Shown piece after piece: positions 1 through 64,000 of a stretch of 64,000 nucleotides of DNA; positions within the stretch are counted from its first letter, which is position 1, and each line of letters opens with the position of its first letter. The stretch covers positions 60,670 through 124,669 of the forward strand of contig SUVR01000002.1 in NCBI GenBank assembly GCA_015061915.1, in the 5' to 3' direction. Made by a program: the position numbers and the translations under genes. The notes under the pieces were generated by a model that saw only the letters and a program-made list of their open reading frames with translations, ran no database searches and was not told the origin of the DNA. The DNA comes from Lentisphaerota bacterium (GTDB lineage Bacteria; Verrucomicrobiota; Lentisphaeria; Victivallales; UBA1829).

Positions 1-366
1 GCAGAAAACAGGACACGGGCGCAGAACGGAAAACGGGTCGTTTTTGTGCTTTGGGACGATCCGTTAATGGTTGCAGGCAGCAGTACTCTTCCCGATACAG
101 CGATCACTCTCGCGGGGGGGATCAATGCCGCTGCCGGAGAAAAAGGATACCTCAAGTGTTCCCGGGAATTTCTGCTGCGATCAAAGCCGGATGTACTGGT
201 CTGGGCGGTGAACCGACCGTTTGCACAGGCATCAGAATTTCTCCGTGATCTGAATGTGCCGCAGGTCTATGAAGGCTTCGATTTGGATGCGCTGCTGCGG
301 CCCGGACCGCGTTTTCCCTCCGGCGTGGATGCGATGCGGAGTTTTCTGGAAAGGGCTGAAAAATGA
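1..366 (+). CDS. ABC-type iron-siderophore/cobalamin periplasmic substrate-binding protein, C-terminal fragment (gene begins upstream of window)
   Basis: Frame 1 is open from nt 1 to the TGA at 364-366. The tail (DVLVWAVNRPF...LLRPGPRFPSGV) looks like BtuF/FecB-type binding proteins. The stop overlaps the ATG of the next FecCD permease gene (ATGA at 363-366). Confidence 0.55.
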   Translation, partial: AENRTRAQNGKRVVFVLWDDPLMVAGSSTLPDTAITLAGGINAAAGEKGYLKCSREFLLRSKPDVLVWAVNRPFAQASEFLRDLNVPQVYEGFDLDALLRPGPRFPSGVDAMRSFLERAEK

Positions 367-1298
367 TCCGGAATCTGACCTATCTTCTGACGGCAGTGCT
401 GATTTTCGGTCTCGGATTGTGCGCAGGTTCATTCTGGATCGCCCCCGGAAGTTTTGAATTCTATCAACTGATCGTGGAGATGCGGGCATTGCGGATGACA
501 GCGGCATTCACGGTGGGCGGCTCTCTGGCGCTTTCCGGTCTGATCTTTCAGGCATTGTTGCGGAACCCGTTGGCTGAACCGTTTACGCTTGGTTTGAGCG
601 GCGGAGCGGCAGTCGGTGCGGCACTGGCATTTCTGACCGGTATTTACACGATCGGGCTCGCCGGAGTCAATCTTTGTGCATTCGCCGGAGCGATGGCAGT
701 GCTGGCATTTGTACTTGTGACCGCCCGCGGCAGCCGGGAGTCGCTGTTGCTGACAGGGGTCATCACCGGCACGATCATGTCCGGTCTGCTGATGTTTCTT
801 CTTTCCCGCGCAGAAAGCACGGAACAGCTTGCAGGGATCACCTGGTGGATGCTGGGCGATCTTCAGGCACCGGAGAAAACGCTTCTGACCGTCTGCGGGC
901 TTTTTCTGATCTGCGCCGCCATACTTGCCCGATTCTTTGCCGGCGATATGGATGCACTTTCGCTGGGAAGTTCCCAGGCACACGATCTGGGTATCCGGAG
1001 CAAACCGGTTCTGATTCTGATGACGACTCTTGCATCCCTGCTTGCTGCGGGGACCGTGGCGCTTGCCGGGATCATCGGCTTCTGCGGGCTTGTGATTCCG
1101 CATATCATCCGGCGACTGCACGGTCAGAGCCACCGGAAAACGGTACTTCCGGCAGTACTCGGCGGAGGAGTGTTTCTGATGCTGTGCGACATAATCTCCC
1201 GTCTGGGCGAGATCCGTGAGATCCCCATTGGCGTCATCACGGCATTAACAGGCGGGCCGTTCTTTCTCTGGCTGTTGAACCGGCGGAAAGGAGTTTGA
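363..1298 (+). CDS. FecCD-family ABC transporter permease (iron-siderophore/cobalamin type)
   Basis: 311-aa polytopic membrane ORF with BtuC/FecCD-like motifs (FTLGLSGGAAVGAALA, GIIGFCGLVIPHIIRRL, LTGGPFFLWLL). It is translationally coupled to both neighbours. Confidence 0.85.
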   Translation: MIRNLTYLLTAVLIFGLGLCAGSFWIAPGSFEFYQLIVEMRALRMTAAFTVGGSLALSGLIFQALLRNPLAEPFTLGLSGGAAVGAALAFLTGIYTIGLAGVNLCAFAGAMAVLAFVLVTARGSRESLLLTGVITGTIMSGLLMFLLSRAESTEQLAGITWWMLGDLQAPEKTLLTVCGLFLICAAILARFFAGDMDALSLGSSQAHDLGIRSKPVLILMTTLASLLAAGTVALAGIIGFCGLVIPHIIRRLHGQSHRKTVLPAVLGGGVFLMLCDIISRLGEIREIPIGVITALTGGPFFLWLLNRRKGV

Positions 1299-1300
1299 AT

Positions 1301-2026
1301 ATGCTCGCAGTCCATGATCTTTTCTTCCGTTATCAGAAAAAATCCCCGTTTCTTCTCTCCGGTCTTTCCTTCGAGCTGAAGGAAGGTGAACTGGTTATGC
1401 TGCTGGGAGCCAACGGGACCGGAAAAAGCACATTGCTCGGTTTATTGAACGGCAGATTGCAGCCGGACTCCGGCACTGTGACATTGAACGGAACGGCTCT
1501 CTCCTCACTTCCGGCACGGGATCGGGCAAAGTTGATTGCCACCGTCCATCAGCTTCCGGAGGAACTGCCCGGATTTACAGTGGCAGAGATGGTAATGCTG
1601 GGACGGACACCCTATCTATCCCGGCTGGGGAATCCTTCCGGTACAGACAGGGAAGTGGTCCGGGAGATATTGGATCTGCTGGAACTGTCCCCCCTTTCCG
1701 CACGGGATATGCGGCAGCTTTCCGGCGGCGAGCGTCAACGGGTGATGCTGGCGGCAGCTCTGGCACGGAAAACACCTTATCTTCTGCTGGATGAACCGAC
1801 AGCTGCTGCGGACCCGGCGCACCGGATCAGCCTGCTGCGTCTGTTGAAAAATCTTCCGTGGCATCCGGGTATTCTTACGATCACTCACGACATCACAGCG
1901 GCACAGGATTTTGCAGACCGTTACCTGCTTTTGGACAGCACCGGCAAGCTGGAAACAGCGTCAGCATTGAATGCGGAAAACATTACCCGTCTTTACGGAA
2001 AAGATGCGGTCTTTTTTCTGAAGTGA
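1301..2026 (+). CDS. ABC transporter ATP-binding protein (FecE/BtuD-like)
   Basis: Walker A GANGTGKST, signature LSGGERQRV and Walker B LLLDEPT are present. The ATG at 1301 is preceded by GGAAAGGAG. The track start at 1295 is a TTG. Confidence 0.85.
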   Translation: MLAVHDLFFRYQKKSPFLLSGLSFELKEGELVMLLGANGTGKSTLLGLLNGRLQPDSGTVTLNGTALSSLPARDRAKLIATVHQLPEELPGFTVAEMVMLGRTPYLSRLGNPSGTDREVVREILDLLELSPLSARDMRQLSGGERQRVMLAAALARKTPYLLLDEPTAAADPAHRISLLRLLKNLPWHPGILTITHDITAAQDFADRYLLLDSTGKLETASALNAENITRLYGKDAVFFLK

Positions 2027-2088
2027 CCTTGAAATCAGCTCCGGGAAGGAGTATTTTACAGAAATCGCAAAGAAAAGGTATCTGCCCG

Positions 2089-2580
2089 ATGAAATCCAAG
2101 TACAAACTTACTGTTTTTATTCTGCTGTTCATCGCCGCTTGTCTGGCGGTGTATCTGGTAGCGCAGATCATCATTCCCGAACCGATCGCAGAAAAGCTGA
2201 CCGATCTTGCCAATCCGCCCCATAATGCAGCAAAAAATCTGGTAGATGCCGCTCTGGACGGGGAACCGGATAAAGTCTGCGTACAGCTCTCTCATTCCAG
2301 CCGGAACAGGATCTTCCACAATGCCGCGCTTGCTGATAATGCCATCCTGCCGGAACAGGCGATGCAGAACTACACGGCAAAACTCCGGAGTCATTGCGAT
2401 GCAAAGATCCGCAATAAAATGTATTTCCTGATCCCGGCAAAAACCGTAACTCAGGATCAGGTACAATATACCGTCCGTTCCGGGACCGTCGGAAAACCGG
2501 GTTCGGATGTACTGGATATTACCGTACGGAAAGAAGAAGACGGAATCTGGCGCTGCGAACAGATTGTCAAACTTCAATAA
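2089..2580 (+). CDS. hypothetical membrane-anchored protein
   Basis: The ATG at 2089 gives MKSKYKLTVFILLFIAACLAVYLVAQ, an N-terminal TM/signal anchor. The upstream part of track ORF 1858-2580 overlaps the ATPase gene and is not credible. No recognisable family. Confidence 0.5.
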   Translation: MKSKYKLTVFILLFIAACLAVYLVAQIIIPEPIAEKLTDLANPPHNAAKNLVDAALDGEPDKVCVQLSHSSRNRIFHNAALADNAILPEQAMQNYTAKLRSHCDAKIRNKMYFLIPAKTVTQDQVQYTVRSGTVGKPGSDVLDITVRKEEDGIWRCEQIVKLQ

Positions 2581-2609
2581 AAACTCCATTAAACAATCAG
2601 GATTTTCTT

Positions 2610-4817
2610 ATGCACAGCAATGATCTTGCCTCTGCAAAATGGATCCGTTATCCCGGCGATCCCGGTGCGGACAATACCTATACCCTTTTCCATACAACAT
2701 TTCAGGCGGACACCACAAAAAAAATCGTGTTGCGGCTTTCCGTTGCGGGCAACTACGCCTGCCGCATCAACGGCAGACTGGCGGCGTTCGGACAGTACAC
2801 GGACTTTCCCGCAAACAAGACTTATTCCGAAACGGATGTGACCGGATGCTGTCAGAACGGCTGCAACACGGTGGAGATCACCACCTATTTCGGCAGCAAC
2901 CGTTTTTCTTCCCATCTGGACGGGGAACCGGGGCTGATCGCTGCATTTTTCAATGGAGGGGATGTGGTTGCAGCAAGTTCCGCCGACTGGCTCTGCACCC
3001 GGGATGAACACTATCTTGCCGGACCGGATGTGACGATCCTTTCCGGCTCGTTGAACTACTGCTGGATCTTTGATGCAAACCGTGATCCGGGAACAGACCG
3101 CTGGAACCACGCGGAAGAAATCGCATACCGTCCGGTACGGCCGCGCCCCACGCCGCCGGTCGTTATGAAAGATTTTATTCCCGGCAAACTCATCCGTCAG
3201 GGAAAACTGCTGCGGAACAGTCCGGAAGAACTGCATGGAAAGCTGTACGAAAGCGACATCCGGGACCCGGAAACAGAAAGCAACGGGACTTATTTTCTCT
3301 ACGATCTGGGCAAAGAATATGCGGGTCTTTTCGCCATGGAACTGACCGCATCCGCCGGGACCGTGCTGGACATCGCCCACGGGGAATATCTGACCGACGG
3401 CGATCATGTGCGGGGGATCATTTTTGCCCGCACATTTGTGGACCGGTACACTGCAAAAGAGGGCACACAGACTTTCACACATGTGGTGCGCCGCGCCGCC
3501 TGCCGCTATATCGAAGTCCATGTGACCGGAGGCGTGGCGGACATTCATAAGATCGGGCTGATCTCCACCGAACTGCCGGGAGAAAGTATGGCGACACCCC
3601 CGTATGTTACTGCCGACCCGTTCTTCATGAAAGCCCATGAGATCTCTGCGGAGACCCTGCGGCTCTGCCTGCACGAAAAGTACGAAAACTGCCCCTGGCG
3701 GGAGCAATCCATCTGCACCTACGACGCCCGGAACCAGATGCTGTTCGGGTACGGGTTCTGGGGCAATTACCGGTACGCTGACGCTATGATCCGTCTCTTC
3801 GGGGAAAGTCTGCGCCCGGATGGCTTCATTGCGGTGGCGGCACCCGGCGGACTGAAAATCAGTATTCCCTCCTATACCTTCCAATGGATGGCGGCGGTGT
3901 ATGAATACACCCTTTATTCCGGCGACGAACAACTCTTTGCCGACCTTGCCCCGCAGATCCGCAAGATGATTGAAACAATCCTCGCCCGGAAAGCGGCGAA
4001 CGGGCTGCATATCCCGCCGGAAGAACATCTTTGGAACTATTGCGAAGCCCCGGCGTTGGAAAATATGCCGTACCCGCCCAACGCGTTTTACAATCTCTAT
4101 CTGGCAGAAGCACTGGAAGATATGGGGCAGATCTTCGGCGGAGAATATGGAGAAAGTCTCACGCAGCACGCAGCAGAACTGCGGCAGATCTGCGTGGAAG
4201 TATTTTATGATCCGGCAACCGGTTTATACGCAGACCACATCACACCGGAAGGTATCCGGAAGCAGTTCCACGGTCACATTCAGATGCTTTTCCTCGCCTG
4301 TGATGGCGTGGATAAAATCCGGCTGATGAATGCCATTCTGGATGGGGAAGTTCCGTTTCCGGCGCTGGGGGCAGTGCCCTATCTTATCAAGTACATCTTC
4401 CGGTACGGTTCGGCGGCAGAACGGAAGAAGCTGCATGAAAAGATCAAAAGTCATTACGCCATCATGCTGGATTCCCAGACCTGGTGGGAAGTCATCGACG
4501 GCATCCGGTACGGCGCCGGCAGCGGTTCGCTCTGTCACGGCTGGAGCGCGGCGCCCGCGTTCTACGATTCTTCATACATCCTCGGGATCACGCCCCTCAC
4601 ACCGGGTTACCGCACGTTCCGGTTCAGCCCCTATTCCGGCGGCATGGACCACGCCTCCGGCACGGTGGCAACGCCCCACGGAACGATCACGGTCTCCTGG
4701 CAGAAAACAGCTGAAGGTCTGAAAGCAGAACTGACCGTTCCCTCCGGTTGTGAAGCAGTCCTTATGCCCTATCCGGAAGAACCGGTGGCAGAACTTATCC
4801 TGCACCGGATCGAGTGA
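2610..4817 (+). CDS. six-hairpin glycoside hydrolase, alpha-L-rhamnosidase (GH78)-like
   Basis: 735 aa. The N-terminus (AKWIRYPG...) and the C-terminal GSLCHGWSAAPAFY motif resemble bacterial GH78 rhamnosidases. No signal peptide. The family assignment is from memory only. Confidence 0.55.
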   Translation: MHSNDLASAKWIRYPGDPGADNTYTLFHTTFQADTTKKIVLRLSVAGNYACRINGRLAAFGQYTDFPANKTYSETDVTGCCQNGCNTVEITTYFGSNRFSSHLDGEPGLIAAFFNGGDVVAASSADWLCTRDEHYLAGPDVTILSGSLNYCWIFDANRDPGTDRWNHAEEIAYRPVRPRPTPPVVMKDFIPGKLIRQGKLLRNSPEELHGKLYESDIRDPETESNGTYFLYDLGKEYAGLFAMELTASAGTVLDIAHGEYLTDGDHVRGIIFARTFVDRYTAKEGTQTFTHVVRRAACRYIEVHVTGGVADIHKIGLISTELPGESMATPPYVTADPFFMKAHEISAETLRLCLHEKYENCPWREQSICTYDARNQMLFGYGFWGNYRYADAMIRLFGESLRPDGFIAVAAPGGLKISIPSYTFQWMAAVYEYTLYSGDEQLFADLAPQIRKMIETILARKAANGLHIPPEEHLWNYCEAPALENMPYPPNAFYNLYLAEALEDMGQIFGGEYGESLTQHAAELRQICVEVFYDPATGLYADHITPEGIRKQFHGHIQMLFLACDGVDKIRLMNAILDGEVPFPALGAVPYLIKYIFRYGSAAERKKLHEKIKSHYAIMLDSQTWWEVIDGIRYGAGSGSLCHGWSAAPAFYDSSYILGITPLTPGYRTFRFSPYSGGMDHASGTVATPHGTITVSWQKTAEGLKAELTVPSGCEAVLMPYPEEPVAELILHRIE

Positions 4818-4919
4818 TTTTCTTCATATCTGGACTGCAATCTTTCATAAAAAATCGCCTTGAAATTCTGTCGATGGGTGCATATAGTATTCCCGTCAAA
4901 CAGAAAGGAGATTTACTTT

Positions 4920-6590
4920 ATGGATATTATGAAAGAGTTTCAGGCACGGAAGTTCGGTATGTTCATCCATTGGGGCGCATACGCCGTTCTGGGTGGACGT
5001 TACAAAGGGGAAGTGATGACGGAGATCGGGGAATGGGCGCAGTCCTACTTCCGGATCCCCAATGAGGAATACGCACAGATTGCCGCCACCTTCAACCCGG
5101 AAAAGTTCGATGCAGATGAATGGATGCGCAAAGCTGCCGCCGCCGGGATCAAATATATTGTCTTCACATCCAAGCACCATGACGGCTTCTGTATGTATGA
5201 CACGGCATATTCGGATTACAGCATTGTGAAGCATACGAAGTTCGGGCGCGACCCGCTGAAAGAACTGCAGCACGCCTGCGAAAAATACGGTATCAAGCTG
5301 GGGATCTACTACTCCCAGTATCTGGACTGGCACGAAGAACACGGAGGCGATCCCGGCGATTCCCATACAAAAAATGTGGCAGGGATGAGCTGGGGAAACG
5401 ACTGGGATTTTCCCCATACCGATCAGAAAGATTTTGAGATCTTCTTCCGTAACAAAGTCGTTCCGCAAGTCACGGAGCTGCTGACCAATTACGGCACGAT
5501 CTGGGAGTTCTGGTTCGATACCCCCATCGCCCAGGAGGCAAAATACAGCCGGGAACTGCGGGATCTGGTCAAACGCCTTCAGCCCCAATGCCTTATCAAC
5601 AGCCGGATCGGTCACGGTTGTCAGGACTTCATCGGGCTCGGCGACAACTGGATGCGTCACGGGAAGATGGATCTGGTGATCGAAGCCGCCGGAACCCTCA
5701 ACCGGACCTGGGGATTCAAGTTTGATGACCACGATTGGCTCAAGCCGGAACAGGTCATCAACACGCTGGTTTCTCTCACCGAAAATAATGCAAATTACCT
5801 GATGAATGTGGGACCGATGCCGGATGGTACGTTCACCCCGGAAACAGACCATATTCTCCAACAGATCGCCAACTGGATCGAAGACAAAAAAGATGCGATC
5901 CACGGTTCAGAACCATCCCCCTTCCCCCAAATCCTGCCGGACGCTTACTCCACTGTCAAAGGCAACCGGCTGAACTTGTTTCTCCGCAATGAGATGGAAC
6001 GTATGCTGCTTGCCGGGATCAACACAAAGATCTCTGCAGCAAGTGTTCCATTCCGGCAGGATGATTGCGGCAATGTGACGCTGGATCTGAAAGGCGTCTC
6101 CGGCTTTCTGCCGCTGGTCTCGCTGGATTTTGACGGCAAACCGGAGATCAGTCAGACCCTCACTGTGCAGAACGGTTCCATGCACCTTTTTATGGACTCC
6201 GGGATCTATGTGCCGGACACCCCGCCGTATGTCCTGTATGACGGCACCGCCGGCGACTGGAAAAAGCCGGAAGGAGCCATCCGCTGGGAAGTGGAAATTC
6301 CTGCCGCCGGGACTTTTGATGTGCTTCTCAAAGTCCAGACCGGTTATCTGGGACCGTGGAGCGGCGACCGGGTCATGGCGCTGGCTTTGGATGAAACACA
6401 GGAAGTCTCCGCCGACCTGAACAACGGCGAAGAAACGCCGCATCCGTACTGTACGATCCGGACCGTAAAGCTGGGCACGTTTCACATTGCAGAACCGGGC
6501 AGAAAGCTTTTGACGCTCCGTACTCTTTCCATCGGGGATGATGCAGCTGCAAACCTGCGGATAGCCTCGCTGATCCTGATCCGGCAGTAA
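4920..6590 (+). CDS. alpha-L-fucosidase (GH29)
   Basis: GH29 hallmarks FGMFIHWGAYAVLGG and HHDGFCMYDT are present. The ATG at 4920 is preceded by AAAGGAG. No signal peptide. Confidence 0.8.
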   Translation: MDIMKEFQARKFGMFIHWGAYAVLGGRYKGEVMTEIGEWAQSYFRIPNEEYAQIAATFNPEKFDADEWMRKAAAAGIKYIVFTSKHHDGFCMYDTAYSDYSIVKHTKFGRDPLKELQHACEKYGIKLGIYYSQYLDWHEEHGGDPGDSHTKNVAGMSWGNDWDFPHTDQKDFEIFFRNKVVPQVTELLTNYGTIWEFWFDTPIAQEAKYSRELRDLVKRLQPQCLINSRIGHGCQDFIGLGDNWMRHGKMDLVIEAAGTLNRTWGFKFDDHDWLKPEQVINTLVSLTENNANYLMNVGPMPDGTFTPETDHILQQIANWIEDKKDAIHGSEPSPFPQILPDAYSTVKGNRLNLFLRNEMERMLLAGINTKISAASVPFRQDDCGNVTLDLKGVSGFLPLVSLDFDGKPEISQTLTVQNGSMHLFMDSGIYVPDTPPYVLYDGTAGDWKKPEGAIRWEVEIPAAGTFDVLLKVQTGYLGPWSGDRVMALALDETQEVSADLNNGEETPHPYCTIRTVKLGTFHIAEPGRKLLTLRTLSIGDDAAANLRIASLILIRQ

Positions 6591-6617
6591 AAAACTCTTT
6601 TATTTATAAAAGGGCGT

Positions 6618-6645
6618 TTGCAATTTTGTCAAAGGGCTGTATATT
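6618..6645 (+). promoter_or_regulatory. putative sigma70-type promoter of rpsA (TTGCAA-N16-TATATT)
   Basis: TTGCAA at 6618-6623 and TATATT at 6640-6645, about 75 nt upstream of the rpsA ATG. Sequence pattern only. Confidence 0.3.
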
Positions 6646-6721
6646 AAATGCTGTTCGCATCTCCGTATGGGGATGGAGGTTTTTCGTAACAAGTCAAACT
6701 TAACCGAAAAGAAAACAAAAA

Positions 6722-8473
6722 ATGACGACGAAAAAAGAAATCGCGCCGGAAGCACCGGCACTGAAGAGCTACGTGGATGACAGCTTTACTGGCACCATGG
6801 CAGATCTTCTGAGTGGCAAAAACGAAGCCAAGAGTGAATTTGCAACCGAAACGATCGTGCACGGCAAGATCGTTGAAAAGCGTCCGGACTCTGTCCTGAT
6901 CGATATCGGTTACAAGGCGGAAGGTGAAGTTCCGGCTTCCGAATTCCGTAATTGGGAAGAAATCCAGGTCGGCGACGAAGTGGATGTGTTCCTGGAAGAA
7001 ATTGAAAACGAACGTAACATGCCCGGCATCAGCTTCATCAAGGCGAACTCCATCAAGTCCTGGCAGAAGATTACGTCTGAATACGGCGAAGGCAGCATCA
7101 TCAAGGGTCTCATGAAGCATCGCGTCAAAGGCGGTATCATCATCGACCTGTGCGGCATCGAAGCATTCCTCCCCGGCAGCCAGATCGATATCGGCCCGGT
7201 GAAGAACATGGACGATTTCATCGGCAAAGAATACGATTTCAAGATCCTGAAGATCAACCAGGATCGCCGCAACATCGTGGTTTCCCGCCGCGAACTGCTG
7301 GAAGAATCCCGCAAGGACCGCAGAGCTTCCCTCCTCAAGGAAATGGAAGTCGGTCAGCTGCGTAAGGGCTCCGTCAAGAACATCACGGACTTCGGTGCAT
7401 TCATCGATCTCGGCGGTGTGGACGGCCTGCTGCACATCACGGATATGAGCTGGGGCAGAATCTCCCACCCGAACGAAATGCTGGAAGTCGGTCAGGAAAT
7501 CGAAGTGATGATCCTGGACATCGACAATGCCAAGGAACGTGTCTCCCTCGGTCTCAAGCAGAAGAGCCACAATCCGTGGGACGATGTGGAAGCCAAGTAC
7601 GCGATCGGCAGCGTTGTCAAGGGTCACGTGGTCAACATTATGCCTTACGGTGCGTTCGTGGAAATCGAACAGGGCGTCGAAGGTCTGATCCACGTCTCCG
7701 AAATGAGCTGGACCAAGCGCGTCACCAAGGCTGGCGATGTGGTCAGCGTTGGCGAAGAAGTGGAAGCTGTTGTTCTTGACATCGACAAAAAAGGCAAGAA
7801 GATCAGCCTCGGTCTCCGTCAGAAGACCCGCAATCCGTGGGAAGTTCTGGCTGAAAAGTATCCGGTCGGCAGCAAGATCCACGGCAAAGTCCGCAACATG
7901 ACCAGCTACGGTGCATTCGTTGAAATCGAAAACGATATCGACGGTATGATCCACGTCTCCGATATGAGCTGGACCCGCAAGATCAACAACCCGAACGAAG
8001 TTCTCAAAGTCGGCGACGAAGTCGATGCCGTTATCCTGGACATCGATCCGCAGCAGCAGAGAATCAGCCTCGGCCTCAAGCAGACCGAAGTTGACCCCTG
8101 GTCCGACATCGAAACCTTCTACAAGATCGGCGAAGTTGTCAAGGGCAAAGTCACCAAGATCACTGCGTTCGGCGCATTTATCGAACTCTCCCACAAGATC
8201 GACGGTCTGGTCCACATTTCCCAGATCAGCAAGGATCGCGTGGAAAAAGTCAAAGATAAACTGCAGCTCAACGATGAGATCGAAGCCCGCGTCATCAAGA
8301 TCGACAAGGACGAACGCCGCATTGGGCTCAGCATCAAGGCTCTGGATGAAGACTTCTCCGAAGACGACATCAAGGCTGCCGGTGAAGAAGTTGCCGCTGC
8401 TCTCCGTCCCGGTGAAGACCTGGGCGATATGAGCCAGATCTTCGGCGCTCTCGACGGTCTCAAAGAAGACTGA
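6722..8473 (+). CDS. rpsA: 30S ribosomal protein S1
   Basis: 583 aa with six S1 (OB-fold) repeats. The motif G.V..I..FGAF(V/I)(D/E)(L/I)..G(V/I)(D/E)GL(I/L)H(I/V)S(D/E/Q) recurs through the protein. Confidence 0.95.
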   Translation: MTTKKEIAPEAPALKSYVDDSFTGTMADLLSGKNEAKSEFATETIVHGKIVEKRPDSVLIDIGYKAEGEVPASEFRNWEEIQVGDEVDVFLEEIENERNMPGISFIKANSIKSWQKITSEYGEGSIIKGLMKHRVKGGIIIDLCGIEAFLPGSQIDIGPVKNMDDFIGKEYDFKILKINQDRRNIVVSRRELLEESRKDRRASLLKEMEVGQLRKGSVKNITDFGAFIDLGGVDGLLHITDMSWGRISHPNEMLEVGQEIEVMILDIDNAKERVSLGLKQKSHNPWDDVEAKYAIGSVVKGHVVNIMPYGAFVEIEQGVEGLIHVSEMSWTKRVTKAGDVVSVGEEVEAVVLDIDKKGKKISLGLRQKTRNPWEVLAEKYPVGSKIHGKVRNMTSYGAFVEIENDIDGMIHVSDMSWTRKINNPNEVLKVGDEVDAVILDIDPQQQRISLGLKQTEVDPWSDIETFYKIGEVVKGKVTKITAFGAFIELSHKIDGLVHISQISKDRVEKVKDKLQLNDEIEARVIKIDKDERRIGLSIKALDEDFSEDDIKAAGEEVAAALRPGEDLGDMSQIFGALDGLKED

Positions 8474-8511
8474 GTCAGCCACGGAACTCCGGCAGAAAGG
8501 CAAAACAGATC

Positions 8512-9633
8512 ATGACGGACGATCTCTGCGAACAGATGGCTTTTTCCTTCTTCAAGGAAATTGAGGTGGATAAAAAAACGCCTGCCATTGAACGGGATTT
8601 CGATACCGAAGAAGATGCTCTTTTTGCTCTGCTGGAGTCCAAAAATGACGAGCAACAACTGCCTCCGGAAGAAACACCTTCCGGAGAGCAGTTTTTTTCT
8701 GCCTCTGAAGAGGAGGAAACCGAAACTGAAATTGATGCAGCCGCCGATCAGATCATTGCAAATCTGGATGCTGAATTTGCCATCAACACCGCTACCGGAG
8801 ATTTCACACAGGAGATCGCCGATACCGTTGCTGAAGTCGAAGCAGAGGAAGAAGAAGCGATTGAAGAAACAGTCGTCACCATCCGGAGAAAAAATGCGTT
8901 TCCCGAATTGACGGAACAGCACCTCCGCCGGGCGGCACTTGGTTTTCTTGCCACGCTGAAACCGGAAAGCCTCGGTTTGAATTTTCCCTCCGGTATCGCA
9001 CGGATCAAAGTGGATGCCGGTGCCTATTTCTTCGGTCCCGGCAGAACCCCGGTCGTGGATCGTACCATTGCTGTTGTGACCTGTATTGATCGGAATAAAT
9101 GCTGGATCGATGCCTCCCTCAAAGCTGATCTCTTGGAAATGCTGACCAAAGCACAGGAAGAAAAGGCCGCTTTGGAAGAAGAACTGAAAGTCCGGGAGCC
9201 GGATCTGAAAGATGATTCCCTCTTCCCTGAAGCACAGATCTGGGATTTCAGCCGCGCAAGAAGCAGAAAATATAAATCCTGCCTCAAGAAGATCGAAAAG
9301 CTGGAATACTCCATCTACCACGGCAGCAAGTTTGAGCGTATGATGTTTGAACAGTTGGCAGATGAATTTTATCTGGTTGTTCCTGCCGGTCTCATCACCG
9401 CTGCAGAACTGCCCGAAGAATGGGGGCTGGTCTATGTGGCAGAGGATTTCTCAACAACCGTGATCCGGGAAGCAAAGAAATGCGAATGTCCGCAGGAAAA
9501 ACGGACCATTTTCGCCCTGCGCGCTGCTGCATCCGGGTACGGCGACCTGCTTTTTGCAAACGGTATTTCCATCACGAAAGATGGAACATCACGTTTCCAC
9601 CTGCCCCCGAAACGCCGCAAGGCATATTGCTGA
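8512..9633 (+). CDS. hypothetical protein with strongly acidic N-terminal half
   Basis: 373-aa ORF with an ATG start 39 nt after rpsA. Residues about 30-125 are D/E-rich. The C-terminal half is mixed alpha/beta. No family recognised with confidence. Confidence 0.55.
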   Translation: MTDDLCEQMAFSFFKEIEVDKKTPAIERDFDTEEDALFALLESKNDEQQLPPEETPSGEQFFSASEEEETETEIDAAADQIIANLDAEFAINTATGDFTQEIADTVAEVEAEEEEAIEETVVTIRRKNAFPELTEQHLRRAALGFLATLKPESLGLNFPSGIARIKVDAGAYFFGPGRTPVVDRTIAVVTCIDRNKCWIDASLKADLLEMLTKAQEEKAALEEELKVREPDLKDDSLFPEAQIWDFSRARSRKYKSCLKKIEKLEYSIYHGSKFERMMFEQLADEFYLVVPAGLITAAELPEEWGLVYVAEDFSTTVIREAKKCECPQEKRTIFALRAAASGYGDLLFANGISITKDGTSRFHLPPKRRKAYC

Positions 9634-10275
9634 TCAGTCAAACGAAACCGATTCCAGAAATCGCTCACCGAAAGCGTTAAGTTTATCGACTGCACTGCCC
9701 TTGCGTAACAGAAAATAATTCATATCAAACAGTTTTCCCGGATCATTCGGCATAAAAAACATATAGCCGCAGATCATCCATTCATCCCCTTTCGGACTTT
9801 TTCCGGTCAGACGGTATTCCACTGCAGGAATATCATCAAGGATCGTTGCAAAATTGATTGCAAACGATTCTGCATCCGGCGTATTGCGATATTTTCCCCG
9901 GCAGAAACCGGTCAGTGCAGACTGGTTACGCTCATTCGGCAGCAGCGCAGGGGGGATCACAGTTGACGATGCCATGGCATTCAGAACGCCCCCTTCCCAT
10001 ACCAGAGGATCAATACGCCAATCCGCATAATTTTTTGTATTCACCTGCACATAAACACGCAGCGGGTAAAGTCCGGAACGGGAGATCGTAAAACCATTGT
10101 AATGAACCGCAGAACGATTGGAAAGATCCAGATAATAGTTGCCACGCACATCGGCAATCAGCTCCTTTTGTGGTACTTCCGTGCCGGCTTCCGGAATCGT
10201 ATAGGCAGTTGAAAAACAACCTGTCAAAGTAAACATCAAAAAAGAGGAAAGAAAAAAGAAAGTCCCGGTTTTCAT
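9634..10275 (-). CDS. hypothetical lipoprotein
   Basis: The internal ATG at 10275 gives MKTGTFFFLSSFLMFTLTGC, a signal peptide with lipobox L-T-G-C. The longer track ORF (to 10371) adds an implausible N-terminus. No family recognised. Confidence 0.5.
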   Translation of the reverse strand: MKTGTFFFLSSFLMFTLTGCFSTAYTIPEAGTEVPQKELIADVRGNYYLDLSNRSAVHYNGFTISRSGLYPLRVYVQVNTKNYADWRIDPLVWEGGVLNAMASSTVIPPALLPNERNQSALTGFCRGKYRNTPDAESFAINFATILDDIPAVEYRLTGKSPKGDEWMICGYMFFMPNDPGKLFDMNYFLLRKGSAVDKLNAFGERFLESVSFD

Positions 10276-10375
10276 CTGCTGCATCTCCATCATTCGTTGA
10301 TCATTAGTGAAATATAGACGCAGAATCGTAAAAAACAAGTCGAAAAATAAAAATAAAGCAGATGAGAACAACCGT

Positions 10376-10507
10376 GCGGGACGTCAGACTACCGGAGCAA
10401 GGGGATCCTTGCTCCGGTGCTTTTTCTCCGGTGCGGCGGCAACTGCCGCACCGGAAAAAAAGCGGGCAGCGCAGGTTGCACCTGCGCTGCCCGGTCTGAC
10501 GTCCCGC
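10376..10507. repeat. closed three-hairpin palindromic intergenic element (copy 1), contains terminators
   Basis: Perfect 13-bp outer IR: 10376-10388 GCGGGACGTCAGA with 10495-10507 TCTGACGTCCCGC. It encloses three hairpins at 10391-10418, 10428-10454 and 10463-10493, separated by T5 and A7 tracts. The third hairpin plus the T-run on the minus strand is the terminator of the FrhB-like gene. Confidence 0.85.
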
Positions 10508-10520
10508 GTCAATCGGCGGA

Positions 10521-11753
10521 TCAGAAGTATTCTCTCAGGGGCATACCGCGGCGTTTACGCGCCTCGATCACCGGTCCGTTGCAGACCGGCTTACCCACAT
10601 TATGGATCTCGCAGAGGAATGCTTCGGCGTCTTCCGGGGTATCCTTCCAAAGCTTGACAGCCTTACCTTCGATAGCGGCATCAACGAACTGCTGACCGAT
10701 CTCACTGCGGACCACCACGGCGGAAACACCGTTCAGTGCAGCCTCAATACGGGGATCTGCTTTCTTCTGTTCGTCGGTATATTCATAGAGGAAGGAGGGA
10801 TGCAGCACCGGGTGATGCCAGGTATCGCCCACCACGATATCGCCGCAGCTGGCAACTTTTTCCAGACAGTAGCGACATTCTTCCGGCGTGAACTTGGCAA
10901 GCTGTCCCAGCAGGTTGTTCACGAACGGTGCAACGGCATCTTCGCCATTCTTCAGCTGCACCTTGAAGTCGCCGGGGAACGGGCGGGCGCGATAGGTCAC
11001 TTTACCAACATCTTCCAGTTTTGTTTTCAGACATTCGGTAATGAGCCATTCCGTACCGTGACGGGACCAGTGAGCGCCGCAGATATTACTGAGGACCAGC
11101 TTGATACGGCGTCCGAATTCTTCAAATTCGTTTCCCATCATCAATTTGCGGATCGCAATGGTATGGCAGGGAGTGGAAGTGATCGCCAGTTTTGTCAAAC
11201 CCTTGTCCAGCGCTTCCCGGAGACCGAGGAGCTGGGGATGGGGCTGATATTTGCTGCCGGCACCGGCAAGGACCTGTTCACGGGTCGTTGCGACAAATGC
11301 TTTTGCTTCGTAGGGGGTAGCGGGATCGAAGCCGGCGATCACGGCGCCATCGATCATCTTGTTTTCCAGAGCAAAGATCAGGAGTGCGGAGATAAAACCG
11401 CCGCTGACTGCTGCATTGTGGACTTCTTCATCCAGCGCATAGCCGGTATAGACATTGCGCCAGATCCCGGTGATGTCTTCTTTCGTACCTTTTTTTGCCG
11501 CTCTGCCGAAGAACTTTGTCTGGATCTCGGTCAGGGGAACTTTGTGTGCGGGGCAGACATTATGGCAGCGTTCGCAGTGTTCGTCGATACACTTGCCCAC
11601 CAGTTCCGGGTTGCGCCCCCAGGAATATTTTTTCAGTTCAATGGCATGACTCGGACACACCAGCTCGCAAGCACCACATTCCACACAGAGACCACTGTTG
11701 ATGCAGTTCTTCTTCAAGAGATCGAAACCTTCCTGCGACATTTTTTCCTCCAT
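10521..11753 (-). CDS. coenzyme F420 hydrogenase/dehydrogenase beta-subunit-like (FrhB family) iron-sulfur protein
   Basis: N-terminal 2x[4Fe-4S] ferredoxin motifs (CVECGACELVCP, CERCHNVCP) are followed by an FrhB/FdhB-like segment (AVSGGFISALLIFALENKMIDGAVIAG). Confidence 0.7.
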   Translation of the reverse strand: MEEKMSQEGFDLLKKNCINSGLCVECGACELVCPSHAIELKKYSWGRNPELVGKCIDEHCERCHNVCPAHKVPLTEIQTKFFGRAAKKGTKEDITGIWRNVYTGYALDEEVHNAAVSGGFISALLIFALENKMIDGAVIAGFDPATPYEAKAFVATTREQVLAGAGSKYQPHPQLLGLREALDKGLTKLAITSTPCHTIAIRKLMMGNEFEEFGRRIKLVLSNICGAHWSRHGTEWLITECLKTKLEDVGKVTYRARPFPGDFKVQLKNGEDAVAPFVNNLLGQLAKFTPEECRYCLEKVASCGDIVVGDTWHHPVLHPSFLYEYTDEQKKADPRIEAALNGVSAVVVRSEIGQQFVDAAIEGKAVKLWKDTPEDAEAFLCEIHNVGKPVCNGPVIEARKRRGMPLREYF

Positions 11754-11843
11754 CCGTTGGTTGATTTTTCAGGGTTTCTATGCTATATTACCACAGCTTT
11801 TAAACTTTTGCAATAGGATAAACGTGTCATTGCAAGGATATGT

Positions 11844-12722
11844 ATGGCAAACTTGAAAAAACAATGGATCTGTGAGCATTATTACAACCCGGCTCAACTG
11901 AATCTACGGGATGCGGATCACCTGTTTGGTATCCCCCGGCTCTGCGGTTATGAATGGAACCATATTTCATCCGGTTTCGCCATTGATTGTTCCAAACGGG
12001 GCGCCCGTCAGCGGGCATTGTTCAAGTATACCATCAGCGGCGCCGGAGAACTCACAGTGAATGGAAAAACAAGCCGGATAGAAGCAGGAACAGCATTTCT
12101 TTTAGCCGGTCAGCTGAACGAAAATTCCTGCAGCTACCGGATCGCACCGGGTGCGGATCACTGGGAGTTTCTCTTTCTCAGTTTTGATAAACCGGGCGCC
12201 ATTTCCATTGCAAAATCCATACTCCGTGAGAATGGGGGAAACATCTTTCACCCGGAACACGCACTGGGCGATGCCTGGCACCTGTTTGAAATCTTCAAAA
12301 CAGGAGAAATACAGGATAAATATGCGGTTTCCAGCTTGGGCTATGATTTTTTTATGCACCTTGCCGGAGATGCCGCAACAGGAGGAAATGATCTGCTTCA
12401 CCGGGTAGAAGCATACTGTTTTCAACATCTGGGCGAGCAGGTCACCGTGGAAGATCTGGCAAACTATTGCGGATACAGCCGCTGGCATTTTGCCAAGGCG
12501 TTCCACCAGATCGCAGGAATGCCGCCAAGCAAATTCATTATGGAACAGAAACTCACCAGCGCACTGCACATTTTACAGCACGAAGCGTTGACGGTCAAGG
12601 AAATTGCCGGACGGTGCGGTTTTGATGATCCCGGGCACTTCGGACGCCGTTTCAAACAGCGTTTCGGCGTCACCCCTGCCAACTTTGAACAAATTACCGG
12701 ACATGAAAGGATAAAACACTGA
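11844..12722 (+). CDS. AraC-family transcriptional regulator
   Basis: C-terminal double HTH (SRWHFAKAFHQIAGMPPSKF...VKEIAGRCGFDDPGHFGRRFKQRFGVTPANF) with a cupin-like N-terminal domain. Divergent from the FrhB-like gene. Confidence 0.85.
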   Translation: MANLKKQWICEHYYNPAQLNLRDADHLFGIPRLCGYEWNHISSGFAIDCSKRGARQRALFKYTISGAGELTVNGKTSRIEAGTAFLLAGQLNENSCSYRIAPGADHWEFLFLSFDKPGAISIAKSILRENGGNIFHPEHALGDAWHLFEIFKTGEIQDKYAVSSLGYDFFMHLAGDAATGGNDLLHRVEAYCFQHLGEQVTVEDLANYCGYSRWHFAKAFHQIAGMPPSKFIMEQKLTSALHILQHEALTVKEIAGRCGFDDPGHFGRRFKQRFGVTPANFEQITGHERIKH

Positions 12723-12723
12723 T

Positions 12724-13149
12724 ATGGACAACAACTTTTACAATCAACTGAGAGAATTTTTGAACACAAAAGATCACTTCTGCAAAGAAAACGGGATGCA
12801 GATCCTTTCCATCAGCGAAGGGTGCGCTGAAGCAGAAATGATCGTGACAGAACACCATCTGAACGGGATGCGATCCGTACAGGGCGGCGCCCTTTTTACC
12901 CTTGCCGATTTTGCGTGCGCCGCGGCGATCAATTCCTTCGGGATGGCAGCAGTCAGTATGTCCGCCAGTGTGTCTTTCATCCGACCGGGGATCAATATGA
13001 AACGCATGACCGCCGTTGCAAAGCTTGTCAACAAGGGCAAAACCACCGCTGTTCTGGATGTGGATGTCATCGGCGAAAACGGGAAGATCCTTCTTCATTC
13101 CATGATGACCGGACATCTTTCTGATAAACCGCTGAGCGATTTCTTCTGA
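12724..13149 (+). CDS. PaaI-family hotdog-fold thioesterase
   Basis: 141 aa with a motif typical of PaaI/4HBT thioesterases (NGMRSVQGGALFTLADFACAAAI). The start lies 2 nt after the AraC stop. Confidence 0.75.
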   Translation: MDNNFYNQLREFLNTKDHFCKENGMQILSISEGCAEAEMIVTEHHLNGMRSVQGGALFTLADFACAAAINSFGMAAVSMSASVSFIRPGINMKRMTAVAKLVNKGKTTAVLDVDVIGENGKILLHSMMTGHLSDKPLSDFF

Positions 13150-13176
13150 TCAACAGACTTCCCCGCAGGAACATAA

Positions 13177-13351
13177 GCCCCGCAACGGGGATGCCGCCGC
13201 TTTTGTTTTTTGTGCGCCACAGAGCGCTCAAAAAACAAAAAAACGCCCTGCATTAAAAAAGCGCACCTCCACTGGTGCGCTTTTTTAATGCAGGGCGGGC
13301 GCCGGTCGCGCTTTCAGCGCGAGCGGCTGCGGCATCCCCGTCTTGTGGGGC
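13177..13351. repeat. closed three-hairpin palindromic intergenic element (copy 2), contains bidirectional terminator
   Basis: Imperfect outer stem 13177-13200 with 13323-13351 (12-bp perfect core CGGGGATGCCGC/GCGGCATCCCCG). It encloses hairpins at 13201-13240, 13244-13297 and 13306-13322. The 13244-13297 hairpin has a perfect 24-bp stem whose inner part is A6-GCGCACC...GGTGCGC-T6. Confidence 0.85.
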
Positions 13352-14398
13352 TTACTGTTCCGGACTGACACCGGCACCGAAAGAATCGATGTTCTGCAGG
13401 TACACGCCGGTACCTCTGGCAACCGCCAGAAGGGGGTCTTCCGCCACAAAGCAGTTCAGATTCATTTCCTCGGCAATGAGTTTATCCAGTCCCTTCAGCA
13501 GTGCACCACCGCCGGCAAGGAAAATCCCGTGATCACTCAAGTCGCCGCAGAGTTCCGGCGGACAGCGTTCCAATGTTGTCCGGACAGCCTCCACAATGCT
13601 TGTGACCGGTTCCAGGAGCCAACTGCGCACTTCCCGTGAAGTGATCTTGACCACTTTCGGCAGACCGGAAACAAGGTCGCGTCCTTTGATTTCCATTTCC
13701 GTTTCGCCGTTTTCGTCCGGGTAAACATTACCGATAGTGATCTTGATATCTTCCGCAGTCCGTTCACCGATCATCAGGTTGTAAACCCGCTTTACATTGC
13801 TGATGATCGCAAGGTCCATTTCATCACCGCCGACACGTACGCTGCGGCTGTCCACGATCCCGGCAAGGGAGATAATTGCCACTTCCGTAGTTCCGCCGCC
13901 GATATCCACGATCATGCTGCCGACGGGATCTTCAACAGGCAATCCGATCCCGATCGCAGCAGCCATCGGTTCTTCCAGCAGGATAACTTCACTCGCACCG
14001 GCATGAGTTGCCGTATCCTGCACGGCGCTTGTTTCCACTTCCGTGATCCCGGTGGGAACAGCGATCACGATACGGGGCTTTGCCAGGCGGCGGCGGGGAG
14101 AAACATATTTTTTTGCTTTTTCGATAAAGTAGCGGAGCATATGGCGGGTGATATTGATGTCAGCGATCACCCCGTCTTTCATCGGGCGGATCGCAGCAAT
14201 CGATCCCGGCGTTCTGCCGAGCATCATTTTTGCATCGACCCCGACAGCCAACACGCCGCCGGTGACCTTATTGATCGCCACAACGGAGGGTTCAGAAAGA
14301 ACAACACCTCTGTCCTTCACATATACCAGGCAGTTTGCCGTCCCGAGGTCGATCCCGATGTCGCTGGAAAAAAATCTTGCAAGCTTTTGATGTAACAT
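13352..14398 (-). CDS. mreB: rod shape-determining protein MreB
   Basis: 348 aa. Actin-like ATPase motifs DIGIDLGTANCLVYV and DIGGGTTEVAIISL, with a typical MreB C-terminus. Confidence 0.95.
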   Translation of the reverse strand: MLHQKLARFFSSDIGIDLGTANCLVYVKDRGVVLSEPSVVAINKVTGGVLAVGVDAKMMLGRTPGSIAAIRPMKDGVIADINITRHMLRYFIEKAKKYVSPRRRLAKPRIVIAVPTGITEVETSAVQDTATHAGASEVILLEEPMAAAIGIGLPVEDPVGSMIVDIGGGTTEVAIISLAGIVDSRSVRVGGDEMDLAIISNVKRVYNLMIGERTAEDIKITIGNVYPDENGETEMEIKGRDLVSGLPKVVKITSREVRSWLLEPVTSIVEAVRTTLERCPPELCGDLSDHGIFLAGGGALLKGLDKLIAEEMNLNCFVAEDPLLAVARGTGVYLQNIDSFGAGVSPEQ

Positions 14399-14483
14399 TG
14401 TTTACCGCTCCACTCTACTGTTGTTTTTTTTATCTTCTTTCCTAATCTAACCCTTTTTCCGGGGATTGCAAACGTTTTTTCAA

Positions 14484-15752
14484 TTATTTTGCAAGATATT
14501 CGGGTACATGAGTATGGCGGACCATATCTTCAAAGGTTTCCCGATCCCGGATCAAAACGCTTTCGCCATTATTGACCAGCACTTCAGCGGCACGCAGTCT
14601 GCCATTGTATTGATAGCTCATACCGAAACCGTAAGCACCGGCATTTTCCACCACAACGATATCGCCTTCGCCCATATCGGCAGGCAATTCACGATCTTTT
14701 ACCCAGAAGTCCGTATTTTCGCACAGCTGACCGCAAAGACCGAGAGCGGTACGGGGATGATTTTCCTTGCCATCCACATAGATGTGATGGTAGGAACCAT
14801 ACATGGCAGGACGGCACAACACATTCATGCCGATATCCGTACCGATGATCTTTTTGTAGGATTCCTTGATGGCATGAACTTTGCCCACCAGATAACCGGC
14901 ATTGCCGACGAAGTAGCGGGCGGGTTCCATTTTGAGCTGGGGCGGCTTCAAGCCGTATTCTGCGCACTTTTCCTTGAACATTTTTGCAGTACCTTCCGCA
15001 GCGCGTTCCAGATCCAGCGCTTCTTCGCCGGGCTTGTACGGAATACCGAGTCCGCCGCCCAGGTCGATGAATTCAAAGTCGATCTGCAGTTCACGACCGA
15101 CTTTGCCGATGATGTCCATAAGCAGACCGGTAATGAACGGGAAATAGTCGGCATCCGTAATGCAGGAACCGGTCATCATGTGAGCGCCGAACCGTTTGAT
15201 CCCGGCATCTTTCGCCATTTTGTATGCCTTGAGAACATCATCCGGATGGATCCCGAATTTTGCGCCGGGACCGGCGTTGGTCACATATTCCCCCACATTG
15301 CTCTTGCCATAACCGGGATTGACACGGAAAGAAATCATTTCAGGCGTGCCGAATTTGAGAAGGCGGGGCAGGATGGAAATATCATCCAGATTGAAGATCA
15401 CGCCGCTTTCCAGTCCCTGCTGAATGTCCGCATCGGAAAGGAAGTTCCCGGAAAACATGACCTGTTCGCCGGAAAGTCCCACACTCTTCGCCAACAGGAT
15501 CTCGTTGACGCTGGCACAGTCTGCACCGGCACCTTCCTGACGGAGGATATTGACGATTGCCGGGTTGTTGCAGCACTTCACCGCATAGAAGAACTGGAAG
15601 TCGGGGTAGTGCTTTGCGAATGCCTGATAAGCGCGGCGGTAATTTGCGCGGATCTTCTGTTCATCATAAACATAAGTGGGGGTGCCGTAACGTTCAGCGA
15701 TCTCGGCAGCAGCAATACCGCCGATCATGATCTTTTCACCATCGAACTGCAT
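14484..15752 (-). CDS. lysA: diaminopimelate decarboxylase (Orn/DAP/Arg decarboxylase family 2)
   Basis: 422 aa. PLP-lysine region FFYAVKCCNNPAIV and a C-terminal NAGAYGFGMSYQYNGRLRAAEVLV typical of LysA. AGGAG lies 7 nt before the ATG. Confidence 0.8.
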   Translation of the reverse strand: MQFDGEKIMIGGIAAAEIAERYGTPTYVYDEQKIRANYRRAYQAFAKHYPDFQFFYAVKCCNNPAIVNILRQEGAGADCASVNEILLAKSVGLSGEQVMFSGNFLSDADIQQGLESGVIFNLDDISILPRLLKFGTPEMISFRVNPGYGKSNVGEYVTNAGPGAKFGIHPDDVLKAYKMAKDAGIKRFGAHMMTGSCITDADYFPFITGLLMDIIGKVGRELQIDFEFIDLGGGLGIPYKPGEEALDLERAAEGTAKMFKEKCAEYGLKPPQLKMEPARYFVGNAGYLVGKVHAIKESYKKIIGTDIGMNVLCRPAMYGSYHHIYVDGKENHPRTALGLCGQLCENTDFWVKDRELPADMGEGDIVVVENAGAYGFGMSYQYNGRLRAAEVLVNNGESVLIRDRETFEDMVRHTHVPEYLAK

Positions 15753-15852
15753 AAAATAACTCCTGAAAATTTGATTTGTTTCTGTTTTCTTTATAAACAG
15801 ATAATGTAAGCCGTTATCTGTGCAAAGTCAAATCAAAAGTGTATTTTTTCAC

Positions 15853-15883
15853 AAAAAAAGGCGTTACCCGTGAGGATAACGCC
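15853..15883 (-). terminator. intrinsic terminator of the PPIase gene
   Basis: On the minus strand, GGCGTTA...TAACGCC forms a hairpin followed by T7 (A-run 15853-15859 on the plus strand). Confidence 0.7.
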
Positions 15884-15904
15884 TTGAAATACCGGAGAAA
15901 AAGT

Positions 15905-17056
15905 TTATTTTGCGGCAGGTGCGGCAGGTTCCGCTTTGACATCCAGACCATAAACTTTGATCGGCAGAGCGGCGCGGAGCGCATCCAGTTCTTTTCCGAC
16001 TGCATTCTGGGCAAGAGCCTGCTTGATCTGAGCTTTGAGCGGATCATCCAGGGGAATATAGCTGGCAGGCGTTTTTTCCAGCAGCTTGATGATGTGATAC
16101 CCGAACATCGTCTTGACCGGAGCAGAAACATCACCAGCCTTTGCGATAGCGAATGCGGCTTTCGTAAAGTCAGGATCCATTCTTCCCTGACCGCCCATCA
16201 GCATGGAACCATCGCCGGTAAAGGCAGGCAGTTCACCCTTGCTCTGCTTGCCGGAGGGGCAGGAAGAAACATCGGCGGCAACAGCGGCGAAATCTTCCCC
16301 CTTCTTGAGGCGTTCCTGAACGGCTTTCACCTTCTGCTCTGCGGCAGCCCAGTTTTCTTTGGTGGCGCTCATCAGCTTCTGAGGATCATCCGTGGGCATA
16401 ATGAGAATATGAGCAACACGGACTGTTTCCGGCTGTTTGAATTCCGTTTCCTTGTTATCGTTGTAGAACTTCTGAACATCTGCATCAGAGATTTTTCCGA
16501 GAGCCTGCTTGAATTTATCGTCCATGAAGGAACCGATGGCAATATACTGGACCTGTGTTTCGTTCTTCAGACTTTCATCAATGAACTGTTCCAGCGTTTT
16601 CTTTTCCTGAGCAAGCTGCTGTTTGATCTGTTCCTGCTGTTCTTTGGGCAGTTCAGAAAAGTTCTTCATCAGTTTTGCTTTTGCCCAGACTTTATCAGCC
16701 TTGTAACCGGCTTTTTCTGCGAGATCAAGATAATATTCTTCATTGACCATGCTTTCGACCAGTCTGCGAAGCTGGATATTCCGGATATTTTCCGGCATCT
16801 GCCCCAGGATCGCAGCTGCACCTTCCATATCCTTCAAACGCCCGATCAATTCCGCCTTTGTGACTTTGTAAGTACCGGCTTCAGCCAGAACATCCGGCAG
16901 CGGAGCAAGGATCTGTTCGAGAGTGGGAGCAGGTTTTGCGGCGACGGGAGCAACAGCCGGAGCGGCAGGAGCGGCAGGAGCGTTCTGGGCAGGCATGATC
17001 GCAGCAGCGGAAAGAGCGGCTGCGGTCAACAGGATTTTTGTTGTGAGTTTCTTCAT
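15905..17056 (-). CDS. secreted SurA/PrsA-like peptidyl-prolyl cis-trans isomerase (parvulin type)
   Basis: Signal peptide MKKLTTKILLTAAALSAAAIMPAQ, a long helical chaperone-like region, and a PpiC domain ending ...VKTMFGYHIIKLLEK. The ATG at 17056 has an AAAGGTGA RBS. The track start at 17065 is a GTG. Confidence 0.8.
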   Translation of the reverse strand: MKKLTTKILLTAAALSAAAIMPAQNAPAAPAAPAVAPVAAKPAPTLEQILAPLPDVLAEAGTYKVTKAELIGRLKDMEGAAAILGQMPENIRNIQLRRLVESMVNEEYYLDLAEKAGYKADKVWAKAKLMKNFSELPKEQQEQIKQQLAQEKKTLEQFIDESLKNETQVQYIAIGSFMDDKFKQALGKISDADVQKFYNDNKETEFKQPETVRVAHILIMPTDDPQKLMSATKENWAAAEQKVKAVQERLKKGEDFAAVAADVSSCPSGKQSKGELPAFTGDGSMLMGGQGRMDPDFTKAAFAIAKAGDVSAPVKTMFGYHIIKLLEKTPASYIPLDDPLKAQIKQALAQNAVGKELDALRAALPIKVYGLDVKAEPAAPAAK

Positions 17057-17124
17057 ATTTTTCACCTTTCTTGTGTTTTTCGTTTCCGGGGACCCGTTTT
17101 TTTATGCTGTTAGACAGCGATTTT

Positions 17125-17853
17125 TCATTTTCCGGTCACCATATCCCGAACCATCGGTTCACTGAAGCCATCCAAAAATTGTGCAGCGATAAAGATCCGG
17201 AGCAATTCCGCCCGTTCTTTATCACCATTTTTTCCAGCTTCCAGTGCATCGAGCCAGGGCCAAACGGTTTTGCGGTCATTTTCGATCTTTTTCAGTTCAT
17301 CGGCAGCCCGGAGTTTACGCTTTGCGTAGTCCACAACAGCCTGGGAGCCGGGGAGATTTTTTGCCCGTTCCTGCAACTGTTCCGCATGATCACGGAGCGA
17401 TTCGGAGTCTTGAACCGGCGCCAGATTTGCGATCAGTTGATCGACTTCGTTCAGTCGCACAGTAAAATCCTTGAGCTGGATCCGGTCTTCCAGAGAATCG
17501 TGCTGCATCAGCATCGCTTTCATAAGAGCTTCTGCCTCTGCAAATTTTCCCTGATCCAGTAACTGTCGCAACTGAATGACATACATATTGGTAACGGTCT
17601 GACTTGCCATTCGCTCGATCAGAATGTTGGTACTGTCGATCTGACCGTACTTCCTGAGTTTCGGCAAAGCAGATTCATACTTCCTCTGTTCCAGTTCGGT
17701 CAGCGTTTCAAAGAGCAGATTGGACTGTTCTTTCGGTACATCCGGTGCTTTTTTTTCCGAACACGCAAGAGGACCCGCCCCCAACAGCAAACAACCGGCA
17801 GCGAGAGCAAGAATACGTGAAGAACATCTGATCAACAGAGAAAAATTTTTCAT
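17125..17853 (-). CDS. hypothetical helical lipoprotein
   Basis: 242 aa. The N-terminus ...RILALAAGCLLLGAGPLACSEKK looks like a signal peptide with lipobox-like cysteines. The rest is predicted helical. No family recognised. Confidence 0.5.
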   Translation of the reverse strand: MKNFSLLIRCSSRILALAAGCLLLGAGPLACSEKKAPDVPKEQSNLLFETLTELEQRKYESALPKLRKYGQIDSTNILIERMASQTVTNMYVIQLRQLLDQGKFAEAEALMKAMLMQHDSLEDRIQLKDFTVRLNEVDQLIANLAPVQDSESLRDHAEQLQERAKNLPGSQAVVDYAKRKLRAADELKKIENDRKTVWPWLDALEAGKNGDKERAELLRIFIAAQFLDGFSEPMVRDMVTGK

Positions 17854-18049
17854 ATCCTATAAAATCCTTATCCTAATAGAATAGCAGAAAAGGCGATTTT
17901 TTCAAATGGAAATTGTGAAATAGCGAAAAAAAAACATAAAAAATGTAAAAAAACACGTTCCGCTGTTGAAAAACAGAAAAAATGTGATACATTTTAAATC
18001 GTTAACGAATACAGACCGTAAAACAACTAAAATACAGGAGTACCATAAG

Positions 18050-18157
18050 ATGGGCAGACAGTACAACAAGTACGAAAAAAGAGCACGCCGTAAACACTAC
18101 CTTCAGCGCGTGAAAGAAAGAATCAAAGAAGCGATCAAGAATGCAAAAAAGAAATAA
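18050..18157 (+). CDS. small highly basic protein (35 aa), hypothetical
   Basis: The ATG at 18050 is preceded by ACAGGAG with 8-nt spacing. Product: MGRQYNKYEKRARRKHYLQRVKERIKEAIKNAKKK. An AT-rich promoter-like region lies upstream. The longer track ORF (start 17966) lacks an RBS. Confidence 0.4.
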   Translation: MGRQYNKYEKRARRKHYLQRVKERIKEAIKNAKKK

Positions 18158-18297
18158 TTGATCTTTTCACAAGCTTCCGGTTGCCGGCAAACGGTAACCG
18201 GCGGCGGTTGTTGTTTGTATGACCGCCGGAACGGGGCGGTTCGGAAGCGGATCGCCCCTTTACTCTTTAAAACAGGACATCATTCAAGGAGCCTGCT

Positions 18298-19116
18298 ATG
18301 CAGAAAATTCATCCGACAGCAGTTATCGGCGAAAATGTAAAACTTGGTGAAAATGTTGAAATCGGTCCCTACTGCGTCATTGGCGACAATGTGGAAATCG
18401 GCAACAACTGCAAACTCATCTCCCAGTGCCATATCGGCGATCATACAACGATCGGCGATAACAATATTTTCTATCCCTTTGCCTCCATCGGCACGGATCC
18501 GGAAGACTATGCCTACGATCCGGCACAGGGTCCCTCCTTCACAAAAATCGGCAACAACAACAAGTTCCGTGAAGGTGTCACCGTAAACCGCGGTACTCAC
18601 GCCGGAACGACCACCGTGATCGGCGACGGCTGCTTCTTTATGGCGAATTCCCACGTTGCCCACAACTGCGTGGTCGGCAACAATGTGATCATGGTCGTCG
18701 GCTCTATGATCGCCGGTTATGTGGAAGTCGGTGACAAAGCGCTGCTTTCCGGCATTACCGCTGTTCACCAGTTCTGCCGTGTCGGCAGAATGGCTGTGAT
18801 CTCCGGCTGTTCCGCAATCAGTATGGACCTTCCGCCGTTTATGATCACCGCCGGCAGAAACGAAGGGATCAGCGGCTTCAACATCGTTGGTATGCGCAGA
18901 AGCGGCTTTGCTCCGGATACGATCCGCGCCGTGAAGAAGCTCTACGATATTTTCTTCCGTCAGGGACTCAGTATGCCCAATGCCATCGCCAGAGCAGAAG
19001 CAGAACTGCCCCAGCTGCCGGAAGTGGTGGAATTTCTGGATTTCATCAAGTCCGCCAAGCGCGGTGTTCTCCCCGGAGCCAACCGGAAGAACCGTACCAG
19101 CTCTCCGGAAGCATAA
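18298..19116 (+). CDS. lpxA: acyl-ACP--UDP-N-acetylglucosamine O-acyltransferase
   Basis: 272 aa. Left-handed beta-helix hexapeptide repeats from the N-terminus (IHPTAVIGENVKLGENVEIGPYCVIGDNVEIGNNCKL) and an LpxA-type helical C-terminal domain. Confidence 0.9.
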   Translation: MQKIHPTAVIGENVKLGENVEIGPYCVIGDNVEIGNNCKLISQCHIGDHTTIGDNNIFYPFASIGTDPEDYAYDPAQGPSFTKIGNNNKFREGVTVNRGTHAGTTTVIGDGCFFMANSHVAHNCVVGNNVIMVVGSMIAGYVEVGDKALLSGITAVHQFCRVGRMAVISGCSAISMDLPPFMITAGRNEGISGFNIVGMRRSGFAPDTIRAVKKLYDIFFRQGLSMPNAIARAEAELPQLPEVVEFLDFIKSAKRGVLPGANRKNRTSSPEA

Positions 19117-19142
19117 GAGCCGGAACAATTCCGATTTTTCTG

Positions 19143-19175
19143 AAGATCCGCAGTCTGCTGCGGATCTTTTTTTTT
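19143..19175 (+). terminator. intrinsic terminator of lpxA
   Basis: AAGATCCGCAG-tctg-CTGCGGATCTT followed by a T9 run. It overlaps the stop codon of the convergent gene at 19174. Confidence 0.8.
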
Positions 19176-20340
19176 ACAAAAATTGCAATCCGCAATGATC
19201 GAAAGGACACTGAAGCGACAACGAACATCTGCGATATCGGTCGGTCCGGGCGCCATAACCGGAAGCGGGGCGGCTGATCGGAGCGGAGGCAAAAGAGCGG
19301 CTTTCATCCGCCTCCACGGTCTGTTCGATCAATATCTGCCAATCACCTTCGGCATAAGAACCGGGCAGGAACGGCAGATTTTCAACAGCATCATGTCTGC
19401 ATTCGTACTGCACATGAATCGGCAGAGGTTCATCGGACCGGGCGATTATCCTGCGGGAAACATTCCGGATCGTCCGACGCCAACTGGACGAACAGACTTC
19501 CAGTTCGCTGTAAGAAACGCCATCACCAAAGAAATTTCCGTCTGCATCCCCGGTATATTCTGTCTTCCGGCGACGAACTTCTGTATAATTGTTTCCGGTC
19601 GTACTTTCTTCTGTCCGGTCCCACGCGGCTTCTTCACTGAGTGTTCCGCTTCCGGAAACGCCGTTCAGATTCCATTCTTTTCTGGAAGGACAGGATCGGA
19701 GCAAGAAATTCCGCTCGGCTCCAGTATATTCAACCAGCTGAAATGAAGCATCAATCTCCTGCAGGGGAATGGTTAATTTTTTCAGGAGTTGCTGTATTCC
19801 GAACATCCAGTCACCAAGCAAAGTCAAATTGGCAGCATCCGGCAGGAAGACGGGAAAGGACGGGATCAGTTCCCCGGCAGTATAACATTCTGCATAAAGG
19901 ATGATCCGTACATCCTCCGGACCGGTCAAATCTCCCTCCCGGTTCATCTGCAGGTTCAAACATCCCGCCTTAAAGGAAAGTTTACCGGCTTCAAACTCAT
20001 CTGTAAAATCTTCCAGCGGAACCTGCATCCAAGTTTTGTAAAAACCATCCTGCGTCCGTAAGGTGAGTTTCCGGATCTTCCCCTCCTCCACAGCAACAAA
20101 ATAAGGCAGGATCCGCTTCAGTTTATCGCTGATGATCCGCACGGCACCTGCGATACTGTAAAGATTTCCGAAGGGCTTTTCCAAGGTCTGTACCGGTTCA
20201 CCGCACAGTTTGCAGCGTTCCAGCACCGCCAGACGGATCGCCTCCAGGCGTTTGCAGATTGAATCGCCGCACAGGGCGGCACGGTTCTCCCAGCTGCCGT
20301 AATCTTCCCAACAGCGGGCTGTGTTTTCATTTTCGTTCAT
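19174..20340 (-). CDS. hypothetical protein (no recognisable family)
   Basis: The ATG at 20340 is preceded by AAAGGAGAG. 388 aa with no signal peptide or TM segment. The N-terminal region has several cysteines (CWEDYG...CGDSIC...CKLCGEP). Confidence 0.5.
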   Translation of the reverse strand: MNENENTARCWEDYGSWENRAALCGDSICKRLEAIRLAVLERCKLCGEPVQTLEKPFGNLYSIAGAVRIISDKLKRILPYFVAVEEGKIRKLTLRTQDGFYKTWMQVPLEDFTDEFEAGKLSFKAGCLNLQMNREGDLTGPEDVRIILYAECYTAGELIPSFPVFLPDAANLTLLGDWMFGIQQLLKKLTIPLQEIDASFQLVEYTGAERNFLLRSCPSRKEWNLNGVSGSGTLSEEAAWDRTEESTTGNNYTEVRRRKTEYTGDADGNFFGDGVSYSELEVCSSSWRRTIRNVSRRIIARSDEPLPIHVQYECRHDAVENLPFLPGSYAEGDWQILIEQTVEADESRSFASAPISRPASGYGARTDRYRRCSLSLQCPFDHCGLQFL

Positions 20341-20380
20341 CGGCTCTCCTTTCCATTTTTCAAGAGGCAGAGCGTCAAAC

Positions 20381-20409
20381 AAAAAAAGGTGCCCCGTTTC
20401 CGAAGCACC
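20381..20409 (-). terminator. intrinsic terminator of guaA
   Basis: On the minus strand, GGUGCUUCG-GAAA-CGGGGCACC is followed by U7 (A-run 20381-20387 on the plus strand). Confidence 0.75.
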
Positions 20410-20430
20410 TTGAAAAGCCGTTCGTTCAGC

Positions 20431-21735
20431 TTATTCCCACTCGATCGTTCCGGGGGGCTTGCCGGTGATGTCGTACACCACCCGGTTCACGCCTTCCACT
20501 TCCTTCACGATGCGGTTGGACATCTTGAAGAGCAGTTCCCAGGGCAGTTCCACCACATCGGCAGTAACTGCGTCAACGGAGTTAATGGAGCGGATGGCGA
20601 TCACGTGTTCATAAGTCCGCTTGCCGTCTTTCATACCGACCGACTTGACCGGCACGAAGATGGCAAAAGTCTGCCAGGTCTTGGCATACCAGCCGGAGTT
20701 GTGCAGTTCTTCCGTCACGATGTTGTCCGCATCCTGCAGCATACGGAGCGTTTCGCGCTTGATGGCGCCCACATGGCGGACACCCAGTCCCGGTCCGGGG
20801 AACGGATGACGATCCAGCATCACAGAGGGCAGACCGAGGATGCGACCAACTTCGCGGACTTCGTCCTTAAAGAGGCGTTCCACCGGTTCCACCAGCTGGA
20901 ACTTCAGATCTTCCGGCAGACCACCCACATTGTGATGGCTCTTGATCACGCTTTCCGGATTGCCGTCCAGCGGAATGCTTTCCAGAATATCCGGGTAGAT
21001 CGTTCCCTGACCGAGGAACGGCGCATTGGTAGCAGCTGCCGCTTCCGCAAAGACATCGATAAATTCCTTACCGATGATCTTGCGTTTCCGTTCGGGTTCT
21101 TCCACGCCGGCAAGTTTATCCAGGAAGCGGTCCGTGGCATCCACATAGACCAGCTTCATCTTGAACGTATCTTCAAAGATCTGACGGACCATTTCCGGTT
21201 CGTGCTTGCGGAGGAGACCGTGATTGACAAAGACGCAGGTCAGGCGGTCACCGATCGCTTTGTGGATCAGGGCAGCCACCACACTGGAGTCAACGCCGCC
21301 GCTCAAGCCGAGAACGACCGTCTGATCGCCCACCTGAGCGCGGATATCAGCAACAGCTTCTTCCACGAAATTTTCCATGGTCCAGGAACCGGTGCAGGCA
21401 CAATCTTTCATACAGAAATCACAGACTTCCGCCACATCCAGATCATCTTTTGCGTTCGCTTTCTTCACGCCGGGAAGCATATCCGCTGCGGCATTGACAG
21501 CGATCTTCGGCATATCCAACGCCTGAAATTTTGCCAGTTGCGCCGCCACTTTATCACATGCAGCATCTGCCACAAAAATCAAGCCGGAAGGCGCTTCTTC
21601 CATGACTCTTTCCGCAGTAACCGTGTAGGGCATCACCATAGTGTAGATGTGATGGGAGCGGATTGCCCGTGCGAACTTCTGAACACCTGCACATCCACAG
21701 TTGATCAGAACGATCGTTTCTTTTGTTCTTTTCAT
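20431..21735 (-). CDS. guaA: GMP synthase with truncated/degenerate glutamine amidotransferase domain
   Basis: ATP-pyrophosphatase P-loop VVLGLSGGVDSSV, a dimerisation domain and the canonical C-terminus ...GKPPGTIEWE are present. The N-terminal domain is only about 125 aa and lacks the G-x-C-x-G nucleophile and the HPE motif. The ATG at 21735 has an AAGGAG upstream. The track start at 21774 is a TTG. Confidence 0.85.
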   Translation of the reverse strand: MKRTKETIVLINCGCAGVQKFARAIRSHHIYTMVMPYTVTAERVMEEAPSGLIFVADAACDKVAAQLAKFQALDMPKIAVNAAADMLPGVKKANAKDDLDVAEVCDFCMKDCACTGSWTMENFVEEAVADIRAQVGDQTVVLGLSGGVDSSVVAALIHKAIGDRLTCVFVNHGLLRKHEPEMVRQIFEDTFKMKLVYVDATDRFLDKLAGVEEPERKRKIIGKEFIDVFAEAAAATNAPFLGQGTIYPDILESIPLDGNPESVIKSHHNVGGLPEDLKFQLVEPVERLFKDEVREVGRILGLPSVMLDRHPFPGPGLGVRHVGAIKRETLRMLQDADNIVTEELHNSGWYAKTWQTFAIFVPVKSVGMKDGKRTYEHVIAIRSINSVDAVTADVVELPWELLFKMSNRIVKEVEGVNRVVYDITGKPPGTIEWE

Positions 21736-21777
21736 CTTCCGTTTATACTCCTTATGAGTTGAGATGTCATTCAAAAA

Positions 21778-22923
21778 TCACAAGACCCGTGCGCCATCCC
21801 CGATCCCGCAGATCAGGGTTTCCGCCACCTTGCCGGTCATGGTCTTGTAAGCCGTTTTCAGGCGCTCGCAGTATTGTTCCGCCTGATCCGATTCCACCAG
21901 ATGGATGCTGATCCCGCCGAAACCGCCGCCGGAAAGTCTTGCACCTGCGCAACCGGGGAGCGTCTTGGCGATCTCCACCAGCGCATCCAGTTCGGTACAG
22001 CTGTTTTCAAACATATCCCGGCTGCTTTCATGGCTGGCAAAAAGCAGCGCGCCGAACGCCCGAATGTCACCGGCTTCCAACAGTTTCACGCCCTGCATGA
22101 CCCGTTCGTCCTCGCCGACAACGTGTTTGGCACGCTTCCAGTCGGTAATATCCATATCGTCTTTGCAGCTTTCCAACATAGCAGAATCCACATCCCGCAA
22201 TGCCTTGACAGCAGGATATTTTTTCTGGATGGCGGCAAGGGCATTTTCACAGCTCTGACGGCGCAGGTTGTAATCCGATTCCACCAGATTATGTTTTACC
22301 ATCGTGTTGGCTACGACCATACTCCAACCGGCAGGCATGGAAACCGTTTTCAGCACTTCCACGGTGCGGAAGTCACAGAGGATCAGGGAATCTTTTTTGC
22401 CGTAGAGGGAGCTGAACTGGTCCAGCAGACCGGATTTCAAGCCCATGAAATTGTTTTCGACGCCCTGCCCTGCCCGCGCCCAATCCGGCAGGGAAAGTTC
22501 GATCTTGAAGATCGTCTTCAGGGCAAAGCCGAACGCCATCTCCAGTGCGGCGCTGCTGCTCATTCCGGCAGACAGGGGAACAGTGCTGCTCAGTTCCGCA
22601 TTGAATGCGCCGATTTTGGCGCCGCGTTTCTGCAGTTCCAGGATCAAACCTTTGAGATAGTTCCGCCAGTCGCCCTTGACATAGGTGGTAAGATCGTTCA
22701 GATCCAGCGTGCAGTCCTTGCCGTTTTCATGAATGGTGCAGACTGTGCCTTCCACGGGGGACATGGAAACGGTTGTCGCCCGGTCGACTGCGGTGCTGAG
22801 GACGAATCCTTCATTGTAGTCGGTATGATTTCCCAGGACTTCCAGTCGTCCGGGAGCAATCGCACAAACGGCGGGAAGTGCGCCGAAACGGGCTTTGAAC
22901 GCTTCAATATTGGCGTTGGACAT
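21778..22923 (-). CDS. galK: galactokinase
   Basis: GHMP kinase with the galactokinase signature GRLEVLGNHTDYNEGFVL and the ATP motif PLSAGMSSSAALE. Confidence 0.9.
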   Translation of the reverse strand: MSNANIEAFKARFGALPAVCAIAPGRLEVLGNHTDYNEGFVLSTAVDRATTVSMSPVEGTVCTIHENGKDCTLDLNDLTTYVKGDWRNYLKGLILELQKRGAKIGAFNAELSSTVPLSAGMSSSAALEMAFGFALKTIFKIELSLPDWARAGQGVENNFMGLKSGLLDQFSSLYGKKDSLILCDFRTVEVLKTVSMPAGWSMVVANTMVKHNLVESDYNLRRQSCENALAAIQKKYPAVKALRDVDSAMLESCKDDMDITDWKRAKHVVGEDERVMQGVKLLEAGDIRAFGALLFASHESSRDMFENSCTELDALVEIAKTLPGCAGARLSGGGFGGISIHLVESDQAEQYCERLKTAYKTMTGKVAETLICGIGDGARVL

Positions 22924-22951
22924 GGTTTTGTTTCCTTCTGTTTATCGTAAA

Positions 22952-24172
22952 TTATTTATCTTTTTTTCCGCCTTTGGTCAGATAGATGCAGCTGTGGACC
23001 CGGCGGGCACCTTTCTGATCGAATTTTCCATTGTCGCTGGGACAATTCTGCAATTCCAGTTTCTTGCCTTTTTTGATCAACATCTGGCAGGAACCGCCGC
23101 CATCGATGGTCAGCGCTTCATCGCACCCCATAATTTTGAGAAAATAGCAGGAACTGTAGAGGTTGAGACCGGGCGCCTGTTTCGGAAATCTGCCATCGCT
23201 GACCAGCAGAACGATCTTTTTCGTTTCCCGGTTGAGTCCGACCGCTGTATGAGGCGTACTGCCTTTGAAAATTCCGTGCCAGTGACTGCCGCCGTTATTG
23301 AAACTGATCTTTCCGCCTTTCATCAGATAGTAGCCCATGATACAGTTGTCATACTTATCCAGATTGTCCAGATGGTCGATCACGGGAAAACAGCCATTGT
23401 TGAACATCATTCCCTGCTTGCTGTCATAACCCTTTGGCGGCTCATAATATTTGCCGTCGATCTTGAGCGGGTAATAGGGTGCAGCGAAGGGTTTGTAATG
23501 AAAATAGGCACCATTGATCGCAGCAATGGCTTTTTTGTTCTTCCTGACCATATCCTCCACCGTTTGATGGATCATACCGCTTTCTGCCAGTTTGAAACTG
23601 ACATTTGCTTTATCCCAGTCGACCACCACAAAGTAGAGAGACACGGGAAACTTTTTTGTCCACTGTTCGGGGAGCGGATTTTTCTCATATTTTTTCATCA
23701 ATACGATCAAATAATAGCCGCCGTCACATTCGACCACGGGAGTAACATCGCCCACATTTTTGAGTGCAGCCACGGCATCTTCCATAGGCTTCTGCCACAT
23801 AAGCGATCCGGGAAGCAGAAGTGGCAACTTCTGGACTTTCAATTTCTTCTCAGCAGCGACGGCATCAAAAGTAAGGTTTTTATCCGCTTTGAGCTTGGAA
23901 CGGATGTCTTCCAGAACCGCCTTCATATCTTTGTTCGGATTGTGCTTGAGATAAATGTACGCCACATCGCAGAACGCCCCGTTCTGACGGGTAAAATCTT
24001 CAAAGTAATAGCGATAATAGGTCACGCCGGGAGCGAGCTGTTTACTGTCCACCTCCTCCATCTTCAGTTTTTTGAAGACTTCGGGGAATTCTGCGGGGTA
24101 ATCTCCGGGCGCGGCTGCGACAGAGGCGGAAAGAGTCAGGGCGAATAACAGTGTAAACAACAGTTTTCTCAT
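22952..24172 (-). CDS. secreted phosphodiester glycosidase (NAGPA/DUF2233)-family protein
   Basis: Signal peptide MRKLLFTLLFALTLSASVAAA. The C-terminal half has AINGAYF... and ...ALTIDGGGSCQM motifs typical of the phosphodiester glycosidase domain. AGGAG RBS present. Confidence 0.55.
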   Translation of the reverse strand: MRKLLFTLLFALTLSASVAAAPGDYPAEFPEVFKKLKMEEVDSKQLAPGVTYYRYYFEDFTRQNGAFCDVAYIYLKHNPNKDMKAVLEDIRSKLKADKNLTFDAVAAEKKLKVQKLPLLLPGSLMWQKPMEDAVAALKNVGDVTPVVECDGGYYLIVLMKKYEKNPLPEQWTKKFPVSLYFVVVDWDKANVSFKLAESGMIHQTVEDMVRKNKKAIAAINGAYFHYKPFAAPYYPLKIDGKYYEPPKGYDSKQGMMFNNGCFPVIDHLDNLDKYDNCIMGYYLMKGGKISFNNGGSHWHGIFKGSTPHTAVGLNRETKKIVLLVSDGRFPKQAPGLNLYSSCYFLKIMGCDEALTIDGGGSCQMLIKKGKKLELQNCPSDNGKFDQKGARRVHSCIYLTKGGKKDK

Positions 24173-24252
24173 GGTCAGGATCTCCTTCCGGTTATGACGC
24201 TATTTAAAATACTTTTTCAAAGTCCACTTTTCAAGTGGGACAAGAAAAAAAA

Positions 24253-25446
24253 TTATGATATTCTGACGCCTGCGATCCCTTTCAGGTAGAAACCTTCAGG
24301 GAAAGTTGCAGCTACAGGGTGGTCCGGTCCCTGTGCCATCCGGGCAAAGATCCGGAAGTCGCATTTTGCGTCGGCAGCGGCAGAATCCACCACTTTGGTA
24401 AAGAGATCGCCATCCATGGCGCCGGAGCAGGAAAAGGTAAAAAGTTTTCCACCCGGACGGAGCAGTTTCATCGCAAGCAGATTGATATCCTTGTATCCCC
24501 TGGCGGCTTTTTCCCGCTGGGCGGCGGTATCGGCAAATTTCGGGGGATCCAGCACGATCAGATCGAAGGTCCGGCGGGAATCCCGGCACTTACGGAGGAA
24601 CTGGAACACATCCGCCACCTGCGTGCCGAACTGTTCTTCTGTGAAGCCGTTTGCTTCCGCATTTTTCCGGGCGATCGCAAGAGCATCGGCGCTGGCGTCG
24701 ATGTTCAACACCCGTTTTGCACCACCGGCAAGTGCGGCAAGCCCGAAACCACCTGTATAGGAGAAACAGTTGAGAGCATCCTCCGCTCCGGCGGCAGCTT
24801 CCATTACCGTCTTCCGGCTGATCCGCTGATCCAGATAAAAGCCGGTCTTGTGACCATTGCGGGGATCGGCAGAAAACCGGATCCCGTTCTCTGTAAACTG
24901 GAAAAATTCCGGAGGCTCCTCTCCGGCAAGCAATCCGGTACGGAAGGAAAGTCCATCCCGGAGCCGGCTCTCCACATCCGACCGCTCGTAAACAGAACGG
25001 GGAGCATACTTGAGAAGCAGTTTTGCAATCACATCCCGGAAGCGGTCCATACCGGCACCGGTGATCTGGCAGACGCAGCAATCGTTGTAAACATCCGCCA
25101 CCAATCCCGGCAAACCATCGGATTCCGCATTGACCAGCCGGTAAGCATCCGGCAGGACACCGTTGAAGACCGTTTTCCGGTACAAAAACGCCTGTTCCAG
25201 TTTCCGCTCAAAGAAAGAGGCGTCGATTTTTTCCGCTTCGTTTCCGAAGGACCAGATCTTCACGGGGATGGCAGAATCCGGCGAACAGGCACCCCAGGCA
25301 AGAAAGTTTCCTTCAGAATCCACCACCCGGACGGTATCACCGGTCTTTCCGGAAAGTTTTTTCAGCGCCCCGGAAAAAATCCACGGATGTCCCCGCAAAA
25401 TTGATTTTTCCCGTCCCTGCTTCAGAACAGCAAGAGCCTCACTCAT
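24253..25446 (-). CDS. rlmI: class I SAM-dependent 23S rRNA (cytosine-C5) methyltransferase, RlmI-like
   Basis: PUA-like N-terminus (GHPWIFSGAL) with SAM-MTase motifs VLNCFSYTGGFGLAA and VLDPPKFA. The ATG at 25446 overlaps the upstream stop (AATGAGTGA). The track start at 25500 is less likely. Confidence 0.75.
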   Translation of the reverse strand: MSEALAVLKQGREKSILRGHPWIFSGALKKLSGKTGDTVRVVDSEGNFLAWGACSPDSAIPVKIWSFGNEAEKIDASFFERKLEQAFLYRKTVFNGVLPDAYRLVNAESDGLPGLVADVYNDCCVCQITGAGMDRFRDVIAKLLLKYAPRSVYERSDVESRLRDGLSFRTGLLAGEEPPEFFQFTENGIRFSADPRNGHKTGFYLDQRISRKTVMEAAAGAEDALNCFSYTGGFGLAALAGGAKRVLNIDASADALAIARKNAEANGFTEEQFGTQVADVFQFLRKCRDSRRTFDLIVLDPPKFADTAAQREKAARGYKDINLLAMKLLRPGGKLFTFSCSGAMDGDLFTKVVDSAAADAKCDFRIFARMAQGPDHPVAATFPEGFYLKGIAGVRIS

Positions 25447-27511
25447 TGGCGGCACCATCCAAAGCGAACTGGGTATCGTGCAGTTTTTTGTACTTGCCAT
25501 TCAAAGCAAGCAGCTCGTCATGGGTACCGGCTTCCACGATCTTACCCTTTTCCAGAACAATGATCTTATCCGCATTGCGAATGGTGGAAAGACGGTGTGC
25601 GATCGCAAAAACCGTACGATTGGTCATAACCCGGTTCAAAGCATCCTGCACCAGTTTTTCTGTAACTGTATCCAGAGCGCTGGTTGCTTCGTCCAGGATC
25701 AGGATCGGCGGATTTTTCAGAATGGCGCGGGCAATCGCAATACGCTGCTTTTCCCCGCCGGAAAGTTTGCAGCCTTTTTCCCCGACTTCTTCATCATAGT
25801 TCTGCGGATGAGTGCCGGACATAATGAAGTCGTGGGCGTTCGCCTGTTTTGCCGCTTCAATGACCTGCTCCCGGGTCACATTTTCTGCGCCGTAAGCAAT
25901 GTTATCTGCAATGGTTTCATTGAAAAGGATCGGTTCCTGCGTCACGATCCCGATGTGTTTGCGGAGAGACTTGATGGAGAGGTCTTTCACCGGGATGCCG
26001 TCGATCGTCACAGAGCCTTCTGCCGGATCGTAAAAACGGGCGATCAGATTACCGATCGTACTTTTGCCGGATCCGGTTTCGCCAACAACTGCGACCATCT
26101 GACCTTTCCGGATCGTCAGATCCATATCATTCAGGATCCAATGACCCGGTTCATAGGCAAACCGGACATGATCAAACCTGATCTCTTTATCAAAGCCTTT
26201 CAGTTCGACCGGATTTTCAACTTCGGTCATCTCCGAACGCTGATCGATCAAATCAAAATAACGGTCCGCAGCAGCCATACTGCGCTGGATGTGACTGACG
26301 ATTCTCGCCAGATCCTTGATCGGCTTGTACGCCATCACTGCCGGAGCCAGCAACATTGCCATTTCCGTAATCGTAATACCGCTTCTGTAAGCAAAAACCA
26401 GAAAGACAAGTGTTGCGGATACAGCCACCAGTTCCATCAGAGGCGACATCAGCAGCTGGGCACGCAAGGCACGGATCTGATTCCGGAAATAGGTTTTATT
26501 CGCTTTCCGGAAGCGCTCAAATTCCATTTTTTCCGTATTGTTCGCTTTGATGATCAGGATCCCCGTAAATGTTTCGTGCATCCGGGAAAGCAGTTCCGCA
26601 ACATTGGAAAATGCCTTTTTATAAATCCGGCGCACGATTCGGGCGATCACGAGGATCGGCACGGTACAGATCGGGAAACCGATCACCAGACAGATCAATA
26701 CGCCGAAATTATCCATGTGCATCCCCGCATAGACCAGCGCAGCCGCACAGGCAAGAATCTCCAGCGGACAACGGGTAATATCTGCGATCACATCCGAAAC
26801 AGAAGATTCAATCGCAGCCGTGTCGGTCGTACACCGGCTGATCAGATGACCGACATCCTGTCTGCCGTAAAAAGACATACTCTGGCGGAGGAGCGCCAGG
26901 TAGACTTCGTTGCGCATATCCATGATAACACGCGCGCCGACCCAACGGGTGCAGTAATGGTTGATGTAGGTGGCAAGCGCCTTAAGTGCCCAGAGGAACA
27001 CAAATCCAAACACATAGATCGAGAAAAACTGCCAGGCGATCCTGCCGGTTTCCGGATCTGTGATCTGGAAAGAATATTCTTCCGGCCAGGTCAGAGTAAT
27101 GGTCTGCGTCTCTAAAGTCACATACAACGGCAGTCTGCACTTCTCTGCAAACGACTGGAGAGATTCCAGCGTTTCGATCAATTTCGGATCATTGCTCTTC
27201 TGTGCTTTCGGAGTCAGGGCATCTGCCACCGCTTTTTTCTTCTGTTCCGGCGTCAGATCCGGATTCGCCGCGATGGTCTCCACGACCCGTTCCGCAGTCT
27301 GTTCATACTTGACCAGATCGCCGGCATCCGGGGCATCGACCACCATCAACAGTTTGGGAATGATCAGAAAGGAGCTGAACAGAGAGCCGCCGATCACCAG
27401 CCCGAAAAAGATACCAATCGCCAGCCGTTTCCAGTACGGTTTTGTGTATTTGATTAACCGCCAGTAACTGACGCGCTTGAATTCTCTTTCGTTTTCCGAG
27501 ATCCGGCTCAT
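25439..27511 (-). CDS. MsbA-like ABC exporter (fused TMD-NBD) with enlarged first extracytoplasmic loop
   Basis: 690 aa. Type-I exporter TMD followed by an NBD (Walker A GETGSGKST, signature LSGGEKQRIAIARA, Walker B ILILDEATSALD). About 100 extra residues lie between TM1 and TM2. Confidence 0.8.
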   Translation of the reverse strand: MSRISENEREFKRVSYWRLIKYTKPYWKRLAIGIFFGLVIGGSLFSSFLIIPKLLMVVDAPDAGDLVKYEQTAERVVETIAANPDLTPEQKKKAVADALTPKAQKSNDPKLIETLESLQSFAEKCRLPLYVTLETQTITLTWPEEYSFQITDPETGRIAWQFFSIYVFGFVFLWALKALATYINHYCTRWVGARVIMDMRNEVYLALLRQSMSFYGRQDVGHLISRCTTDTAAIESSVSDVIADITRCPLEILACAAALVYAGMHMDNFGVLICLVIGFPICTVPILVIARIVRRIYKKAFSNVAELLSRMHETFTGILIIKANNTEKMEFERFRKANKTYFRNQIRALRAQLLMSPLMELVAVSATLVFLVFAYRSGITITEMAMLLAPAVMAYKPIKDLARIVSHIQRSMAAADRYFDLIDQRSEMTEVENPVELKGFDKEIRFDHVRFAYEPGHWILNDMDLTIRKGQMVAVVGETGSGKSTIGNLIARFYDPAEGSVTIDGIPVKDLSIKSLRKHIGIVTQEPILFNETIADNIAYGAENVTREQVIEAAKQANAHDFIMSGTHPQNYDEEVGEKGCKLSGGEKQRIAIARAILKNPPILILDEATSALDTVTEKLVQDALNRVMTNRTVFAIAHRLSTIRNADKIIVLEKGKIVEAGTHDELLALNGKYKKLHDTQFALDGAANE

Positions 27512-27544
27512 AATGTTTCCTTTGTTCTGCTTTTTAGATTTCGA

Positions 27545-28423
27545 TTATCCTTTGAGGATCTGCGTGCCGACGCCATGGGCAGTGAAGATTTCCAGCAACA
27601 GGGAATGAGGCAATCTGCCATCGATCATGTGTACCTGGGAAACGCCTTTTTCCAAAGCTTCCACGCAACCGCGGATCTTGGGCAGCATACCGCCGGAAAG
27701 GATGCCTTCTTCAATCAGACCCGGCACTTCAGTGGTATGGATCGTAGAAATCAGGCTGTTTTCGTCTTTCGGATCTTCCAGGATCCCCGGCACATCGCTC
27801 AGGAACACCAATTTCCGTGCATTCAGAGCCTTGGCAAGCTCACAGGCTGCCGTATCTGCATTGATATTGTAGACCTGTCCATGGAAATCCTGTGCAAGCG
27901 GCGTGATCACAGGGATCGCCCGGAAGTTGAGAGCATCTTTCACCGCACGGACATCCGCAGCAATGATCTCGCCGACAAAACCGATATCAATAGGCGCACC
28001 CGTTTCTGCATCTTTGGAATAGAGCTTTTTGGCACGGAGCAATTTTTTTCCGGAAATGGAAGCACCGGCACCACCGGCAGCAATGATCCCGCCGACAAGC
28101 AGTTTGTTATTGTAATTATGCAGCACATCATCCACTACATCAATGGTCTTTTCATCGGTCACACGCAGACCGTTGATGAATTTGGTTTCGATGTTCAGCT
28201 CTTTCAGACGGGCTGTAATGGCCTTGCCGCCACCGTGGACGATCACCGGTTTCATGCCGATCGCTTCCATGAGGACAATATCCCGCATGGCTTTTTCGAT
28301 CAGGACCGTATCTTCCATGGCGCTGCCGCCAAACTTGATGACCACAATTTCGTCCCGGAACTGCTGGATATAGGGCAGAGCTTCCGTCAGGACATCGGCT
28401 TTTCCGATCAGTTTCTGCATCAT
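27545..28423 (-). CDS. argB: acetylglutamate kinase
   Basis: AAK-family motifs VIKFGGSAM and VIVHGGG, typical ArgB length. ATG-ATG at 28423/28420. The track start at 28444 is a TTG. Confidence 0.9.
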   Translation of the reverse strand: MMQKLIGKADVLTEALPYIQQFRDEIVVIKFGGSAMEDTVLIEKAMRDIVLMEAIGMKPVIVHGGGKAITARLKELNIETKFINGLRVTDEKTIDVVDDVLHNYNNKLLVGGIIAAGGAGASISGKKLLRAKKLYSKDAETGAPIDIGFVGEIIAADVRAVKDALNFRAIPVITPLAQDFHGQVYNINADTAACELAKALNARKLVFLSDVPGILEDPKDENSLISTIHTTEVPGLIEEGILSGGMLPKIRGCVEALEKGVSQVHMIDGRLPHSLLLEIFTAHGVGTQILKG

Positions 28424-28444
28424 AATTCTATCGTTTCCTTTCAA

Positions 28445-29692
28445 TCAGGTATGATAATCGGCATTGATCTTGACATATTCGTAGGAGATGTCGCTGGTCC
28501 AGATATTATGGGAGGCATTCCCTGCTCCCAGATCCAGTTTCAGCGTGAAGCTGTTGCGGCGCAGGACTTCCACCAGTTCTGCCTCCGGCGTACCGGCATC
28601 CATACCACCGCGGACAACGGGCATTTCATCGTAATCCAGGGACACATTTTCCGGCTGGAACGTTGCACCGGAGTAACCGGCAGCGGCAAGGACACGCCCC
28701 CAGTTGGGATCGCATCCGAACCAGGCAGTCTTGCAGAGCATGGAGTCTGCGATCGCCTTGGCGCAGCGGCGTGCATCCGCTTCACTGGCAGCACCGGTGA
28801 CTTCCACAGAGACCATCTTGGTGGTGCCTTCGCCATCCATGACCATATTCTTTGCCAGATACTGCACGACCATTACCAGCGCTTTACGGAAAAGTTCTTC
28901 CCCATTCCCGGCAGAGATCTTCACGCCGGAGGCACCGTTGGCAAAGATCAGACAGGTATCGTTGGTACTCATATCGTTGTCCACCGTGATCCGGTTGAAG
29001 GACTTGTCTACAGCATCTTCCAGCCAGTTGCCGAGGGTTGCATTGTCGATCGCGGCATCCGTGGTGATGTAACAGAGCATGGTGGCGTGGGGTTTTGCCA
29101 GAAGCATCCGGGGGGCGATCATACCTGCGCCCTTGGTCATACCACCGACCGTAACGGTTTTTCCTTCATATTCAAAGGAAACTGCCGTGGTTTTCGTGCG
29201 TGTATCTGTGGTAATGATGGCTTCCGAAGCGGCGTGTCCGCCATCCGCAGAAAGCTGATCCGCCGCCATATTGATCCCGGCAGCGATCTTTTCCATAGGA
29301 AGCTGAACACCGATTCTGCCGGTGGAACTGACAAGCACATCTTCCGGTTCGATCCCCAGACGGGCAGCAGTCTTTTCCGCCATCTGCACCGCACTCTGAT
29401 AGCCGGTCAGACCGGTACAGGCATTGGCAACACCGCTGTTGACGACTACGGCACGGACCGTTTCACGGCTTGCACACCGTTCGCGGCAAAGCTGCACAGG
29501 AGCAGCAGGGAAGAGATTGCTGGTAAAAGTTCCTGCAAAATTACAGGGCTGTTCCGAAAAAAGCATAGCGAAATCCGGTTTCCCGCTTTTTTTGAGACCG
29601 CAGGAAACACCGGACGCCCGAAAACCGGCAGGGCTGGTCACGCTGCCGTTTTCCACAAAACCGGGCATAAAATCCACTTGTTCGTTCATCAT
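28445..29692 (-). CDS. argJ: bifunctional glutamate N-acetyltransferase / amino-acid acetyltransferase
   Basis: ArgJ autoprocessing region ...HATMLCYITTDA and the conserved C-terminus ...YVKINADYHT. The ATG at 29692 has an AGGTGA RBS. The track start at 29725 is a TTG. Confidence 0.9.
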   Translation of the reverse strand: MMNEQVDFMPGFVENGSVTSPAGFRASGVSCGLKKSGKPDFAMLFSEQPCNFAGTFTSNLFPAAPVQLCRERCASRETVRAVVVNSGVANACTGLTGYQSAVQMAEKTAARLGIEPEDVLVSSTGRIGVQLPMEKIAAGINMAADQLSADGGHAASEAIITTDTRTKTTAVSFEYEGKTVTVGGMTKGAGMIAPRMLLAKPHATMLCYITTDAAIDNATLGNWLEDAVDKSFNRITVDNDMSTNDTCLIFANGASGVKISAGNGEELFRKALVMVVQYLAKNMVMDGEGTTKMVSVEVTGAASEADARRCAKAIADSMLCKTAWFGCDPNWGRVLAAAGYSGATFQPENVSLDYDEMPVVRGGMDAGTPEAELVEVLRRNSFTLKLDLGAGNASHNIWTSDISYEYVKINADYHT

Positions 29693-29747
29693 TTCACCTG
29701 ATGTTTGTTTCACGTTAAGAGACAATACTATTATAATATAGCACGCA

Positions 29748-30191
29748 TTATCGCTTCAGGCTACCTGTTTCTGCTACAATTTTCAAAGAAATTCCACCTC
29801 TGGGCATAAAATCGCCGGTAACTTCCATCCAACGGGGCTCACAAGCCTTGGAAAGATCACTCAAAACACGGTTCACCACTTCTTCATGGAAAGAGTGGAA
29901 ATTCCGGTAGGAAAAGAGATAAAGTTTCAGCGCTTTGCTCTCAACACATTTTTTATCCGCAATGTACTTGATCGTAATGTGTCCGAAGTCCGGCTGACCG
30001 GTCACAGGGCAGAGGCTTGTAAACTCCGGGCAATCGAAAGTGATGATATAATCCCGTTCGGGATATTTGTTATCAAACGTTTCGATCACAGCCTTTTCCG
30101 GTGTATCCGGATACTCGGTGCGACTTTTTCCGAGAAGGGTAAGTCCACGGTTATTCTGTTCTGCATTTTCCGCAATTTTCTTCTTTGCCAT
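29748..30191 (-). CDS. queF: NADPH-dependent 7-cyano-7-deazaguanine reductase (unimodular type)
   Basis: 147 aa. Catalytic Cys motif SLCPVTGQPDFG and the QueF motif ESKALKLYLFSYRN. Confidence 0.9.
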   Translation of the reverse strand: MAKKKIAENAEQNNRGLTLLGKSRTEYPDTPEKAVIETFDNKYPERDYIITFDCPEFTSLCPVTGQPDFGHITIKYIADKKCVESKALKLYLFSYRNFHSFHEEVVNRVLSDLSKACEPRWMEVTGDFMPRGGISLKIVAETGSLKR

Positions 30192-30357
30192 AGCATTTTC
30201 CTTTCAATTTTATGCTGAAAGTCAAAAAAAAGTGAATTTTCTTTGATTTTAAACTTGATTGCAGCCAAACCGGGAATATATTAGATTAGTTTTTGAAAAT
30301 TTCCAGTAAGAAAGTAAACTTTTTATAAAAAAACTTTAAAGAACGAAGGAGAGCAAG

Positions 30358-30813
30358 ATGAAGTTCGGCAAAAAAATCCTTTTGGCTGCCATTCTGATGA
30401 CGATGGTTGGCTTCGAACTGTCCGCAATCGACAACATGAACACCCGCCCGGATGAACCCATGGGCTACGAAAACTACTGGAGCTGCATCAGCCGCAAGTT
30501 GGGTCGCGGTATCTGCAACACTGCTTTCGGTGCGATCGAAATTCCCCTCCAGATGGCAAAGACCTCTGCTGAAGAAGGCGGTTTTGCCGGTCTGACTGCC
30601 GGTACCCTCAAGGGCGTCGGCTACTGCATCGGCCGTGAAGTTGCCGGTATTGTTGATATCCTCACCTTCTTCATGCCGCTCCCGGGTCTGTCCAATGATC
30701 CCGAACACGGCGCCGGTTGGGGCTATGGTCCGTTCTTCACTCCCGAATGGATCCTCACTCCCTCCACCGATCCGTACAATGTGGCTTATCCCCAGACCGG
30801 TTACATCGACTGA
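30358..30813 (+). CDS. small secreted protein resembling the exosortase-system-associated TIGR04073 family
   Basis: 151 aa with a signal peptide. The pattern RKLGRGICNTAFGAIEIP...GTLKGVGYCIGREVAGIVDILTFFMPLP matches my recollection of TIGR04073 (KLGRG..N...G..EIP ... G..E..TF..P). Strong GGAG RBS. Confidence 0.5.
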   Translation: MKFGKKILLAAILMTMVGFELSAIDNMNTRPDEPMGYENYWSCISRKLGRGICNTAFGAIEIPLQMAKTSAEEGGFAGLTAGTLKGVGYCIGREVAGIVDILTFFMPLPGLSNDPEHGAGWGYGPFFTPEWILTPSTDPYNVAYPQTGYID

Positions 30814-30842
30814 TCATTCTGATTTGATCTGACGAAAGATTC

Positions 30843-30879
30843 AAGCCCGTTCAGCACAAACTGAACGGGCTTTTCTGTT
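30843..30879 (+). terminator. intrinsic terminator
   Basis: AAGCCCGTTCAG-cacaaa-CTGAACGGGCTT forms a 12-bp stem that runs into TTTTCTGTT. Confidence 0.8.
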
Positions 30880-30896
30880 ATACAGGCTGAAAAATC

Positions 30897-31661
30897 TCAG
30901 CCGTTCTGCCGCTCCTGATATTCCTTTGTAAAAAACAGCGGTTCTTTCTGAAGCTGTGCATACACGCAATCTCCGGCAAGGCGGGCATCCAGAACGATCA
31001 CATGGGCATCGCAAAGTTTTCCTTCGCTTAATGCGCCGCAGGCACGAAAAGGTCCTTCCATCTTCGCATAGTAAATGCTGTGTGCGCCTTTGTGGCGGCG
31101 GGAAGGCACTTCGATCCGGTTGCCATCGTAATCAAAAACAATCAGATTTTCCGTTTCCTCTGTCAACATCCCCGGTACAGGGAGCCATTCTTCCACTCCA
31201 TGCAGATAAGTATTGCTGGCAATGGACGCACCGACAAACAGGATCTTGGCGCCACGGTCATACAATCTGCCCCAGGGGGAGTTACGGTGCGCCGGAGAAT
31301 CGAATTTTTCATGCCCGGCAAGGAACGCTTCCGCATCCGGTCCGGCGGCAGCGATCGAATGAGTGGGGTGCAGAGAACGGCGCACTCCGGGCATTTTACG
31401 GAACAATTCGGTCAATATACCCGTAGTGCTGGGCGTATCCCGTACAGAAAATACCGGTTGATGCGCATTGACAAGATCCCAGGAAAGCGTGGGGAACGCC
31501 ACCAGACCGGGTTCAAAGTAATCCAGCAGAGCGTACAGGAATCCTTCGCCCCTGCCCTCAACTTCGCCAAGAGATTTTACGGATGAATGGATCAGAACGG
31601 TATCGGTGGGTTTCAAGCCGAGAACCGCAAGATCCTCCTTTATACTTGCGCGCGTATGCAT
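30897..31661 (-). CDS. aminoglycoside N3-acetyltransferase (AAC(3)/Antibiotic_NAT) family protein
   Basis: The ATG at 31661 gives MHTRASIKEDLAVLGLKPTDTVLIHSSVKSLGEVEGRGEG...FPTLSW..., typical of the AAC(3) family. The longer track start (31721) lacks an RBS. Confidence 0.7.
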   Translation of the reverse strand: MHTRASIKEDLAVLGLKPTDTVLIHSSVKSLGEVEGRGEGFLYALLDYFEPGLVAFPTLSWDLVNAHQPVFSVRDTPSTTGILTELFRKMPGVRRSLHPTHSIAAAGPDAEAFLAGHEKFDSPAHRNSPWGRLYDRGAKILFVGASIASNTYLHGVEEWLPVPGMLTEETENLIVFDYDGNRIEVPSRRHKGAHSIYYAKMEGPFRACGALSEGKLCDAHVIVLDARLAGDCVYAQLQKEPLFFTKEYQERQNG

Positions 31662-31855
31662 GAGTAATATCCTTTTCGTTTCATAAAAATGATTGAGACT
31701 TTTTGACGGAAAAGATAGCACCCCGCGACCGCTTTGTCAAGTTGTTTTTTTATCTTTCGTGGCAGAAGTCCGGCAAAATAAAAGAGTAAAAGTTTTTTTC
31801 AAAAATTTTAAAAAAATCACTTGAAAAAATTTTTGATTTTTTTTACATTCTGCGG

Positions 31856-31884
31856 TTGACATACACACCATATTGTGTTACATT
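31856..31884 (+). promoter_or_regulatory. putative sigma70 promoter of nrdG-nrdD-trxB (TTGACA-N17-TACATT)
   Basis: TTGACA at 31856-31861 and TACATT at 31879-31884. The spacer is occupied by NrdR box 1. An AT-rich UP-like tract lies at 31790-31850. Confidence 0.55.
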
Positions 31885-31912
31885 AGACAAAGAGAAACAC
31901 AAGATATTGTGG
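31863..31912 (+). promoter_or_regulatory. two tandem NrdR boxes
   Basis: ACACACCATATTGTGT (31863-31878) and ACACAAGATATTGTGG (31897-31912) both match the palindromic NrdR-box pattern acaCwAtATaTwGtgt. Start-to-start spacing is 34 bp. They lie directly upstream of a ribonucleotide reductase operon. Confidence 0.75.
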
Positions 31913-31984
31913 TTTTACCTGCAAGACTGCCCCAAAATCAGGCGTTTATCCTTGAAAAGCAAAACCTTGTGAAGAGTGGTCAGA

Positions 31985-32701
31985 ATGGAAACGAAAAATT
32001 TGAAATACGGATTGCAGAAAATGACGCTTCTGGACTTCCCCGGAAGAGTCGCCTGCACGGTGTTTTCCAGCGGATGCAACTTCCGCTGCCCCTTCTGCCA
32101 CAACGCAGGTCTTGTTCTGCCGGAAGCGGACCGTTCCATGTTGATGGATCAGGCGGAAGTTCTCGCATTCCTCCGCAAACGGCAGGGGCTGCTGGATGGC
32201 GTGTGTCTGACAGGCGGCGAACCGCTGCTCTTTGAAGAAAATCTGCACTTCATGCGTGAAATCAAAGCGCTGGGTTACGAAGTCAAACTGGATACCAACG
32301 GTGCTTTTCCGGAACGGTTGAAACAGGCAGTGGCGGAAGGTTTGGCTGACTATGTGGCAATGGATATCAAAAACGCCCCGGAAGCCTACGCAGAAACGGC
32401 AGGACTCCGGGTGGATCCGGAGCGGATCAGAGAAAGTGTTGCATTCCTGCTCTCCGGTACGGTCCCGTATGAATTCCGCACCACAGTGGTGTTGCCGTTC
32501 CATACAGCAGAACGGATGGACGCAATCGGGCAGTGGATCGCCGGGGCAGAAAAGTATTTCCTTCAGCAATACAAGGACCGGGATGTGGATCTGCTGGGCG
32601 ATCCGGCAACCATGTCACCCGCAGAAAAAGCACAGCTGGAAAACTTCCTGGCGATCGTGCGGAAATATGTTCCGGCAGCAGAACTGCGCGGCATCGAATG
32701 A
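31985..32701 (+). CDS. nrdG: anaerobic ribonucleoside-triphosphate reductase activating protein (radical SAM)
   Basis: Radical-SAM cluster motif SSGCNFRCPFCHN and GVCLTGGEPL. Adjacent to nrdD. ATG at 31985; the track start at 31976 is a GTG. Confidence 0.9.
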   Translation: METKNLKYGLQKMTLLDFPGRVACTVFSSGCNFRCPFCHNAGLVLPEADRSMLMDQAEVLAFLRKRQGLLDGVCLTGGEPLLFEENLHFMREIKALGYEVKLDTNGAFPERLKQAVAEGLADYVAMDIKNAPEAYAETAGLRVDPERIRESVAFLLSGTVPYEFRTTVVLPFHTAERMDAIGQWIAGAEKYFLQQYKDRDVDLLGDPATMSPAEKAQLENFLAIVRKYVPAAELRGIE

Positions 32702-32767
32702 GAAAAAATAAGTAAGTAAGACATAAGAATAAAGTAAAGAAGAAAAAAACGAAAGGAAAGACGGGCT

Positions 32768-35173
32768 ATGTATCAGGTACAGAAGCGTGACGGGAAAGTG
32801 GTGGACTTCAACATCAGCAAGATCGCAAGTGCGATCCGGCTGGCATTTGATGCCCAGGACAAGCAGAGCCATCCCTCAGTGATCGATTTTCTTGCACTGA
32901 AGGTTACGGCAGATTTTGAATCCAAGATCAAGGAAGGTCTGATTTCTGTGGAAGACATCCAGGACAGCGTGGAAGCGGTTCTGGTTCAGGGCGGTTATGC
33001 GGACGTTGCCAAGGCGTACATCATCTACCGCCGTCAGCACGAACAGCTGCGTAATGTGAAAAGCTCCATTCTCGACTACAAGAAGACGGTGGATGACTAC
33101 ATCAAGATCAATGACTGGCGCGTGAAAGAAAACTCCACGGTCACCTACTCTGTGGGCGGTCTGATCCTCTCCAACTCCGGTGCCATCACTGCCAACTACT
33201 GGCTGAGCGAAGGCTACGATGAAGAAATCGCCAACGCACACTACAATGCAGACATTCACCTGCATGACCTTTCCATGCTCACCGGTTACTGCGCCGGCTG
33301 GTCTCTGAAGCAGCTGATCCAGGTCGGTCTCGGCGGCGTCGGCGGCAAGATCACTTCCAAGCCCGCAAAGCACCTGGCGACCCTCTGCAACCAGATGGTC
33401 AACTTCCTCGGCATCATGCAGAATGAATGGGCGGGCGCACAGGCATTCTCCTCCTTTGATACCTATCTTGCTCCGTTCGTGAAGGCGGATAATCTGAGCT
33501 ATGAACAGGTCAAGAAGTGCATTGAATCCTTCATCTTCGGCGTGAACACGCCCTCCCGCTGGGGTACGCAGGCTCCCTTCTCCAACATTACGCTGGACTG
33601 GACTGTTCCCAACGACCTGGCGGAACTCAACGCCATTGTCGGCGGCAAGGAAATGCCTTTCAAGTACAAAGACTGCAAGAAGGAAATGGATATGGTCAAC
33701 CGCGCGTTCATCGAAACGATGATCGAAGGCGACGCCAACGGCCGCGGTTTCCAGTACCCGATCCCGACTTACAGCATCACCCGCGACTTCGACTGGTCCG
33801 AAACGGATAACAACAAACTGCTGTTTGAAATGACTTCCAAGTACGGTACGCCCTACTTCTCCAACTACATCAACAGCGACATGGAACCCAGCGACGTCCG
33901 CAGTATGTGCTGCCGTCTGCGCCTCGACCTGCGCGAACTCCGCAAGAAATCCGGCGGTTTCTTCGGCAGCGGTGAAAGCACCGGGTCCATCGGCGTTGTG
34001 ACGATCAATATGCCCCGTATCGGCTACCTGGCGACCAACAAGGAAAACTTCTATGAACGCCTGGATCACCTGATGGACATTGCGGCGCGCTCCCTCAAGA
34101 TCAAGCGTACCATCATCACCAAGCTGCTGGATGGCGGTCTCTATCCCTACACCAAGCACTATCTGGGATCCTTCGACAACCACTTCTCCACCATCGGTCT
34201 GGTCGGCATGAACGAAACCTGCCTGAACGCCAACTGGGTGGGCTGCGATCTGACGCACAAGGAAGCACAGGAATTCACGCAGGAAGTGCTGAACCATATG
34301 CGGGAACGCCTCTCCGATTATCAGGAAAAATACGGCGACCTGTACAACCTGGAAGCCACGCCCGCAGAATCCACGGCGTTCCGTCTGGCGAAGCACGACA
34401 AGAAGCGTTTTGCAGACATCATCACCGCCGGTGCCGATGGCGAAGCACCGTATTACACGAACAGCAGCCACCTGCCCGTCAGCTACACGGAAGACATCTT
34501 CACGGCTCTGGATATTCAGGATGACCTGCAGACCCTCTACACCTCCGGTACCGTGTTCCACGCCTTCCTGGGAGAAAAAATGCCGGATTGGAAGAGCGCT
34601 GCAACTCTCGTCCGCAAGATCGCAGAAAACTACAAACTGCCGTACTACACCCTCTCCCCGACCTATGCCGTCTGCAAGAACCACGGCTACATTGCCGGTG
34701 AAAAGTGGACCTGCCCCAAGTGCGGCGAACGCACGGAAGTTTACAGCCGTATCACCGGTTACTACCGCCCGGTCCAGAACTGGAACGACGGTAAGTCTCA
34801 GGAATTCCGCGAACGCAAGACCTACGACCAGAAGATCGCTCTGACCAAGGAACCGGAATGCAAGAAACTGGATCCGGTGGTCTCTGTGACCGATCCCGCC
34901 GTGGAAGCAGTCGCAGAAACCAAGCAGGGCAACGGCGATCCGGCACTGCTGCTCTTCACCACCAAGACCTGCCCCAACTGCAAACTGGCAAAACACTTCC
35001 TGGATAAAGCCGGCATTGAATACAAAGTGATGCTGGCGGAAGAATCCATGGATCTGGTCAACAAGCTGGGGATCAAGCAGACCCCGACGCTGGTGATCCA
35101 GGATGGCGACAGCGCTGACAAGATCGTGAACCTCTCCAACATCCGCAAGTTCACGGAAGAAAGCGTTGGCTGA
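32768..35173 (+). CDS. nrdD: anaerobic ribonucleoside-triphosphate reductase (class III) with C-terminal glutaredoxin-like domain fusion
   Basis: N-terminal ATP-cone, a Zn-ribbon CKNHGY...CPKCG and the glycyl-radical motif SRITGYYRPV. About 100 extra C-terminal residues end in a thioredoxin-fold segment, LLLFTTKTCPNCKLAKHFLDKAGIEYKVM...TPTLVI (nt 34943-35170). Confidence 0.95.
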   Translation: MYQVQKRDGKVVDFNISKIASAIRLAFDAQDKQSHPSVIDFLALKVTADFESKIKEGLISVEDIQDSVEAVLVQGGYADVAKAYIIYRRQHEQLRNVKSSILDYKKTVDDYIKINDWRVKENSTVTYSVGGLILSNSGAITANYWLSEGYDEEIANAHYNADIHLHDLSMLTGYCAGWSLKQLIQVGLGGVGGKITSKPAKHLATLCNQMVNFLGIMQNEWAGAQAFSSFDTYLAPFVKADNLSYEQVKKCIESFIFGVNTPSRWGTQAPFSNITLDWTVPNDLAELNAIVGGKEMPFKYKDCKKEMDMVNRAFIETMIEGDANGRGFQYPIPTYSITRDFDWSETDNNKLLFEMTSKYGTPYFSNYINSDMEPSDVRSMCCRLRLDLRELRKKSGGFFGSGESTGSIGVVTINMPRIGYLATNKENFYERLDHLMDIAARSLKIKRTIITKLLDGGLYPYTKHYLGSFDNHFSTIGLVGMNETCLNANWVGCDLTHKEAQEFTQEVLNHMRERLSDYQEKYGDLYNLEATPAESTAFRLAKHDKKRFADIITAGADGEAPYYTNSSHLPVSYTEDIFTALDIQDDLQTLYTSGTVFHAFLGEKMPDWKSAATLVRKIAENYKLPYYTLSPTYAVCKNHGYIAGEKWTCPKCGERTEVYSRITGYYRPVQNWNDGKSQEFRERKTYDQKIALTKEPECKKLDPVVSVTDPAVEAVAETKQGNGDPALLLFTTKTCPNCKLAKHFLDKAGIEYKVMLAEESMDLVNKLGIKQTPTLVIQDGDSADKIVNLSNIRKFTEESVG

Positions 35174-35175
35174 TC

Positions 35176-36111
35176 GTGGAAACCGGTATGACGGACTATG
35201 ATATCATCATCGCCGGTGCCGGTCCTGCCGGGCTGACAGCGGCGATCTATGCGCGGCGCGCCGGTAAATCCGTTCTCGTGCTGGAAAAAGCCGCTTTCGG
35301 CGGGCAGATCACACACTCGCCGAAAGTGGAGAACTATCCCGGTTTTCCCGTCATCAGCGGAAATGAGCTGGCGGAAAAATTGATGGATCAGGCTCTTGCC
35401 CTCGGTGCAGAAGTGGATGTGGATACAGTTATCGATGTGGTGGATCTGGGCGAATGGAAAAGCGTGATCACGGAAAGCAAGGAATACATTTGCAGTGCCG
35501 TGATCATCGCCTCCGGTTCCAAACACCGCACACTCGGTCTACCCAACGAGGAAGAACTGACCGGAAACGGCGTCTCCTACTGCGTGCTGTGCGATGGTGC
35601 GTTTTTTGCCGGGCGTGAAGTCGCTGTGATCGGCGGCGGCAACTCCGCTCTTCAGGAAGCGGTGCTGCTTTCCGAGACCTGCAGCAAAGTCACTGTAATC
35701 CAGAATCTCGGATTTCTGACCGGAGAAGAAAGCCTGATCAAAAATCTTCAGGCACGGCAGAACGTCCATTTCATCTTCAACACCATTGTAACGGGGTTGA
35801 ACGGGAAGGATGAACTGACCAGTCTGACGCTGAAAAATACGGAAAGCAATACGGAATCCGATTTTGCCGTAAACGGCATTTTCGTTGCCATCGGTCAGGT
35901 TCCGGAGAACAAGCCCTTTGCCGGGGTTTGCGATATTGACGAACGGGGCTATATCGTGGCAAATGAAACTTGCTGCACCCGCACTGCCGGTGTGTTTGTG
36001 GCAGGCGACTGCCGCACGAAAGGCATCCGTCAGATCACAACAGCAACCGGTGATGGTGCCAGCGCCGCACTTGCAGCCTGCAAGTATATCGAAGATACGC
36101 GCGTGCTGTAA
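35176..36111 (+). CDS. trxB: thioredoxin-disulfide reductase
   Basis: FAD motif DIIIAGAGPAGLTAAIYARRAG, redox-active CVLCDG and NADPH motif VAVIGGGNSALQEA. The start is either the GTG at 35176 (2 nt after the nrdD stop) or the ATG at 35188. Confidence 0.85.
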   Translation: METGMTDYDIIIAGAGPAGLTAAIYARRAGKSVLVLEKAAFGGQITHSPKVENYPGFPVISGNELAEKLMDQALALGAEVDVDTVIDVVDLGEWKSVITESKEYICSAVIIASGSKHRTLGLPNEEELTGNGVSYCVLCDGAFFAGREVAVIGGGNSALQEAVLLSETCSKVTVIQNLGFLTGEESLIKNLQARQNVHFIFNTIVTGLNGKDELTSLTLKNTESNTESDFAVNGIFVAIGQVPENKPFAGVCDIDERGYIVANETCCTRTAGVFVAGDCRTKGIRQITTATGDGASAALAACKYIEDTRVL

Positions 36112-36136
36112 AAAAGAATCTTACAGATACTTAACA

Positions 36137-36176
36137 GGGCTTGCTCCGCAAACTGCGGGGCAAGCCCGATTTTTTT
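36137..36176 (+). terminator. intrinsic terminator of the nrd-trxB operon
   Basis: GGGCTTGCTCCGCA-aac-TGCGGGGCAAGCCC (14-bp stem, 1 mismatch) followed by GATTTTTTT. Confidence 0.8.
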
Positions 36177-36218
36177 GAAATCGCAGACACTCCTGCAAAA
36201 CAGAACGGTATCCGGAAT

Positions 36219-37598
36219 TCAGCGCACGGTGTTACTGATCTTGTTTTTGATGATGGGGGCAAGAACAGGACGGAATCCCACGCCGTTATTCTTTTCGTTC
36301 TGCGGCATATAAAGGCGGGATGCACTGCGGAGTTTTTCCGGAGAACAGCACCAATTTCCGCCACGGACAACTTTGCAAGGGATCTCACGCACAACGGACC
36401 GGGCATCAAAGTTCTTCAGTTGTTCATAAGTCACTGCTACCGGTCTGGTATTACATGGATTCTTCCGGTCCGGTGCATTCTGCAAAATCATATAAGTATT
36501 CGGCGCATAGAAATCATAACACCATTCGGCAATATTTCCGGACATATCATAAACGCCCCAGGCATTGGGCTTGAACTTTCCTGCGGGAGATGCCACTTCA
36601 TATCCATCGGAAAGAGCGACTCCCGGCTGGTTCACATTATCCCACCCGAAAGCCTTTCCGCTTTTCAGATCCAGACTGTTGGCGTACTTTGCTCCTTCTT
36701 CTCCAAATTCATTTCCCCAGTAATAATCGGTGGTACTCCCTGCCCGGCAGACATATTCCCATTCTGCTTCGGTAGGAAGACGGTACTCATAACCTTCGGG
36801 AATCCTGCCCAGTTTCCGCTCCTGATCCGTCAAGGTCTTGCAGTAATACACGGCTTCGTCCCAGCTGACTTCACCGGCAGGCAGGTCGTTGGCATTCAGA
36901 TTGCGGCTGTTCCATTCCTTCATGAAGTGAGAGGGCGTCAGACGGCGGAGCTGCCGGTTCGTGATCTCATATTTTGAGATCCAGAAAGGTCTGGTGATGG
37001 TAACTTCCACGCAGGGTGTTTCACTCCGGACCGCAAGATCCCGGCTGTCTCCCATCAGAAATTTGCCTTCTTTGATGGGGACCATGTCCAGCATTGCAGT
37101 CGATGCCACAAAGGGACGGTGATCAATGGGAGAGGATTCCAGCATAACTTTCCGGTAATCCCGGATTTTTTCTTCCATTTTCTCCCGCAGTTCGGGATAA
37201 TTCCGTTTGATGGAAAAATTGATCAGATTTTCTGCGATCCGGGTTGCTTCCGCAGCATTGACGGCGGCAGTATAGATCTTCTCCGGATTTTCCTTGCTGA
37301 AGGTCGCTTCCAGCGCAGCCAGTTTTTCACCGGTCACTGCGATGTACTGTTCATCTGCCTTCTTACTGTCACAGTAGGAATAGATTGCATATCCCACGCC
37401 CAGCACCACAAAAAATCCAAGCAGAACCATGATCCGCTTGAAGATCCGCTGTTTTGCCTCTTCGTGCTGAAGAATTGTCAGTTGACCGGGATCGACTTTG
37501 CTCCGCCGTGCGCCGTGAAGTTTTCTCACTTCTTCGATCCCGGAGGGCAGCCGTTCCGGGCTTTTCTTTTTCCGCTGTTTTGCAGTTTTTTCTTCCAT
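36219..37598 (-). CDS. membrane-anchored formylglycine-generating-enzyme (FGE/SUMF1)-family protein
   Basis: Lys-rich N-terminus, one TM helix (IMVLLGFFVVLGVGYAIYSY), then FGE-sulfatase domain motifs (MVPIKEGKFLMGD, EAEWEYVCRAG, GNIAEWCYD, VVRGGNWC, GFRPV). The start is uncertain: the ATG at 37598 has the better RBS spacing, and 37604 is also possible. Confidence 0.75.
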   Translation of the reverse strand: MEEKTAKQRKKKSPERLPSGIEEVRKLHGARRSKVDPGQLTILQHEEAKQRIFKRIMVLLGFFVVLGVGYAIYSYCDSKKADEQYIAVTGEKLAALEATFSKENPEKIYTAAVNAAEATRIAENLINFSIKRNYPELREKMEEKIRDYRKVMLESSPIDHRPFVASTAMLDMVPIKEGKFLMGDSRDLAVRSETPCVEVTITRPFWISKYEITNRQLRRLTPSHFMKEWNSRNLNANDLPAGEVSWDEAVYYCKTLTDQERKLGRIPEGYEYRLPTEAEWEYVCRAGSTTDYYWGNEFGEEGAKYANSLDLKSGKAFGWDNVNQPGVALSDGYEVASPAGKFKPNAWGVYDMSGNIAEWCYDFYAPNTYMILQNAPDRKNPCNTRPVAVTYEQLKNFDARSVVREIPCKVVRGGNWCCSPEKLRSASRLYMPQNEKNNGVGFRPVLAPIIKNKISNTVR

Positions 37599-37705
37599 TT
37601 TCATCTCTCCTTCATCGTGAGACAAGTTATTTCACCCGTAATATAACACAAAAAACAAAAAATTCTTGCAGAAAAGGTGAAAAATTGCAAAAAGTGCGTT
37701 ATATT

Positions 37706-39613
37706 ATGAAAAATAACAAAATCAGGAGTAGAAAATTGCAGGAAGAAAATTATGATGTTGCAGTCGTTGGCGGTGGTCATGCTGCGGTGGAGGCGGCGCT
37801 CGCCGCTGCCCGCGCCGGTGCAAAAACACTGATGCTGACGATCAACCTTGACCATATTGCCCAGATGAGCTGTAACCCCTGTATCGGCGGGATCGCCAAA
37901 GGGATCGTTGTCCGGGAGATCGATGCTATGGGCGGTGCCATGGCGGCAGTTGCGGATGCTTCGCGCATCCAGTTCCGTATGTTGAACCGTACAAAAGGGC
38001 CCGCTGTGTGGTCTCCCAGGGAACAGTGCGACAAAGTCTGCTATCAGCGCGCCATGAAACGGGTACTGGAACAGACGGAAAATCTGACGATCCGTCAGGG
38101 AATGGCAATGGATTTTCTGGTCGATGAGACCAGCTCCGCCGTTTGCGGTGTGACGGATCAGTTCGGCAACAAGTTCCACGCCAAAGCAGTGGTTATGGCG
38201 ACCGGAACATTCCTCCACGGAAAAATGCACTACGGCTTGCAGAACTTCGCCGGCGGCAGAGCCGGTGATCCGCCCTCCTGCGAAATCTCCGTGGCATTGA
38301 AAGATAAACTGAAACTGAAGATGGGGCGTTTGAAAACCGGAACCCCGCCGCGTCTCATCAAAAACAGTATTGATTTTTCCAAAATGCGTGTTCAGGAGTC
38401 CGATGAATCGGAAGAATTTTTCTCCTGCTTCCCGGATGACTCCATTCATCCGCAGACCTCCAACCGGAATATGCCCTGCCATATGACCTACACCACGGCG
38501 GAGACCGCAGAATTTGTCAAAGCAAATCTGGATAAAGCCCCCATGTATAACGGGCTGATCGAAGGGATCGGCACACGGTACTGTCCCTCTTTTGAAGACA
38601 AAGTGGTGCGTTTTCCCGACCACGAACGGCATCTGCTCTATCTGGAACCGGAAGGGGAATATACGGATGAGTATTATGTGAACGGCATCTCCACCAGTCT
38701 TCCGCCGGAGATCCAGACCGCCATGCTCCATACCGTTCCCGGTCTGGAACACGCAGAAATCGCCCGTTACGCCTATGCGATCGAATACGACTTTGTCTAC
38801 CCCGATGAACTGAACCGCTCCCTTGCCATCAAAAAATGGAAAGGGCTGTACCATGCAGGTCAGATCAACGGCACCAGCGGCTATGAAGAAGCGGCAGTGC
38901 AAGGGTTGATTGCCGGTCTGAACGCCGCCCGGTACGCACAGGGAAAGAGTCAGATCGAGCCGGGTCGTGACGAAGCGTACACCGGGGTGCTGATCGACGA
39001 CCTGGTAACAAAAGAGATCGTGGAGCCGTACCGTCTGTTCACCAGCCGCGCCGAATACCGCTTGAGTCTGCGGCAGGACAACGCCGACTTCCGTCTTTCA
39101 GAAAAAGCCTACAACTGGGGCATCCTGCCTGAATACAAATACCGTCAGTTCAAAACCTATTCCGACCGCTGCGCCGAACTGGAAGAAGCCTTCAAAGCAA
39201 AACACATCCCCGGCGGCAGAAGCTGCTGGGATCTGCTGAAGGACTGCAACGGCAGATTTGAAGCGATCGATCCTGCCGTCATCCCCCTTGCCGATCTGGG
39301 TTACAACGGGGAAGATCCATTGGAACGCCGTGTGTTGCGGCAGCTGGTGATCCGTTCCCATTATGAGGGGTATCTGCGTCAGGAAGCGATCGCAGTCGGT
39401 CATCTCCGGGCATTGGAAAGCTGGCAGATCCCCGGCGAACTGGATTACAGTACCATTCCCGGACTTCGTAACGAATCCCGTATGAAACTGAAAAAAGTTA
39501 TGCCCGGAACACTGGCGCAGGCAAGCCGGATCGACGGCGTAACTCCTGCCGAGATCGCACTGCTGCAGGTACATATTGCCCGTCTCCGGAAAACACAGAA
39601 GGATGACGTCTGA
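37706..39613 (+). CDS. mnmG: tRNA uridine 5-carboxymethylaminomethyl modification enzyme MnmG (GidA)
   Basis: FAD motif YDVAVVGGGHAAVEAALAAARAG and conserved GidA segments (MSCNPCIGGIAKG, GTRYCPSFEDK, HAGQINGTSGYEEAA). The ATG at 37706 is used. The upstream part of the track ORF overlaps the divergent gene. Confidence 0.95.
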   Translation: MKNNKIRSRKLQEENYDVAVVGGGHAAVEAALAAARAGAKTLMLTINLDHIAQMSCNPCIGGIAKGIVVREIDAMGGAMAAVADASRIQFRMLNRTKGPAVWSPREQCDKVCYQRAMKRVLEQTENLTIRQGMAMDFLVDETSSAVCGVTDQFGNKFHAKAVVMATGTFLHGKMHYGLQNFAGGRAGDPPSCEISVALKDKLKLKMGRLKTGTPPRLIKNSIDFSKMRVQESDESEEFFSCFPDDSIHPQTSNRNMPCHMTYTTAETAEFVKANLDKAPMYNGLIEGIGTRYCPSFEDKVVRFPDHERHLLYLEPEGEYTDEYYVNGISTSLPPEIQTAMLHTVPGLEHAEIARYAYAIEYDFVYPDELNRSLAIKKWKGLYHAGQINGTSGYEEAAVQGLIAGLNAARYAQGKSQIEPGRDEAYTGVLIDDLVTKEIVEPYRLFTSRAEYRLSLRQDNADFRLSEKAYNWGILPEYKYRQFKTYSDRCAELEEAFKAKHIPGGRSCWDLLKDCNGRFEAIDPAVIPLADLGYNGEDPLERRVLRQLVIRSHYEGYLRQEAIAVGHLRALESWQIPGELDYSTIPGLRNESRMKLKKVMPGTLAQASRIDGVTPAEIALLQVHIARLRKTQKDDV

Positions 39614-40551
39614 TGTCGCAGGAAAGTCCGTTCCGGCAACTGTGGAAAAACCTGATGCGCCAGAAGTTTGCGCTCAGTTCGCTCATTGTCTGTGCGGCAT
39701 TTCTGCTGACAGCGATCTTTGCGGAGATCTATACGGGTGTTTGCCATTCCAAAGGGATCGAACCGGTCTATGAAAAAGTTGCTCCCGAAAAACGGAATAT
39801 GGAACCCTGCGCAGAATACTGGTTCGGCACAGACTATCTGGGGCGATCCGTTCTGACCAGAGCCGTTTTCGGAGCAAAAACTGCTGTCAAAGTGGGCGTG
39901 ATCGCTTCCTTTCTTGCGGTTCTGCTGGGAGTTTTTCTCGGCGTCTGGGCAGGTTATAAAGGAGGAAAGACAGACGATTTTGTGGTATGGATCTACAGCA
40001 CTTTCGCCTCTATGCCGACCCTGCTTTTCATTCTCGCCTTTTCTCTGCTCGTCTCCAAGGGCTTCCTCTTTCCGCCGCTGGAAAAAGCATTCGCCGCTCT
40101 TGCCGCCCTGCTCCGCACGGAACCGGGGATGCTCTCCGTCTATCTGGGGATCGGTATGACCGGCTGGGTGGCGCTCTGCCGGGTCGTCCGGGCGGAGACG
40201 ATGAAACTGCGTGAGACCCAATATGTTCAGGCGGCGAAGACGCTGGGCGCCAGTGACCGTCAGATCATATTCAAGCACATTCTGCCCAATCTTTCCCACT
40301 TGATCATCATTTACTTTACCATGCGTTTTGCCCTTGCGATCATGACAGAAGTGATCGTGAGCTATCTGGGCTTCGGTGCCCAGCGTGAGCCCAGTTGGGG
40401 GACCATGATCGCACAGGGGCAAAGTCAGCTCTGGCAGGGGATCTGGTGGGAGGCGGGTGCCGCCACGCTCTTTATGTTCATTCTTGTGCTGGCGCTCAAC
40501 CTGCTGGGAGATGCCCTGCGGGATGCCACCGATCCGAAACTGAAATTTTAA
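39613..40551 (+). CDS. ABC transporter permease, oligopeptide/dipeptide (OppC/DppC)-type, orphan
   Basis: WFGTDYLGRSVLTRAVFGAKTAV and a BPD_transp_1 core are present. The ATG overlaps the mnmG stop (TGATG). No cognate binding protein, second permease or ATPase lies nearby. Confidence 0.8.
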   Translation: MSQESPFRQLWKNLMRQKFALSSLIVCAAFLLTAIFAEIYTGVCHSKGIEPVYEKVAPEKRNMEPCAEYWFGTDYLGRSVLTRAVFGAKTAVKVGVIASFLAVLLGVFLGVWAGYKGGKTDDFVVWIYSTFASMPTLLFILAFSLLVSKGFLFPPLEKAFAALAALLRTEPGMLSVYLGIGMTGWVALCRVVRAETMKLRETQYVQAAKTLGASDRQIIFKHILPNLSHLIIIYFTMRFALAIMTEVIVSYLGFGAQREPSWGTMIAQGQSQLWQGIWWEAGAATLFMFILVLALNLLGDALRDATDPKLKF

Positions 40552-40679
40552 GACATTTTTCGCTGTATTTTTCTTTTTCCTCCTTGACTTGACTTTGAAC
40601 CGGGGTATCTTATAACATTGTCCGATTTCTCTGCTCATTTTTCACAGAATTAAAAGAAATATAAAGGAACAAATGTATC

Positions 40680-41609
40680 ATGAAAATCGCAGCAGCAACC
40701 GACTACATCGGCAGCACCGGCTGTCCGGAACGCCCCCTCCGTCTCCTCGCTGAAGCAGGATTCACCCATCTTCACTGGTGCCATCAGTGGTGTACCGATT
40801 TTCTCTACAGCCAGCATGAAATCAATGCATACAAGAAAATGCTCAAAAATTTCGGTTTGACCCTGCTGGACATTCACGGCAGTCAGGGGCAGGAGAAATG
40901 CTGGTACTCCGAACTGGAATATCAGCGCAAAGCGGGCGTGGAACTGGTCATCAACCGCATCGAGATGATGACCGAACTGGAAGCCGAAGAAGGCGGCGCT
41001 CTTATGATGCACTTCCCCGTGTTCCATGCGTGGGATAAAGATAACGCCGAAGTTTTGGCGGCAACCCGAAGGAAACTGGATATCTTCAAGCGCACACTGG
41101 ATGATCTTCTGCCGGTCCTCGATATGCACGGAAGAAAGATCGCGCTCGAAAATATGTGGGGCGACAACTGGGATGCCATGGATGAAATTCTTGCCGAATA
41201 TCCGGCACAGTACATCGGGATCTGCTACGACTCCGGTCACGCAAACAGCAAATCCGTCGGCGGCAAGCCCTTCGATATGGGCTACTGCCAAATGGACCGT
41301 CTGGAAAAGCAGAAAGACCGTCTGGAAGCGTTGCATCTGCACGATAACAACGGCGACGGCGACCAGCATCAGCCCCCGTTCTACGGCAATGTGGACTGGG
41401 AACGGCTGGCAAAGATCATCGCCACCAGTAAATCCTACACCCGTCCTGTCAGTTTTGAAATGACCATCAGCAATACGCCGTTCCTGGATAAAGAGCGTCA
41501 GGAAAAAGGTGAACCGCAGACCGATAAAGCCGTTCTCGCATTCCTCAAGGATGCTCACGAACGGTGCGAAAAATTCGGCAGAATGGTCGAAGCGGCGGAG
41601 GCAAAATGA
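40680..41609 (+). CDS. sugar phosphate isomerase/epimerase (xylose isomerase-like TIM barrel)
   Basis: 309 aa. Typical metal-ligand context (IALENMWG, YDSGHAN, LHLHDNNGDGDQHQPP). Confidence 0.7.
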   Translation: MKIAAATDYIGSTGCPERPLRLLAEAGFTHLHWCHQWCTDFLYSQHEINAYKKMLKNFGLTLLDIHGSQGQEKCWYSELEYQRKAGVELVINRIEMMTELEAEEGGALMMHFPVFHAWDKDNAEVLAATRRKLDIFKRTLDDLLPVLDMHGRKIALENMWGDNWDAMDEILAEYPAQYIGICYDSGHANSKSVGGKPFDMGYCQMDRLEKQKDRLEALHLHDNNGDGDQHQPPFYGNVDWERLAKIIATSKSYTRPVSFEMTISNTPFLDKERQEKGEPQTDKAVLAFLKDAHERCEKFGRMVEAAEAK

Positions 41610-43804
41610 ACCGGGTCAGCAACTCCTGGAAACTGGAAGGCTCCACCGTCCTCACGGACAACGGGACCTTCCTGATGGATGGCGCGGGCTCTGCCGTTAC
41701 CACATTGAAACTGGATCAGCCCCAAGCTATGCCCGTCCGGATCAGCTGCGAAAGCCGCGCAGTCGATGCCATCGGAAACAATGCTTACGAATACTCCGTT
41801 CTGGCGAAAGTCGTCTTTACCGACGGAACCACCAACCGTCTGGACTGGACGCCCTTCAATGACGGAACGCTGTTCTATGCGGACTACGCTCCCTTTCTCA
41901 AGGGCAGTCACGACTGGCAGAAACGCAGTTTTCTCCTGATCTACGAAAAACCGATCCGGGATGTGCAGCTGGAAGTGCTGTTCACCCGTCATACCGGCAG
42001 CGCCGAGTTCCGGGATCTGACCGTGGAAGACTTTGCAAAGGATCCGGCGGTTCCGCGCTTCGATACCTTCACCATCGCCGGGGACCTGCCGCAGGGAGCT
42101 TTCCTCCGGGATTGCCGGACCGGCAGTTTCGCAGTGGATGGCGTCCGTATGGAACTGAAGGAGGAAAACGGTACGATCCACGCCCATCTGGAGCTGGGAG
42201 ATCAGGCGGATCGCTGTTTCACATTCTACTGGACGAAAGAGATTGCCGCCGATGCCGTCTCTTTCCTGCCCGCAATGGATGAGGAAACAGAGACTGCAAA
42301 CACGCCCAAAGACTATTTTCAGGTCTGCACCTGGCGGGTCGGGGCAAATGGTCTCGCCTCCAAAGCACCGTTCGCCGCCGTCAGCACGGGCGATGCAGTG
42401 GGGTTCGTTCCCCGGTGTCCGGTCTTCGGACGGGTGGGATACAACTCCATTTTCAAGCGTCTGTATGTGGCGTTCGATGTAGCACTGACCGCCGAACGCC
42501 CGTATGCCGATCTGACTTTTGTTTCTTATCGTTTTGAGCCGGAACACGGCTACCGCAGCGCTCTCTGCACTTATTACGGTCTGTTCCCCGAATTTTACAA
42601 GACGCGGATCCGGGAACAGGGGCTGTGGATGCCGTTCGCCAGTATCAAAAATCTGCCTGATCCGGAAGATTTTCACTTCAAGTTCAAAGAAGGGCACGGG
42701 GTCGGCGACTACGAGTGGGAACTGGAACACGGGATCCATACCTTCGCCTACACCGAACCCATGACCCAATGGATCGATATGCCCGCAGATGTGCCGCGGA
42801 CATACGAAAACGCCAAAATGTGGCGCCGGGAAAAGATCAGTTCCGAACAGGCAAAGGTCATTGATGATTCCGTTATGACCGACGAGACCGGCAAAGAGAT
42901 TATGCTCGCCACCGAACTGCCCTGGTGTCACGGCGTAGTGTGGAGCGTCAACTCCATGCCCGGATACGGCGATATGGAATGGAAACAAAAGACGATTCCC
43001 GCAGGTTTTCACGAATATATCGACAGCGCAGAAGGTTATGTGACGGCAGATATTTCACACCGCCGCGACCACTTTTCACGCTGTCCGCTGGCTCTGACCT
43101 TCAGCGCCGATTCCTTTGTGCCCGGTATCTGGAAGGGATATATCGCTTACGAATACGCCCGGGAACCCCATGACCGGCTCCTGCCCCAGGGCAGATATGT
43201 CATGGCGAACGGCACACCCGGCAGTATGTGGTTCCTGCCCGCAATGCTGGATGTTGCCGGCACCGAAACGGACTGGAACATCGGCGGCAGCTGGAGCCCC
43301 ATGACCGTACAGGAACTGCGGTACCGTCGCGCTGCTTGCGCCGATAAGCCGTACTGCTTCCTCATGAACTCCGACTTTTCAAAATTCACCCACGAAATGG
43401 TGGAAAAATATATGAAACGGTCCCTCGTGTTCGGCATGTTCCCCGGCTTCTTCAGCGCAAACGCCGCCAGCGGTCATTATTTCGCCAATCCCTCCCTCTA
43501 TGAACGGGACAGAGATCTGTTCAAACGGTATCTCCCCTTCATCCAGCAGGCAACCGCCGAAGGCTGGGAACCGGTGACATACGCCAAAGCCGACGATCCG
43601 GCGATCGCACTGGAACGGTACGGCACAAAGTATGTTACCGCCCTGAACGATTCCGGCGAAACAAGAACAGTCCGGCTGACATTCGATGATAAACTGGACG
43701 TCACCGGCTTTACCGATGTGCTGACCGGAAAAACATACCGCAAGGATGAACCCATTACGCTGGATGGCGAAGATGTGGCAATGCTGGAGCTGATCAAGGC
43801 GTAA
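41606..43804 (+). CDS. large cytoplasmic hypothetical protein (732 aa), possibly carbohydrate-active
   Basis: The ATG at 41606 overlaps the upstream stop (ATGA). There is an N-terminal beta-sandwich-like region and no signal peptide. No family recognised. The functional hint comes only from context (TIM-barrel isomerase upstream, cupin convergent). Confidence 0.55.
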   Translation: MNRVSNSWKLEGSTVLTDNGTFLMDGAGSAVTTLKLDQPQAMPVRISCESRAVDAIGNNAYEYSVLAKVVFTDGTTNRLDWTPFNDGTLFYADYAPFLKGSHDWQKRSFLLIYEKPIRDVQLEVLFTRHTGSAEFRDLTVEDFAKDPAVPRFDTFTIAGDLPQGAFLRDCRTGSFAVDGVRMELKEENGTIHAHLELGDQADRCFTFYWTKEIAADAVSFLPAMDEETETANTPKDYFQVCTWRVGANGLASKAPFAAVSTGDAVGFVPRCPVFGRVGYNSIFKRLYVAFDVALTAERPYADLTFVSYRFEPEHGYRSALCTYYGLFPEFYKTRIREQGLWMPFASIKNLPDPEDFHFKFKEGHGVGDYEWELEHGIHTFAYTEPMTQWIDMPADVPRTYENAKMWRREKISSEQAKVIDDSVMTDETGKEIMLATELPWCHGVVWSVNSMPGYGDMEWKQKTIPAGFHEYIDSAEGYVTADISHRRDHFSRCPLALTFSADSFVPGIWKGYIAYEYAREPHDRLLPQGRYVMANGTPGSMWFLPAMLDVAGTETDWNIGGSWSPMTVQELRYRRAACADKPYCFLMNSDFSKFTHEMVEKYMKRSLVFGMFPGFFSANAASGHYFANPSLYERDRDLFKRYLPFIQQATAEGWEPVTYAKADDPAIALERYGTKYVTALNDSGETRTVRLTFDDKLDVTGFTDVLTGKTYRKDEPITLDGEDVAMLELIKA

Positions 43805-43821
43805 GATGTACGCGAAAAATA

Positions 43822-43949
43822 GCGGAACGGCGCAGTCGCCGGAGCAACGCTCCGGCATACCGCCCACAAAAAAAAGCGCAGGCAAAAACGCCTGCGCTTT
43901 TTCTGTGGAGCGGCGGCAGCCCCTGCGGGGCTGGACTGCGCCGTTCCGC
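43822..43949. repeat. closed three-hairpin palindromic intergenic element (copy 3), contains bidirectional terminator
   Basis: Perfect 16-bp outer IR 43822-43837 GCGGAACGGCGCAGTC with 43934-43949 GACTGCGCCGTTCCGC. It encloses hairpins at 43838-43856, 43860-43913 (core A8-GCGCAGGC...GCCTGCGC-T5) and 43917-43933. Confidence 0.85.
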
Positions 43950-43967
43950 GTCGTCTTTTCGACATCC

Positions 43968-44318
43968 TCAATAGCAGGGAATCATAGCAAGCACGACCAG
44001 TGTCTCATCGCCGAGAGCGGCGATGCTGTGACCTTCGCCGCCGCGGGTCACGATACTGTCGCCTGTTTCCAGAATGGACTTCACACCGTTATCGTCCACT
44101 TCTGCTCTGCCGGACACCACAAAAAAGATTTCTTCCTCGTTCTCGTGAACATGATAACCGATCGATGTCCCCGGTTCCAGGATCAGCTTGGAATACATAC
44201 GCACATTGCTGTTCAAGCCATCTCCCTTCTTCCAGATATGTTCCATTTTCACGGTGCCGTTTCCGCCGCGCATAGTGGTGCGTTCTTCCTTTACAAATTC
44301 ATCTTTTCTGCGAATCAT
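43968..44318 (-). CDS. cupin-domain protein
   Basis: 116 aa with cupin_2 motifs GYHVHENEEEIFFVVSG and GEGHSIAALG. AAGGAG RBS. Confidence 0.75.
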   Translation of the reverse strand: MIRRKDEFVKEERTTMRGGNGTVKMEHIWKKGDGLNSNVRMYSKLILEPGTSIGYHVHENEEEIFFVVSGRAEVDDNGVKSILETGDSIVTRGGEGHSIAALGDETLVVLAMIPCY

Positions 44319-44345
44319 GATCCTGCTCCTTGATCTTTATTTTAC

Positions 44346-45572
44346 TTATTTCTTTTTCTCTTCCGGCTTCTTTCCGTCTGACTTTTTTTCTTCCGGCTTG
44401 ATCAGCTCCCGGAGTGCAGATGAAAGGGGACCAGTTTTTGTTGCTTTCTCTTCCGGCTTCTTTCCGTCTGCCTTTTTCTCTTCCGGCTTCTTTTCCTCTG
44501 CCTTTTTCTCTTCCGGCTTAATCAGCTCCCGGAGTGCAGGAGAAAGAGGACCTGCCTTGTCCACTACTGTGATTTCCGGAATCACCAGCGGGGAGATGAA
44601 GACAGCTGAAATTCCTTCAACACCCGGCTTCAGGACACCATAGCGAAGGGGAACATCCTTATAAGTTCCGGCGCTGGTGATATTTGACAAGTCAGCATAA
44701 ATCAACAAATCCTCCGGCTTCAGATTTTCCACCGTATTTTTTTCGCCGGTAACGGTTGCTTTCACGGTCGCAGGCTCGATCTTCTCCACAGCCAGACTGC
44801 CGGATTGTTCCGGGGGAAGCATCAGAGAAACTTTCATACCCCGGATTTCCGTTCTTGCAGTTTTTTTCAACTTTACGGATACGGTGACCTGATCCGTGGA
44901 AAAGGAAAGTCCATCGATCGGATGCAAACGTACGCTGGTCGTAAAATCGGCAACATGATCTTTCAACGGGATCGGCATCGTATTGACCGTCATGCCTTTC
45001 CGGAACAGATGTTCAGGACCGACCGCCTTGATTTTCTTCTCATCGGGAAAAGTGATGGAGCGGACCGTATATCCTTTGGGCAGATCTTCTGCGGCATATT
45101 CTGCCTTTAACGGCAACTCTCTTGTCACGATCTTATCGATCGTAAACGTGTATTCGGCGGGGCTGACTTCCAGCACCTGAAGCAATGCGCCCTTCGGATG
45201 TCGGCAACGGACATCTTCCGCCTTCAACGTAACATACTGGCGACCGTTTTCATTCCGGTTCTGATAAGCCTGCTCTCCGATCACATAGTCCAGCGAAAAA
45301 TCTTCCGGCTTCAAGTCAAAAAGTTTTGTTTTCGGACCGCGTACGGTCAATGAAACCTGCTGCAGGTTTCTGGTTTTCCATACAAAACCGCTTTCCAAAG
45401 TCAACGCCGGCTGAACATTGTGGATCACAAAAACTTCATCCTCATGCTTGCGTTTATCCGAATATACCGTTGCAGTAACAAGCATCGCAAAGATCAGGGC
45501 GAAAAACTTACGCCAGAAATCGTGCCGGATAATATGGGGAACCCAGCGGAATTTACTTTTTTCTTCACTCAT
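44346..45572 (-). CDS. cdaR: YbbR-domain protein, CdaA regulator (CdaR-like) with repetitive K/E-rich tail
   Basis: N-terminal TM helix and repeated YbbR-like beta domains. ATGA overlap with the upstream cdaA. The C-terminal 68 aa are duplicated GPLS(P/S)ALRELIKPEEKK modules with PEEKK repeats. Confidence 0.7.
   Translation of the reverse strand: MSEEKSKFRWVPHIIRHDFWRKFFALIFAMLVTATVYSDKRKHEDEVFVIHNVQPALTLESGFVWKTRNLQQVSLTVRGPKTKLFDLKPEDFSLDYVIGEQAYQNRNENGRQYVTLKAEDVRCRHPKGALLQVLEVSPAEYTFTIDKIVTRELPLKAEYAAEDLPKGYTVRSITFPDEKKIKAVGPEHLFRKGMTVNTMPIPLKDHVADFTTSVRLHPIDGLSFSTDQVTVSVKLKKTARTEIRGMKVSLMLPPEQSGSLAVEKIEPATVKATVTGEKNTVENLKPEDLLIYADLSNITSAGTYKDVPLRYGVLKPGVEGISAVFISPLVIPEITVVDKAGPLSPALRELIKPEEKKAEEKKPEEKKADGKKPEEKATKTGPLSSALRELIKPEEKKSDGKKPEEKKK
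44349..44552 (-). repeat. in-frame tandem repeat encoding the K/E-rich tail of CdaR-like protein
   Basis: Plus-strand motif CTCTTCCGGCTTC... recurs at about 30-bp intervals. The longer unit ...TTCCGGCTT(G/A)ATCAGCTCCCGGAGTGCAG... occurs twice (about 44392-44431 and 44512-44552). Confidence 0.8.
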
Positions 45573-46459
45573 TTTTCATCGCCCTTTCCCGTTTTTTTCC
45601 ACTGCAGAAGTTCCAGAGAGGCTCTCCAGTAAGATTTCTTTTCCGAATTTCCGGCAGATTCCTGATACAGCAGATCCGTCAACAGGGAAACCAGTTCATT
45701 TCCGGAATATCCCCGGAGCAGACGCCCCTTGTATGCTGCTGAAATCACGCCGGTTTCTTCTGAAACTGCCACTGCCACAGCATCCGTTTCCTCCGTGATC
45801 CCGATCGCAGCACGGTGACGCGTCCCCAGTTTCTTCGCCGGGTTCATAGAATCCTCCGGGGTCAACGGCAGGACTGCCTTTGCAGCTACGATCTTATTCC
45901 CCCGGATGATCACTGCGCAGTCGTGAAGAGGCGAGTTTTTGAAAAAAATCGTTTCCAGCAGAAGCGTATCCACTTTTGCATCCAGCCGGACCGATGTTTT
46001 CAACAGCCCTTCCAACCCGATATTACGCTCAAACACGATCAAAGCTCCGGTTTTACTTGTCGCCATACTTTCCAAAGCAGTCACCACATTGGAGATCACA
46101 TCCTTTGAGGCTTCATTCCGGTTTTTGTAGTACTGCGAGGCAAAAATACCGCCTGCTTCCGCAAAAAAGCGCCGGATCTCCGGCTGAAAAATCACAATGA
46201 TCGCCGTCCCGAGGATCGGCCACAACCCACTGAGCAACGCACTGATCACCGTCAGTTCCAACAGGTTGGCAAGGAGGGCGGCAAGCGCCAGAAAAGTCGT
46301 AATGCCAAACAGAACATTGGCACTTCTGGTCCCGCGCAAAAAATACAGCAACCCGTAGATCAGCAATGTGATCAGCCCGAAGTCTGCGATCACCGCCAGG
46401 ATACGTGTCACCGGCAGACTCAACAGATATCTGCTGGACTCAACAAACCATTCGATCAT
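45569..46459 (-). CDS. cdaA: diadenylate cyclase CdaA (DisA_N/DAC domain, membrane-bound)
   Basis: Three N-terminal TM helices, then DAC motifs GALIVFERN, PLHDCAVIIRG (an HDGA variant) and LGTRHRAAIGITEETDAVAVAVSEETGVIS. Confidence 0.9.
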   Translation of the reverse strand: MIEWFVESSRYLLSLPVTRILAVIADFGLITLLIYGLLYFLRGTRSANVLFGITTFLALAALLANLLELTVISALLSGLWPILGTAIIVIFQPEIRRFFAEAGGIFASQYYKNRNEASKDVISNVVTALESMATSKTGALIVFERNIGLEGLLKTSVRLDAKVDTLLLETIFFKNSPLHDCAVIIRGNKIVAAKAVLPLTPEDSMNPAKKLGTRHRAAIGITEETDAVAVAVSEETGVISAAYKGRLLRGYSGNELVSLLTDLLYQESAGNSEKKSYWRASLELLQWKKTGKGDEK

Positions 46460-47307
46460 TTCACATAGCCTCCATTCATTGCTGCTGCAAAAGCACGCAT
46501 TGCATCTTCGGCAGCTCCCGGTTCATGGACTCGCACAAATTCAACTTTTTTCTCCGTCAGATATGCCAACACTCCTGCTGTGGCAAAATCGCGTTCACAC
46601 GGCTTTTTTTCTCTGCCGAGAAAGGATTTCCGTGAAATCCCATAGTACAATGGCAACCCGTGTTTCCGGAACTGTTCCGCATCCCGGACCAACTGCCAGT
46701 TTGCCGTGACAGTCTTCGCAAACCCGACACCCGGATCCAGTGTGATCCGGTCACGCCGGATCCCTGCCCCGACCGCAAGATCAATCTGCTTCTCAAAGAA
46801 TGAATTGATCTCTCCGATCAGATCCTGATAGAGAAGATTCTCCTCATTCTGCATCGTCTCCGGCGTCCCACGCATATGCATTAACACCAGACCGGCATCA
46901 TATTTTGCAATCACTTGTGCCATATCCGGATCAAATTGCAGTCCGCTGACATCATTGATCACATCTGCGCCGGCATCCAAAACGGCTTCCGCCACGGCTG
47001 CTTTCCGCGTATCCACGCAGATCACGCAGTCCGGCTGCCGTTCCCGCAAGGACCGGATCACCGGCACGAGCCGTTCAATCTCGGTCTGCACCGGTTGAGC
47101 GGCAGCTCCAGGCCGGGTGGATTCCGCTCCGATGTCGATCGCATCGGCACCGGAACTCAACATCTCTTCTGCGTGAGCCACAGCGCCTTCCACCGTCCGG
47201 TACGCGCCGCCATCGCTGAACGAGTCATCCGTCAGGTTCAGGATCCCGATGATTTTCGGGACCCCGCTGCCCGACGTTGCAAAGAACCGGTCAGTCCTGC
47301 GCATCAT
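46456..47307 (-). CDS. folP: dihydropteroate synthase
   Basis: GILNLTDDSFSDGG, DIGAESTRPGA and VINDVSG motifs. The likely start is ATG-ATG at 47307/47304, which overlaps the gyrA 3' end by about 17 nt. The track start at 47391 is probably too long. Confidence 0.88.
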   Translation of the reverse strand: MMRRTDRFFATSGSGVPKIIGILNLTDDSFSDGGAYRTVEGAVAHAEEMLSSGADAIDIGAESTRPGAAAQPVQTEIERLVPVIRSLRERQPDCVICVDTRKAAVAEAVLDAGADVINDVSGLQFDPDMAQVIAKYDAGLVLMHMRGTPETMQNEENLLYQDLIGEINSFFEKQIDLAVGAGIRRDRITLDPGVGFAKTVTANWQLVRDAEQFRKHGLPLYYGISRKSFLGREKKPCERDFATAGVLAYLTEKKVEFVRVHEPGAAEDAMRAFAAAMNGGYVK

Positions 47308-50029
47308 CAGCGTCTTCTCCGCTGCCTTCCGCTTCGACTTCGTAGATCTCTTCGCCGTTTTCATCAAAGTGCTGTGCGGCGTAGTCCACACCGGAACCGG
47401 CCTTCACAACAAACTTTTCTTCTTCGGTCTCTTCCGGCTTGTTTTCCACTTCCACCTGAACAATGCAGGAGACGCTGGTAATGCGGTCGTTCTTGCGTAG
47501 GTTCATGATGCGGACGCCCTTGGAATTTCTGCCCACCTTGCGGATCTCGCTGACGGGGATACGGGTGATCTGACCGCGTTCCGTGGTGATCAGCAGTTCA
47601 TCGTCTTCCTTCACGCGCAGGGCAGCCACAACGGTTTCACCTTCATCCAGGTTCATGTTCTTGACGCCCTTGGCGCCGCGGCGGGTCAGGCGGTACTTAT
47701 CCACATAGCTGCGCTTACCCATACCGCCGCTGGTCACGACCAGCAGCTGGGGCTTGCCGTTATCTTCTTCCGTTTCCGCATCATCATCGGTATCGGCGGC
47801 GTCTTCGTTCACATCATCTGCCACATCGTCCGCCACATCATCGGCGGGCAGTTCTGCATCGTCATCAATGGGTGCCGCGTTGAGGGCAGCTTCCGCATTT
47901 TCGCCCGGCACAACTTCCATACTGACGATATAGTCGTCTTCGATTTTGAAGCGGATCCCGGTAACACCGCGGGCAGCTCTGCCCATACTGCGGATGTCAG
48001 ATTCCACGAAGCGGCAAGCCATACCCTTGGCGGTGGAGAGGATCACTTCATCCGTACCACCGGCAAGTTCTGCACCGATCAGGTCGTCGCCTTCCTCGAT
48101 GATGAGAGCGCGGAGTCCCACATTACGCAGATTCTTGAACTGGGAAAGGGCAGTCTTCTTCACAACGCCGTTGCGGGTCGCCATGACAATGGACATATTT
48201 TCCATATCGAACATGGATTTGTTCAGGGTCAGCATGGCCTTGATCTGTTCGCCCGGTTCGATCTTGATCAGGTTCACGATCGCTTTGCCGTTGCCGGTAC
48301 GGACACCTTCCGGGATGTCATACACGTTCAGCCAGTACATGAAGCCCTTGTCCGTAAAGAAGAAGATGATGTCGTGGCTGTCCGCATTGAACAGGTGCGC
48401 CACATGGTCCTCATCCTTCGTCTTCATACCCACAATGCCCACGCCGCCGCGATGCTGAGTCTGGTAGGTATCTGCGGGCACGCGCTTGATGTAACCGGTG
48501 TCGGAGACCGTGATCACGCAGGAATGACGGGGGATCAGGTCGGCAATATCCAGGTCGCCGTCATCGTACGTGATTTCCGTGCGGCGCTTGTCGGCGTAAC
48601 GTTCCTTCACATAGAGCAGTTCTTCCTTGATGAGCTGGATGCGCATTTCACGGCTGGCAAGCAGTTCTTTCAGGTAGGTGATCTGCTTCATGACTTCATC
48701 GTAGTCCGCCTGCAGGTCTTCGATGGCAAGACCGGTCAGCTGATGCAGGCGCATATCCAGAATAGCGCCGACCTGGATCCGGGTCAGACCGAAACGATCG
48801 ATCAACGCCGTTGCCGCCGCTTCCTTCGTGCGGGATTCACGGATGATCTTCACCACTTCGTCAATATTATTGACCGCAATGAGCAAGCCTTCGAGGATAT
48901 GAGCGCGTGCTTCCGCTTTCTTCAGTTCAAACTGGGCGCGGCGGGTCACCACTTCAAAACGGTGATCCAGGAACGCCTGAAGGATCTGGGGCAGATTCAT
49001 CACACGGGGACGGTTGTGGTCAACGACCAGCATATTGCAGCCCATAACAGATTCCATTTGAGTGTGGGTGTAAAGCTGGTTCAGGATCACACTGCCCATA
49101 AAGCCGCGCTTGATGTCGATCACAACACGGATCCCCTTTTCTTTGGAGGATTCGTCACGAAGTCCGGAAATACCGTTGATCTTCTTTTCGCCGACCAGTT
49201 CCGCGATCTTTTTGACCATCATTTCCTTATTGACCGCATAGGGGATCTCCGTCACAATGATCTGTTCCTGATTTCCCTTTTCCACGATCTCCGCCTTGGC
49301 ACGAATCTTGATCACACCGTGTCCCGTTTCATACAGGCTGCGGATCGGATCGATCCCGCAGATGATGCCGCCGGTGGGGAAGTCCGGACCGGGCAGACAG
49401 CTCATCAGTTCGCGGACAGTCGCCGTGGGATGTTCCAGCATATAAATCGTGGCATCAATGGTTTCGCCAAGATTGTGTGTGGGAATGCAGGTTGCCATCC
49501 CGACGCCGATCCCCACGCTGCCGTTGACCAGCAGGTTCGGGAACTTGGCAGGCAGGACTTCCGGTTCTGTGTTGGCTTCGTCGAAGGTCGGCATCATATT
49601 GACCGTATCCTTCTCAATGTCGTTGAGCAGTTCTTCCGTCAGACGCTCCATACGACATTCCGTATAACGGTAGGCAGCCGGGGGGTCACCGTCGATAGAA
49701 CCGAAGTTTCCCTGACCTTCCACCAGCGGCTCACGCATGGAGAAGTCCTGCGCCATACGAACGAGCGTATCGTACACAGAAGCATCACCGTGGGGGTGGT
49801 AGTTACCCAGCACTTCCCCGACCACCTTCGCACACTTGACCGTGGCATGAGATTTGGTCAGACCAAGCTGGCGCATGGCATAAAGGATACGACGGTTACA
49901 GGGCTTCATACCGTCACGGACATCCGGGATGGCACGGCCGATATTCACACTCAGAGAATACTGCAGGTACGCAGTATGCATGATATCCTCGATGTTGACG
50001 AGAAAATCATTGGGGCTGTTTTCGCTCAT
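47291..50029 (-). CDS. gyrA: DNA gyrase subunit A
   Basis: 912 aa. Active-site region [10 protein letters not shown] and QRDR-like [25 protein letters not shown], with C-terminal beta-pinwheel repeats. An acidic insertion and an acidic tail are present. Confidence 0.97.
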
Positions 50030-50171
50030 GTTTTTCCTTCCTTACGGGTTATATTTTTGTTTTGCTATTTTTAATATTATAGATAATATACACCCGTGCG
50101 CGCGACCGCGCAAGCGCGAAAAACATAAGGATGACAAAAAAAATGAAAAAAAATCAGCCGTCCGATACCGC

Positions 50172-50309
50172 GAGGCGCAGCGCAGCCCTTTTTTTTGCTG
50201 CGGCGACAGCGCCGCAGCAAAAAAACGCCTCCGCTTGCAGAACAGATTGCTGTTCTGCAAGCGGAGGCGGCACCGGAGCCAAGCTCCGGTGCGGGCTGCG
50301 CCGCGCCTC
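50172..50309. repeat. closed three-hairpin palindromic intergenic element (copy 4), contains dnaJ terminator
   Basis: 17-bp outer IR (1 mismatch) 50172-50188 GAGGCGCAGCGCAGCCC with 50293-50309 GGGCTGCGCCGCGCCTC. It encloses T8-hairpin-A7 (50189-50225), a perfect 20-bp stem (50226-50269) and GCACCGGAGC-caa-GCTCCGGTGC (50270-50292). Confidence 0.85.
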
Positions 50310-50312
50310 TGT

Positions 50313-51491
50313 TTACAAGCCGAAAGCGGCAAAAAGCGCCACAAATTTATTCAGAAACTTCTTGAAGAAACCGGTCCCGACGGGATGAGCTTCGCTATCC
50401 TTTTTTTCATCAAAAGTTGCTTCGTACTGACGGAGCAAATCCTTCTGTTCCGGGGTCAGTTTTTTAGGTACTTCAATGGTAAAACGGAGGTAGTGGGTAC
50501 CAAAGCTTCCACGCCGTCTCAACGACGGCATACCTTTATTTGCAACCCGCTGAACATCACCGTTTTGTGTTCCAGAAGGAACCATAAATTTCATCGGTCC
50601 GTGAATGGTGGGGATATCGATTTCTCCCCCCAGTGCAGCAACGGTAAATTTGATCGGAACATCGCAATAAATATCATCGCCTTCCCGTTCAAAAAGTTCA
50701 TGATCGCGGACACTGATATCCACATAAAGATCGCCGTCTCTGCCGCCCCGGAGACCGGGTTCACCTTCACCTGCCACACGCAGTCTGGAACCGGTATCCA
50801 CACCGGCGGGAATATGCACTTCCACGGAGCGTTTCAAGCGTACATGACCGGTGGCATTACACTTCTTACAGGGCTTTTCCGGAACGGACCCGGCGCCGCC
50901 GCAATCCGGACATTCCTGCATCATCGTAAAGAATCCCTGAGAGATCCCCACCTGTCCGGTCCCTTTACAGCGTTTGCAGGGCACTCTGACACCGGATTCG
51001 CAACCGGTACCGTGGCACGCCTCGCAGGCGCCCTGACGTACAAATTCCAGCTTCTTTGTAACACCGTTCACGGCATCCATAAAATCGATTTCCAACGGGT
51101 AGCGCAGGTCGTTTCCTGCCATGGGGGCATTGGGATCGCGTCTTCTTCCGCCACCGCCGAAAAAGGACTCAAAACCGCCCATTCCGCCGCCACCGCCGAA
51201 GAACTGGTTGAAGATATCAAAGGGATCGCCGCTGAAACCGCCGCCTCCGCCGCGTCCGGCGCCGGAGAAGGCATCTTCGCCGTACTGGTCATACAACTTG
51301 CGCTTTTCCGGATTGGAAAGTACATCGTACGCCTGTGCGATCTTCTTGAACTTTTCTTCCGCTTCTTTGTTGCCCTGATTTTTGTCCGGGTGATACTTGA
51401 TGGCAAGTTTGCGGTATGCTTTCTTGATCGCGGTCTCGTCTGCATCCACCGGGATCTCAAGCAGATCGTAGTATGTGGTATCAACAGCCAT
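50313..51491 (-). CDS. dnaJ: molecular chaperone DnaJ
   Basis: J-domain [32 protein letters not shown], a G/F-rich region and four CxxCxGxG zinc-finger repeats. The start overlaps the htpG stop (TAATG). Confidence 0.95.
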
Positions 51492-53398
51492 TATTCTGCA
51501 CTCAATTCTTTCTGGATGGATTCCGTCATCAGCAGCACGGTACGGCGGGCGAATTTCGCCGGATCAGGCAGGGTTGCGCCTTCGCTGATCAACGCCTGAT
51601 CGTAAAGCAGTTCCGCATAGTCCGGCAGGCTGGCGGCAGAAGGATCTTTTTCATACAGACTCTTCAGCGCACCGATCAGGGGGCTTTCCCCGTTCAGTTC
51701 CAGGATCCGTTTCACATCCGGGCTTTCCTGCCCCATCGCTTTGAAAAGACGCTGCATGGAAACGGAGGGATCGTAGTCATCGCCCACCAGACAGCAGGGA
51801 CTTTCCGTCAGACGGGAAGAGAAGCGCACATCTTTGACCTTGTCTTCCAGTGTTTTCTTCAAAAACTCCACAAGTTCTTTGTTTTCTTCGGTTTCCTTCT
51901 TCGTCTTTTCGTCCAGTTCCTTCTGTACGGATTCATCAAACTTGACTTCGCCCTTGAGGACGGAAACCAGATCTTTTTCCGCATACTTTGCGATGTCATC
52001 CATGATAATTTCGTCCATGGGTTCATACAGGAACAGCACATCGTACCCCTGCTTGCGGAACATCTCCAGCTGGGGAGAGAACTCCAGCGCTTCCCGGCGG
52101 TCGCCGGTGATGTAATAGATCGCCTTCTGGGTGGCGGGCATTGCATCGGAGTACTCTTTGAGCGTCATCAACTTACCGCTGTTCATGGATTCAAAAAGGA
52201 GCAGATCCTGCAGTTTTTCTTTGTTATTGAAATCCGTATGAACACCGCCCTTGATCATGGGGCTGAATTCCTTGTAAAATTCCTCGTAAGCCTCCCGGTC
52301 CTTCGTGAGCATTTTATCCAGTTCAGAGAGAACACGCTTCACAATGCTCTTGCTGATGCGGGCGATCTGGGGATTATCCTGCAGCGTCTCGCGGGAAACA
52401 TTCAGCGGCAGATCGCTGGAATCCACCACGCCGGCAACAAAGCCCATATATTCCGGCAGCAGACCGGGGCAGTTGTCCGTGATGAACACGCGGCGGACAT
52501 AAAGCTGGATCTGTTTGTGATCCTTGTTCATACCCATCCGGTAGCTCATAGGCATTTTGCCGGCGATGTAAAGCAGCGACTTGAATTCCGAAGCACCTTC
52601 CGCACTGAAACTGATCCGGCGGGCGGGCTTGTTGTAGTCCATACTGATGTGCTGATAGAACTGGTCGTATTCTTCTTCCGTCACTTCACTTTCCGGACGC
52701 AGCCAGATAGCTTTCATGGTGTTCAGCGTACTGTCTTCCACCTCTTCCTTGCCGTCTTTGGTCACGGTATGTTTCATGCGGATGGGGTATTCGATAAAGT
52801 CGGAATACTTGCGGATGAGTTCCGCCACACGCCAGTAGTCCAGATAAGCCTCAAAATCTTCTTTGAGATAGAGGGTGATCCGGGTACCGGGCGCATCCTT
52901 GCTGACTTCTTCGATGGAGAAATCGTTTTCGCCGTCGCTGATCCACTTCCACGCCTGCGCTTCGCCGTCCTTCTTCGTTTCGACGGTGACTTTATCCGCC
53001 GCCATGAAGGCAGAGTAGAACCCGACCCCGAACTGTCCGATGAGTTCCGGTGCGCTGACAGAGCCTTCTTCCTTGGCCTTTTCCAGCGCTTCGGTAAACG
53101 CTTTGGTTCCGGAGTGGGCGATCGTCCCCAGGTTTTCGATCAGTTCATCCCGGTTCATCCCCACGCCGTTATCGGAGATGATGAGGGTTTTTGTGTCTTT
53201 ATCCGCTTCGATCCGGATCTCCCAATCCCGGATCATATCCTGCTGTGTGAGGGAGAGAAAACGGGCTTTATCAATAGCGTCTGCCGCATTGGCGACCAGT
53301 TCCCGCAGGAAAATATCTTTGTTGGAATAGACGGAATGGATGACCAGCGAAAGCAGTTCGCGGATCTCCGCTTTGAATTGTAAATTTTCAGTTGCCAT
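51491..53398 (-). CDS. htpG: molecular chaperone HtpG (Hsp90)
   Basis: N-terminal [34 protein letters not shown], the GHKL ATPase motif. The ATG at 53398 is preceded by AAGGAGG. The track start at 53437 is less likely. Confidence 0.95.
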
Positions 53399-53424
53399 GA
53401 TTACCTCCTTGCATTTTTGTACGA

Positions 53425-53685
53425 TCAGTGCTTGCAACCGCAGTTTTCGCCGCAGGTATGAGCGTGTTCACAGGCAGGGGCTTTGCTGGGGGATGCGTTG
53501 CTGTGAGCATAGTCCGTGCAGTAGAAACCGGTACCTTTGAAGATGATCCCGGCGCCGGTGCCGATCTTGCGTTTCAGCGATTCTTTTCCGCATTCCGGAC
53601 ACACCTTCAGATGATCTTCAGACATCTTCTGAAATTTGTGAAAACCGTGACCACATTCATTGCAGACATATTCGTACGTTGGCAT
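53425..53685 (-). CDS. FmdB-family zinc-ribbon protein
   Basis: MPTYEYVCNECGHGFHKFQKMSEDHLKVCPECG is the canonical CxxC...CxxC FmdB N-terminus. The tail is Cys/His-rich. Confidence 0.8.
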   Translation of the reverse strand: MPTYEYVCNECGHGFHKFQKMSEDHLKVCPECGKESLKRKIGTGAGIIFKGTGFYCTDYAHSNASPSKAPACEHAHTCGENCGCKH

Positions 53686-53846
53686 TTTTCTGACCTTTCA
53701 AATTGTTTTCGTTATGACATCACATTTATTCTATAAGCAAAAATGATGCCATATGCAGTTCTTTTTCCATTTTGTATTGATTATGAAAGAGATAGTGTTT
53801 TTCTTCCCTGCAAATCACGATCGTTATCCAGTGACATTTTGTCACA

Positions 53847-54770
53847 CTACTGTGACATTGTTCTTGCTATGGCATAAACTGCCATGGCACCAGCCATCAG
53901 CAACGCCATGATCAGACGGCGAATCCACGCAAAAACTCCGACCCGGGGTTCATATTCTTTCAGCCCCATTTTCAACAGGATCGCCCCGATCACCACCGAA
54001 ATCACTCCGCGCGCAGCCTGCAGGATCGATCCATAGACCACGCCGACCGAAGAAAAGCAGTCAAAGAGGAAGAGAAGAGAAGTAAACCAGATGAGTCCGT
54101 AATAAGAGGAATCTTTGAGCATTTTCCAGCTTTTCGGCACCCGTTTCAGCAGAAGCAGCGGTGCCATGACCAGTGCGGTCAGAAACGCCGTGGTACTGAC
54201 CGAGGCAAAAGAGGCGACCAACCGGCTGGTTCCCTCCTTTCCCATAGCAAGACAGGCATCCAGCAGGGCGGTCCCGGCGAGGTCACCCAGGGAATAACCG
54301 AGCAGGGTCATAAAGAGCCAGAATGCGGCTTTGAGTGTGATTTTTCCACCGGTAAAATTCATCCCCACAGCGGCGATCGTAGCCATCAGGACAGCCACCC
54401 ACTGGAGCCAGTTCACCCGCTGCTGCAGGATCAGCATACAGATCATTGCCAGCGTGGCGATCTTCAATCCCAGCAGGCTGGAAAGACGGGAGGCTTCCAC
54501 TTCTTTCAAAGTCCGGAAAAAGGAAAAATTTCCGAAGATGCTCCCGGCTACGGCTCCGGTGGCGATCAATACCGTCCGCAGGTCAAAAATCCAGTTGAAA
54601 CGGGGATACACAAATGCCAGCAGGATCAATCCCGCCACGCCCTGCGCCAGCACGGCATAAAGAGTCAGCAGAAAAGGGCTGCCATGGATCAGCATAAACC
54701 GCTTGGAAAAGATGTAGGAAAGCGACATCAGCAGAGCTGCGGTCAACCCGAATACGATCCCGTGTACCAT
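53847..54770 (-). CDS. EamA/DMT-superfamily transporter
   Basis: 307 aa with about 10 hydrophobic helices in two homologous halves, typical of EamA-domain permeases. Confidence 0.7.
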   Translation of the reverse strand: MVHGIVFGLTAALLMSLSYIFSKRFMLIHGSPFLLTLYAVLAQGVAGLILLAFVYPRFNWIFDLRTVLIATGAVAGSIFGNFSFFRTLKEVEASRLSSLLGLKIATLAMICMLILQQRVNWLQWVAVLMATIAAVGMNFTGGKITLKAAFWLFMTLLGYSLGDLAGTALLDACLAMGKEGTSRLVASFASVSTTAFLTALVMAPLLLLKRVPKSWKMLKDSSYYGLIWFTSLLFLFDCFSSVGVVYGSILQAARGVISVVIGAILLKMGLKEYEPRVGVFAWIRRLIMALLMAGAMAVYAIARTMSQ

Positions 54771-55000
54771 AAAAAATCACTTTCATTCCTGTTTCATTCA
54801 ATCCGGTAAAAGGGTCTTTAATATAGCACTGCAACGACAAAAAAACAAGAAGTCGCCGCAAGAAAAACATCCTTCTTTCATAAAATGAAAAAAATCCGGA
54901 AACTTTCCACTTTTGCCCTTGCTTTTTTCATGCAACCGGAGTATGTTATATCCCCGATTGGACAAATGGCATACAACTGAAAATTTCGGACACTGGAGAC

Positions 55001-56518
55001 ATGAAAACCATCGGCTTTGACAACGATTTGTATCTGCGCCAGCAATCGGAGGAGATCCTGGACCGCGCAGCCCGCTTCGACAACAAACTTTATCTGGAAT
55101 TCGGGGGCAAACTGGCTTACGACCTGCACGCAGCACGCATCCTGCCCGGATTCGATCCCAATGTCAAACTGCAGCTGCTGCAACGCCTGCGGGACAAAAT
55201 CGATGTAGTGATCTGTATTTATGCCGGCGATATCGAACGTAAAAAGATCCGTGCCGACTTCGGGATCGCATACGATGCCGACACGATGCGGATCATCGAC
55301 AACCTCCGGGAACACGGGATCAGCGTCAAAGCCGTGGTTGTGACCCGTTACGACGGGCACCCGGCAGTCAACAGTTTCATCAACAAACTGGAACGGCGGG
55401 GGATCCGGGTTTACAAACACAACTCCATCAAGGGCTATCCTGCGGATGTGGACCTGATCGTCAGCGAAAACGGCTACGGTGCCAACGAATACATCGAAAC
55501 AGATAAACCCATTGTCATCGTCACCGGACCCGGTCCCAGCAGCGGAAAGATGGCGACCTGCCTTTCTCAGGTCTATCACGAACACCTGCGGGGCGTTTCC
55601 GCCGGTTATGCCAAGTTCGAGACTTTCCCCGTCTGGAACCTGCCGCTGAACCACCCCGTGAACATTGCTTACGAAGCCGCAACGGCTGATATCGGCGACG
55701 TCAACATGGTGGACTCCTTCCATCTGGAAGCCACCGGTCAGACCGCCATCAACTACAACCGGGACATTGCGATCTTCCCGGTGGTCCGCCGGATCTGTGA
55801 ACGGATCATGGGCAAGGATCAGGCATACGTCTCTCCCACGGATATGGGTGTGAACCGGGTCGGGTTTGCCATTTCCGATGATGACGCTGTCTGTTATGCG
55901 GCAAAACAGGAAATCATCCGCCGCTACTTCCGCTATCGCTGCGAGTATGCGCTGGGGGCGACGGAAAAAGCCACCATCGACCGGATCAAAGTTTTGATGG
56001 ACAACCTCAATCTGCAGGAAGAGGACCGTAATACTGTGGCACCCGCACGGGCAGCTGCAGAACAGGCGGCAAACGAAAGCGGCAAAGGTGACGACGGCTA
56101 CTACTGCGGGGCGGCACTGGAACTGCCGGACGGCAGGATCATCACCGGCAAAAACTCCCCGATCCTTCATGCCTCTGCCGCGTGCGTGCTGAACGCCATC
56201 AAGGCACTGGCGAATCTGCCCGCCGAACTGCTGCTGCTTGCTCCGGCAGTCATTGATTCCGTATCCAAGCTGAAGCACGATATTATCCAGACCCGCCGCA
56301 CCAGTATGGACCTGGATGAAATGCTGATCGCCCTGGCGGTGAGCGCCTCCAACAGTCCGGCAGTCAGTCTGGCAATGAAACAGCTTTCCAGCCTCAGCGG
56401 CTGTGAAATGCACATTTCCCATATGCCCTCCCCCGGCGATGAAGCGGGATTGCGGAAGCTGGGGATCAACCTGACTTGCGACCCGAAGTTCGCCAGCCGG
56501 GACCTCTTCATCAGTTAA
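55001..56518 (+). CDS. DUF1846 (UPF0371) family protein
   Basis: 505 aa. The N-terminus MKTIGFDNDLYLRQQSEEILDRAARFDNKLYLEFGGKL...ARILPGFDPNVKLQLL matches my recollection of the UPF0371 family. Confidence 0.7.
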   Translation: MKTIGFDNDLYLRQQSEEILDRAARFDNKLYLEFGGKLAYDLHAARILPGFDPNVKLQLLQRLRDKIDVVICIYAGDIERKKIRADFGIAYDADTMRIIDNLREHGISVKAVVVTRYDGHPAVNSFINKLERRGIRVYKHNSIKGYPADVDLIVSENGYGANEYIETDKPIVIVTGPGPSSGKMATCLSQVYHEHLRGVSAGYAKFETFPVWNLPLNHPVNIAYEAATADIGDVNMVDSFHLEATGQTAINYNRDIAIFPVVRRICERIMGKDQAYVSPTDMGVNRVGFAISDDDAVCYAAKQEIIRRYFRYRCEYALGATEKATIDRIKVLMDNLNLQEEDRNTVAPARAAAEQAANESGKGDDGYYCGAALELPDGRIITGKNSPILHASAACVLNAIKALANLPAELLLLAPAVIDSVSKLKHDIIQTRRTSMDLDEMLIALAVSASNSPAVSLAMKQLSSLSGCEMHISHMPSPGDEAGLRKLGINLTCDPKFASRDLFIS

Positions 56519-56576
56519 CAGAAAATTCAACCACGTAAAACAATATCAACCCAAAGAACAGAAAGGCTTAAGAAAG

Positions 56577-57590
56577 ATGTCCGTTCTTGATTCGATCCGC
56601 GCAAAAGCGAAGTCCCTCGGCAGAAAAGTCTGCCTGACCGAAAGCGATGACCCGCGCAACCTGGCAGCCGCCGCGAAACTGGTGGAAAAAGGTTATGCAA
56701 AACCCGTTCTGGTGGGCGATGAAGACGCCATCCGCAAACTGGCGGCAGAAAACAATATCGACCTGACCGGCGTGGAAATCGCCGACGTCCTCAAGAGTCC
56801 CAACCTGCAGAAGTACATCGACACCGTCGTTGAAATCCGCAAGAACAAAGGTCTCACCCCTGAACAGGCACGGGAATGGCTGAAGGACACCTGCGTGTTC
56901 TCCGCTGCTATGGTCTGCGCCGGCGATGCACACGGCTACGTTTCCGGCGGCGGCAATCCCAAGGGCTACAATCACAACACCGCCCAGAAGACCAAACCGG
57001 CTCTCCAGCTCTTCAAGACTGCCCCCGGCAACTCCATCGCTTCCGCCTTCTTCATTATGCAGATGCCGGACAACCGTTTCGGTCATGACGGCGTTCTCTT
57101 CTATGCGGACTGCGGTCTGAACATCAACCCCAACGCCGATCAGCTGGCGGAAATCGCTGTCACCACAGCAAAGACCTTCCGTCAGTACACCGGCGCAGAA
57201 CCGAAAGTTGCTATGATCAGCTGCTCCACCAAGGGTTCTGCCAAAGATCCCATCATCGAAAAAGTCGTGGAAGCCACTGCAAAGGCGCAGGCACTCGCTC
57301 CCAATATGCTGATCGACGGCGAAATGCAGTTTGACGCTGCTCTCCTCCCCGAAATCGCAGCAAAGAAGGCTCCCGGTTCCCCGGTCGCCGGTCAGGCAAA
57401 CGTGTTTGTCTTCCCCGATCTGAACTGCGGCAACACCATGTACAAGGCTACCGAACGCCTTGCCGGTGCAACTGCCATCGGCCCCCTGATCCAGGGTCTC
57501 CGCAAGCCCTTCACCGACGTCTCCCGCGGCTGCTCCGTGGATGACATCGTGGACTGCGCAGCGGTTGCCGCCATCACCGAATGGGCATAA
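56577..57590 (+). CDS. pta: phosphate acetyltransferase (short form)
   Basis: 337 aa. PTA_PTB motifs MVCAGDAHGYVSG, DCGLNINP and VFVFPDLNCGNTMYK. Confidence 0.9.
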   Translation: MSVLDSIRAKAKSLGRKVCLTESDDPRNLAAAAKLVEKGYAKPVLVGDEDAIRKLAAENNIDLTGVEIADVLKSPNLQKYIDTVVEIRKNKGLTPEQAREWLKDTCVFSAAMVCAGDAHGYVSGGGNPKGYNHNTAQKTKPALQLFKTAPGNSIASAFFIMQMPDNRFGHDGVLFYADCGLNINPNADQLAEIAVTTAKTFRQYTGAEPKVAMISCSTKGSAKDPIIEKVVEATAKAQALAPNMLIDGEMQFDAALLPEIAAKKAPGSPVAGQANVFVFPDLNCGNTMYKATERLAGATAIGPLIQGLRKPFTDVSRGCSVDDIVDCAAVAAITEWA

Positions 57591-57622
57591 AAGCGACGAT
57601 CCTCTGAGGATACAAAACGCAG

Positions 57623-57657
57623 CGAAGCACAGCCAGACGGTTGTGCTTCGTTTTTTT
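57623..57657 (+). terminator. intrinsic terminator of pta
   Basis: CGAAGCACA-(10 nt)-TGTGCTTCG followed by T7. Confidence 0.8.
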
Positions 57658-57691
57658 GTAGAGATATTTTGTAAAAAAGCAGTAAAATGCC

Positions 57692-57720
57692 TTGTGAAAA
57701 GTGCGGTACGGGATTATAGT
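57692..57720 (+). promoter_or_regulatory. putative sigma70 promoter of the atypical ABC operon (TTGTGA-N17-TATAGT)
   Basis: TTGTGA at 57692-57697 and TATAGT at 57715-57720, 24 nt upstream of the ATG at 57744. Pattern only. Confidence 0.35.
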
Positions 57721-57743
57721 ATGCCGGATAAGGCAAACAGAAT

Positions 57744-60386
57744 ATGAATTGGAAAAATATCTGGCAACACGGACTGATCAAGACTGCAGGGATCATGATC
57801 GCTGCAGTGTTTCTGCTTGCCCTGATGATCCGGGGGATCACCTTCCTTCTGCCATCAAACGGAGATGAGTCGCTTACCACTGTTCCACAGCAGATGACCG
57901 CCAAAAAACGGATCCCGCTGCGTTTGCAACGGGTTCCGGATCCCCGGCTGACCAGTCCCCGGAACAAGGCGGAACAGGCCGTTTTTCAGGCATTTCTGAA
58001 GAAGCACCCGGAGGTTGAAGTTTCGGCATTTTCCGGGATCACCATTGCCAACATTCAGGCGGAATCGGAGATCATGCTTGCCATCGCCGGAGGGAACGCG
58101 CCGGATGTTTTCACCTACATCAATTTCCGGATGTCCGATTCCTATATCCAGCAATCCTTTCTTTATCCGCTGGACGGCTTTCTGGACAGGGACAGATTTG
58201 AAGGAGGCAGAGACGCGTATCTGAACAGTCTTGCCAAACCGATCCGCCCGGTGGTAAAACGCAACGGTCCTGCCATTGGAGACAATGCGGCAGGCGAACA
58301 TATCTGGGCGATGCCCGGTCCGCTTGCCGTGCGTGTTCTGATGTGGCGGAAAGATCTTTTCCAAGAGGCTGGTCTTGATCCGGAACGCCCGCCGCAGGAC
58401 TGGGAGGAATTGCTCTCCTATGCGAAGTGTCTCTCCGATCCCGTTACGGAAAAATACGGTCTGAACATGGATGGCGGACCGCAGGCGGCGTGGGATTTTA
58501 TGGCATTTCTCTGGTCGGCAGGCGGCGAAGCCGTGATTCAGAATGAATCCGGGGAATGGATTGCAGCGTACGGGTCCCGTCAGGCAGCAGAAGCCCTTGA
58601 TTTTTATCTCCGGCTCGCCACGGAACCGTGGATCGATGCAGACGGCAAACAGCAGCGCGGCTATACGGTCCTTTCCGCCAATGCCGGTTCCGTCATGGAA
58701 CGGGATCTGTGGAACGAAGGGCGGATCGGGATGAAAGTGGGTTATCTGGACAGTCAGAACATGGCGGGGAATGTGGATATGGCGCTGATCGGGATCGCCC
58801 CTTTTCCGCCCCACAGACGGGGTGAAAAATCCGGCACGGAACTCAACGCGATCATGACCGGGATCTTTTCCGGGATCGAAGGCAGAAAAAATTCCGCAGG
58901 CGAATGGTGCTCTGCCGATGAGATCCGGGAGGCAGCCTGGCAATACATCCGTTTTATCAATTCGGATGAAGCCAGACAAATCTATGCAGATACTCTGGTG
59001 GCAAACGGTTTGGGCAGAACGCTCAGTCCGGAATATCTGCGGAAGTATGGCTATCCGGAATATCTGAAGTTTTTTCCGCCGGAACTGGAGGAAACGTTCC
59101 ACGATGCCGTACAGAACGGCAAACCGGAGCCTTACGGCAGAAATTGTCAGATGGTTTACACCTTTATGACCGAACCGCTGAACAAAGCACTTCAGCTTGC
59201 CCGTGATGCTGACCTGCCATCCGATCGGGAGAAACGGCTTGAGATCCTGCAGGAGATCCTGAAAAGCTCCGAACGGAAAACAACAGAACAGATGCTGGGC
59301 AATCTTTCGCCGGAAGAACGGGAATTCCGGAATCTCTGGGCGGGGATCGCTGCATTTCTGATCTGTGCGCTGTTCTGTCTGGCGCTCTATAAAATCTGGC
59401 AGATTTTTTCTCCGAAAGATGATTTCTCCGGCAAACAGAAGGGATGGCAATTCCGCAAAAATGCTGTGGCGTATCTCATCATGCTGCCGGCACTGCTGAG
59501 TATCCTGCTCTGGGTGTATTACCCCATGACATTCGGATCCATGCTGCTCTTTCAGGACTACCGGGTGACCGGCGGTTCGGAATGGACCGGGCTGAACAAC
59601 CTGGCAGATGTATTGTTCAGTGCGGATTGGTGGGCAAGTGTCTGGAATACGATGCGGTATATGTTCTGGATTCTGGGTCTGGGGTTTGTGGTGCCGATCA
59701 TCCTTGCCATCCTGCTGCAGGAGGTTTCTCACTGCAAGCTGCTCTACCGGACACTCTTTTACCTGCCGGCAGTGATGAGCGGGCTGGTGGTGATCTATAT
59801 GTGGAAACTTTTTTACCAGTCCGGACCGGCAGGGATCATGAATCAGGTACTGCAATCTCTTACGGATGGTCTGAACTTCATTCTTGTGCCGGCAGTCTCT
59901 CTTTTCGATCCGGAATTCACCGGGATCCCCTTTGAACCGGTGGCGTGGCTGGAAGACGCAAAATGGGCAATGCTTTCCTGTGTCCTTCCGGCGATCTGGG
60001 CAAGTGCCGGACCCGGCTGCCTCATCTATCTTGCGGCGCTCAAAAGTGTGCCGGAAGAAACCTATGAGGCGGCAGAGATCGATGGAGCAAACTTCTTCCG
60101 GAAAGTATGGCACGTAACACTGCCGACGCTGAAGCCATTGATCATTATCAATTTTGTAGGGGCGTTCATCGGTGCAGCTCAAAGCGGCGGGATGATCCTG
60201 ATCATGACCTACGGCAATGCAGAAACCAATGTGGCAGAACTGCAGATCTTCAAGGAGGCTTACACCAATCTGCGCTTCGGAACTGCCATTGGAATGGCAT
60301 GGCTGTTGGGGATCACCACGCTGTTCTTTACGATTTATCAGCTGCGACGGCTTTCCAATATGGAATTCAAGATAACAGGGAAATGA
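57744..60386 (+). CDS. fusion protein: TM anchor + family-1 extracellular solute-binding domain + TM + MalF-like ABC permease
   Basis: 880 aa. TM helix at residues about 12-36. SBP_bac_1-like domain at about 75-525 (AIAGGNAPDVF, WAMPGPLAVRVLMWRKDLFQEAGLDP...W(E/D)ELL). Second TM at about 531-553. A sugar-type BPD_transp_1 permease core runs from about 570 (AVAYLIMLPALLSILLWVYYPM ... EAAEIDGANFFRKVWHVTLPTLKP). Confidence 0.8.
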   Translation: MNWKNIWQHGLIKTAGIMIAAVFLLALMIRGITFLLPSNGDESLTTVPQQMTAKKRIPLRLQRVPDPRLTSPRNKAEQAVFQAFLKKHPEVEVSAFSGITIANIQAESEIMLAIAGGNAPDVFTYINFRMSDSYIQQSFLYPLDGFLDRDRFEGGRDAYLNSLAKPIRPVVKRNGPAIGDNAAGEHIWAMPGPLAVRVLMWRKDLFQEAGLDPERPPQDWEELLSYAKCLSDPVTEKYGLNMDGGPQAAWDFMAFLWSAGGEAVIQNESGEWIAAYGSRQAAEALDFYLRLATEPWIDADGKQQRGYTVLSANAGSVMERDLWNEGRIGMKVGYLDSQNMAGNVDMALIGIAPFPPHRRGEKSGTELNAIMTGIFSGIEGRKNSAGEWCSADEIREAAWQYIRFINSDEARQIYADTLVANGLGRTLSPEYLRKYGYPEYLKFFPPELEETFHDAVQNGKPEPYGRNCQMVYTFMTEPLNKALQLARDADLPSDREKRLEILQEILKSSERKTTEQMLGNLSPEEREFRNLWAGIAAFLICALFCLALYKIWQIFSPKDDFSGKQKGWQFRKNAVAYLIMLPALLSILLWVYYPMTFGSMLLFQDYRVTGGSEWTGLNNLADVLFSADWWASVWNTMRYMFWILGLGFVVPIILAILLQEVSHCKLLYRTLFYLPAVMSGLVVIYMWKLFYQSGPAGIMNQVLQSLTDGLNFILVPAVSLFDPEFTGIPFEPVAWLEDAKWAMLSCVLPAIWASAGPGCLIYLAALKSVPEETYEAAEIDGANFFRKVWHVTLPTLKPLIIINFVGAFIGAAQSGGMILIMTYGNAETNVAELQIFKEAYTNLRFGTAIGMAWLLGITTLFFTIYQLRRLSNMEFKITGK

Positions 60387-60389
60387 TTT

Positions 60390-62924
60390 ATGGCGATCAT
60401 CGGTAAAATAGAACGGAAAAGCTGGAAAGTGATCCTGTTGAGTGTGGTGATCCACCTGATCCTGATTCTGGGGGCAGCGACTATGGTCTATCCCCTGCTT
60501 CTGATGCTTTCCGGATCAGTCAAAAGTTCCGTCGACTTCAAAAACTTCACCCTCTTTCCTGAATACCTGCTCACAGAAAGCGATGGTCAGGAACTGCTGT
60601 TCAAAAAGTATCTGGCTACAAAGTATAACAACCAAGTTCTGCGTATGGCAGGCGATTTCAAAGATCCCGGTGCCACCTTTGATACCGTCGCGCCTCCATT
60701 CCGGAAAAATCAGGTGCGGCGTACTGCAGACTATCAGGATTTTCTGGCGGAATGTAAAAAAGAACTGCCGCATTACTGGTTCCTGCTCGGAATGGCATAC
60801 GAACCCGGGATAGACCCGCTTTCCCTGCGTAATTTCCGGGCATTTCTGCAAGACGGCCGGACCGATACCAACCGGGCGCTGCGTGAGCTGAACGAGGCGT
60901 GTAATACACAGTTCACCGATTGGAACGAAATCTCACTGCCGGCAGAAAACTTTTTCCTGCGGCGGAATTCCGGAGATTACAGTTCCGGTCTGCTGAAAAG
61001 GCTCCACGAATTCAAGTACAGCAGGCATACAGGATTGCTGGTCGAGATCTGGCCGGATATGGAGGGTGATTTCATTGCAATGCTGCGGCGGGACTGCGGC
61101 AGAAGTCTTGAGTCGATCAATCAATCTCTGCAAACGGATTACAATTCCTGGAAGGAGATCATTCTTCCGGAAAAAGTTCCGGCGGAAAATCCATTGCTTG
61201 CAGCCCGCTGGGAAGAATTTGTCAAAAACGAAATCAACGCTGCCTTTATCACGGTCGAACCCCGTCTTGCACTTGCTCCCTGGCGACACTTCCTGAAGGA
61301 AAAATATGGCGACCTCGCCACACTGAACAAGTCGCACGGCACGCAATATACCGATTGGAACAATATCCCGTTCAGCAACAATGTACCCCAATCCGGGATC
61401 CTGCGGATCGATTGGATGGATTTTGTCAGCGGTAATTCCACGCATAAAAAAATGTGGCATGATTTTCTGAAGAAAAAATATGCGAACCGTATCAGTAATC
61501 TGAACACAGAATGGGGTACGGGATTCCGTACCTTCGGCGAAATACCGTTCCATAATTCCCGAAGCGATAATGAGGCAGAAAACCGGGCAGCCGCAGAACT
61601 GGATGAATTGATCCGCCGCAACCGGAAGAAAGAGATCCCCGCAGAAGCGATCACGCTTCATACGCTGGCGAACCGGTACCGGGCATGGCTGAAAAACCAT
61701 TACTCCGGCAGTCTCGGAGCAGTGGCGAACGCGTACGGCATGGGCTGTAATACATTCCAGGAAGTAACATTGCAGGGAACTGCACCCGGTGAAAATAATC
61801 TGGCAGAACATTCAGACTGGCTGGAATTTCTGCGCACTCTGCCGCCGGAAAAGATCGGACTCCTCCGCAGCGCCGCCGGAAACTACCGGCAATATCTCCG
61901 GGATCTGTACACAAAAGATGGGGTCTGCGATTTTGATGCGATGAGCCGGGATTACGGCAAAACGATCACCGGTGAAAACAACATTCCCATCCACCTGGTC
62001 TGCCCGCCTTCCGGCAAGGCTCGCACCGACTATCTTCATGCGATCCGTAACGATCTCCTTCCCGGTCAATATGTTCTGCCGGATCCGCAAAAATACAGTT
62101 CGGACTGGCATTCTTTTCTGGAGAAAAAGTATGTCAATATCCGGGAACTGAACCGGAAATGGCGTCTCATTCCCCGGACTTTTAACGACTTTTCCCTGCC
62201 GACCCGGGAACACGAATGGCAGCTGTTGCAGGAAAATGCCGCCTTCCTGCGAAATGAATACTTGACCAGGAATTACAAAATGGTCTTCAGTACCCTGTTC
62301 ACCAACGGTAATGCGGCAGTCAATACATTGATCTATTGTCTGCTTTCGGTTCTGGCGGCACTGCTGATCAATCCGCTTTGTGCATACGGACTTTCCCGTT
62401 ACAAACCGGCTTCATCCTATAAGATCCTGCTCTTCCTTATGCTGCCGATGGCGTTTCCTGCCATGGTGCTGGGAATTCCGCAATTTCTGCTGATCCGGGA
62501 TTTGGGACTGCTCAATACCTTCGCCGCCCTGATCCTGCCGGGAATCGCAAACGGATATTCCATCTTTCTGCTCAAGGGATTTTTTGACAGCCTTCCGAAG
62601 GAGTTGTACGAATCCGCCGCCATCGACGGAGCCGGCGAATGGACCGTTTTCTGGCAGATCGGGATGCGCCTTTCCACACCGGTTCTGGCAGTCATTGCAC
62701 TGGGCTCCTTCACCGCCGCTTACGGCAATTTTATGATGGCATTCCTGCTCTGCCAGAAAAAAGATATGTGGACGATGATGGTCTATCTCTACCAACTGCA
62801 GCAGACCTCTTCCCCGGCAGTGGGATTCGCCGCCCTGGCAATCGCCGCGATCCCCACGCTGATCGTGTTCATCTTCTGTCAGAACATCATTATCAAAGGG
62901 ATCGTTGTCCCCACCGAAAAATAA
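60390..62924 (+). CDS. MalG-like ABC permease with ~585-aa repeat-containing extracytoplasmic insertion
   Basis: 844 aa. TM1 at residues about 12-40 (VYPLLLMLSGSVKS). The MalG-type core lies only in the last ~215 aa (ESAAIDGAGEWTVFWQIGMRLSTPV). Residues about 45-630 contain eight copies of an aromatic-x2-aromatic-L...Y...LN...I.(L/F)P module. Confidence 0.8.
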   Translation: MAIIGKIERKSWKVILLSVVIHLILILGAATMVYPLLLMLSGSVKSSVDFKNFTLFPEYLLTESDGQELLFKKYLATKYNNQVLRMAGDFKDPGATFDTVAPPFRKNQVRRTADYQDFLAECKKELPHYWFLLGMAYEPGIDPLSLRNFRAFLQDGRTDTNRALRELNEACNTQFTDWNEISLPAENFFLRRNSGDYSSGLLKRLHEFKYSRHTGLLVEIWPDMEGDFIAMLRRDCGRSLESINQSLQTDYNSWKEIILPEKVPAENPLLAARWEEFVKNEINAAFITVEPRLALAPWRHFLKEKYGDLATLNKSHGTQYTDWNNIPFSNNVPQSGILRIDWMDFVSGNSTHKKMWHDFLKKKYANRISNLNTEWGTGFRTFGEIPFHNSRSDNEAENRAAAELDELIRRNRKKEIPAEAITLHTLANRYRAWLKNHYSGSLGAVANAYGMGCNTFQEVTLQGTAPGENNLAEHSDWLEFLRTLPPEKIGLLRSAAGNYRQYLRDLYTKDGVCDFDAMSRDYGKTITGENNIPIHLVCPPSGKARTDYLHAIRNDLLPGQYVLPDPQKYSSDWHSFLEKKYVNIRELNRKWRLIPRTFNDFSLPTREHEWQLLQENAAFLRNEYLTRNYKMVFSTLFTNGNAAVNTLIYCLLSVLAALLINPLCAYGLSRYKPASSYKILLFLMLPMAFPAMVLGIPQFLLIRDLGLLNTFAALILPGIANGYSIFLLKGFFDSLPKELYESAAIDGAGEWTVFWQIGMRLSTPVLAVIALGSFTAAYGNFMMAFLLCQKKDMWTMMVYLYQLQQTSSPAVGFAALAIAAIPTLIVFIFCQNIIIKGIVVPTEK

Positions 62925-62927
62925 ACA

Positions 62928-64000
62928 TCAACAGCCGTTCAGCATAGCTGCAATGTCCCGTTCCGGCTCTCCGATCCCCTTCAGATCAAAGTTTTCCACC
63001 AGCACCTTCGCCACGCCGGGAGAGAGAAACGCCGGCAGTGTGGGACCGAGACGGATCTTCCGGTAGCCGAGGGACAACAATGCAAGCAGGACCGCCACCG
63101 CTTTCTGTTCGTACCAGGCGAGATCAAAAGAGACCGGCACCCGGATCCCGGAAAGATCGCTGATCGTCTTGAGCATCGTCACAATCCGGTAGCTGTCGTT
63201 GCACTGTCCGGCATCAAGGATGTTCTTCCGGTTCAACTTGAGAAAACGGAATTTTGCGCACCCGGCAGTCACGATCAACACATCATCCGGCAGGGCTTCA
63301 GCCACACGGGTATAATAATCCCGGCTCCGGTGTCTGCCGTCACAACCCGCCATCACCACGATCCGGCGGATCCTGCCTGCCATCACATCTTCCGCGATCC
63401 CGGTCAGATCCGGCAGCCCCCCGTGAATAAGATTATTTTCCAGCTGTCGCGGCAGCGGACAGGTCTTCGCCAATGCAATTACTGCCCCGAAATCTTTTGG
63501 CGAACCATCCGGGATGTGGGGGATGTTCGGATAACCCGCCGTTCCGGTGGTGAAAATCCGATCCTGATAACTGCTCTGCACCGGAATGATACAGTTGGTC
63601 GTCAGAATGATCGGACCGTTGAACGAAGCAAATTCTTCGTTCTGACGGAACCAGGAAGAACCATAGTTGCCGTAAAGATGCTGAAATTTCTTCAGAACAG
63701 GATAATAATGTGCCGGCAGCATTTCACCGTGCGTATAAACATCCACCCCGGAATGTTCCGTCTGCTGCAGCAGTTCGTAAAGATCCTGCAGATCGTGACC
63801 CGAAATCAGGATCCCGGGGCGGGGACCGGTGCCGGTCCGGACGGAAGTGGAAACCGGATCGCCGAACCGTTCCCGGTGGGCAGCATCCAGCAGCGCCATC
63901 GTATCGACAGCCGTTCTGCCGCAGGCAAGAACCAGCTCCGTCATAGCATCAACAGATTCCTCCATCACAGTAGCGGCAAGGGCTTTGAACAGGAAATCAC
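62928..64000 (-). CDS. hcp: hydroxylamine reductase / hybrid-cluster protein, C-terminal part (gene continues beyond window end)
   Basis: HGEMLPAHYYPVLKKFQHLYGNYGSSWFRQNEEF and GPIILTTNCI are typical Hcp segments. The frame stays open upstream of the track start (63968 is an internal GTG) to nt 64000. Confidence 0.85.
   Translation of the reverse strand, partial: DFLFKALAATVMEESVDAMTELVLACGRTAVDTMALLDAAHRERFGDPVSTSVRTGTGPRPGILISGHDLQDLYELLQQTEHSGVDVYTHGEMLPAHYYPVLKKFQHLYGNYGSSWFRQNEEFASFNGPIILTTNCIIPVQSSYQDRIFTTGTAGYPNIPHIPDGSPKDFGAVIALAKTCPLPRQLENNLIHGGLPDLTGIAEDVMAGRIRRIVVMAGCDGRHRSRDYYTRVAEALPDDVLIVTAGCAKFRFLKLNRKNILDAGQCNDSYRIVTMLKTISDLSGIRVPVSFDLAWYEQKAVAVLLALLSLGYRKIRLGPTLPAFLSPGVAKVLVENFDLKGIGEPERDIAAMLNGC

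Follow-up and report, generated by a model that had tools for sequence, protein, structure and literature searches.

Self-closing three-hairpin elements at gene 3' ends in a gut Lentisphaerae lineage as candidate compound terminator and insulator modules

Transcription terminators are usually seen as single hairpins, and extragenic palindromes as repeat families spread by transposases. The intergenic palindrome at positions 10376-10507 of the 64-kb window (the whole stretch of 64,000 nucleotides analyzed here) raises the question of whether it is either of these, as the first-pass annotation had described it as three hairpins enclosed by an outer inverted repeat, possibly an undescribed repeat architecture. 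The window itself is an ordinary chromosomal region encoding mreB, dnaJ, gyrA, glycosidases, and transporters, and homologues of the proteins flanking the palindromes are labelled Lentisphaerae, Lentisphaeria, or Victivallales by their sources.

Anatomy and placement of the elements

The palindrome, which we refer to as element c1, sits in a tandem context, with both of its neighbors, the FrhB-like gene (10521-11753) and a gene for a 213-aa protein (9634-10275), on the minus strand. Its parts are as follows.

10376-10507, no strand assigned: element c1, flanked by the FrhB-like stop and the start region of the 213-aa gene
10376-10389 / 10494-10507: outer stem, 14 bp, perfect
10391-10418 (arms 10391-10402 / 10407-10418): hairpin H1, perfect 12-bp stem
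10419-10463 (arms 10419-10437 / 10445-10463): hairpin H2, 19-bp stem, 95% complementary, one mismatch
10463-10493 (arms 10463-10476 / 10480-10493): hairpin H3, perfect 14-bp stem, 3-nt loop
10456-10493, minus strand: canonical intrinsic terminator of the FrhB-like gene, the 14-bp H3 stem followed by T7
10390-10426, plus strand: terminator-like site, H1 followed by T5

The outer repeat, with left arm GCGGGACGTCAGAC (10376-10389), is perfect as first annotated but measures 14 bp rather than 13 bp, and the three hairpins inside it were confirmed, H1 and H3 as perfect stems and H2 as a longer one than had been claimed. The T5 and A7 tracts that had been taken for separators between hairpins are not spacers: they base-pair together to form the base of H2, so that the hairpins abut, leaving 0-2 unpaired nt at the junction and 88-91% of the bases paired. 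Folding of both molecular forms, a check proposed with the original description, gave −74.7 kcal/mol for c1 as DNA (shuffles −29.2 ± 3.1; z = −14.7) and −118.2 kcal/mol as minus-strand RNA (shuffles −55.1 ± 3.9; z = −16.1), with no shuffle as stable in either case. The plus-strand site at H1 is indeed terminator-like and, as had been pointed out, has no plus-strand gene upstream of it, both neighbors being minus-strand.

The same layout had been reported at three further places in the window, and all three were confirmed, two of them between convergent genes and one, like c1, in a tandem context.

13177-13351, no strand assigned: element c2, between convergent genes for a 4HBT thioesterase (12724-13149, plus) and mreB (13352-14398, minus)
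13177-13197 / 13329-13351: c2 outer arms
13201-13240: c2 H1, T/A-rich
13244-13297: c2 H2, 24-bp perfect stem, with an A6-stem-T6 bidirectional terminator inside it
13301-13327: c2 H3
43822-43949, no strand assigned: element c3, between convergent genes for a 732/746-aa hypothetical protein (ends 43804, plus) and a cupin (43968-44318, minus)
43822-43837 / 43934-43949: c3 outer stem, 16 bp, perfect
43838-43856: c3 H1
43860-43913: c3 H2, bidirectional terminator, A8-stem-T5
43917-43933: c3 H3
50172-50309, no strand assigned: element c4, between the dnaJ stop (50313) and the gyrA start (50029), both minus, tandem
50172-50188 / 50293-50309: c4 outer stem, 17 bp, one mismatch
50190-50225: c4 H1
50226-50269: c4 H2, 20-bp stem, then T7 on the minus strand, the dnaJ terminator
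50270-50292: c4 H3
Contig L084 of a sister species, 5136-5285: fifth element, between convergent genes, 24-bp outer stem, three-hairpin closed layout

Structurally, all five elements have exactly three branches inside the outer stem, and in each the central hairpin is the longest branch (45, 54, 54, 44, and 52 nt for c1 to c4 and the sister-species copy, respectively). Closing stems run to 14-24 bp and element stems overall to 10-24 bp, unusually long and perfect, and are almost purely Watson-Crick, with G-U pairs nearly absent, loops of 3-7 nt, and A/T tracts at their flanks; the strand bias of G-T mismatches, checked as an RNA signature, comprised just four mismatches. Each of the five elements is extragenic and starts 0-27 nt past a stop codon, and the statement that all four window copies lie just 3' of genes holds, in both tandem (c1, c4) and convergent (c2, c3) contexts. 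Assembly artefacts were considered and rejected, since independent metagenome assemblies (JGI, ENA, and Logan) contain the identical DNA; c1 itself is identical in one relative (L001) and differs by one base in another (L002).

From a transcriptional perspective, a canonical hairpin plus T-tract is found on the strand of the upstream gene in four of the four window elements, which fits the compound terminator or insulator role suggested by the first-pass annotation. At c2, for example, the minus-strand terminator consists of the H2 stem (20 bp or longer within the 24-bp H2) followed by T7, in the tract TTTTTTTGTTTTTT. T-rich sequence also follows the closing helix in about half of the transcription directions, most clearly at c3 (TATTTTT on the minus strand, GTCGTCTTTT on the plus strand) and not clearly at c4. 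None of the hairpins of the sister-species element is directly followed by a T-tract, and thus the three-hairpin layout does not require a canonical terminator. Because the internal terminator precedes the second closing arm, the four-way fold proposed for either strand, strong as computed for DNA and for minus-strand RNA, is impossible in normally terminated RNA; to form, it would need RNA from read-through, or DNA that is single-stranded or extruded as a cruciform.

Sequence searches, density, and known palindrome families

If the elements were copies of one repeat, their sequences should betray it, and they do not. In the 64 kb covered, the four elements comprise 16 stems, and different elements have at most an 11-12-nt k-mer in common, mostly A/T tract; their outer arms are entirely different, in agreement with the initial remark that the primary sequences differ. 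The elements gave no blastn-short cross-matches, whether to one another or within about 2 Mb of fetched loci, and no direct repeats indicative of target-site duplication lie beside c1-c4 or the sister-species element. The CCGGAGC...GCTCCGG hairpin core said to be shared by three of the four copies is present in them, at a level weakly above chance, since 3.2% of arm shuffles share some 7-mer among three elements. When CCGGAGC-N3-9-GCTCCGG was searched for in the fetched loci, it was found in c3 and c4 orthologues only, the c1 hairpin having a 12-nt gap that places it outside the pattern; as a family signature the hairpin was rejected, being only weakly non-random (P about 0.03).

Searches against catalogued features gave the same picture. 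Rfam returned no match to the elements at the gathering score and, at E up to 1, generic hairpins far under threshold, so no catalogued family was found there; ARAGORN found no tRNA or tmRNA genes at the elements; and plasmid and phage BLAST of c1 gave no match. The hairpins have no REP-type terminal tetranucleotide in common, the attC core (RYYYAAC / GTTRRRY) is absent from the outer arms (GCGGGACGTCAGAC, GCGGAACGGCGCAGTC, GAGGCGCAGCGCAGCCC, and others), no integrase was found in the window proteins scanned, and neither a transposase (Y1/HUH included), nor an integrase, nor an HUH protein appeared among the scanned window proteins or the Pfam calls of matching loci. The idea of a recognition site for a RAYT-like enzyme finds no support in these data, with no conserved tag on the hairpins and no transposase in those two protein sets, and tRNA-like, retron, integron, and MITE readings were rejected because their defining features are missing. 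The elements are thus unique sequences with a common architecture, forming no repeat family and bearing no sign of mobility, so of the "undescribed repeat architecture" it is the architecture that survives, as real, recurrent, and lineage-enriched, but not the repeat.

The families that the first-pass annotation had set aside (REP/BIME, ERIC, and MITEs) were correctly set aside, given that the elements have no recurring sequence, conserved ends, or target duplications, yet several known systems resemble them in part. In position and proposed role, REP/BIME palindromes come close, being extragenic, GC-rich, located at gene 3' ends, and often between convergent genes. Their proposed roles are termination, mRNA stability, and supercoiling, and they form clusters of alternating orientation. 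According to published descriptions (PMC3733652; PMC2817692), REPs are near-identical units of 20-40 nt in high copy number, tagged with GTAG or CGTC and accompanied by a RAYT gene. Unlike REP, BIME, or REPIN, the hairpins here are all unique, with no tag or RAYT gene seen in the window proteins or matching loci; and unlike the E. coli K-12 BIME, which in 50 kb scanned with the detector described below appears as one long hairpin and no closed multibranch, the elements are closed and three-branched. Integron attC sites are likewise sequence-diverse, structure-defined imperfect palindromes directly 3' of genes, and the longer attC sites have branched tips. Unlike attC, the elements are without an R'/R'' core, extrahelical bases, an integrase, or a cassette array, and their neighbors are core housekeeping genes. 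Correia elements and other MITEs share with them a length of 100-200 bp, terminal inverted repeats that pair, and an intergenic location. MITEs have terminal repeats conserved between copies, target duplications, and weakly structured interiors; the elements, in contrast, have no conserved terminal repeats or target duplications, and their interiors are strongly structured.

How unusual the layout is was gauged with a purpose-written detector, used in place of a covariance model because the elements share no sequence and differ in stem length. A call required an outer repeat scoring at least 12, a minimum-energy fold closed by that repeat, two or more branches inside it, and pairing of no fewer than 75% of the bases, and the densities were as follows.

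This lineage (window and close relatives), 80 kb: 5 matches, 6.3 per 100 kb
Lentisphaerae-like contigs, 249 kb: 4 matches, 1.6 per 100 kb
80 unrelated bacterial loci, 1.37 Mb: 5 matches, 0.37 per 100 kb

The Lentisphaerae-like contigs came from a metagenome scan with the 746-aa protein (relatives 34-48% identical) and the 1.37-Mb control set from an MreB scan of a genome collection (relatives of at most 68% identity among the matches listed). All five lineage matches have three branches and are 84-91% paired, whereas the five from unrelated bacteria are less paired (0.76-0.80 versus at least 0.84 in the lineage) and four of them are two-branched; two of the five (L005, L026) have MITE-like outer repeats of 36-37 bp, and long-repeat elements resembling MITEs are present in the control genomes L007, L026, L096, and L105. 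The more distant Lentisphaerae contigs carry closed forms with two or four branches. In a separate scan of the whole 64 kb for perfect inverted repeats with arms 3-260 nt apart, background long-range repeats reached at most 9-12 bp and three of the element outer stems 13-16 bp; the fourth (17 bp, one mismatch) was caught merely as a 9-bp perfect core. Folding energies per nt are −0.53 to −0.66 kcal/mol for the spacers that contain c1, c2, and c4 and −0.78 to −0.82 for the c3 element itself, against about −0.1 to −0.4 for ordinary spacers of the window.

Constraint, arm-templated change, and turnover

Are these structures maintained, or do they merely arise? At c3, three sequence variants of one element can be compared, those of the window and of the diverged relatives L115 and L117; an exact look-up of the cupin gene collapsed all places to one and yielded no further c3 variants. 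When the window is compared with L117, differences fall in 7 of 110 paired columns and in 9 of 19 unpaired ones (Fisher 3e-5). In the same comparison, fourfold sites diverge by 15.5% in the gene upstream of c3 and by 31% in the cupin gene, and the paired-column rate lies below the fourfold rate of both flanking genes (P = 0.003 or less); divergence of the paired columns is 2-5 times lower than that of fourfold sites and about 7 times lower than that of loops. Since unbiased conversion between arms would leave the substitution rate unlowered, this low divergence indicates selection on pairing at c3. The search for compensatory changes, recommended at the outset, also had a positive outcome: across the three variants, both partners were substituted in 3 of 55 pairs, one of them an A-T to G-C change in the closing stem.

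Several changes between relatives have a particular form. The c3 H2 loop reads AAAAAC in the window and GTTTTT in L115, exact reverse complements that imply a one-step loop inversion. At c4, the contigs of the related strain (L119 and L120) stop 51 nt into the element, leaving one arm and H3 comparable; there H3 reads GCACCGGAGCCGG-gac-CCGGCTCCGGTGC, versus GCACCGGAGC-ttg-GCTCCGGTGC in the window, and the stem goes from 10 to 13 bp in L119 and L120, a growth that the two sequences show to be symmetric. In L003, a 3-nt GCC insertion in c2 produces a perfect 16-bp outer stem, and the c2 outer repeat continues into the stop codon and last codons of mreB (GGAACAGTAAGCCCC versus GGAACA-TAAGCCCC), which suggests the mreB end as the source of the far arm. 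Template switching has been reported to yield perfect stems, multibase compensatory changes, and spacer inversion (PMC8794818; PMC8604942), and we infer that loop inversion, symmetric growth, and arm copying are the changes expected of template switching or of arm-to-arm conversion.

Such changes would also be expected if the elements were a neutral by-product, in which a palindrome-prone lineage (for instance, one with weak hairpin-nuclease or exonuclease surveillance) extends its terminator hairpins and leaves the closing stem and side hairpins functionless. The arm that copies the mreB stop codon, the fast turnover between and within species, and the uniqueness of every element would all suit such an origin, yet we regard it as improbable, since unbiased conversion should not have lowered the rate at c3 paired columns beneath those of fourfold sites and loops, and since the layout is very regular, with three branches and the longest one central in five of five cases.

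Constrained paired columns and three covarying pairs at c3, together with the very strong RNA fold, would suit a functional structured RNA, namely a four-way-junction 3' UTR or intergenic read-through RNA that serves as an RNase III-type processing site, a stabilizer, or a stable small RNA derived from the 3' end; at c1 and c4, where the genes are in tandem, such a fold would come to lie between two cistrons after read-through. This appears quite unlikely, as strong internal terminators (14-24-bp stems, then T7) stand ahead of the second closing arm, no Rfam match emerged even at the permissive threshold, the sequences are unrelated between loci and mostly unconserved past close relatives, and G-U pairs are nearly absent, the stems reading as perfect duplexes on both strands.

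Evolutionarily, most elements turn over between species, and in more distant relatives they are replaced. In L002, a strain about 98% identical, the entire c2 spacer (13150-13350) has been swapped for an unrelated 208-nt sequence whose limits are the two stop codons, the mreB T-tract alone remaining recognizable. Downstream of the FrhB orthologue, a relative at 86% protein identity has three or four tandem hairpins and no closure, and one at 79% a single terminator. The search for further copies succeeded in the sister species, with one closed element, but not in the FrhB relatives at 70% and 68%, where no such structure occurs in 42 kb. Together, the replacement in L002 and the absence in FrhB relatives portray the layout as young, lineage-specific, and labile; judging from one element in three variants, it is nevertheless still constrained where it persists.

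Presence/absence polymorphism of this kind at c2, breaks of independent assemblies at the elements, and the attC-like combination of diverse sequence, similar structure, and position right after genes could point to mobile or recombination sites, whether a non-autonomous MITE, a REPIN or PATE, or an attC-like site recognized by its shape by a transposase or integrase. We consider this very improbable: common sequence, conserved ends, target-site duplications, and a GTTRRRY-type core are all missing, the neighbors are the housekeeping genes mreB, dnaJ, and gyrA, no transposase, integrase, or HUH protein was found in the scanned window proteins or in the Pfam calls of matching loci, and the L002 spacer is a different sequence of similar length rather than a clean excision.

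The elements also coincide with edges of rearrangement or recombination, namely the c2 replacement, an inverted FrhB-4HBT block, and a divergent-allele edge at c3, and this may speak for a role at the level of DNA. In such a role, the palindromes would form extruded cruciforms or cloverleaves when the DNA is supercoiled or single-stranded and act as putative supercoil sinks or as sites for gyrase, nucleoid, or junction proteins, in a BIME-like manner, with the terminators incidental or secondary. The closing stem pairs equally on both strands and, though missing from terminated RNA, has been kept, with a compensatory change; near-pure Watson-Crick stems, 3-7-nt loops, and flanking A/T tracts favor extrusion; c4 lies immediately upstream of gyrA; and the hairpins of the sister-species element have no T-tracts. 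Nonetheless, a DNA-level role of this kind seems unlikely to us, with no known protein partner and with the strict placement at gene 3' ends and the correctly oriented terminators in four of four window copies being what a transcription role predicts.

Candidate function and significance

Taking the evidence together, we tentatively favor, with a belief a little short of even, the reading that the elements are compound, self-closing intrinsic-terminator and insulator modules and that one gut Lentisphaerae lineage evolved them in situ, at the 3' ends of its genes. Their anatomy, positions, terminator motifs, enrichment, and structure-preserving changes are observed directly; termination in vivo, a fail-safe or insulating closing stem, and a template-switch mechanism are inferred. 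In each module, the central hairpin is long and carries A and T tracts that complement one another, the hairpins on its two sides are shorter and GC-rich, and a closing stem of 14-24 bp completes a four-way junction that is nearly fully paired. Polymerase arriving from the upstream gene would halt at an internal hairpin and its U-tract, leaving a transcript whose 3' end is capped by one or two very stable hairpins, and polymerases that read through or arrive from the opposite side would encounter additional hairpins. Once the second arm is transcribed, the closing helix could form, often followed by T-rich sequence, as a possible fail-safe block that insulates the neighboring gene. Selection would keep the stems paired, while mutation templated by the opposite arm, through template switching during replication or arm-to-arm conversion, would alter both arms together and flip loops.

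Why three hairpins? It is established for nucleic-acid structures that a four-helix junction is the only multi-helix junction able to be both fully paired and coaxially stacked, and full pairing that is sterically favored only with four helices would explain the constant three inner hairpins, a constancy that rests on five cases. The closing stem poses a different problem for the terminator and insulator reading: the terminated RNA would be without the second closing arm, so that conservation of this stem is unexplained by ordinary termination, and rival explanations keep some of the probability. There is also a bolder account, somewhat unlikely in our judgment. The elements would then be a new, topology-only extragenic class in which the fully paired four-way junction itself (a closing stem around three hairpins, of which the middle one is longest) is selected, either read by a junction- or cruciform-binding protein or acting as a supercoil or replication-transcription insulator at gene ends. 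Palindrome-templated mutation, not transposition, would create it and renew it where it lies, with a role analogous to that of REP/BIME or attC but without a sequence family.

For compound terminator and insulator modules, the closest known kinds are hairpin-cluster terminators (Gupta and Pal 2021), U-, V-, and X-shaped terminators, and long-stem terminators. Hairpin clusters, the U-/V-/X-shaped forms of WebGeSTer, and long-stem terminators are established terminator forms (PMC8355165; PMC3013805; PMC10325885). The elements share with these several GC-rich hairpins within tens of nt of a stop codon, some with U-tracts, as well as abutting hairpins (as in V-shaped terminators), use between convergent genes (as in X-shaped ones), and very long stems. 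Unlike any of these classes, they have a long-range closing stem that yields a fully paired four-way junction; unlike hairpin clusters, whose reported sizes fall off exponentially, they are fixed at three hairpins; and their stems are unusually long and perfect (10-24 bp), with near-total pairing. What a specialist would not expect is the closed, sequence-independent layout and its maintenance.

In practical terms, the elements break metagenome assemblies and mark recombination edges. The loci are also clean natural cases of loop inversion and symmetric stem growth, and as such bear on the origin of perfect stems. More broadly, the same closed four-helix layout at unrelated sequences, with its pairing maintained, suggests that selection, acting jointly with arm-templated mutation, can build a fold and maintain it where it stands. 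Should the closing stem prove functional, it would offer a new means of separating neighboring genes in compact genomes, be it through fail-safe termination, insulation, or a junction in the DNA.

Sequence changes at or near the closed elements

Three comparisons with related genomes place sequence change at or near the closed three-hairpin elements. Between a same-species contig (L002 7049-7256) and the window (13150-13350), the entire stop-to-stop spacer separating the 4HBT thioesterase gene from mreB, which in the window holds element c2 (13177-13351), has been exchanged for an unrelated 208 nt with sharp boundaries, in a strain that is ~98% identical to the window; the final 200 nt of the 4HBT gene are more diverged too, at 94% identity. 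On the two sides of the FrhB-(AraC)-4HBT block (window 10521-13149) lie c1 (10376-10507) and c2, and in the sister species (L084 5293-7920), where the FrhB homologue is longer (639 aa), this block has the opposite orientation with respect to the S1-domain gene, with a closed three-hairpin element at its other junction. A more distant relative carries about five tandem 12-nt units (CAAATCGTYTGA) immediately downstream of its FrhB orthologue (L087 11290-11350).

The third comparison concerns the 732/746-aa hypothetical gene, a hypervariable allele, that precedes element c3 (43822-43949). Across 31.6-41.6 kb, the window and a diverged relative (L115) are ~98.5% identical, and in this gene alone (window 41606-43804, plus strand; L115 10001-12217) DNA identity falls to ~75%, with 77% protein identity and 44% divergence at fourfold sites, the divergence fading shortly upstream of c3. 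The pattern suggests that the allele was imported, with its edge falling at the palindromic element or close to it. Separately, a 30-nt tandem repeat (window 44445-44519; 2.5 copies, 95% match) occurs within the minus-strand YbbR-like gene.

Contig ends at hairpin regions

Independent assemblies also break within or directly at the hairpin regions, in six contigs:

L003: contig end in the middle of c2
L084 and L085: contig ends 52 nt past the FrhB stop
L116: contig end 3 nt past the stop of the 746-aa gene
L119 and L120: contig ends 51 nt past the dnaJ stop

Such breaks fit a loss of coverage at strong hairpins, or a mixture of population variants, for example with flipped loops.

Similar structures in the window and in distant relatives

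At window 18150-18297, after a 35-aa basic ORF and upstream of the hexapeptide acyltransferase gene, there is a tandem series of three imperfect GC-rich hairpins that lacks a closing stem; this trio is possibly a related structure of the same type that is not closed. Closed structures are found at gene 3' ends in distant Lentisphaerae-like contigs (GC 59-66%) as well, with outer repeats of 18-25 bp, two or four branches, and less complete pairing:

L105 11782-11938: closed structure at a gene 3' end
L105 5954-6111: closed structure at a gene 3' end
L096 12148-12236: closed structure at a gene 3' end

The closing of hairpin clusters may be a habit that extends more widely within the phylum.

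Follow-up and report, generated by a model that had tools for sequence, protein, structure and literature searches.

A closed three-hairpin element between paaI and mreB, putatively a composite bidirectional terminator, represents a fold-defined class in Lentisphaeria

Extragenic palindromes of the REP/BIME/REPIN type form clusters in Proteobacteria just past the 3′ ends of genes, in many cases where two genes converge, and in this respect resemble the element described here. REP and BIME sequences have been implicated in transcription attenuation, mRNA stabilisation and the binding of nucleoid proteins. REPs form sequence families with hundreds of near-identical copies that are mobilised by RAYTs. 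Integron attC sites are defined by their fold, are recognised as single-stranded DNA, and lie at the 3′ ends of ORFs, where they are tied to the exchange of cassettes. An attC site consists of a single imperfect hairpin with conserved R and L boxes and extrahelical bases, and occurs in arrays beside an integrase. Bidirectional intrinsic terminators are similar to the present element in having a GC hairpin between A- and T-tracts, in their position just past stop codons and in their strand symmetry. Template switching can make or repair perfect stems and can introduce multi-base compensatory changes in a single event (PMC8794818). Hairpins of this origin have in common with the present element perfect stems, one-step multi-base compensation and the outward growth of inverted repeats; those described are single stems in RNA genes (PMC8794818), whereas here a multi-helix terminator architecture recurs and only substitution patterns suggest the link.

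The element lies in the window, a stretch of 64,000 nucleotides of contig SUVR01000002.1 from a gut Lentisphaerota bacterium. It fills the 202-nt spacer between the stop codon (13147-13149) of a PaaI-family/4HBT thioesterase gene (12724-13149, + strand) and the stop codon (13352-13354) of the convergent mreB gene (13352-14398, − strand). It is called copy 2 here, following the numbering of the initial annotation. The spacer is almost wholly one nested palindrome in which a closing stem encloses three hairpins. In the fold the closing stem, which begins 20 nt past the paaI stop, pairs 13170-13197 with 13329-13359 through 28 pairs with two small bulges. An inverted-repeat search places its core at 13185-13200 and 13326-13341 (16 nt, 94%) and extends it by the inverted repeat 13174-13185/13343-13354. 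The outer pairing had been seen in the initial annotation and its extent understated; the right arm, which was thought to end one nucleotide before the mreB stop, instead abuts and then overlaps that codon, and the complete 3′ arm (13329-13359) covers the stop codon and five coding bases. The 5′ arm (13170-13197) holds, in both the folds and the inverted repeats, an inverted copy of the mreB 3′ end (GGAACA-TAAG), and also has a local mini-hairpin, CCCCG-CAA-CGGGG.

Hairpin 1 (13201-13240), found by inverted repeats and fold, carries a T-run in its 5′ arm, an A-run in its 3′ arm and a GCGC core, and its 17-nt arms (13201-13217 and 13224-13240) contain one T.T mismatch. Hairpin 2 (13244-13297), found by inverted repeats and a terminator scan, is a perfect 24-bp stem with a 6-nt loop, the two 24-nt arms (13244-13267 and 13274-13297) being 100% complementary. 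Hairpin 3 (13301-13327) is short and GC-rich; its arms (13306-13312 and 13316-13322) close a triloop, TCGCGCT-TTC-AGCGCGA, and are extended by GCCG/CGGC to a 12-nt inverted repeat (13301-13312 and 13316-13327). The closing stem and the three hairpins are the exact minimum-free-energy fold of 13150-13360 on both strands. The closed three-hairpin architecture first proposed for this locus is therefore borne out, and all of the pairings given for it, the perfect 24-bp hairpin included, are recovered by the inverted-repeat search and the folds. The + strand folds at −140.6 kcal/mol, where its dinucleotide shuffles give −72.3 ± 4.5 (z = −15.2), and the − strand at −138.3 kcal/mol (z = −12.9); refolding with DNA parameters gives z = −16.9. 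JGI contig Ga0257076_10000102 matches the window at 100% identity, and an assembly artefact was rejected because copy 2 is present in independent JGI, ENA and NCBI assemblies.

The inner part of hairpin 2 (13255-13286) reads A6-GCGCACC-loop-GGTGCGC-T6, by sequence a canonical bidirectional intrinsic terminator core, as had been noted from the start. On the + strand GGTGCGC is followed by T6 at 13281-13286. In the mreB sense on the − strand a 20-pair stem (13294-13247) is followed by the tail GCGTTTTTTT; the terminator scan gives GCGTTTTTTT, GGCGTTTTTT and TTTTTTGTTT as the tails of the − strand terminator-like sites of copy 2, and the A-run of hairpin 1 read on this strand is the T7GT6 tract that follows hairpin 2. 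Copy 2 thus has two features of an intrinsic terminator, namely a hairpin with a T tract and a position just past a stop codon. Elsewhere in the window, 3′ spacers contain ordinary A/T-flanked single-hairpin terminators, indicating that this genome uses intrinsic termination.

Copy 2 is best explained, with moderate confidence, as a bidirectional intrinsic terminator of composite build, in which template switching at the DNA level would make and keep the nested, perfect palindromes. By sequence, transcripts in the paaI sense reach GCGCACC-loop-GGTGCGC and then T6 in the core of hairpin 2, and transcripts in the mreB sense reach the mirror image of this core followed by the full 24-bp hairpin and T7GT6. 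From the sequence we infer both that copy 2 would terminate transcription and that template switching would be the mechanism behind its symmetry. Simple terminators differ from the element in that its core is buried in a 24-bp perfect helix and accompanied by two more hairpins, and members of the class are enclosed by a closing stem of 14-28 bp in a tight four-way junction. A transcript ended at the inner T-runs lacks the 3′ closing arm, so that simple termination accounts neither for the closing stem nor for the fact that the inner hairpins always number three. Together with the accessory hairpins, the closing stem would fold read-through RNA or single-stranded DNA into a compact four-way junction, which could perhaps serve as a fail-safe block or an insulator between transcription units.

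Three further elements of this kind are present in the window. A 160-nt sliding fold of the whole 64 kb (mean −44.9, sd 9.9 kcal/mol) has the four elements as its sole outliers, at −108 to −126 kcal/mol. Copy 1 (10376-10507) has the same topology and lies between the stop of a FrhB-like gene on the − strand and the next − strand gene. Copy 3 (43822-43949) lies between a convergent 746-aa gene of unassigned function (+ strand) and a cupin gene (− strand). Copy 4 (50172-50309) lies between the dnaJ stop (− strand) and the gyrA promoter, with roughly 140 bp separating it from the downstream gyrA promoter region, and is identical in four strains retrieved by exact DnaJ protein look-up. All four have a closing stem of 14-28 bp, three hairpins and almost no unpaired junction bases, and on the + strand the order is always first hairpin, longest hairpin (18-24 bp) and short GC triloop hairpin. 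The resemblance of copy 2 to copy 4 in topology and module order, pointed out in the initial annotation, is therefore real, and the one notable string that the two have in common is the 12-nt junction AAAAAAACGCC(C). Among the four elements, and between them and the rest of the 64-kb window, blastn-short finds no significant similarity. The term copies is apt for a common topology and module order and fails for a repeated sequence family or an insertion, there being neither inter-locus homology nor target-site duplication.

Two more elements were found outside the window. One (L127, 14948-15080) lies between convergent genes in a more distant species and the other (L145, 9691-9840) follows dnaJ in a species with 81% GyrA identity. 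The latter and copy 4 both occupy the dnaJ-gyrA site and their sequences no longer align. Some GyrA homologs, at 73% identity, carry the name 'Victivallales bacterium'. The six independent loci all lie about 0-30 nt from a stop codon, where convergent or co-directional units end, and in every one of them a closing stem encloses exactly three hairpins, with junction linkers of near-zero length. In the window there are also three tandem hairpins between convergent genes at 18177-18259 (z = −6.25) with no closing stem, possibly an 'open' relative of the closed elements. Other long inverted repeats of the window, at 62647-62760 and 25221-25385, were set aside as ordinary (z of −2.2 and +0.5).

Terminator signals recur in most of these elements in differing form. 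A consensus scan finds terminator-like sites, each a hairpin with a T-run, within copies 1 and 2, and copy 1 has a GC hairpin followed by a T-run on both strands. The central hairpin of copy 3 has the terminator core A8-GCGCAGGC/GCCTGCGC-T5, and its closing stem is flanked by A5 and T4. Copy 4 has, in the dnaJ sense, a 20-bp hairpin directly followed by T7. In both copy 4 and the L145 element the long hairpin ends in ...GGCG and T7 follows in the dnaJ sense, this T7 doubling as the 5′ arm of the following hairpin, in which an A-run supplies the 3′ arm. Read in the sense of the upstream gene, copy 2, copy 4 and the L145 element have one grammar: closing arm, short GC triloop hairpin, long perfect hairpin ending in ...GGCG, T7, A-run and closing arm. 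The L127 element departs from this, and from simple terminators, in having no T-run after any inner hairpin; TATTTT follows its closing stem on one strand only. The fold is thus more consistently conserved than the terminator signature. Copies 1 and 4 sit in co-directional gaps, where there is no need for bidirectional symmetry.

The architecture is rare outside the clade. A fixed topology filter demanding three or more simple hairpins, each of 7 bp or more, together with a closing stem of 10 bp or more and pairing of no less than 80% of the bases, gave five matches in 173 kb of Lentisphaeria/Victivallales MAGs (the window and close relatives) and none in 937 kb of other bacteria, made up of 365 kb from distant relatives (FrhB-like identity of at most 68%) and 572 kb from diverse bacteria. 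The filter misses copies 2 and 4 and the copy 2 ortholog of the sister species, all of which are visible by direct folding, likely because the 160-nt frame is too short for copy 2 and bulges interrupt some of the closing stems. Energy outliers in the background were rare and consisted of single long inverted repeats and one loose multi-hairpin structure from a Verrucomicrobiota MAG. The FrhB-like relatives on metagenome contigs (at most 68% identity), which served as negative controls, had no comparable element. In a search of genome contigs with MreB, the best among the matches listed had 66-68% identity, with no orthologous spacers; these relatives belong to Verrucomicrobiota, Lentisphaerae and Kiritimatiellia, and their loci were reused as background for the fold scan. 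The closed-junction elements are thus a lineage-specific class that is defined by fold rather than by sequence.

The constancy of the fold bears on a neutral origin by accretion, in which the terminator hairpins alone are functional and the remainder consists of template-switch by-products tolerated in an unconstrained spacer. Template-switch mutagenesis would nucleate on existing hairpins and extend the inverted repeats outward. The mechanism is documented (PMC8794818), and it accommodates the perfect Watson-Crick arms with almost no G-U pairs, the equal stability of both strands and the inverted copy of the mreB 3′ end within the closing stem. Neutral accretion should, however, produce varying topologies, yet all six loci have the same three hairpins, tight junction and closing stem. 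The architecture is also kept at orthologous sites where the genes have diverged to 84-87% identity, and at dnaJ-gyrA in the species with 81% GyrA identity, where the sequences are unalignable. Other bacteria likewise possess terminators and template switching, and their 937 kb contained nothing comparable. The dispensability of the element in sister strains, and single SNPs that break pairs in strains L143 and L129, speak in favour of accretion, which is held to be a rather unlikely account.

Orthologous elements provide a more direct view of how the arms change, in comparisons of two to four sequences. Copy 2 is present in the window strain (L001) and in L003, whose closing stem comes closer to perfect pairing through an inserted GCC. 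Synteny is the same in the sister species L126 (GCA_965348535.1), which has flanking genes at 84-87% nucleotide identity and orthologous elements at both sites checked, those of copy 1 and copy 2. Relatives with the central hairpin only and unrelated flanks were looked for; instead L126 retains the closing stem of copy 2 at the orthologous site in a different sequence, with 29 bp paired in all. Eleven of these pairs are the coding end of mreB with its stop codon and are perfect (CGGAACAGTAA/TTACTGTTCCG). The MAFFT/RNAalifold alignment of copy 2 with its L126 ortholog was too poor for structure, and arm edit distances were used helix by helix instead. Over copies 1 and 2 the 5′ arms of the window and L126 are 38 edits apart and the 3′ arms 37, against only 11 edits in the window and 9 in L126 between an arm and the complement of the arm it pairs with, most of them in the bulged closing stem of copy 2. 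Compared with the window, hairpin 2 of L126 has two substitutions (T>G and C>T), has lost 1 nt and has an insertion at its apex, and all four changes are mirrored in the opposite arm, giving 23/23 perfect pairs.

For copy 1, an alignment of the window, L002, L143 and L126 has 97.8% of cells paired and one double change in each of the four helices, the closing stem included. These counts were reached in only 2 of 500 shuffles, and controls with the partners displaced by 1-3 columns yielded none. In copy 1 the double changes are AU>GC, AU>UA, CG>GC and GC>UA, and in copy 2 they are TA>GC, CG>TA and GC>CG together with mirrored indels. They are mostly of the transversion type or mirrored 1-nt indels, and most have no wobble intermediate. 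G-U pairs account for 9 of the 564 pairs (1.6%) in nine elements, and both strands fold equally well. The mirrored arm changes of L126 and the scarcity of G-U pairs mean that the outer stem is not fortuitous, a conclusion that the compensatory change in every copy 1 helix supports further. Between strains, a pair-perfecting SNP is found in L002 and concerted multi-base changes at the hairpin tips in L137. Templating of one arm on the other during replication matches this pattern of changes better than does the stepwise compensation expected of an RNA.

A functional structured RNA is a quite unlikely alternative. Here the full junction would act in read-through or independently initiated transcripts as a 3′-UTR stabiliser, a processing signal (e.g., for RNase III through its perfect 20-25 bp helices) or a protein-binding ncRNA. 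Typical structured RNAs have far more G-U pairs than the 1.6% seen here, and the elements show no strand asymmetry. Their fold is conserved with covariation in every helix, the compact 4H junction is extremely stable and its place is always immediately 3′ of a coding sequence, as an RNA role would have it, but the loops are not conserved and the sequences are unrelated between loci. In E. coli, REP-derived RNAs with at least two hairpins bind HU (PMC4550694), which offers a parallel for protein binding. No promoter-like site was found adjoining copies 1 or 2, no Rfam match comes near any gathering score, and the inner terminators should halt most transcripts before the 3′ arm is made.

The template-switching explanation of the composite terminator proposes that near-perfect Watson-Crick arms on both strands would be created and maintained by switching between the arms, i.e., by quasipalindrome correction. 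Templating at the DNA level would explain why the stems are perfect though the sequences differ fully between loci and why the transversions and indels that separate orthologs are mirrored. It would further account for the growth of the closing stem to take in an inverted copy of the mreB 3′ end.

The paaI-mreB site is variable within and between species. Copy 2 is absent in three other species with PaaI identities of 90%, 79% and 77%, whose spacers of 105, 22 and 118 nt contain simple hairpins or none. It is also absent in a sub-lineage of the same species represented by L002 and L136-L143 (nine contigs from several samples). There the spacer (allele B, at 4049-4256 of L002) consists of 208-214 nt of unrelated, weakly structured sequence that carries a single ordinary terminator, in the mreB sense. 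The flanks of the sub-lineage are about 98% identical and the breakpoints fall at the two stop codons. Allele B is bounded by a 10-nt direct repeat, TTTCTTCTGA, and its source had no match among the sequences compared. A swap by recombination that brought in the spacer from a divergent donor was rejected because SNP density is not raised beside the breakpoints. The dnaJ-gyrA site of another species is likewise dimorphic, with the element in L145 and not in L146 or L147, where between flanks of 98% identity about 850 nt of unrelated, repeat-bearing DNA start right after the dnaJ stop. Element-free strains are common and copy 2 is not essential; the whole spacer behaves as a dispensable, replaceable cassette.

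Such polymorphism among strains, along with a closing stem that could pass for terminal inverted repeats and an intergenic location at gene ends, might suggest a non-autonomous mobile element of the MITE, REPIN or BIME type inserted beside mreB. The idea that the element could be an insertion, raised in the initial annotation together with a comparison of relatives, did not hold at this site, where the alternative to copy 2 is an unrelated stop-to-stop spacer of similar length and no empty site was seen. With regard to MITEs, the relatives carry either the unrelated 208-214 nt or short spacers with other hairpins instead of an empty site, and in the 64-kb window no copy has direct repeats at its borders or homologous copies. 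Target-site duplications are absent at all four copies, which share no similarity with each other or the rest of the window, and the element is orthologous and syntenic in the sister species. An arm of hairpin 2 had no match in viral contigs. The many conserved copies typical of REP/BIME/REPIN families were not found within the 64-kb window; in contrast to those families, the elements here are unrelated in sequence from locus to locus and fold into a closed junction. Mobility is thus highly improbable and, for want of sequence copies, target-site duplications and empty sites, largely refuted.

The precision of the swaps touches on a site acting at the DNA level, where a branched cruciform or folded single-stranded DNA would be bound by a junction or hairpin protein and contribute to nucleoid organisation, to the buffering of supercoils beside promoters such as that of gyrA, or to spacer-swapping recombination. 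Breakpoints exactly at stop codons in two loci and species, with no rise in flank divergence, are consistent with such a site, as are the strict Watson-Crick symmetry of both strands, the strong fold with DNA parameters and the location of copy 4 near the gyrA promoter region. Extrusion of a branched cruciform with short arms is, however, energetically costly, and the supercoils that gather in spacers between convergent genes are positive, not negative. The analysis identified no candidate for the binding protein, and sister strains do without the element with no visible consequence. A DNA-level site is therefore judged improbable. A rather unlikely proposal goes further, in that the elements would be an unrecognised class known by fold only, a perfect three-hairpin four-way junction with co-templating arms that is gained, lost or swapped as a precise stop-to-stop cassette. 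On this view such precision would point to a dedicated activity in this Lentisphaeria clade, for recombination or for recognising junctions, and not to the ordinary evolution of terminators.

Comparison with known families gave no assignment. Rfam had 0 matches in the window at gathering thresholds, and the best sub-threshold ones were generic hairpins or terminators at less than half the gathering score (e.g., MIR7486, 29.7 against 67). ARAGORN found no tRNA or tmRNA in the window, and with stems of 7-28 bp the element does not form a tRNA-like cloverleaf. Unlike attC sites the elements have perfect stems, a four-way junction and housekeeping neighbours (mreB, dnaJ and gyrA), and no integrase was seen in the regions examined; membership of the attC family was rejected on fold and neighbouring genes. 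No description of such elements was found in the literature searched, nor a counterpart in Rfam. Their parts are known, namely intrinsic terminators, extragenic palindromes and maintenance by template switching. What is new is the recurrent, sequence-free four-way-junction architecture and its cassette-like turnover.

Replacement of a 3′ spacer precisely at the stop codons, at the level of strains, bears on how intergenic regions turn over in bacteria and explains why metagenomic contigs break at these sites. Element families that are defined by fold and free of sequence conservation exist, and they escape both repeat finders and libraries of covariance models. For practical use, the elements are candidate bidirectional terminators, insulated and very strong. 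If the composite reading is right, terminators in this Lentisphaeria clade would have been built into multi-helix junctions by arm-copying template switching, and they would provide a natural test case for the origin and upkeep of perfect RNA and DNA helices without slow compensatory evolution.

In the spacer between the convergent paaI and mreB genes, the closed element (a closing stem around three hairpins) overlaps the end of the mreB coding sequence. The last mreB codons and the stop are duplicated in inverted orientation within the closing stem, with one bulge in the window (13170-13179/13350-13359) and as 11 perfect base pairs in the sister species L126 (10441-10451/10603-10613). Other contigs of the window's own species (L002 4049-4256; L136-L143) carry allele B at this site, a spacer of 208-214 nt whose sequence is unrelated to the closed element. 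It is bordered on both sides by the 10-nt direct repeat TTTCTTCTGA, one copy of which forms the 3′ end of paaI including its stop codon and the other sits 5 nt ahead of the mreB stop. The repeat resembles either a target-site duplication or a junction formed at microhomology; no source for the allele B spacer was found among the sequences compared. Three independent metagenomic contigs end inside copy 2 (13177-13351) or copy 1 (10376-10507) of the element, at the end of L003 (4151) and at the starts of L137 and L138. Short-read assemblies appear to be broken by the closed-element palindromes or by their strain heterogeneity.

The window also contains three tandem hairpins of 10, 10 and 11 bp without a closing stem (18177-18259; fold z = -6.25), located between a tiny basic ORF on the plus strand (18051-18157) and the stop of a minus-strand gene at 18280. 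The closed elements and this array may be related, the array being an "open" form. The crude ORF map of the window, built with a longest-ORF heuristic, leaves long "gaps" at 36978-37453 and 46460-47290 that are probably overlooked genes rather than true spacers, and neither holds an unusual structure. No closed element occurs in 22.7 kb of the related species L144, which carries a type I-C CRISPR-Cas locus (Cas3, Cas5d, Csd1) at 19298-22754. Among 937 kb of other bacteria the sole vaguely similar structure, in the Verrucomicrobiota MAG L014 (18361-18520), consists of four loose hairpins inside an 18-bp outer stem (-93 kcal/mol, z = -5.6) and may be a MITE.

Upstream of gyrA, a region containing CGCGCTTGCGCG ... 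GGGTGTATATTA (window 50030-50170; L145 9841-10000) is kept across species with 81% GyrA identity and is a probable gyrA promoter/operator block; the adjoining closed element cannot be aligned between the window and L145. In two strains the dnaJ-gyrA spacer contains about 850 nt of DNA (L146 9012-9865; L147 4165-5018), with six tandem copies of GGTCGGACAG and direct repeats of about 65 bp at each end. A different spacer of the same genome also contains copies of this repeat (L145 19749-20134). The ~850-nt DNA is a MITE-like repeat family that took the place of the closed element seen in strain L145.

Follow-up and report, generated by a model that had tools for sequence, protein, structure and literature searches.

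Can a GMP synthase still make GMP when the catalytic half of its glutaminase domain is gone, and which nitrogen donor would it use? This question is raised by the guaA gene of Lentisphaerota bacterium (Victivallales; UBA1829), carried by contig SUVR01000002.1 of the assembly GCA_015061915.1, which we analysed in a stretch of 64,000 nt (the window, to which all positions refer). From the letters alone, the original prediction had described a GMP synthase with canonical ATP-pyrophosphatase and dimerisation domains, and a truncated glutamine amidotransferase (GATase) domain apparently devoid of catalytic residues. The gene and its flanking signals are as follows.

20431..21735, minus strand: guaA coding sequence, an intact open reading frame of 434 amino acids followed by a TAA stop (ORF list).
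21748..21753, minus strand: Shine-Dalgarno-like AAGGAG, 13 nt 5' of the guaA ATG (direct reading of the sequence).
20379..20411, minus strand: terminator-like hairpin, whose 11 pairs precede a T-run; it begins 20 nt past the guaA stop (consensus scan and sequence reading).

The hairpin is suggestive only, since the number of sites returned by the consensus scan was no higher than in shuffled sequence, and the Rfam and tRNA scans of the window gave no matches. The guaA gene starts with the ATG at 21735, and its homologues all open with MKxTxETVVL. As initially stated, galK ends at 21778 (ORF list and sequence reading), which leaves 42 nt between the galK stop and the guaA ATG. An upstream start or a frameshift that would restore a full GATase domain was ruled out by the methionine shared with the homologues, the proximity of the galK stop and the internal position of the deletion.

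The protein, hereafter GuaA, consists of a canonical ATP-pyrophosphatase (ATPPase) and dimerisation part joined to an N-terminal glutaminase remnant of about 105 residues (the stump). The glutaminase-derived region comprises the following elements.

21565..21735, minus strand: conserved part of the stump, residues 1-57, made of beta1, alpha1, beta2, alpha2 and beta3, which holds the alpha1 motif A22-R23-A-I-R26-S (omega, pLDDT and hhalign).
21433..21564, minus strand: variable segment, residues 58-101, in place of the glutaminase catalytic half; its length differs among orthologues.
21475..21510, minus strand: degenerate nucleophile elbow, residues 76-87, PKIAVNAAADML (MAFFT, end of the hhalign match at residue 80 and column census).
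21373..21432, minus strand: last glutaminase helix and interdomain linker, residues 102-121, with the motif F107-C108-x3-C112-x-C114-x-G-x-W118.

The loss of the glutaminase active site is supported by the following lines of evidence. First, the Pfam scan of GuaA detected only GMP_synt_C and the PP-loop/NAD_synthase domain, with no PF00117 match, while the NCBIfam model guaA_Nterm (TIGR00888) scored 18.9 bits, for a cut-off of 172, and was matched over its positions 1-50 only; hence, neither PF00117 nor TIGR00888 finds a complete class-I glutaminase domain. Second, in the hhalign comparison of the stump profile with canonical GuaA (probability 96.7%, E = 3.8e-10), residues 2-80 corresponded to canonical positions 3-84, and the match stopped one residue short of the nucleophile cysteine, the place of which is occupied by Asn81. 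Third, MAFFT aligned PKIAVNAAADML opposite the canonical PVLGICYGMQLM, with Asn81 in the cysteine column, and the entire half bearing the catalytic His and Glu was gone, for a deletion of about 90 residues. This deletion is internal and not an N-terminal truncation; after the gap, nothing of the glutaminase domain is left but its last helix, followed by the linker (residues 102-121, aligned by MAFFT with the canonical NFxxxICGCxxxW), where F107, C114 and W118 occur in 77/77 Lentisphaeria orthologues, and C108 and C112 in 76/77. Fourth, the G-x-C-x-G elbow occurs in none of these 77 orthologues, and the column aligned with the catalytic cysteine is occupied by T, E, N, A, D, G and others, a Cys being present in three of them. 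With Asn81 at the Cys position and the His/Glu segment deleted, no Cys-His-Glu catalytic triad is left, and the alignments with canonical GuaA uncovered no intact triad that a reading by eye could have overlooked. Judged by its sequence, the glutaminase is unequivocally dead, and GuaA should be unable to hydrolyse glutamine by the known mechanism. The predicted truncation, with the first beta-alpha-beta unit kept and Cys, His and Glu absent, is thus confirmed by Pfam, NCBIfam, hhalign, structure prediction and the 77 orthologues.

The stump is conserved under purifying selection and is not decaying. Though rough, because dS (about 1.1-1.3) is near saturation, the omega values are about 0.16 for residues 1-57, 0.37 for residues 102-121 (helix and linker), 0.10 for the ATPPase domain and 0.13 for the C-terminal domain. 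Mean pairwise identity among 77 species is 63% for residues 1-57 and 82% for the ATPPase domain; it falls to 22% in the variable segment 58-101, where dN is saturated. Both R23 and R26 of alpha1 are invariant (77/77), and so are the stump residues Q19, Y31-T-M-V34, P36, R43 and E47. Structure prediction of the stump (pLDDT 94.9, pTM 0.89; pLDDT 84-98 for residues 1-57) suggests that it folds autonomously as a half-glutaminase, the variable segment being still folded in the model (helix 61-71, strands 77-81 and 91-93), and the top structural matches of this model are glutaminase domains or subunits of GMP synthases.

How the stump may be placed on the synthetase was deduced from the whole model, in which the predicted orientation of the N-domain is akin to the unrotated state: TM scores are 0.69-0.79 against unrotated structures (at least 0.70 for most of them), versus 0.63 against 4wio, which is rotated by 85 degrees. 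In the (K/R)(K/R)xRE motif of alpha1, positions 1 and 4 form salt bridges to alpha12, and position 2 touches the His/Glu loop (bioRxiv 10.1101/808618). Positions 1 and 4 are the two invariant arginines in the Lentisphaeria GuaA, and position 2, which has lost its partner with the deletion of the His/Glu loop, is now Ala or Gly, the pattern expected if the stump has been kept for its contact with the synthetase. We infer that the stump plays the role of a buttress: it would have been kept because alpha1, through R23 and R26, still packs on alpha11 and alpha12 of the synthetase domain, two helices that bear catalytic residues and run into the lid loop. In the Plasmodium falciparum GMPS, the mutation of K24 or H20 in alpha1 halves the NH4Cl-dependent kcat (bioRxiv 10.1101/808618).

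The synthetase half comprises the following domains and motifs.

20713..21372, minus strand: ATP-pyrophosphatase (PP-loop) domain, residues 122-341 (Pfam NAD_synthase/PP-loop; alignments with 5tw7 and 7sbc).
21283..21303, minus strand: P-loop S145-G-G-V-D-S-S151, invariant in the orthologue alignment.
20977..20991, minus strand: alpha11 motif D249-I-L-E-S253 (DxxES), with D249, E252 and S253 in 77/77 orthologues.
20914..20946, minus strand: lid-loop motif I264-K-S-H-H-N-V-G-G-L-P274, with IKSHHN in 77/77.
20854..20868, minus strand: alpha12 motif K290-D-E-V-R294, i.e. KD(D/E)V(K/R), the partner of the alpha1 arginines, with K290, E292, V293 and R294 in 77/77 and D291 in 75/77.
20434..20712, minus strand: C-terminal dimerisation and XMP-binding domain, residues 342-434 (Pfam GMP_synt_C, E = 7e-40).

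The DxxES motif, as well as the alpha12 motif and its salt bridges, were described in bioRxiv 10.1101/808618, and the lid-loop motif IK(T/S)HHN was defined in PMC9312489. The helix motif PExKRKIIGxxF is represented by P214ERKRKIIGKEF and is invariant or nearly so, while the XMP-binding motif KPPxTxE(F/W)x is represented by K426-PPGTIEWE (77/77, with G or A at position 429). Thus, the motifs for the formation of adenyl-XMP and the binding of XMP (P-loop, DxxES, IKSHHN, KDEVR and KPP(G/A)TIEWE) are all invariant or nearly so in 77 species. Accordingly, GuaA scored 135 bits with PF00958 (cut-off 27) and 456.3 bits with the NCBIfam equivalog guaA_Cterm TIGR00884 (cut-off 338.75). It also scored 516 bits with NF000848 (cut-off 400), yet over profile positions 182-512 only, i.e. 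through its synthetase part, which explains the automatic "glutamine-hydrolyzing" name. Similarly, the solved GMP synthases align with residues 105-434 only (residues 107-434 with 197-525 of the E. coli chain 1gpm). In this alignment S145-GGVDS falls near residue 235 of 1gpm, in agreement with the P-loop having been predicted to lie at about 143 here and 235 in E. coli, and the C-terminus GKPPGTIEWE and the other motifs quoted are all present.

One difference was noticed in the otherwise canonical C-terminal domain.

20617..20640, minus strand: V-G-M-K-D-G-K-R, residues 366-373, the canonical VGVMGDxR site without its Gly-Asp (alignment with canonical GuaA).

The Gly-Asp pair of VGVxGDxR(T)Y, a feature noticed in the present analysis and not a published defining one, is found in none of the 77 Lentisphaeria orthologues. 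It is kept in 42/42 canonical representatives, is also invariant across 33 aligned canonical sequences, and is present in all solved structures aligned at the motif (5tw7, 7sbc, 1gpm, 3tqi, 2ywb, 6jp9 and 2dpl), among which 6jp9 and 2dpl are archaeal two-subunit ATPPases. In contrast, it is missing in 22 of 24 truncated representatives from several lineages, the counts of this covariation taking no account of kinship. To our knowledge, the Gly-Asp pair of GMP synthases has never been mutated. On these alignments, its recurrent loss hints that the pair could participate in glutamine coupling.

The truncated form is widespread. A genome scan retrieved 566 stretches with relatives, and the best 80 of the 566 loci, which all carry the truncated form, belong to species-level Lentisphaeria genomes, cultured isolates among them; the carriers include Oligosphaera ethanolica DSM 24202, a complete MAG chromosome and the isolate BBE-744-WT-12. 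The source records of the relatives are rumen, caecum, colon, human gut and anaerobic digesters. In metagenomes, many further lineages possess a GuaA that is either truncated or of full length but with a dead glutaminase domain. The nearest-neighbour identities and a rough NJ tree gave no support to the grouping of all truncated forms in one ancient "GuaA2" family.

From these data, we propose that this GuaA is probably a functional, glutaminase-dead, ammonia-dependent GMP synthetase. Its ATP-pyrophosphatase and dimerisation domains would adenylate XMP, and the adenyl-XMP would then be aminated by the free NH3/NH4+ of the cytoplasm, i.e. reaction EC 6.3.4.1 instead of the database-assigned EC 6.3.5.2. 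We infer ammonia use from the dead glutaminase domain and the known NH4+ activity of synthetase units. Indeed, NH4+ was accepted by every GMP synthase tested, and the isolated ATPPase subunit of M. jannaschii has a kcat of 1.91 s-1, versus 1.94 s-1 for the glutamine-dependent holoenzyme, with a Km for NH4+ of 4.1 mM (PMC10526850). As published Km values for NH4+ reach 103-174 mM (PMC10526850), efficient ammonia use is not guaranteed. The truncated state being common to hundreds of related species, the direct use of free ammonia is the most likely, and ammonia would be the physiological nitrogen donor; the gene would encode the main or only GMP synthetase of the cell. The loss of the glutaminase may have been tolerated because of the ammonia-rich anaerobic habitats (rumen, caecum, colon and digesters). 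Of the three consequences envisaged originally, namely free ammonia, a separately encoded glutaminase, or a paralogue with a different role, the first is thus favoured. The second is weakened, because no GuaA-type glutaminase is encoded within some 10 kb of guaA in 80 diverse loci and the Gly-Asp of the archaeal enzymes is lost.

The best-surviving alternative, which we regard as unlikely, is that a canonical glutamine-dependent guaA exists elsewhere in the genome and that the truncated protein is an additional GMP synthetase, which would depend on ammonia or pair with the canonical one as a heterodimer. Such a pair, from which it follows that a truncated copy may be accessory, does occur in Parabacteroides gordonii, where a truncated GuaA of 435 residues is encoded 50 nt downstream of a canonical guaA (506 residues) on the same strand, and the many metagenomic lineages with a truncated or dead-glutaminase GuaA would also be compatible with it. 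However, no canonical guaA was found within about 10 kb of guaA in any of 80 diverse Lentisphaeria loci, and the ATPPase domain shows the strong, housekeeping-like conservation reported above. Furthermore, the identity of the Lentisphaeria protein is 0.565 to the Bacteroidales truncated copy versus 0.54-0.58 to canonical GuaAs, so that it hardly appears to be a transferred GuaA2. With the window protein equidistant from truncated and canonical GuaAs, a recent transfer of the Bacteroidales truncated paralogue is not supported.

Even less probable, in our view, is a two-subunit enzyme of the kind known from Pyrococcus and Methanocaldococcus, in which a separate class-I glutaminase would dock on the synthetase domain and feed it with channelled ammonia. 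This archaeal precedent is well documented, and the interface residues of the rotated state (Y247, L288, F289, DxxES and KDEVR) are invariant or nearly so in the Lentisphaeria proteins; the equivalents of Y247, L288 and F289, all three invariant here, have been reported to contact the glutaminase domain in that state, so that their retention would also fit the docking of a glutaminase supplied in trans. Several observations argue against it. The N-domains of 91 canonical GuaA proteins were used to build a glutaminase HMM, which, searched against 1.25 Mb (the window and 82 loci), matched only guaA itself; a GuaA-type glutaminase ORF is thus missing around guaA in the 80 loci, and the 84 kb surrounding guaA here are devoid of any glutaminase gene. 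The surroundings of guaA vary, with no neighbour conserved among the loci, clustering of the ORFs within 4 kb of guaA in the 80 loci having yielded no family present in more than 11 of them. The downstream 388-aa ORF (19174..20382) was rejected as an operonic partner, as it is unconserved even in the closest relatives and the terminator-like hairpin lies between it and guaA. Missing linkage is not decisive in this matter, since the M. jannaschii subunits associate only transiently and their genes, which are drawn at separate chromosome positions, are presumably not adjacent. Besides linkage, the tethered stump would still fill the unrotated docking surface through alpha1, none of the 77 orthologues has the Gly-Asp that the two characterised archaeal ATPPase subunits retain, and the solved archaeal subunits have 308 and 310 residues with no glutaminase remnant, as compared to 434 residues here.

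A neofunctionalised paralogue, which would adenylate a substrate other than XMP or use its stump for a new ligand-binding, regulatory or metal-binding role, is very improbable. The strong conservation of the stump, with its invariant residues, and the clade-specific Cys108, which completes a C-x3-C-x-C motif, would be in line with a new role, but GuaA retains every catalytic motif, the lid motif and the C-terminal loop that binds XMP without change, it scores far above the cut-off of the equivalog model TIGR00884, and its stump has no Pfam match to any other function. Finally, a pseudogene or an assembly artefact is refuted by the intact frame, the occurrence of an identical protein on 23 independent contigs, the same architecture in more than 120 clusters and 80 species genomes, and the purifying selection.

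Together, these data support the proposal of an ammonia-dependent GMP synthetase. A broader reading, to which we would give somewhat less than an even chance, is that the sampled Lentisphaeria (Victivallales, Oligosphaera and relatives) have no GMP synthetase other than the stump-bearing enzyme, which would be the first natural class that is obligately ammonia-dependent, that this state arose repeatedly in other anaerobes, and that the lost Gly-Asp is a hitherto unrecognised determinant of glutamine coupling. In reviews, GMP synthetases are presented as glutamine amidotransferases with two domains (bacteria and eukaryotes) or two subunits (archaea), one survey regarding all of them as glutamine-dependent; direct ammonia use is described in current reviews for no natural GMP synthase. 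In our literature search, neither Lentisphaeria guaA nor a bacterial GMP synthase naturally devoid of its glutaminase was the subject of any paper. At odds with the description in the reviews, a bacterial class whose guaA encodes no functional glutaminase would make up a third kind, dependent on ammonia, in parallel to the NH3- and glutamine-dependent NAD synthetases; such a class would suggest that nucleotide synthesis has adapted to anaerobic habitats rich in ammonia. Because these proteins all bear the name "glutamine-hydrolyzing GMP synthase", metabolic models of Lentisphaeria from gut and rumen probably assign them the wrong EC number and nitrogen donor. In addition, the retained alpha1 arginines offer a natural test of whether the glutaminase domain props the synthetase active site.

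The comparison with known systems places this GuaA as follows. The two-domain GuaA of E. coli (1GPM), N. gonorrhoeae (5TW7) and A. baumannii (7SBC) share with it the ATPPase and dimerisation domains (E values of 1e-113 to 1e-122; 35-38% identity, with a structural alignment over both domains), the domain order, the linker and the alpha1/alpha11/alpha12 interface motifs; the window protein differs from them by the lack of about 90 glutaminase residues, the Cys/His/Glu triad and the Gly-Asp. The truncated GuaA of P. gordonii has a similar size and the same kind of truncation, the catalytic half being gone between the initial beta-alpha units and the last helix, which are kept; it has also lost the Gly-Asp (GVRDNAR) and is likewise annotated as "glutamine-hydrolyzing GMP synthase". 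However, it stands in tandem with a canonical guaA (49% identity over the synthetase part), whereas the Lentisphaeria guaA stands alone in varied contexts, and at only 48% identity to the window protein it is not its nearest relative. Comparable entries, named "putative GMP synthase 2" (guaA2), presumably exist in Swiss-Prot for Bacteroides.

Outside GMP synthases, the single-domain NH3-dependent NadE belongs to the same PP-loop ATP-pyrophosphatase superfamily and follows the same chemistry of adenylation, then amination; experiments showed that its physiological donor is free ammonia, and not a hidden glutaminase (PMC3376133). NadE acts on another substrate, the glutaminase of its family is nitrilase-like, and its ammonia form is probably ancestral, as opposed to the secondary loss, with a stump left, in GuaA. 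The PurF' of Crenarchaeota resembles the window GuaA in being an amidotransferase homologue without the glutaminase nucleophile, and its direct use of ammonia has been proposed as a hypothesis only (PMC3261824); unlike the window GuaA, it has an Ntn-type glutaminase fold and is a paralogue found beside PurF. Lastly, the archaeal ATPPase subunits of M. jannaschii (6JP9) and P. horikoshii (PH1347, 2DPL) likewise operate with no active glutaminase in cis. These subunits (308 and 310 residues) have no stump, possess a dedicated glutaminase subunit and have kept the Gly-Asp, whereas the window protein has the stump and has lost the Gly-Asp. The isolated M. jannaschii ATPPase, with its full rate of GMP formation from NH4+, provides the best functional model for the window protein.

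The product of guaA, of 434 residues, belongs to the GuaA synthetase family and contains all motifs quoted in the original prediction. It falls outside the glutamine-hydrolysing two-domain type, because a feature that defines this type was looked for and found to be missing. First, Pfam assigned a PP-loop domain (residues 122-189), GMP_synt_C (residues 342-433) and nothing else, with no match to PF00117, in agreement with the predicted truncation of the glutaminase domain. Second, the protein scored 456 bits with the NCBIfam model guaA_Cterm (cut-off 339) and 18.9 bits with guaA_Nterm (cut-off 172; profile positions 1-50 only). The full-length model NF000848 was passed (516 versus a cut-off of 400) only on the strength of its C-terminal two thirds, hence the database name "glutamine-hydrolyzing GMP synthase". 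Third, alignments with solved GMP synthases are confined to residues 105-434. The start codon is correct, since more than 100 homologous clusters share the MKxTxETVVL N-terminus. The gene and its flanks are as follows.

20431..21735, (-) strand: guaA, intact ORF of 434 codons (ORF listing)
21778-21780: galK stop, upstream of guaA, leaving a 42-nt gap to guaA
13 nt 5' of the guaA ATG: AAGGAG
Starting 20 nt 3' of the guaA stop: terminator-like hairpin with T-run

The truncated GuaA of Lentisphaeria is real and conserved. Exactly the same protein occurs on 23 contigs, including one 254-kb JGI contig, and in more than 120 protein clusters, 70-99% identical, both the length (413-477 aa) and the Pfam content are the same. 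A scan at one genome per species returned 566 stretches coding for relatives; the best 80 loci (from Victivallales, Victivallaceae, a Victivallis vadensis MAG, Oligosphaera ethanolica DSM 24202, Oligosphaeraceae and a complete MAG chromosome) all encode the truncated form, at 62-99% identity and nearly always over the full protein length. Their sample sources are rumen, caecum, colon, human gut and digesters; a second search added the isolate Victivallaceae bacterium BBE-744-WT-12. Two loci, labelled Anaerovoracaceae (CAVGTF010000026) and Bacteroidaceae (CAVFEH010000002), carry a Lentisphaeria-type truncated guaA with products 62-63% identical to the window protein, like those of Oligosphaeraceae MAGs; these bins are probably mislabelled or contaminated.

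Selection along GuaA (Nei-Gojobori omega, 812 pairs; values rough, dS being near saturation) and mean pairwise identity
Residues 1-57, stump: omega 0.16; identity 63%
Residues 58-101, variable segment: dN saturated; identity 22%, length varies
Residues 102-121, last helix and linker: omega 0.37; identity 50%
Residues 122-341, ATPPase domain: omega 0.10; identity 82%
Residues 342-434, dimer domain: omega 0.13; identity 79%

MAFFT alignment with canonical GuaAs and profile-profile comparison (probability 96.7%, E = 3.8e-10) gave the same picture of the N-terminal glutaminase remnant, or stump. Residues 2-80 correspond to canonical positions 3-84 (beta1, alpha1, beta2, alpha2, beta3, beta4), so that the first beta-alpha-beta is indeed kept, and the alignment stops one residue short of the nucleophile cysteine. 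There, PKIAVNAAADML stands opposite the canonical PVLGICYGMQLM, with Asn81 in place of the cysteine, as anticipated; the G-x-C-x-G elbow occurs in none of the 77 Lentisphaeria orthologues, in which the aligned residue varies. About 90 canonical residues after this position are missing, including the His/Glu strand, whose absence had also been predicted, and the chain picks up at the last glutaminase helix and linker, DVAEVCDFCMKDCACTGSW. This deletion explains the early P-loop noticed from the sequence (Ser at 145 versus about 235 in E. coli). An HMM of 91 canonical GuaA N-domains matched the protein over positions 3-56 of 187 only. The end of the stump bears a C-x3-C-x-C motif (C108, C112, C114; window 21394-21414) conserved in 76-77 of the 77 orthologues; of these cysteines, C112 and C114 are frequent in canonical GuaA too (ICGC), but C108 is specific to this clade. 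With C15 (window 21691-21693; Cys in 60/77), these cysteines are a possible metal or redox site.

The AlphaFold2 model (57-sequence alignment) has a pLDDT of 84-98 over residues 1-140, and the stump modelled alone (pLDDT 94.9, pTM 0.89) forms five strands in a flavodoxin-like arrangement. In a Foldseek search of the PDB with the stump, glutaminase domains and subunits of GMP synthases (9kpv, 1wl8, 1gpm, 2a9v; 79-96 columns) came first, ahead of generic Rossmann-like folds. The whole model fits unrotated two-domain structures (TM 0.69-0.79, mostly 0.70 or above) more closely than 4wio, which is rotated by 85 degrees (0.63). In P. falciparum GMPS, the interface motifs are (K/R)(K/R)xRE in glutaminase alpha1, and DxxES (alpha11) and KD(D/E)V(K/R) (alpha12) in the synthetase domain; alpha1 positions 1 and 4 form salt bridges with alpha12, position 2 touches the His/Glu loop, and mutation of alpha1 K24 or H20 cuts even the NH4Cl-dependent kcat by half (bioRxiv 10.1101/808618). 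The window protein reads R23-A-I-R26-S, with both arginines in 77/77 orthologues and Ala or Gly at position 2; its DILES and KDEVR are invariant, except D291 (75/77). Therefore, the stump retains the synthetase contacts and has lost the glutamine-hydrolysis parts. Divergent truncated GuaAs of other lineages likewise keep the last helix and an alpha1 with two arginines. We infer from this conservation that the stump is a putative structural buttress of the synthetase domain.

Because the catalytic motifs are all intact, the glutaminase is dead and these bacteria live in ammonia-rich habitats, we think it probable that the window protein is an ammonia-dependent GMP synthetase with a structural pseudo-glutaminase stump. 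The synthetase half would make GMP from NH4+, with ammonia instead of glutamine as nitrogen donor, and the dead half-glutaminase would serve as support. Synthetase units do make GMP from NH4+ on their own; for the ATPPase of M. jannaschii, the kcat is 1.91 s-1 and the Km 4.1 mM, the Km for NH4+ of other GMP synthases being 10.8 to 174 mM (PMC10526850).

The protein could instead be an accessory isozyme, with a canonical guaA elsewhere in the genome, which we regard as rather unlikely. A large family of a divergent truncated representative includes a 435-aa protein of Parabacteroides gordonii. In this genome, as an example of the tandem paralogues carried by Bacteroidales, the truncated guaA follows a canonical 506-aa guaA on the same strand after 50 nt (QSWF01000001, L087 4430-5950 and 6001-7308; P0498 and P0129 are the proteins listed with this locus). 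Both copies bear the annotation glutamine-hydrolyzing GMP synthase, and they share 49% identity in the synthetase part; thus, truncated GuaAs can be accessory paralogues. They are 48% (truncated) and 53% (canonical, synthetase part) identical to the window protein. Against acquisition of such an isozyme by transfer, truncated, dead, canonical and ATPPase-only representatives are all equidistant from the window protein (0.54-0.59), which by these distances seems to represent a separate, deep lineage.

Other representatives deserve mention. Full-length GuaAs (497-529 aa) with a glutaminase of complete length but without the Cys elbow and/or the HPE motif (P0127, P0128, P0131, P0137, P0142, P0162, P0174, P0177, P0196, P0232; one from a Chitinophagaceae MAG, one from a Bacillota MAG), were sorted by simple regular expressions, so that some may be mislabelled; they may be intermediates towards truncation. 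P0129 joins an N-terminal part common to Parabacteroides truncated GuaA to a C-terminal part (GVMGDERTYDYAVALRAV...SKPPGTIEFE) matching a different, canonical type, and is probably an assembly chimera. Internal duplication of GuaA segments makes P0405 and P0435 (656-707 aa) look like assembly artefacts as well.

Still less likely than an accessory isozyme is a glutaminase supplied in trans. When the HMM of canonical GuaA N-domains was run on every six-frame ORF from the window and from 82 loci (1.25 Mb), it found guaA itself only, and precomputed Pfam matches showed no glutaminase gene in 84 kb of the source contig. An operonic partner is ruled out, because guaA neighbourhoods are not syntenic (galK-guaA is common to just the four closest loci) and each neighbour family is confined to at most 11 of 80 loci. 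Furthermore, the archaeal enzymes that use a glutaminase in trans keep a Gly-Asp pair, part of the canonical C-terminal motif (S/T)VG(V/I)xGDxR(T/S)Y, which the Lentisphaeria lack.

Census of Gly-Asp (representatives P0121-P0270)
Canonical alignment, 33 sequences: invariant
Canonical representatives: 42/42
Solved structures with aligned motif (5tw7, 7sbc, 1gpm, 3tqi, 2ywb): all
Archaeal ATPPase subunits with glutaminase in trans (6jp9, GVKGDER; 2dpl, GVQGDIR): both
Lentisphaeria orthologues: 0/77 (window protein VGMKDGKR, residues 366-373, window 20617-20640)
Truncated representatives: 2/24
Full-length representatives without triad: 6/17

Gly-Asp is thus kept with a glutaminase in cis or trans and lost, in several lineages, from nearly all truncated and most dead GuaAs (Fisher's exact test, ignoring phylogeny, 1.5e-15). 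Several truncated representatives are nearest to canonical GuaAs of different lineages; P0126 is closest to P0134 (0.68), and for P0138 and P0127 the nearest is the canonical copy of Parabacteroides (0.65-0.66). Judged from these sequences, the losses look independent. The pattern is indirect evidence suggesting that Lentisphaeria GuaA no longer works with any glutaminase, and points to an unstudied link between the VGVxGDxR motif and glutamine coupling. An Asp and an Arg, not specified further there, belong to a conserved dimer/XMP interface network (PMC9312489).

A new function for the protein seems very improbable, and an artefact can practically be dismissed, given the 23 contigs and the truncated form in all of the best 80 loci.

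Around guaA, the terminator-like hairpin separates the gene from the ORF directly downstream (19174-20382, (-); 388 aa per source annotation, 402 aa stop-to-stop from a TTG start), which has no Pfam match and is poorly kept (55% over a partial match in a genome with a 99%-identical guaA). The 64-kb window contains no tRNA gene and no Rfam family at gathering threshold. Two large ORFs without recorded Pfam match, of 912 aa (window 47291-50029, (-)) and 732 aa (L083 16226-18424), neighbour housekeeping genes (dnaJ, htpG, folP-like, cdaA). An 880-aa protein (57744-60386, (+)) fuses an SBP_bac_1/8 periplasmic solute-binding domain to the ABC permease domain BPD_transp_1, and the adjoining 844-aa protein (60390-62924, (+)) combines a permease domain with a faint Glyco_hydro_42 match; such fusions are unusual for a sugar ABC transporter.

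In reviews and in a 2023 family survey, GMP synthases are of two kinds only, two-domain and two-subunit, and the survey calls all of them glutamine-dependent; we found no report in the literature of a naturally glutaminase-less bacterial GMP synthase, nor of Lentisphaeria guaA. The ammonia-dependent GMP synthetase that we propose has two close functional analogues: PurF', for which ammonia dependence was hypothesised (PMC3261824), and the single-domain NH3-dependent NAD synthetase, whose physiological donor has been shown to be free ammonia (PMC3376133).

Follow-up and report, generated by a model that had tools for sequence, protein, structure and literature searches.

The closest described relatives of the system reported here are class III ribonucleotide reductases (RNRs) that are supplied with electrons by thiols. 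[quoted passage not shown] 2014, as summarised in PMC9669993, PMC4493059 and PMC9176816). According to PMC9176816, NrdD2 relies on thioredoxin and thioredoxin reductase (Trx/TrxR), and NrdD3 on an NrdH-like protein encoded in its operon. A glutaredoxin (Grx) fused to an RNR was shown to be a working reductant in the Grx::ATP-cone::NrdB protein of Facklamia ignava (PMC6187632), and the same work lists, unanalysed, one 'Glutaredoxin:NrdD' RefSeq protein from Lachnospiraceae bacterium TWA4. Enzymes with an MCCR finger loop were called ambiguous by Burnim et al., being equipped for either reductant (PMC9669993). In the literature, we found no biochemistry for any enzyme of this MCCR class or for the 801-aa fusion protein described below.

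Here, a window of 64 kb from a Lentisphaeria bacterium of the gut was analyzed, i.e., the whole stretch of 64,000 nucleotides, in which nrdG, an nrdD::redoxin fusion gene and a TrxR-like gene form a compact operon on the plus strand with the fusion gene in the middle. We consider it probable that these genes encode a self-contained, redoxin-dependent class III RNR module. The fusion gene (32768..35173) runs from an ATG start to a TGA stop and encodes a protein of 801 aa, composed of an ATP-cone (residues 3-92, 32774..33043; PF03477, 78.6 bits), the NrdD catalytic core with the glycyl-radical domain (residues 121-686, 33128..34825), a disordered linker of approximately 37 residues, and a glutaredoxin/NrdH-like domain of 75 residues. 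All NrdD family models scored above their cut-offs (PF13597 (NRDD), 634 bits against 26.2; TIGR02487, 511 against 326; NF006126, 1124 against 548), and the core has PDB relatives in 8p23, 4coi and 4u3e. With regards to these scores, the glycyl-radical motif, the Zn-ribbon, the finger-loop cysteines and the adjacent nrdG, the protein is assigned to the class III RNRs. The NF006126 match ends at residue 688, leaving 113 extra residues, which agrees with the roughly 100 residues past the end of NrdD that an earlier note on this DNA had described. The strings quoted in that note (SRITGYYRPV, SMCCRL, CPNC, and the tail string ALLLFTTKTCPNCK... starting at nt 34943) were all found in place.

The extra residues begin with a linker (residues 689-725, 34832..34942) that contains a single cysteine, Cys698, and has a pLDDT below 50 in both models. 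Among 81 sequences, the linker measures 19-47 residues, is rich in A/E/K/S/P, and shows a majority-residue conservation of 0.14. The following redoxin domain (residues 726-801, 34943..35170) is supported by AF2, Foldseek, Pfam and PDB matches. The AF2 model of the tail reached a pLDDT of about 94 with the order beta-alpha-beta-alpha-beta-beta-alpha, and Foldseek returned thioredoxin-fold matches with a probability of 1.0, so that the proposed glutaredoxin/NrdH-type thioredoxin fold of the C-terminal segment was borne out by the structure model. Residues 720-781 match Thioredoxin_2 (PF13098, 30.3 bits; cut-off 27) and Glutaredoxin (PF00462, 27.9 bits; cut-off 22.9), and the nearest PDB sequences are the NrdH-redoxins 4fiw and 1r7h (E = 1.8e-5). 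The redox motif C735-P-N-C738 (34970..34981), which precedes helix 48-60 of the model, is invariant in a 35-sequence alignment, and CP[NK]C occurs in 81/81 sequences. Invariance also extends to P773-T774-L775 within Q-T/A-P-T-L, where Pro773 (35084..35086) occupies what we take to be the cis-Pro position of the thioredoxin fold. As judged from the model, the tail is a thioredoxin-superfamily redoxin by its fold, the CxxC at the N-terminal end of its first helix, and the cis-Pro loop. The alignments indicate purifying selection on its CPxC and cis-Pro, whereas the linker is unconserved and predicted to be disordered. Two more specific family assignments were rejected. For the NrdH-redoxin family TIGR02194, the tail scored 25.7 bits (cut-off 85.75), and it has CPNC in place of CVQC and lacks WSGFRP. 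The YruB family TIGR02196 matched the tail best among the NCBIfam models, yet with 26.8 bits against 88.55. The full-length AF2 model has a mean pLDDT of 58, which is too poor to judge the reach of the tail to the active site.

The catalytic core carries a thiol-type signature. In GYCAGW, the beta-A cysteine of the bottom face, Cys175 (33290..33292), falls on T. maritima Cys125, and the finger loop M380-C381-C382-R383 (33905..33916), within SMCCRL, aligns to SCCR 328-331 of the same enzyme, placing C381-C382 on C329-C330. The putative proton donor Glu529 (34352..34354), in NLEATPAE, aligns to T. maritima E495 (NIE495QVPAE), the reference column in PMC9669993. The glycyl-radical motif SRITGYYRPV was located by alignment at residues 660-669 (34745..34774), with Gly664 at 34757-34759. 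Throughout the 81 sequences, C175, M380-C381-C382-R383, E529 and G664 are invariant. In the formate-type enzymes, the Glu529 column holds Leu or Tyr (P. copri, which has Leu and an MGCR finger loop, and a paralogue in locus L077). The double-Cys finger loop, the beta-A Cys and the Glu in the column of T. maritima E495 and N. bacilliformis E438 are thus those of NrdD2, and in the alignment that the earlier note had called for, the adjacent cysteines match this subtype. However, Met380 is present and invariant, while the lack of a finger-loop Met is what Burnim et al. used to define 'solely thioredoxin' clades (PMC9669993). The formate-dependent subtype NrdD1 was rejected, as it has a single-Cys MGCR loop and no Glu, in contrast to MCCR and Glu529 here. 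The methanogen subtype NrdD3 was rejected as well, since its QCCR/A comes with neither the Met nor the Glu that are both present in the fusion.

In the formate-dependent NrdD of E. coli, the finger-loop Met forms a thiosulfuranyl radical. As Met380 is kept, the fusion protein may also use formate; of the earlier proposal of a thiol-dependent rather than formate-dependent enzyme, the thiol-type signature of double Cys and Glu stands, while the words 'rather than formate' are unproven. Formate might even be a competent or the main reductant by way of Cys175 and Met380, with the redoxin and TrxR stepping in when formate is scarce, and the invariance of Met380 together with the double Cys and the Glu would fit such a dual use. 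However, in locus L077 the fused enzyme with MCCR and Glu stands beside an unfused MGCR paralogue of the formate type that lacks the Glu and has its own NrdG, which suggests a division of labour instead of one bifunctional enzyme. In addition, neither pyruvate formate-lyase nor formate dehydrogenase was seen in the 64-kb window, which is a small sample. We regard such a dual-mode enzyme as rather unlikely, although it is the alternative that survives best.

Directly before the tail lie the glycyl-radical domain and the Zn-ribbon with its ligands C636-x2-H639 ... C649-x2-C652 (34673..34723), identified by conservation (Cys ligands invariant, His at least 90% conserved) and located where class III RNRs have their Zn site (PMC5704485). 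This proximity would suit a redoxin that merely keeps the cysteines of these elements reduced for NrdG, e.g., after exposure to oxygen, and has no role in each turnover. However, such a maintenance role fails to explain why the tail accompanies a double-Cys and Glu site and is absent from the MGCR paralogue, and occasional repair would hardly need a covalent redoxin at a 1:1 ratio and a co-transcribed reductase. We therefore consider it improbable.

In the preferred reading of a redoxin-dependent module, NrdG would install the glycyl radical on Gly664, and a thiyl radical on finger-loop C381 or C382 would start nucleotide reduction. Two reducing equivalents would come from the pair that Cys175 forms with a finger-loop Cys, and Glu529 would donate the proton, so that each turnover would leave a disulfide in the active site. 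This disulfide would then be re-reduced by C735-P-N-C738 of the NrdH-like domain, which the disordered linker of about 37 residues may keep at a high local concentration. The redoxin domain would in turn be recycled by the co-transcribed TrxR-like flavoenzyme, probably with NADH rather than NADPH, and the whole operon would be repressed by NrdR. We infer from the arrangement of genes and residues that electrons pass from the reductase via the tail to the active site, and that turnover is carried by thiols rather than formate.

The TrxR-like flavoprotein disulfide reductase (307 aa, 35188..36111) was recognized by TIGR01292 and Pyr_redox_2 (150 bits). The earlier note had it begin 2 nt past the stop of the fusion gene, where an alternative GTG start lies (35176); the ATG at 35188, 14 nt past the stop, is the likelier start, since it agrees with the public gene call and MBE6407301.1, and since homologues begin with M-x-x-YD. 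The motifs of low-molecular-weight (low-Mr) TrxRs are present, namely GAGPAG (FAD GxGxxG), the redox-active CVLC (35581..35592; 62 orthologues keep C[AV][VL]C) and the dinucleotide-binding GGGNSA (GxGxxA, 35632..35649), so that the CVLC and GGGNSA motifs named earlier were recovered. The best PDB matches are low-Mr TrxRs as well. However, HRRxxxR, the motif that binds the 2'-phosphate of NADPH (PMC10880999, PMC5627308), is replaced by QNLGFLTGE (35701..35727). Among the syntenic orthologues, QNL..T was found in 54/62 and HRR..R in 8/62. T. maritima TR prefers NADH, NADH-type TRs lack HRR, and the loss of HRR occurs also in NAD(P)H-independent TRs (PMC5627308). The exchange of HRR for QNL makes NADH a likelier donor than NADPH, and the donor of this reductase is probably NADH. 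The earlier assignment to 'TrxR and NADPH' thus holds for the TrxR homology, while NADPH is doubtful with regards to QNLGFLTGE, a TIGR01292 score just under the cut-off (328.2 bits against 343.45), and the PGAP name of the exact NCBI match MBE6407301.1, which is only 'FAD-dependent oxidoreductase'.

At the other end of the operon, nrdG (31985..32701) encodes a radical-SAM activase of the NrdG2 type (TIGR02495, 198 bits, cut-off 131; Radical_SAM; Fer4_12) and lies upstream of nrdD as previously noted. Its start is more likely the ATG at 31985, the public gene call, than the GTG at 31976. A consensus scan predicted a sigma-70-like promoter with a TG-extended -10 (TTGACA-17-TACATT, 10/12 matches, 31856..31884). 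Two NrdR-box-like sites match the consensus with 2 mismatches each and overlap or flank the -10, ACACACCATATTGTGT (31863..31878) between -35 and -10 and ACACAAGATATTGTGG (31897..31912) just 3' of the -10. With up to 3 mismatches allowed, these are the only 2 matches in the whole 64 kb, compared to 0.18 expected by chance, and similar boxes are enriched 5' of the cassette in related loci. The sites are 34 nt apart from start to start, and their linker of 18 nt slightly exceeds the 15-16 nt given as canonical in PMC13584703. No nrdR gene was found among the window ORFs tested, the 64 kb being a small part of the genome. Downstream, a strong intrinsic terminator with a 14-bp stem, 10 G-C pairs and a T-run is predicted at 36137..36177. 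The predicted promoter, NrdR boxes and terminator delimit one operon, and the boxes overlapping the promoter lend support to the NrdR control that had been suggested.

Far from being a rare curiosity, the architecture recurs widely across gut Clostridia, in Lentisphaeria and on phage contigs, yet it is essentially undescribed. The best 80 species genomes, from Lentisphaeria and many Clostridia families, all bear the fusion. In 64/77 cellular loci that were informative, a TrxR homologue follows directly, often with an overlap or a gap of only tens of nt, and the remaining 13/77 have no adjacent TrxR. In 3 independent contigs the module is split into an nrdD with a real stop and a 76% identical core, a redoxin of 72 aa, and a TrxR; one further contig has redoxin and TrxR as separate genes. 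The fusion also travels with phages, being present on 36 phage contigs, and among 54 viral loci that could be analysed, 36 with the fusion and 18 tail-less, none has a TrxR within 3 kb. That viral fusions come without TrxR points to the redoxin as the RNR-specific part, while the absence of the tail from these 18 closely related viral proteins and from the NCBIfam family model (684 positions) indicates that the tail is not obligatory. This barely described design, which many gut bacteria and their phages share, points to an electron supply based on thiols rather than formate.

In Clostridia, pairs of TrxR-like and Grx-like proteins serve peroxiredoxins (Cp34/Cp9). Together with the tail matching YruB best in NCBIfam, this would suit a general thiol/peroxide defence module that protects the oxygen-sensitive nrdD product and passes no electrons to nucleotide reduction. 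However, the operon contains no peroxiredoxin, and a covalent NrdD fusion that phages carry alone argues for an RNR-specific job, which leaves this explanation very improbable. That a missed stop or frameshift fused two genes artificially can be practically dismissed, for despite the split forms and the frameshifts in some contigs (L086), the frame is uninterrupted in the window, with no missed stop, and is kept in hundreds of sequences, and the tail is conserved across independent assemblies (an identical 801-aa protein, the best 120 related protein clusters, and 80/80 of the best species genomes). Returning to the redoxin-dependent module, a wider generalization is conceivable, yet we hold it only tentatively. 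The large MCCR class, the majority of double-Cys enzymes, might in general depend on redoxins and not on formate, with the fusion as a mobile plug-in whose tail enters the active site directly, aided in a third of cases by a Cys-pair shuttle in the linker. In cells, a distinct TrxR subfamily that is linked to NADH, or that works independently of NAD(P)H, might drive it, and phages would spread it and couple it to host reductases.

Compared with known systems, the Facklamia ignava protein likewise has a glutaredoxin-fold domain covalently joined to an RNR subunit. However, that fusion belongs to class I, is N-terminal on the radical-generating subunit, depends on GSH, and has no dedicated reductase gene. 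The class Ib NrdH-redoxins (4fiw, 1r7h), small RNR-dedicated proteins of Grx fold, are the closest solved sequences to the tail, and they are reduced by TrxR rather than glutathione. They are free-standing and carry CVQC and WSGFRP, whereas the tail is fused, has CPNC and lacks WSGFRP. The operon reductase resembles the low-Mr TRs that prefer NADH or otherwise do without NADPH (T. maritima TR, D. vulgaris TR3/TRi, clostridial FFTR) in its fold and in having a redox CxxC and no HRRxxxR (PMC5627308, PMC10880999), and shares the QNL replacement with the Thermotogae-type structure 7jyp, whereas TRi has TQ/NGK (PMC5627308). In contrast to FFTR, its GxGxxA is intact, and the FFTR structures 6gna/6gnd scored 124/120 bits against 266 for an NADPH-type TrxR.

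The characterised NrdD2 enzymes, approximately 30% identical to the fusion protein over the core, share its double-Cys finger loop, beta-A Cys and Glu, and as with them, reduction would be expected to run through a protein dithiol that a flavoenzyme of the TrxR type regenerates. However, they have SCCR without the Met and no fused redoxin, whereas the fusion has MCCR and a covalent Grx/NrdH-type redoxin, and they draw on housekeeping Trx/TrxR/NADPH instead of an operon-encoded reductase without the NADPH 2'-phosphate motif. In NrdD3 from Methanosarcina barkeri, a dedicated small Grx-like redoxin and a reductase are likewise encoded with nrdD/nrdG (PMC9176816, PMC5704485). Its finger loop, however, is QCCR/A with neither Met nor Glu, and its redoxin is a separate protein. 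The NrdD3 reductase, reportedly described by Wei et al. in 2015, is said to be a [4Fe-4S] ferredoxin:disulfide reductase and not a flavoprotein. NrdD3 is the closest precedent for the cassette logic of this operon.

The nrdD::redoxin gene occupies an uninterrupted frame of 801 codons on the forward strand (32768-35173), and all motif strings quoted in the earlier note were located in the window sequence at the positions it gave. Pfam places an ATP-cone at residues 3-92, the NRDD domain at residues 121-686 (634 bits) and, both above their gathering scores, Thioredoxin_2 and Glutaredoxin at residues 720-781. The match to the NCBIfam equivalog NF006126 (684 positions) covers residues 1-688 with 1124 bits and stops there, so the final 113 residues represent an addition to a standard NrdD. 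When residues 689-801 were modelled with AlphaFold2 from a 35-sequence alignment, residues 727-800 formed the beta-alpha-beta-alpha-beta-beta-alpha arrangement at a pLDDT of approximately 94, and the linker (residues 689-725) stayed below 50. Foldseek assigned the model to the thioredoxin superfamily at a probability of 1.0, and the nearest solved proteins by sequence were the NrdH-redoxins 4fiw (E = 1.8e-5) and 1r7h. The tail scores below both the NrdH and the YruB family cut-offs and carries CPNC, not CVQC; it is a Grx/NrdH-like redoxin outside both curated families. The full-length model of the fusion, from a 35-sequence alignment as well, reached a mean pLDDT of 58, too low to place the tail relative to the active site.

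Across 81 fusion proteins, per-position conservation was 90-100% in the catalytic core, 14% in the linker and approximately 55% overall in the tail, where C-P-[NK]-C, the cis-Pro motif P-T-L and the core hydrophobics are invariant. Linker length varies from 19 to 47 residues, and A, E, K, S and P are frequent in it. Such a profile is that of a redox domain which functions at the end of a flexible tether. Within the linker (window 34832-34942), 27 of the 81 fused proteins carry a Cys pair (CxxC, CxC or CC) and 40 carry no Cys, while the window enzyme has a single one, C698 (34859-34861). These pairs resemble the shuttle cysteine pairs of class I/II RNR C-terminal tails but are not universal among the fusions. 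One related 309-aa fragment, P0122, carries the redoxin domain twice, with DACDGTRILGTAKAEPRP repeats before and between the copies, and would be a tandem-tail variant unless it is an assembly artefact. The Zn-ribbon (34673-34723) is of the form C-x2-H ... C-x2-C in this NrdD family instead of having four cysteines, with His639 at least 90% conserved.

The active site was compared by phmmer with T. maritima NrdD (4coi/4u3e). GYC175AGW aligned with the Cys125 strand, SMC381C382RL with SCCR 328-331 and NLE529ATPAE with NIE495QVPAE; the same T. maritima positions, 328-331 and 495, serve as reference columns in Burnim et al. (PMC9669993). In the accepted scheme, NrdD1 uses formate, NrdD2 thioredoxin and NrdD3 an NrdH-like redoxin (PMC9176816), and our subtype definitions were drawn from secondary sources. 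By these, the window enzyme bears the NrdD2 signature of three Cys and a Glu. The formate-type NrdD of P. copri has an MGCR finger loop and a Leu in the Glu column in the same kind of alignment. Beside its NrdD2 signature, the window enzyme also keeps the finger-loop Met, which in formate-type enzymes forms a thiosulfuranyl radical. The MCCR type accounts for 83% of double-Cys enzymes and holds the components for either reductant (Burnim et al., PMC9669993). Given the signature, the retained Met and this ambiguity, the residues favour thiol chemistry without deciding against formate. The earlier suggestion of a thiol-dependent rather than formate-dependent enzyme was thus borne out as a preference, but 'rather than formate' goes beyond what the residues show, as they are compatible with that reductant as well. 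We regard turnover by the tethered redoxin as probable, on evidence that is consistent and entirely comparative. Most of the remaining probability lies with a dual formate/thiol enzyme, for which the retained Met and the MCCR loop leave room, or with a role of the redoxin in activation only.

The operon agrees with its earlier description in having nrdG upstream, an NrdG2-type activase (TIGR02495, 198 bits) starting at ATG 31985. Downstream, a low-Mr TrxR-like flavoprotein (35188-36111, forward strand) is indeed present, but with 328 bits it falls just short of the TIGR01292 cut-off of 343, and PGAP labels it only 'FAD-dependent oxidoreductase'. Both starts come from public gene calls with exact NCBI matches, and since the reductase begins at ATG 35188, the gap after the nrdD stop is 14 nt, not the 2 nt first reported. 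A sigma-70-like promoter (TTGACA-17-TACATT, 31856-31884) lies 5' of nrdG, and a terminator with a 14-bp stem and a T-run (36137-36177) follows 26 nt past the reductase; a terminator scan of the operon found none comparable between the three genes. The NrdR-box consensus matched only twice in the 64 kb, at 31863 and 31897 (0.18 expected by chance), and these two sites (31863-31912) cover the -10 element and the stretch directly behind it. Their 18-bp linker and 34 nt start-to-start spacing compare with a canonical 15-16 bp and 31-32 nt; the few clear pairs in related loci are 32-33 nt apart. In about half of 79 related loci, the 350 bp preceding the cassette contain comparable boxes, versus 0.07 per kb elsewhere. 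Window proteins have identical counterparts among NCBI MAG proteins labelled Lentisphaeria or Lentisphaerota bacterium. The genes around the operon (LpxA, rhamnosidase, fucosidase, FGE-sulfatase, GyrA, HtpG, Pta, hybrid-cluster protein) are those of an ordinary chromosome, in a diderm that degrades glycans. Among the window ORFs tested, neither pyruvate formate-lyase nor formate dehydrogenase was found, nor an nrdR or another thioredoxin system. The region immediately 5' of the operon holds a 151-aa ORF (30358-30813, forward strand) with no Pfam match and an apparent hydrophobic N-terminal segment, and a divergent Antibiotic_NAT gene of the aminoglycoside N-acetyltransferase family (30897-31721, reverse strand). 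Further on, a 732-746-aa ORF (41564-43804, forward strand) has zero Pfam matches and a gene call in the public assembly.

The reductase retains the FAD motif, the redox motif CVLC and GGGNSA. NADPH, the donor assumed earlier, is disfavoured because QNLGFLTGE (35701-35727) stands at the position of HRRxxxR in NADPH-dependent enzymes. Loss of such motifs marks a non-NTR by published criteria (PMC10880999), and HRR is absent from NADH-preferring TRs (T. maritima, D. vulgaris TR3) as well as from NAD(P)H-independent ones (PMC5627308). The top PDB relatives, 7aaw and 4gcm, have HRR, while 7jyp has QNL; a literature search on 7JYP found nothing relevant. Similarity to FFTR structures was much weaker than to NADPH-type TrxRs and the dinucleotide motif GxGxxA is intact, so a ferredoxin-dependent enzyme is not favoured, and on the same grounds NADH is our best guess for the donor. 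In syntenic orthologues, QNL..T was found in 54 of 62 and HRR..R in 8, which points to changes of cofactor specificity inside this family.

Close NrdD relatives were found in at least 598 genomes (one genome per species). In the best 80 of these, the alignment runs through residue ~776-801, so all 80 are fused; among them are Lentisphaeria/Victivallaceae and members of many Clostridia families, one being the isolate Pseudoflavonifractor phocaeensis. Protein length is 784-840 aa in the best 120 clusters (78-100% identity), nearly all of which have a precomputed Glutaredoxin match. This conservation rules out a missed stop or frameshift joining two genes; the fusion is a real feature. Two fused relatives contain inteins and keep the redoxin tail: P0270 (599 aa), whose insertion falls precisely at the junction of the two finger-loop cysteines (SMC | PMHK...THN | CRL), and P0241 (1314 aa), with two insertions, one including an HNH-like region.

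A TrxR homologue (43-63% identical) lies just downstream on the same strand in 64 of the 80 loci, 3 of the other 16 being truncated contigs; nrdD-TrxR gaps are mostly -20 to +150 nt, and nrdG is directly upstream in about 60. The module also occurs unfused. On three independent metagenome contigs (L087-L089), an NrdD whose core is 76% identical to the window's has a true stop just past the glycyl-radical domain, followed after 27 nt by the gene for a 72-aa redoxin with 57% identity to the tail and 3 nt later by the TrxR gene; at L084, a redoxin gene precedes the TrxR gene by 8 nt. Only these four were accepted from a search of 50%-identity cluster representatives that returned mostly short proteins. 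Several other candidates on tiny contigs were rejected as pieces or miscalls of fusions: in P0135/L082 the frame continues upstream, L085 is interrupted by Ns and L086 is a frameshifted fusion. In the Clostridia MAG L077, a fused MCCR NrdD with the Glu is directly followed by a second NrdD (720 aa, 8583-10745) with VMGCRS, a Tyr in the Glu column, neither tail nor TrxR, and its own E. coli-type NrdG (~10758-11309). From these features, formate-type and redoxin-type enzymes would lie side by side in one locus.

The family is common on IMG/VR viral contigs, with 36 fused and 18 unfused genes that have CCR and the Glu wherever readable; no TrxR was found within 3 kb of these nrdD genes. Many of the fused ones lack the ATP-cone and with it the dATP/ATP activity switch: on contigs L101-L114, L134 and L147, the query matches only from residue ~82-106, and the redoxin tail is kept. 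Two loci are flanked by phage primase and exonucleases. Among deposited phage genomes, a fused end was found in one only, an unannotated faecal metagenomic phage. As 36 of these viral genes carry the tail and none has a TrxR nearby, the redoxin and not the reductase is the part travelling with NrdD, which fits an RNR-specific electron carrier that a host reductase could recharge.

Few class III RNRs have, to our knowledge, an established electron donor for the anaerobic synthesis of DNA precursors. The MCCR enzymes, the largest double-cysteine group, were left explicitly ambiguous as to reductant (PMC9669993). Here, the covalent union of NrdD and redoxin in one natural protein, together with its co-transcribed reductase, is direct evidence from genomes for thiol-based reduction in these enzymes that does not depend on the active-site residues, and it supplies a convenient one-polypeptide system for testing the question. 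Gut Clostridia, Lentisphaeria and their phages carry the module in abundance, which makes it relevant to dNTP synthesis in dominant gut anaerobes and in their viruses, and also to the cofactor specificity of a TrxR subfamily.

No description of the fused NrdD/TrxR cassette, its gut-bacterial and phage spread or its QNL-type reductase was found in the literature searched, which excluded Wei et al. 2014 (PNAS) and 2015 (Biochemistry). Redoxin-dependent class III RNRs are already known as NrdD2 and NrdD3 (PMC9176816), and a class I RNR subunit with a working fused Grx has been described (PMC6187632); the supplement of that paper contains one Glutaredoxin:NrdD entry, on which no comment is made. 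Compared with these systems, the fused cassette is a variant of the known redoxin-dependent class III RNRs that is widespread and has gone practically unstudied.
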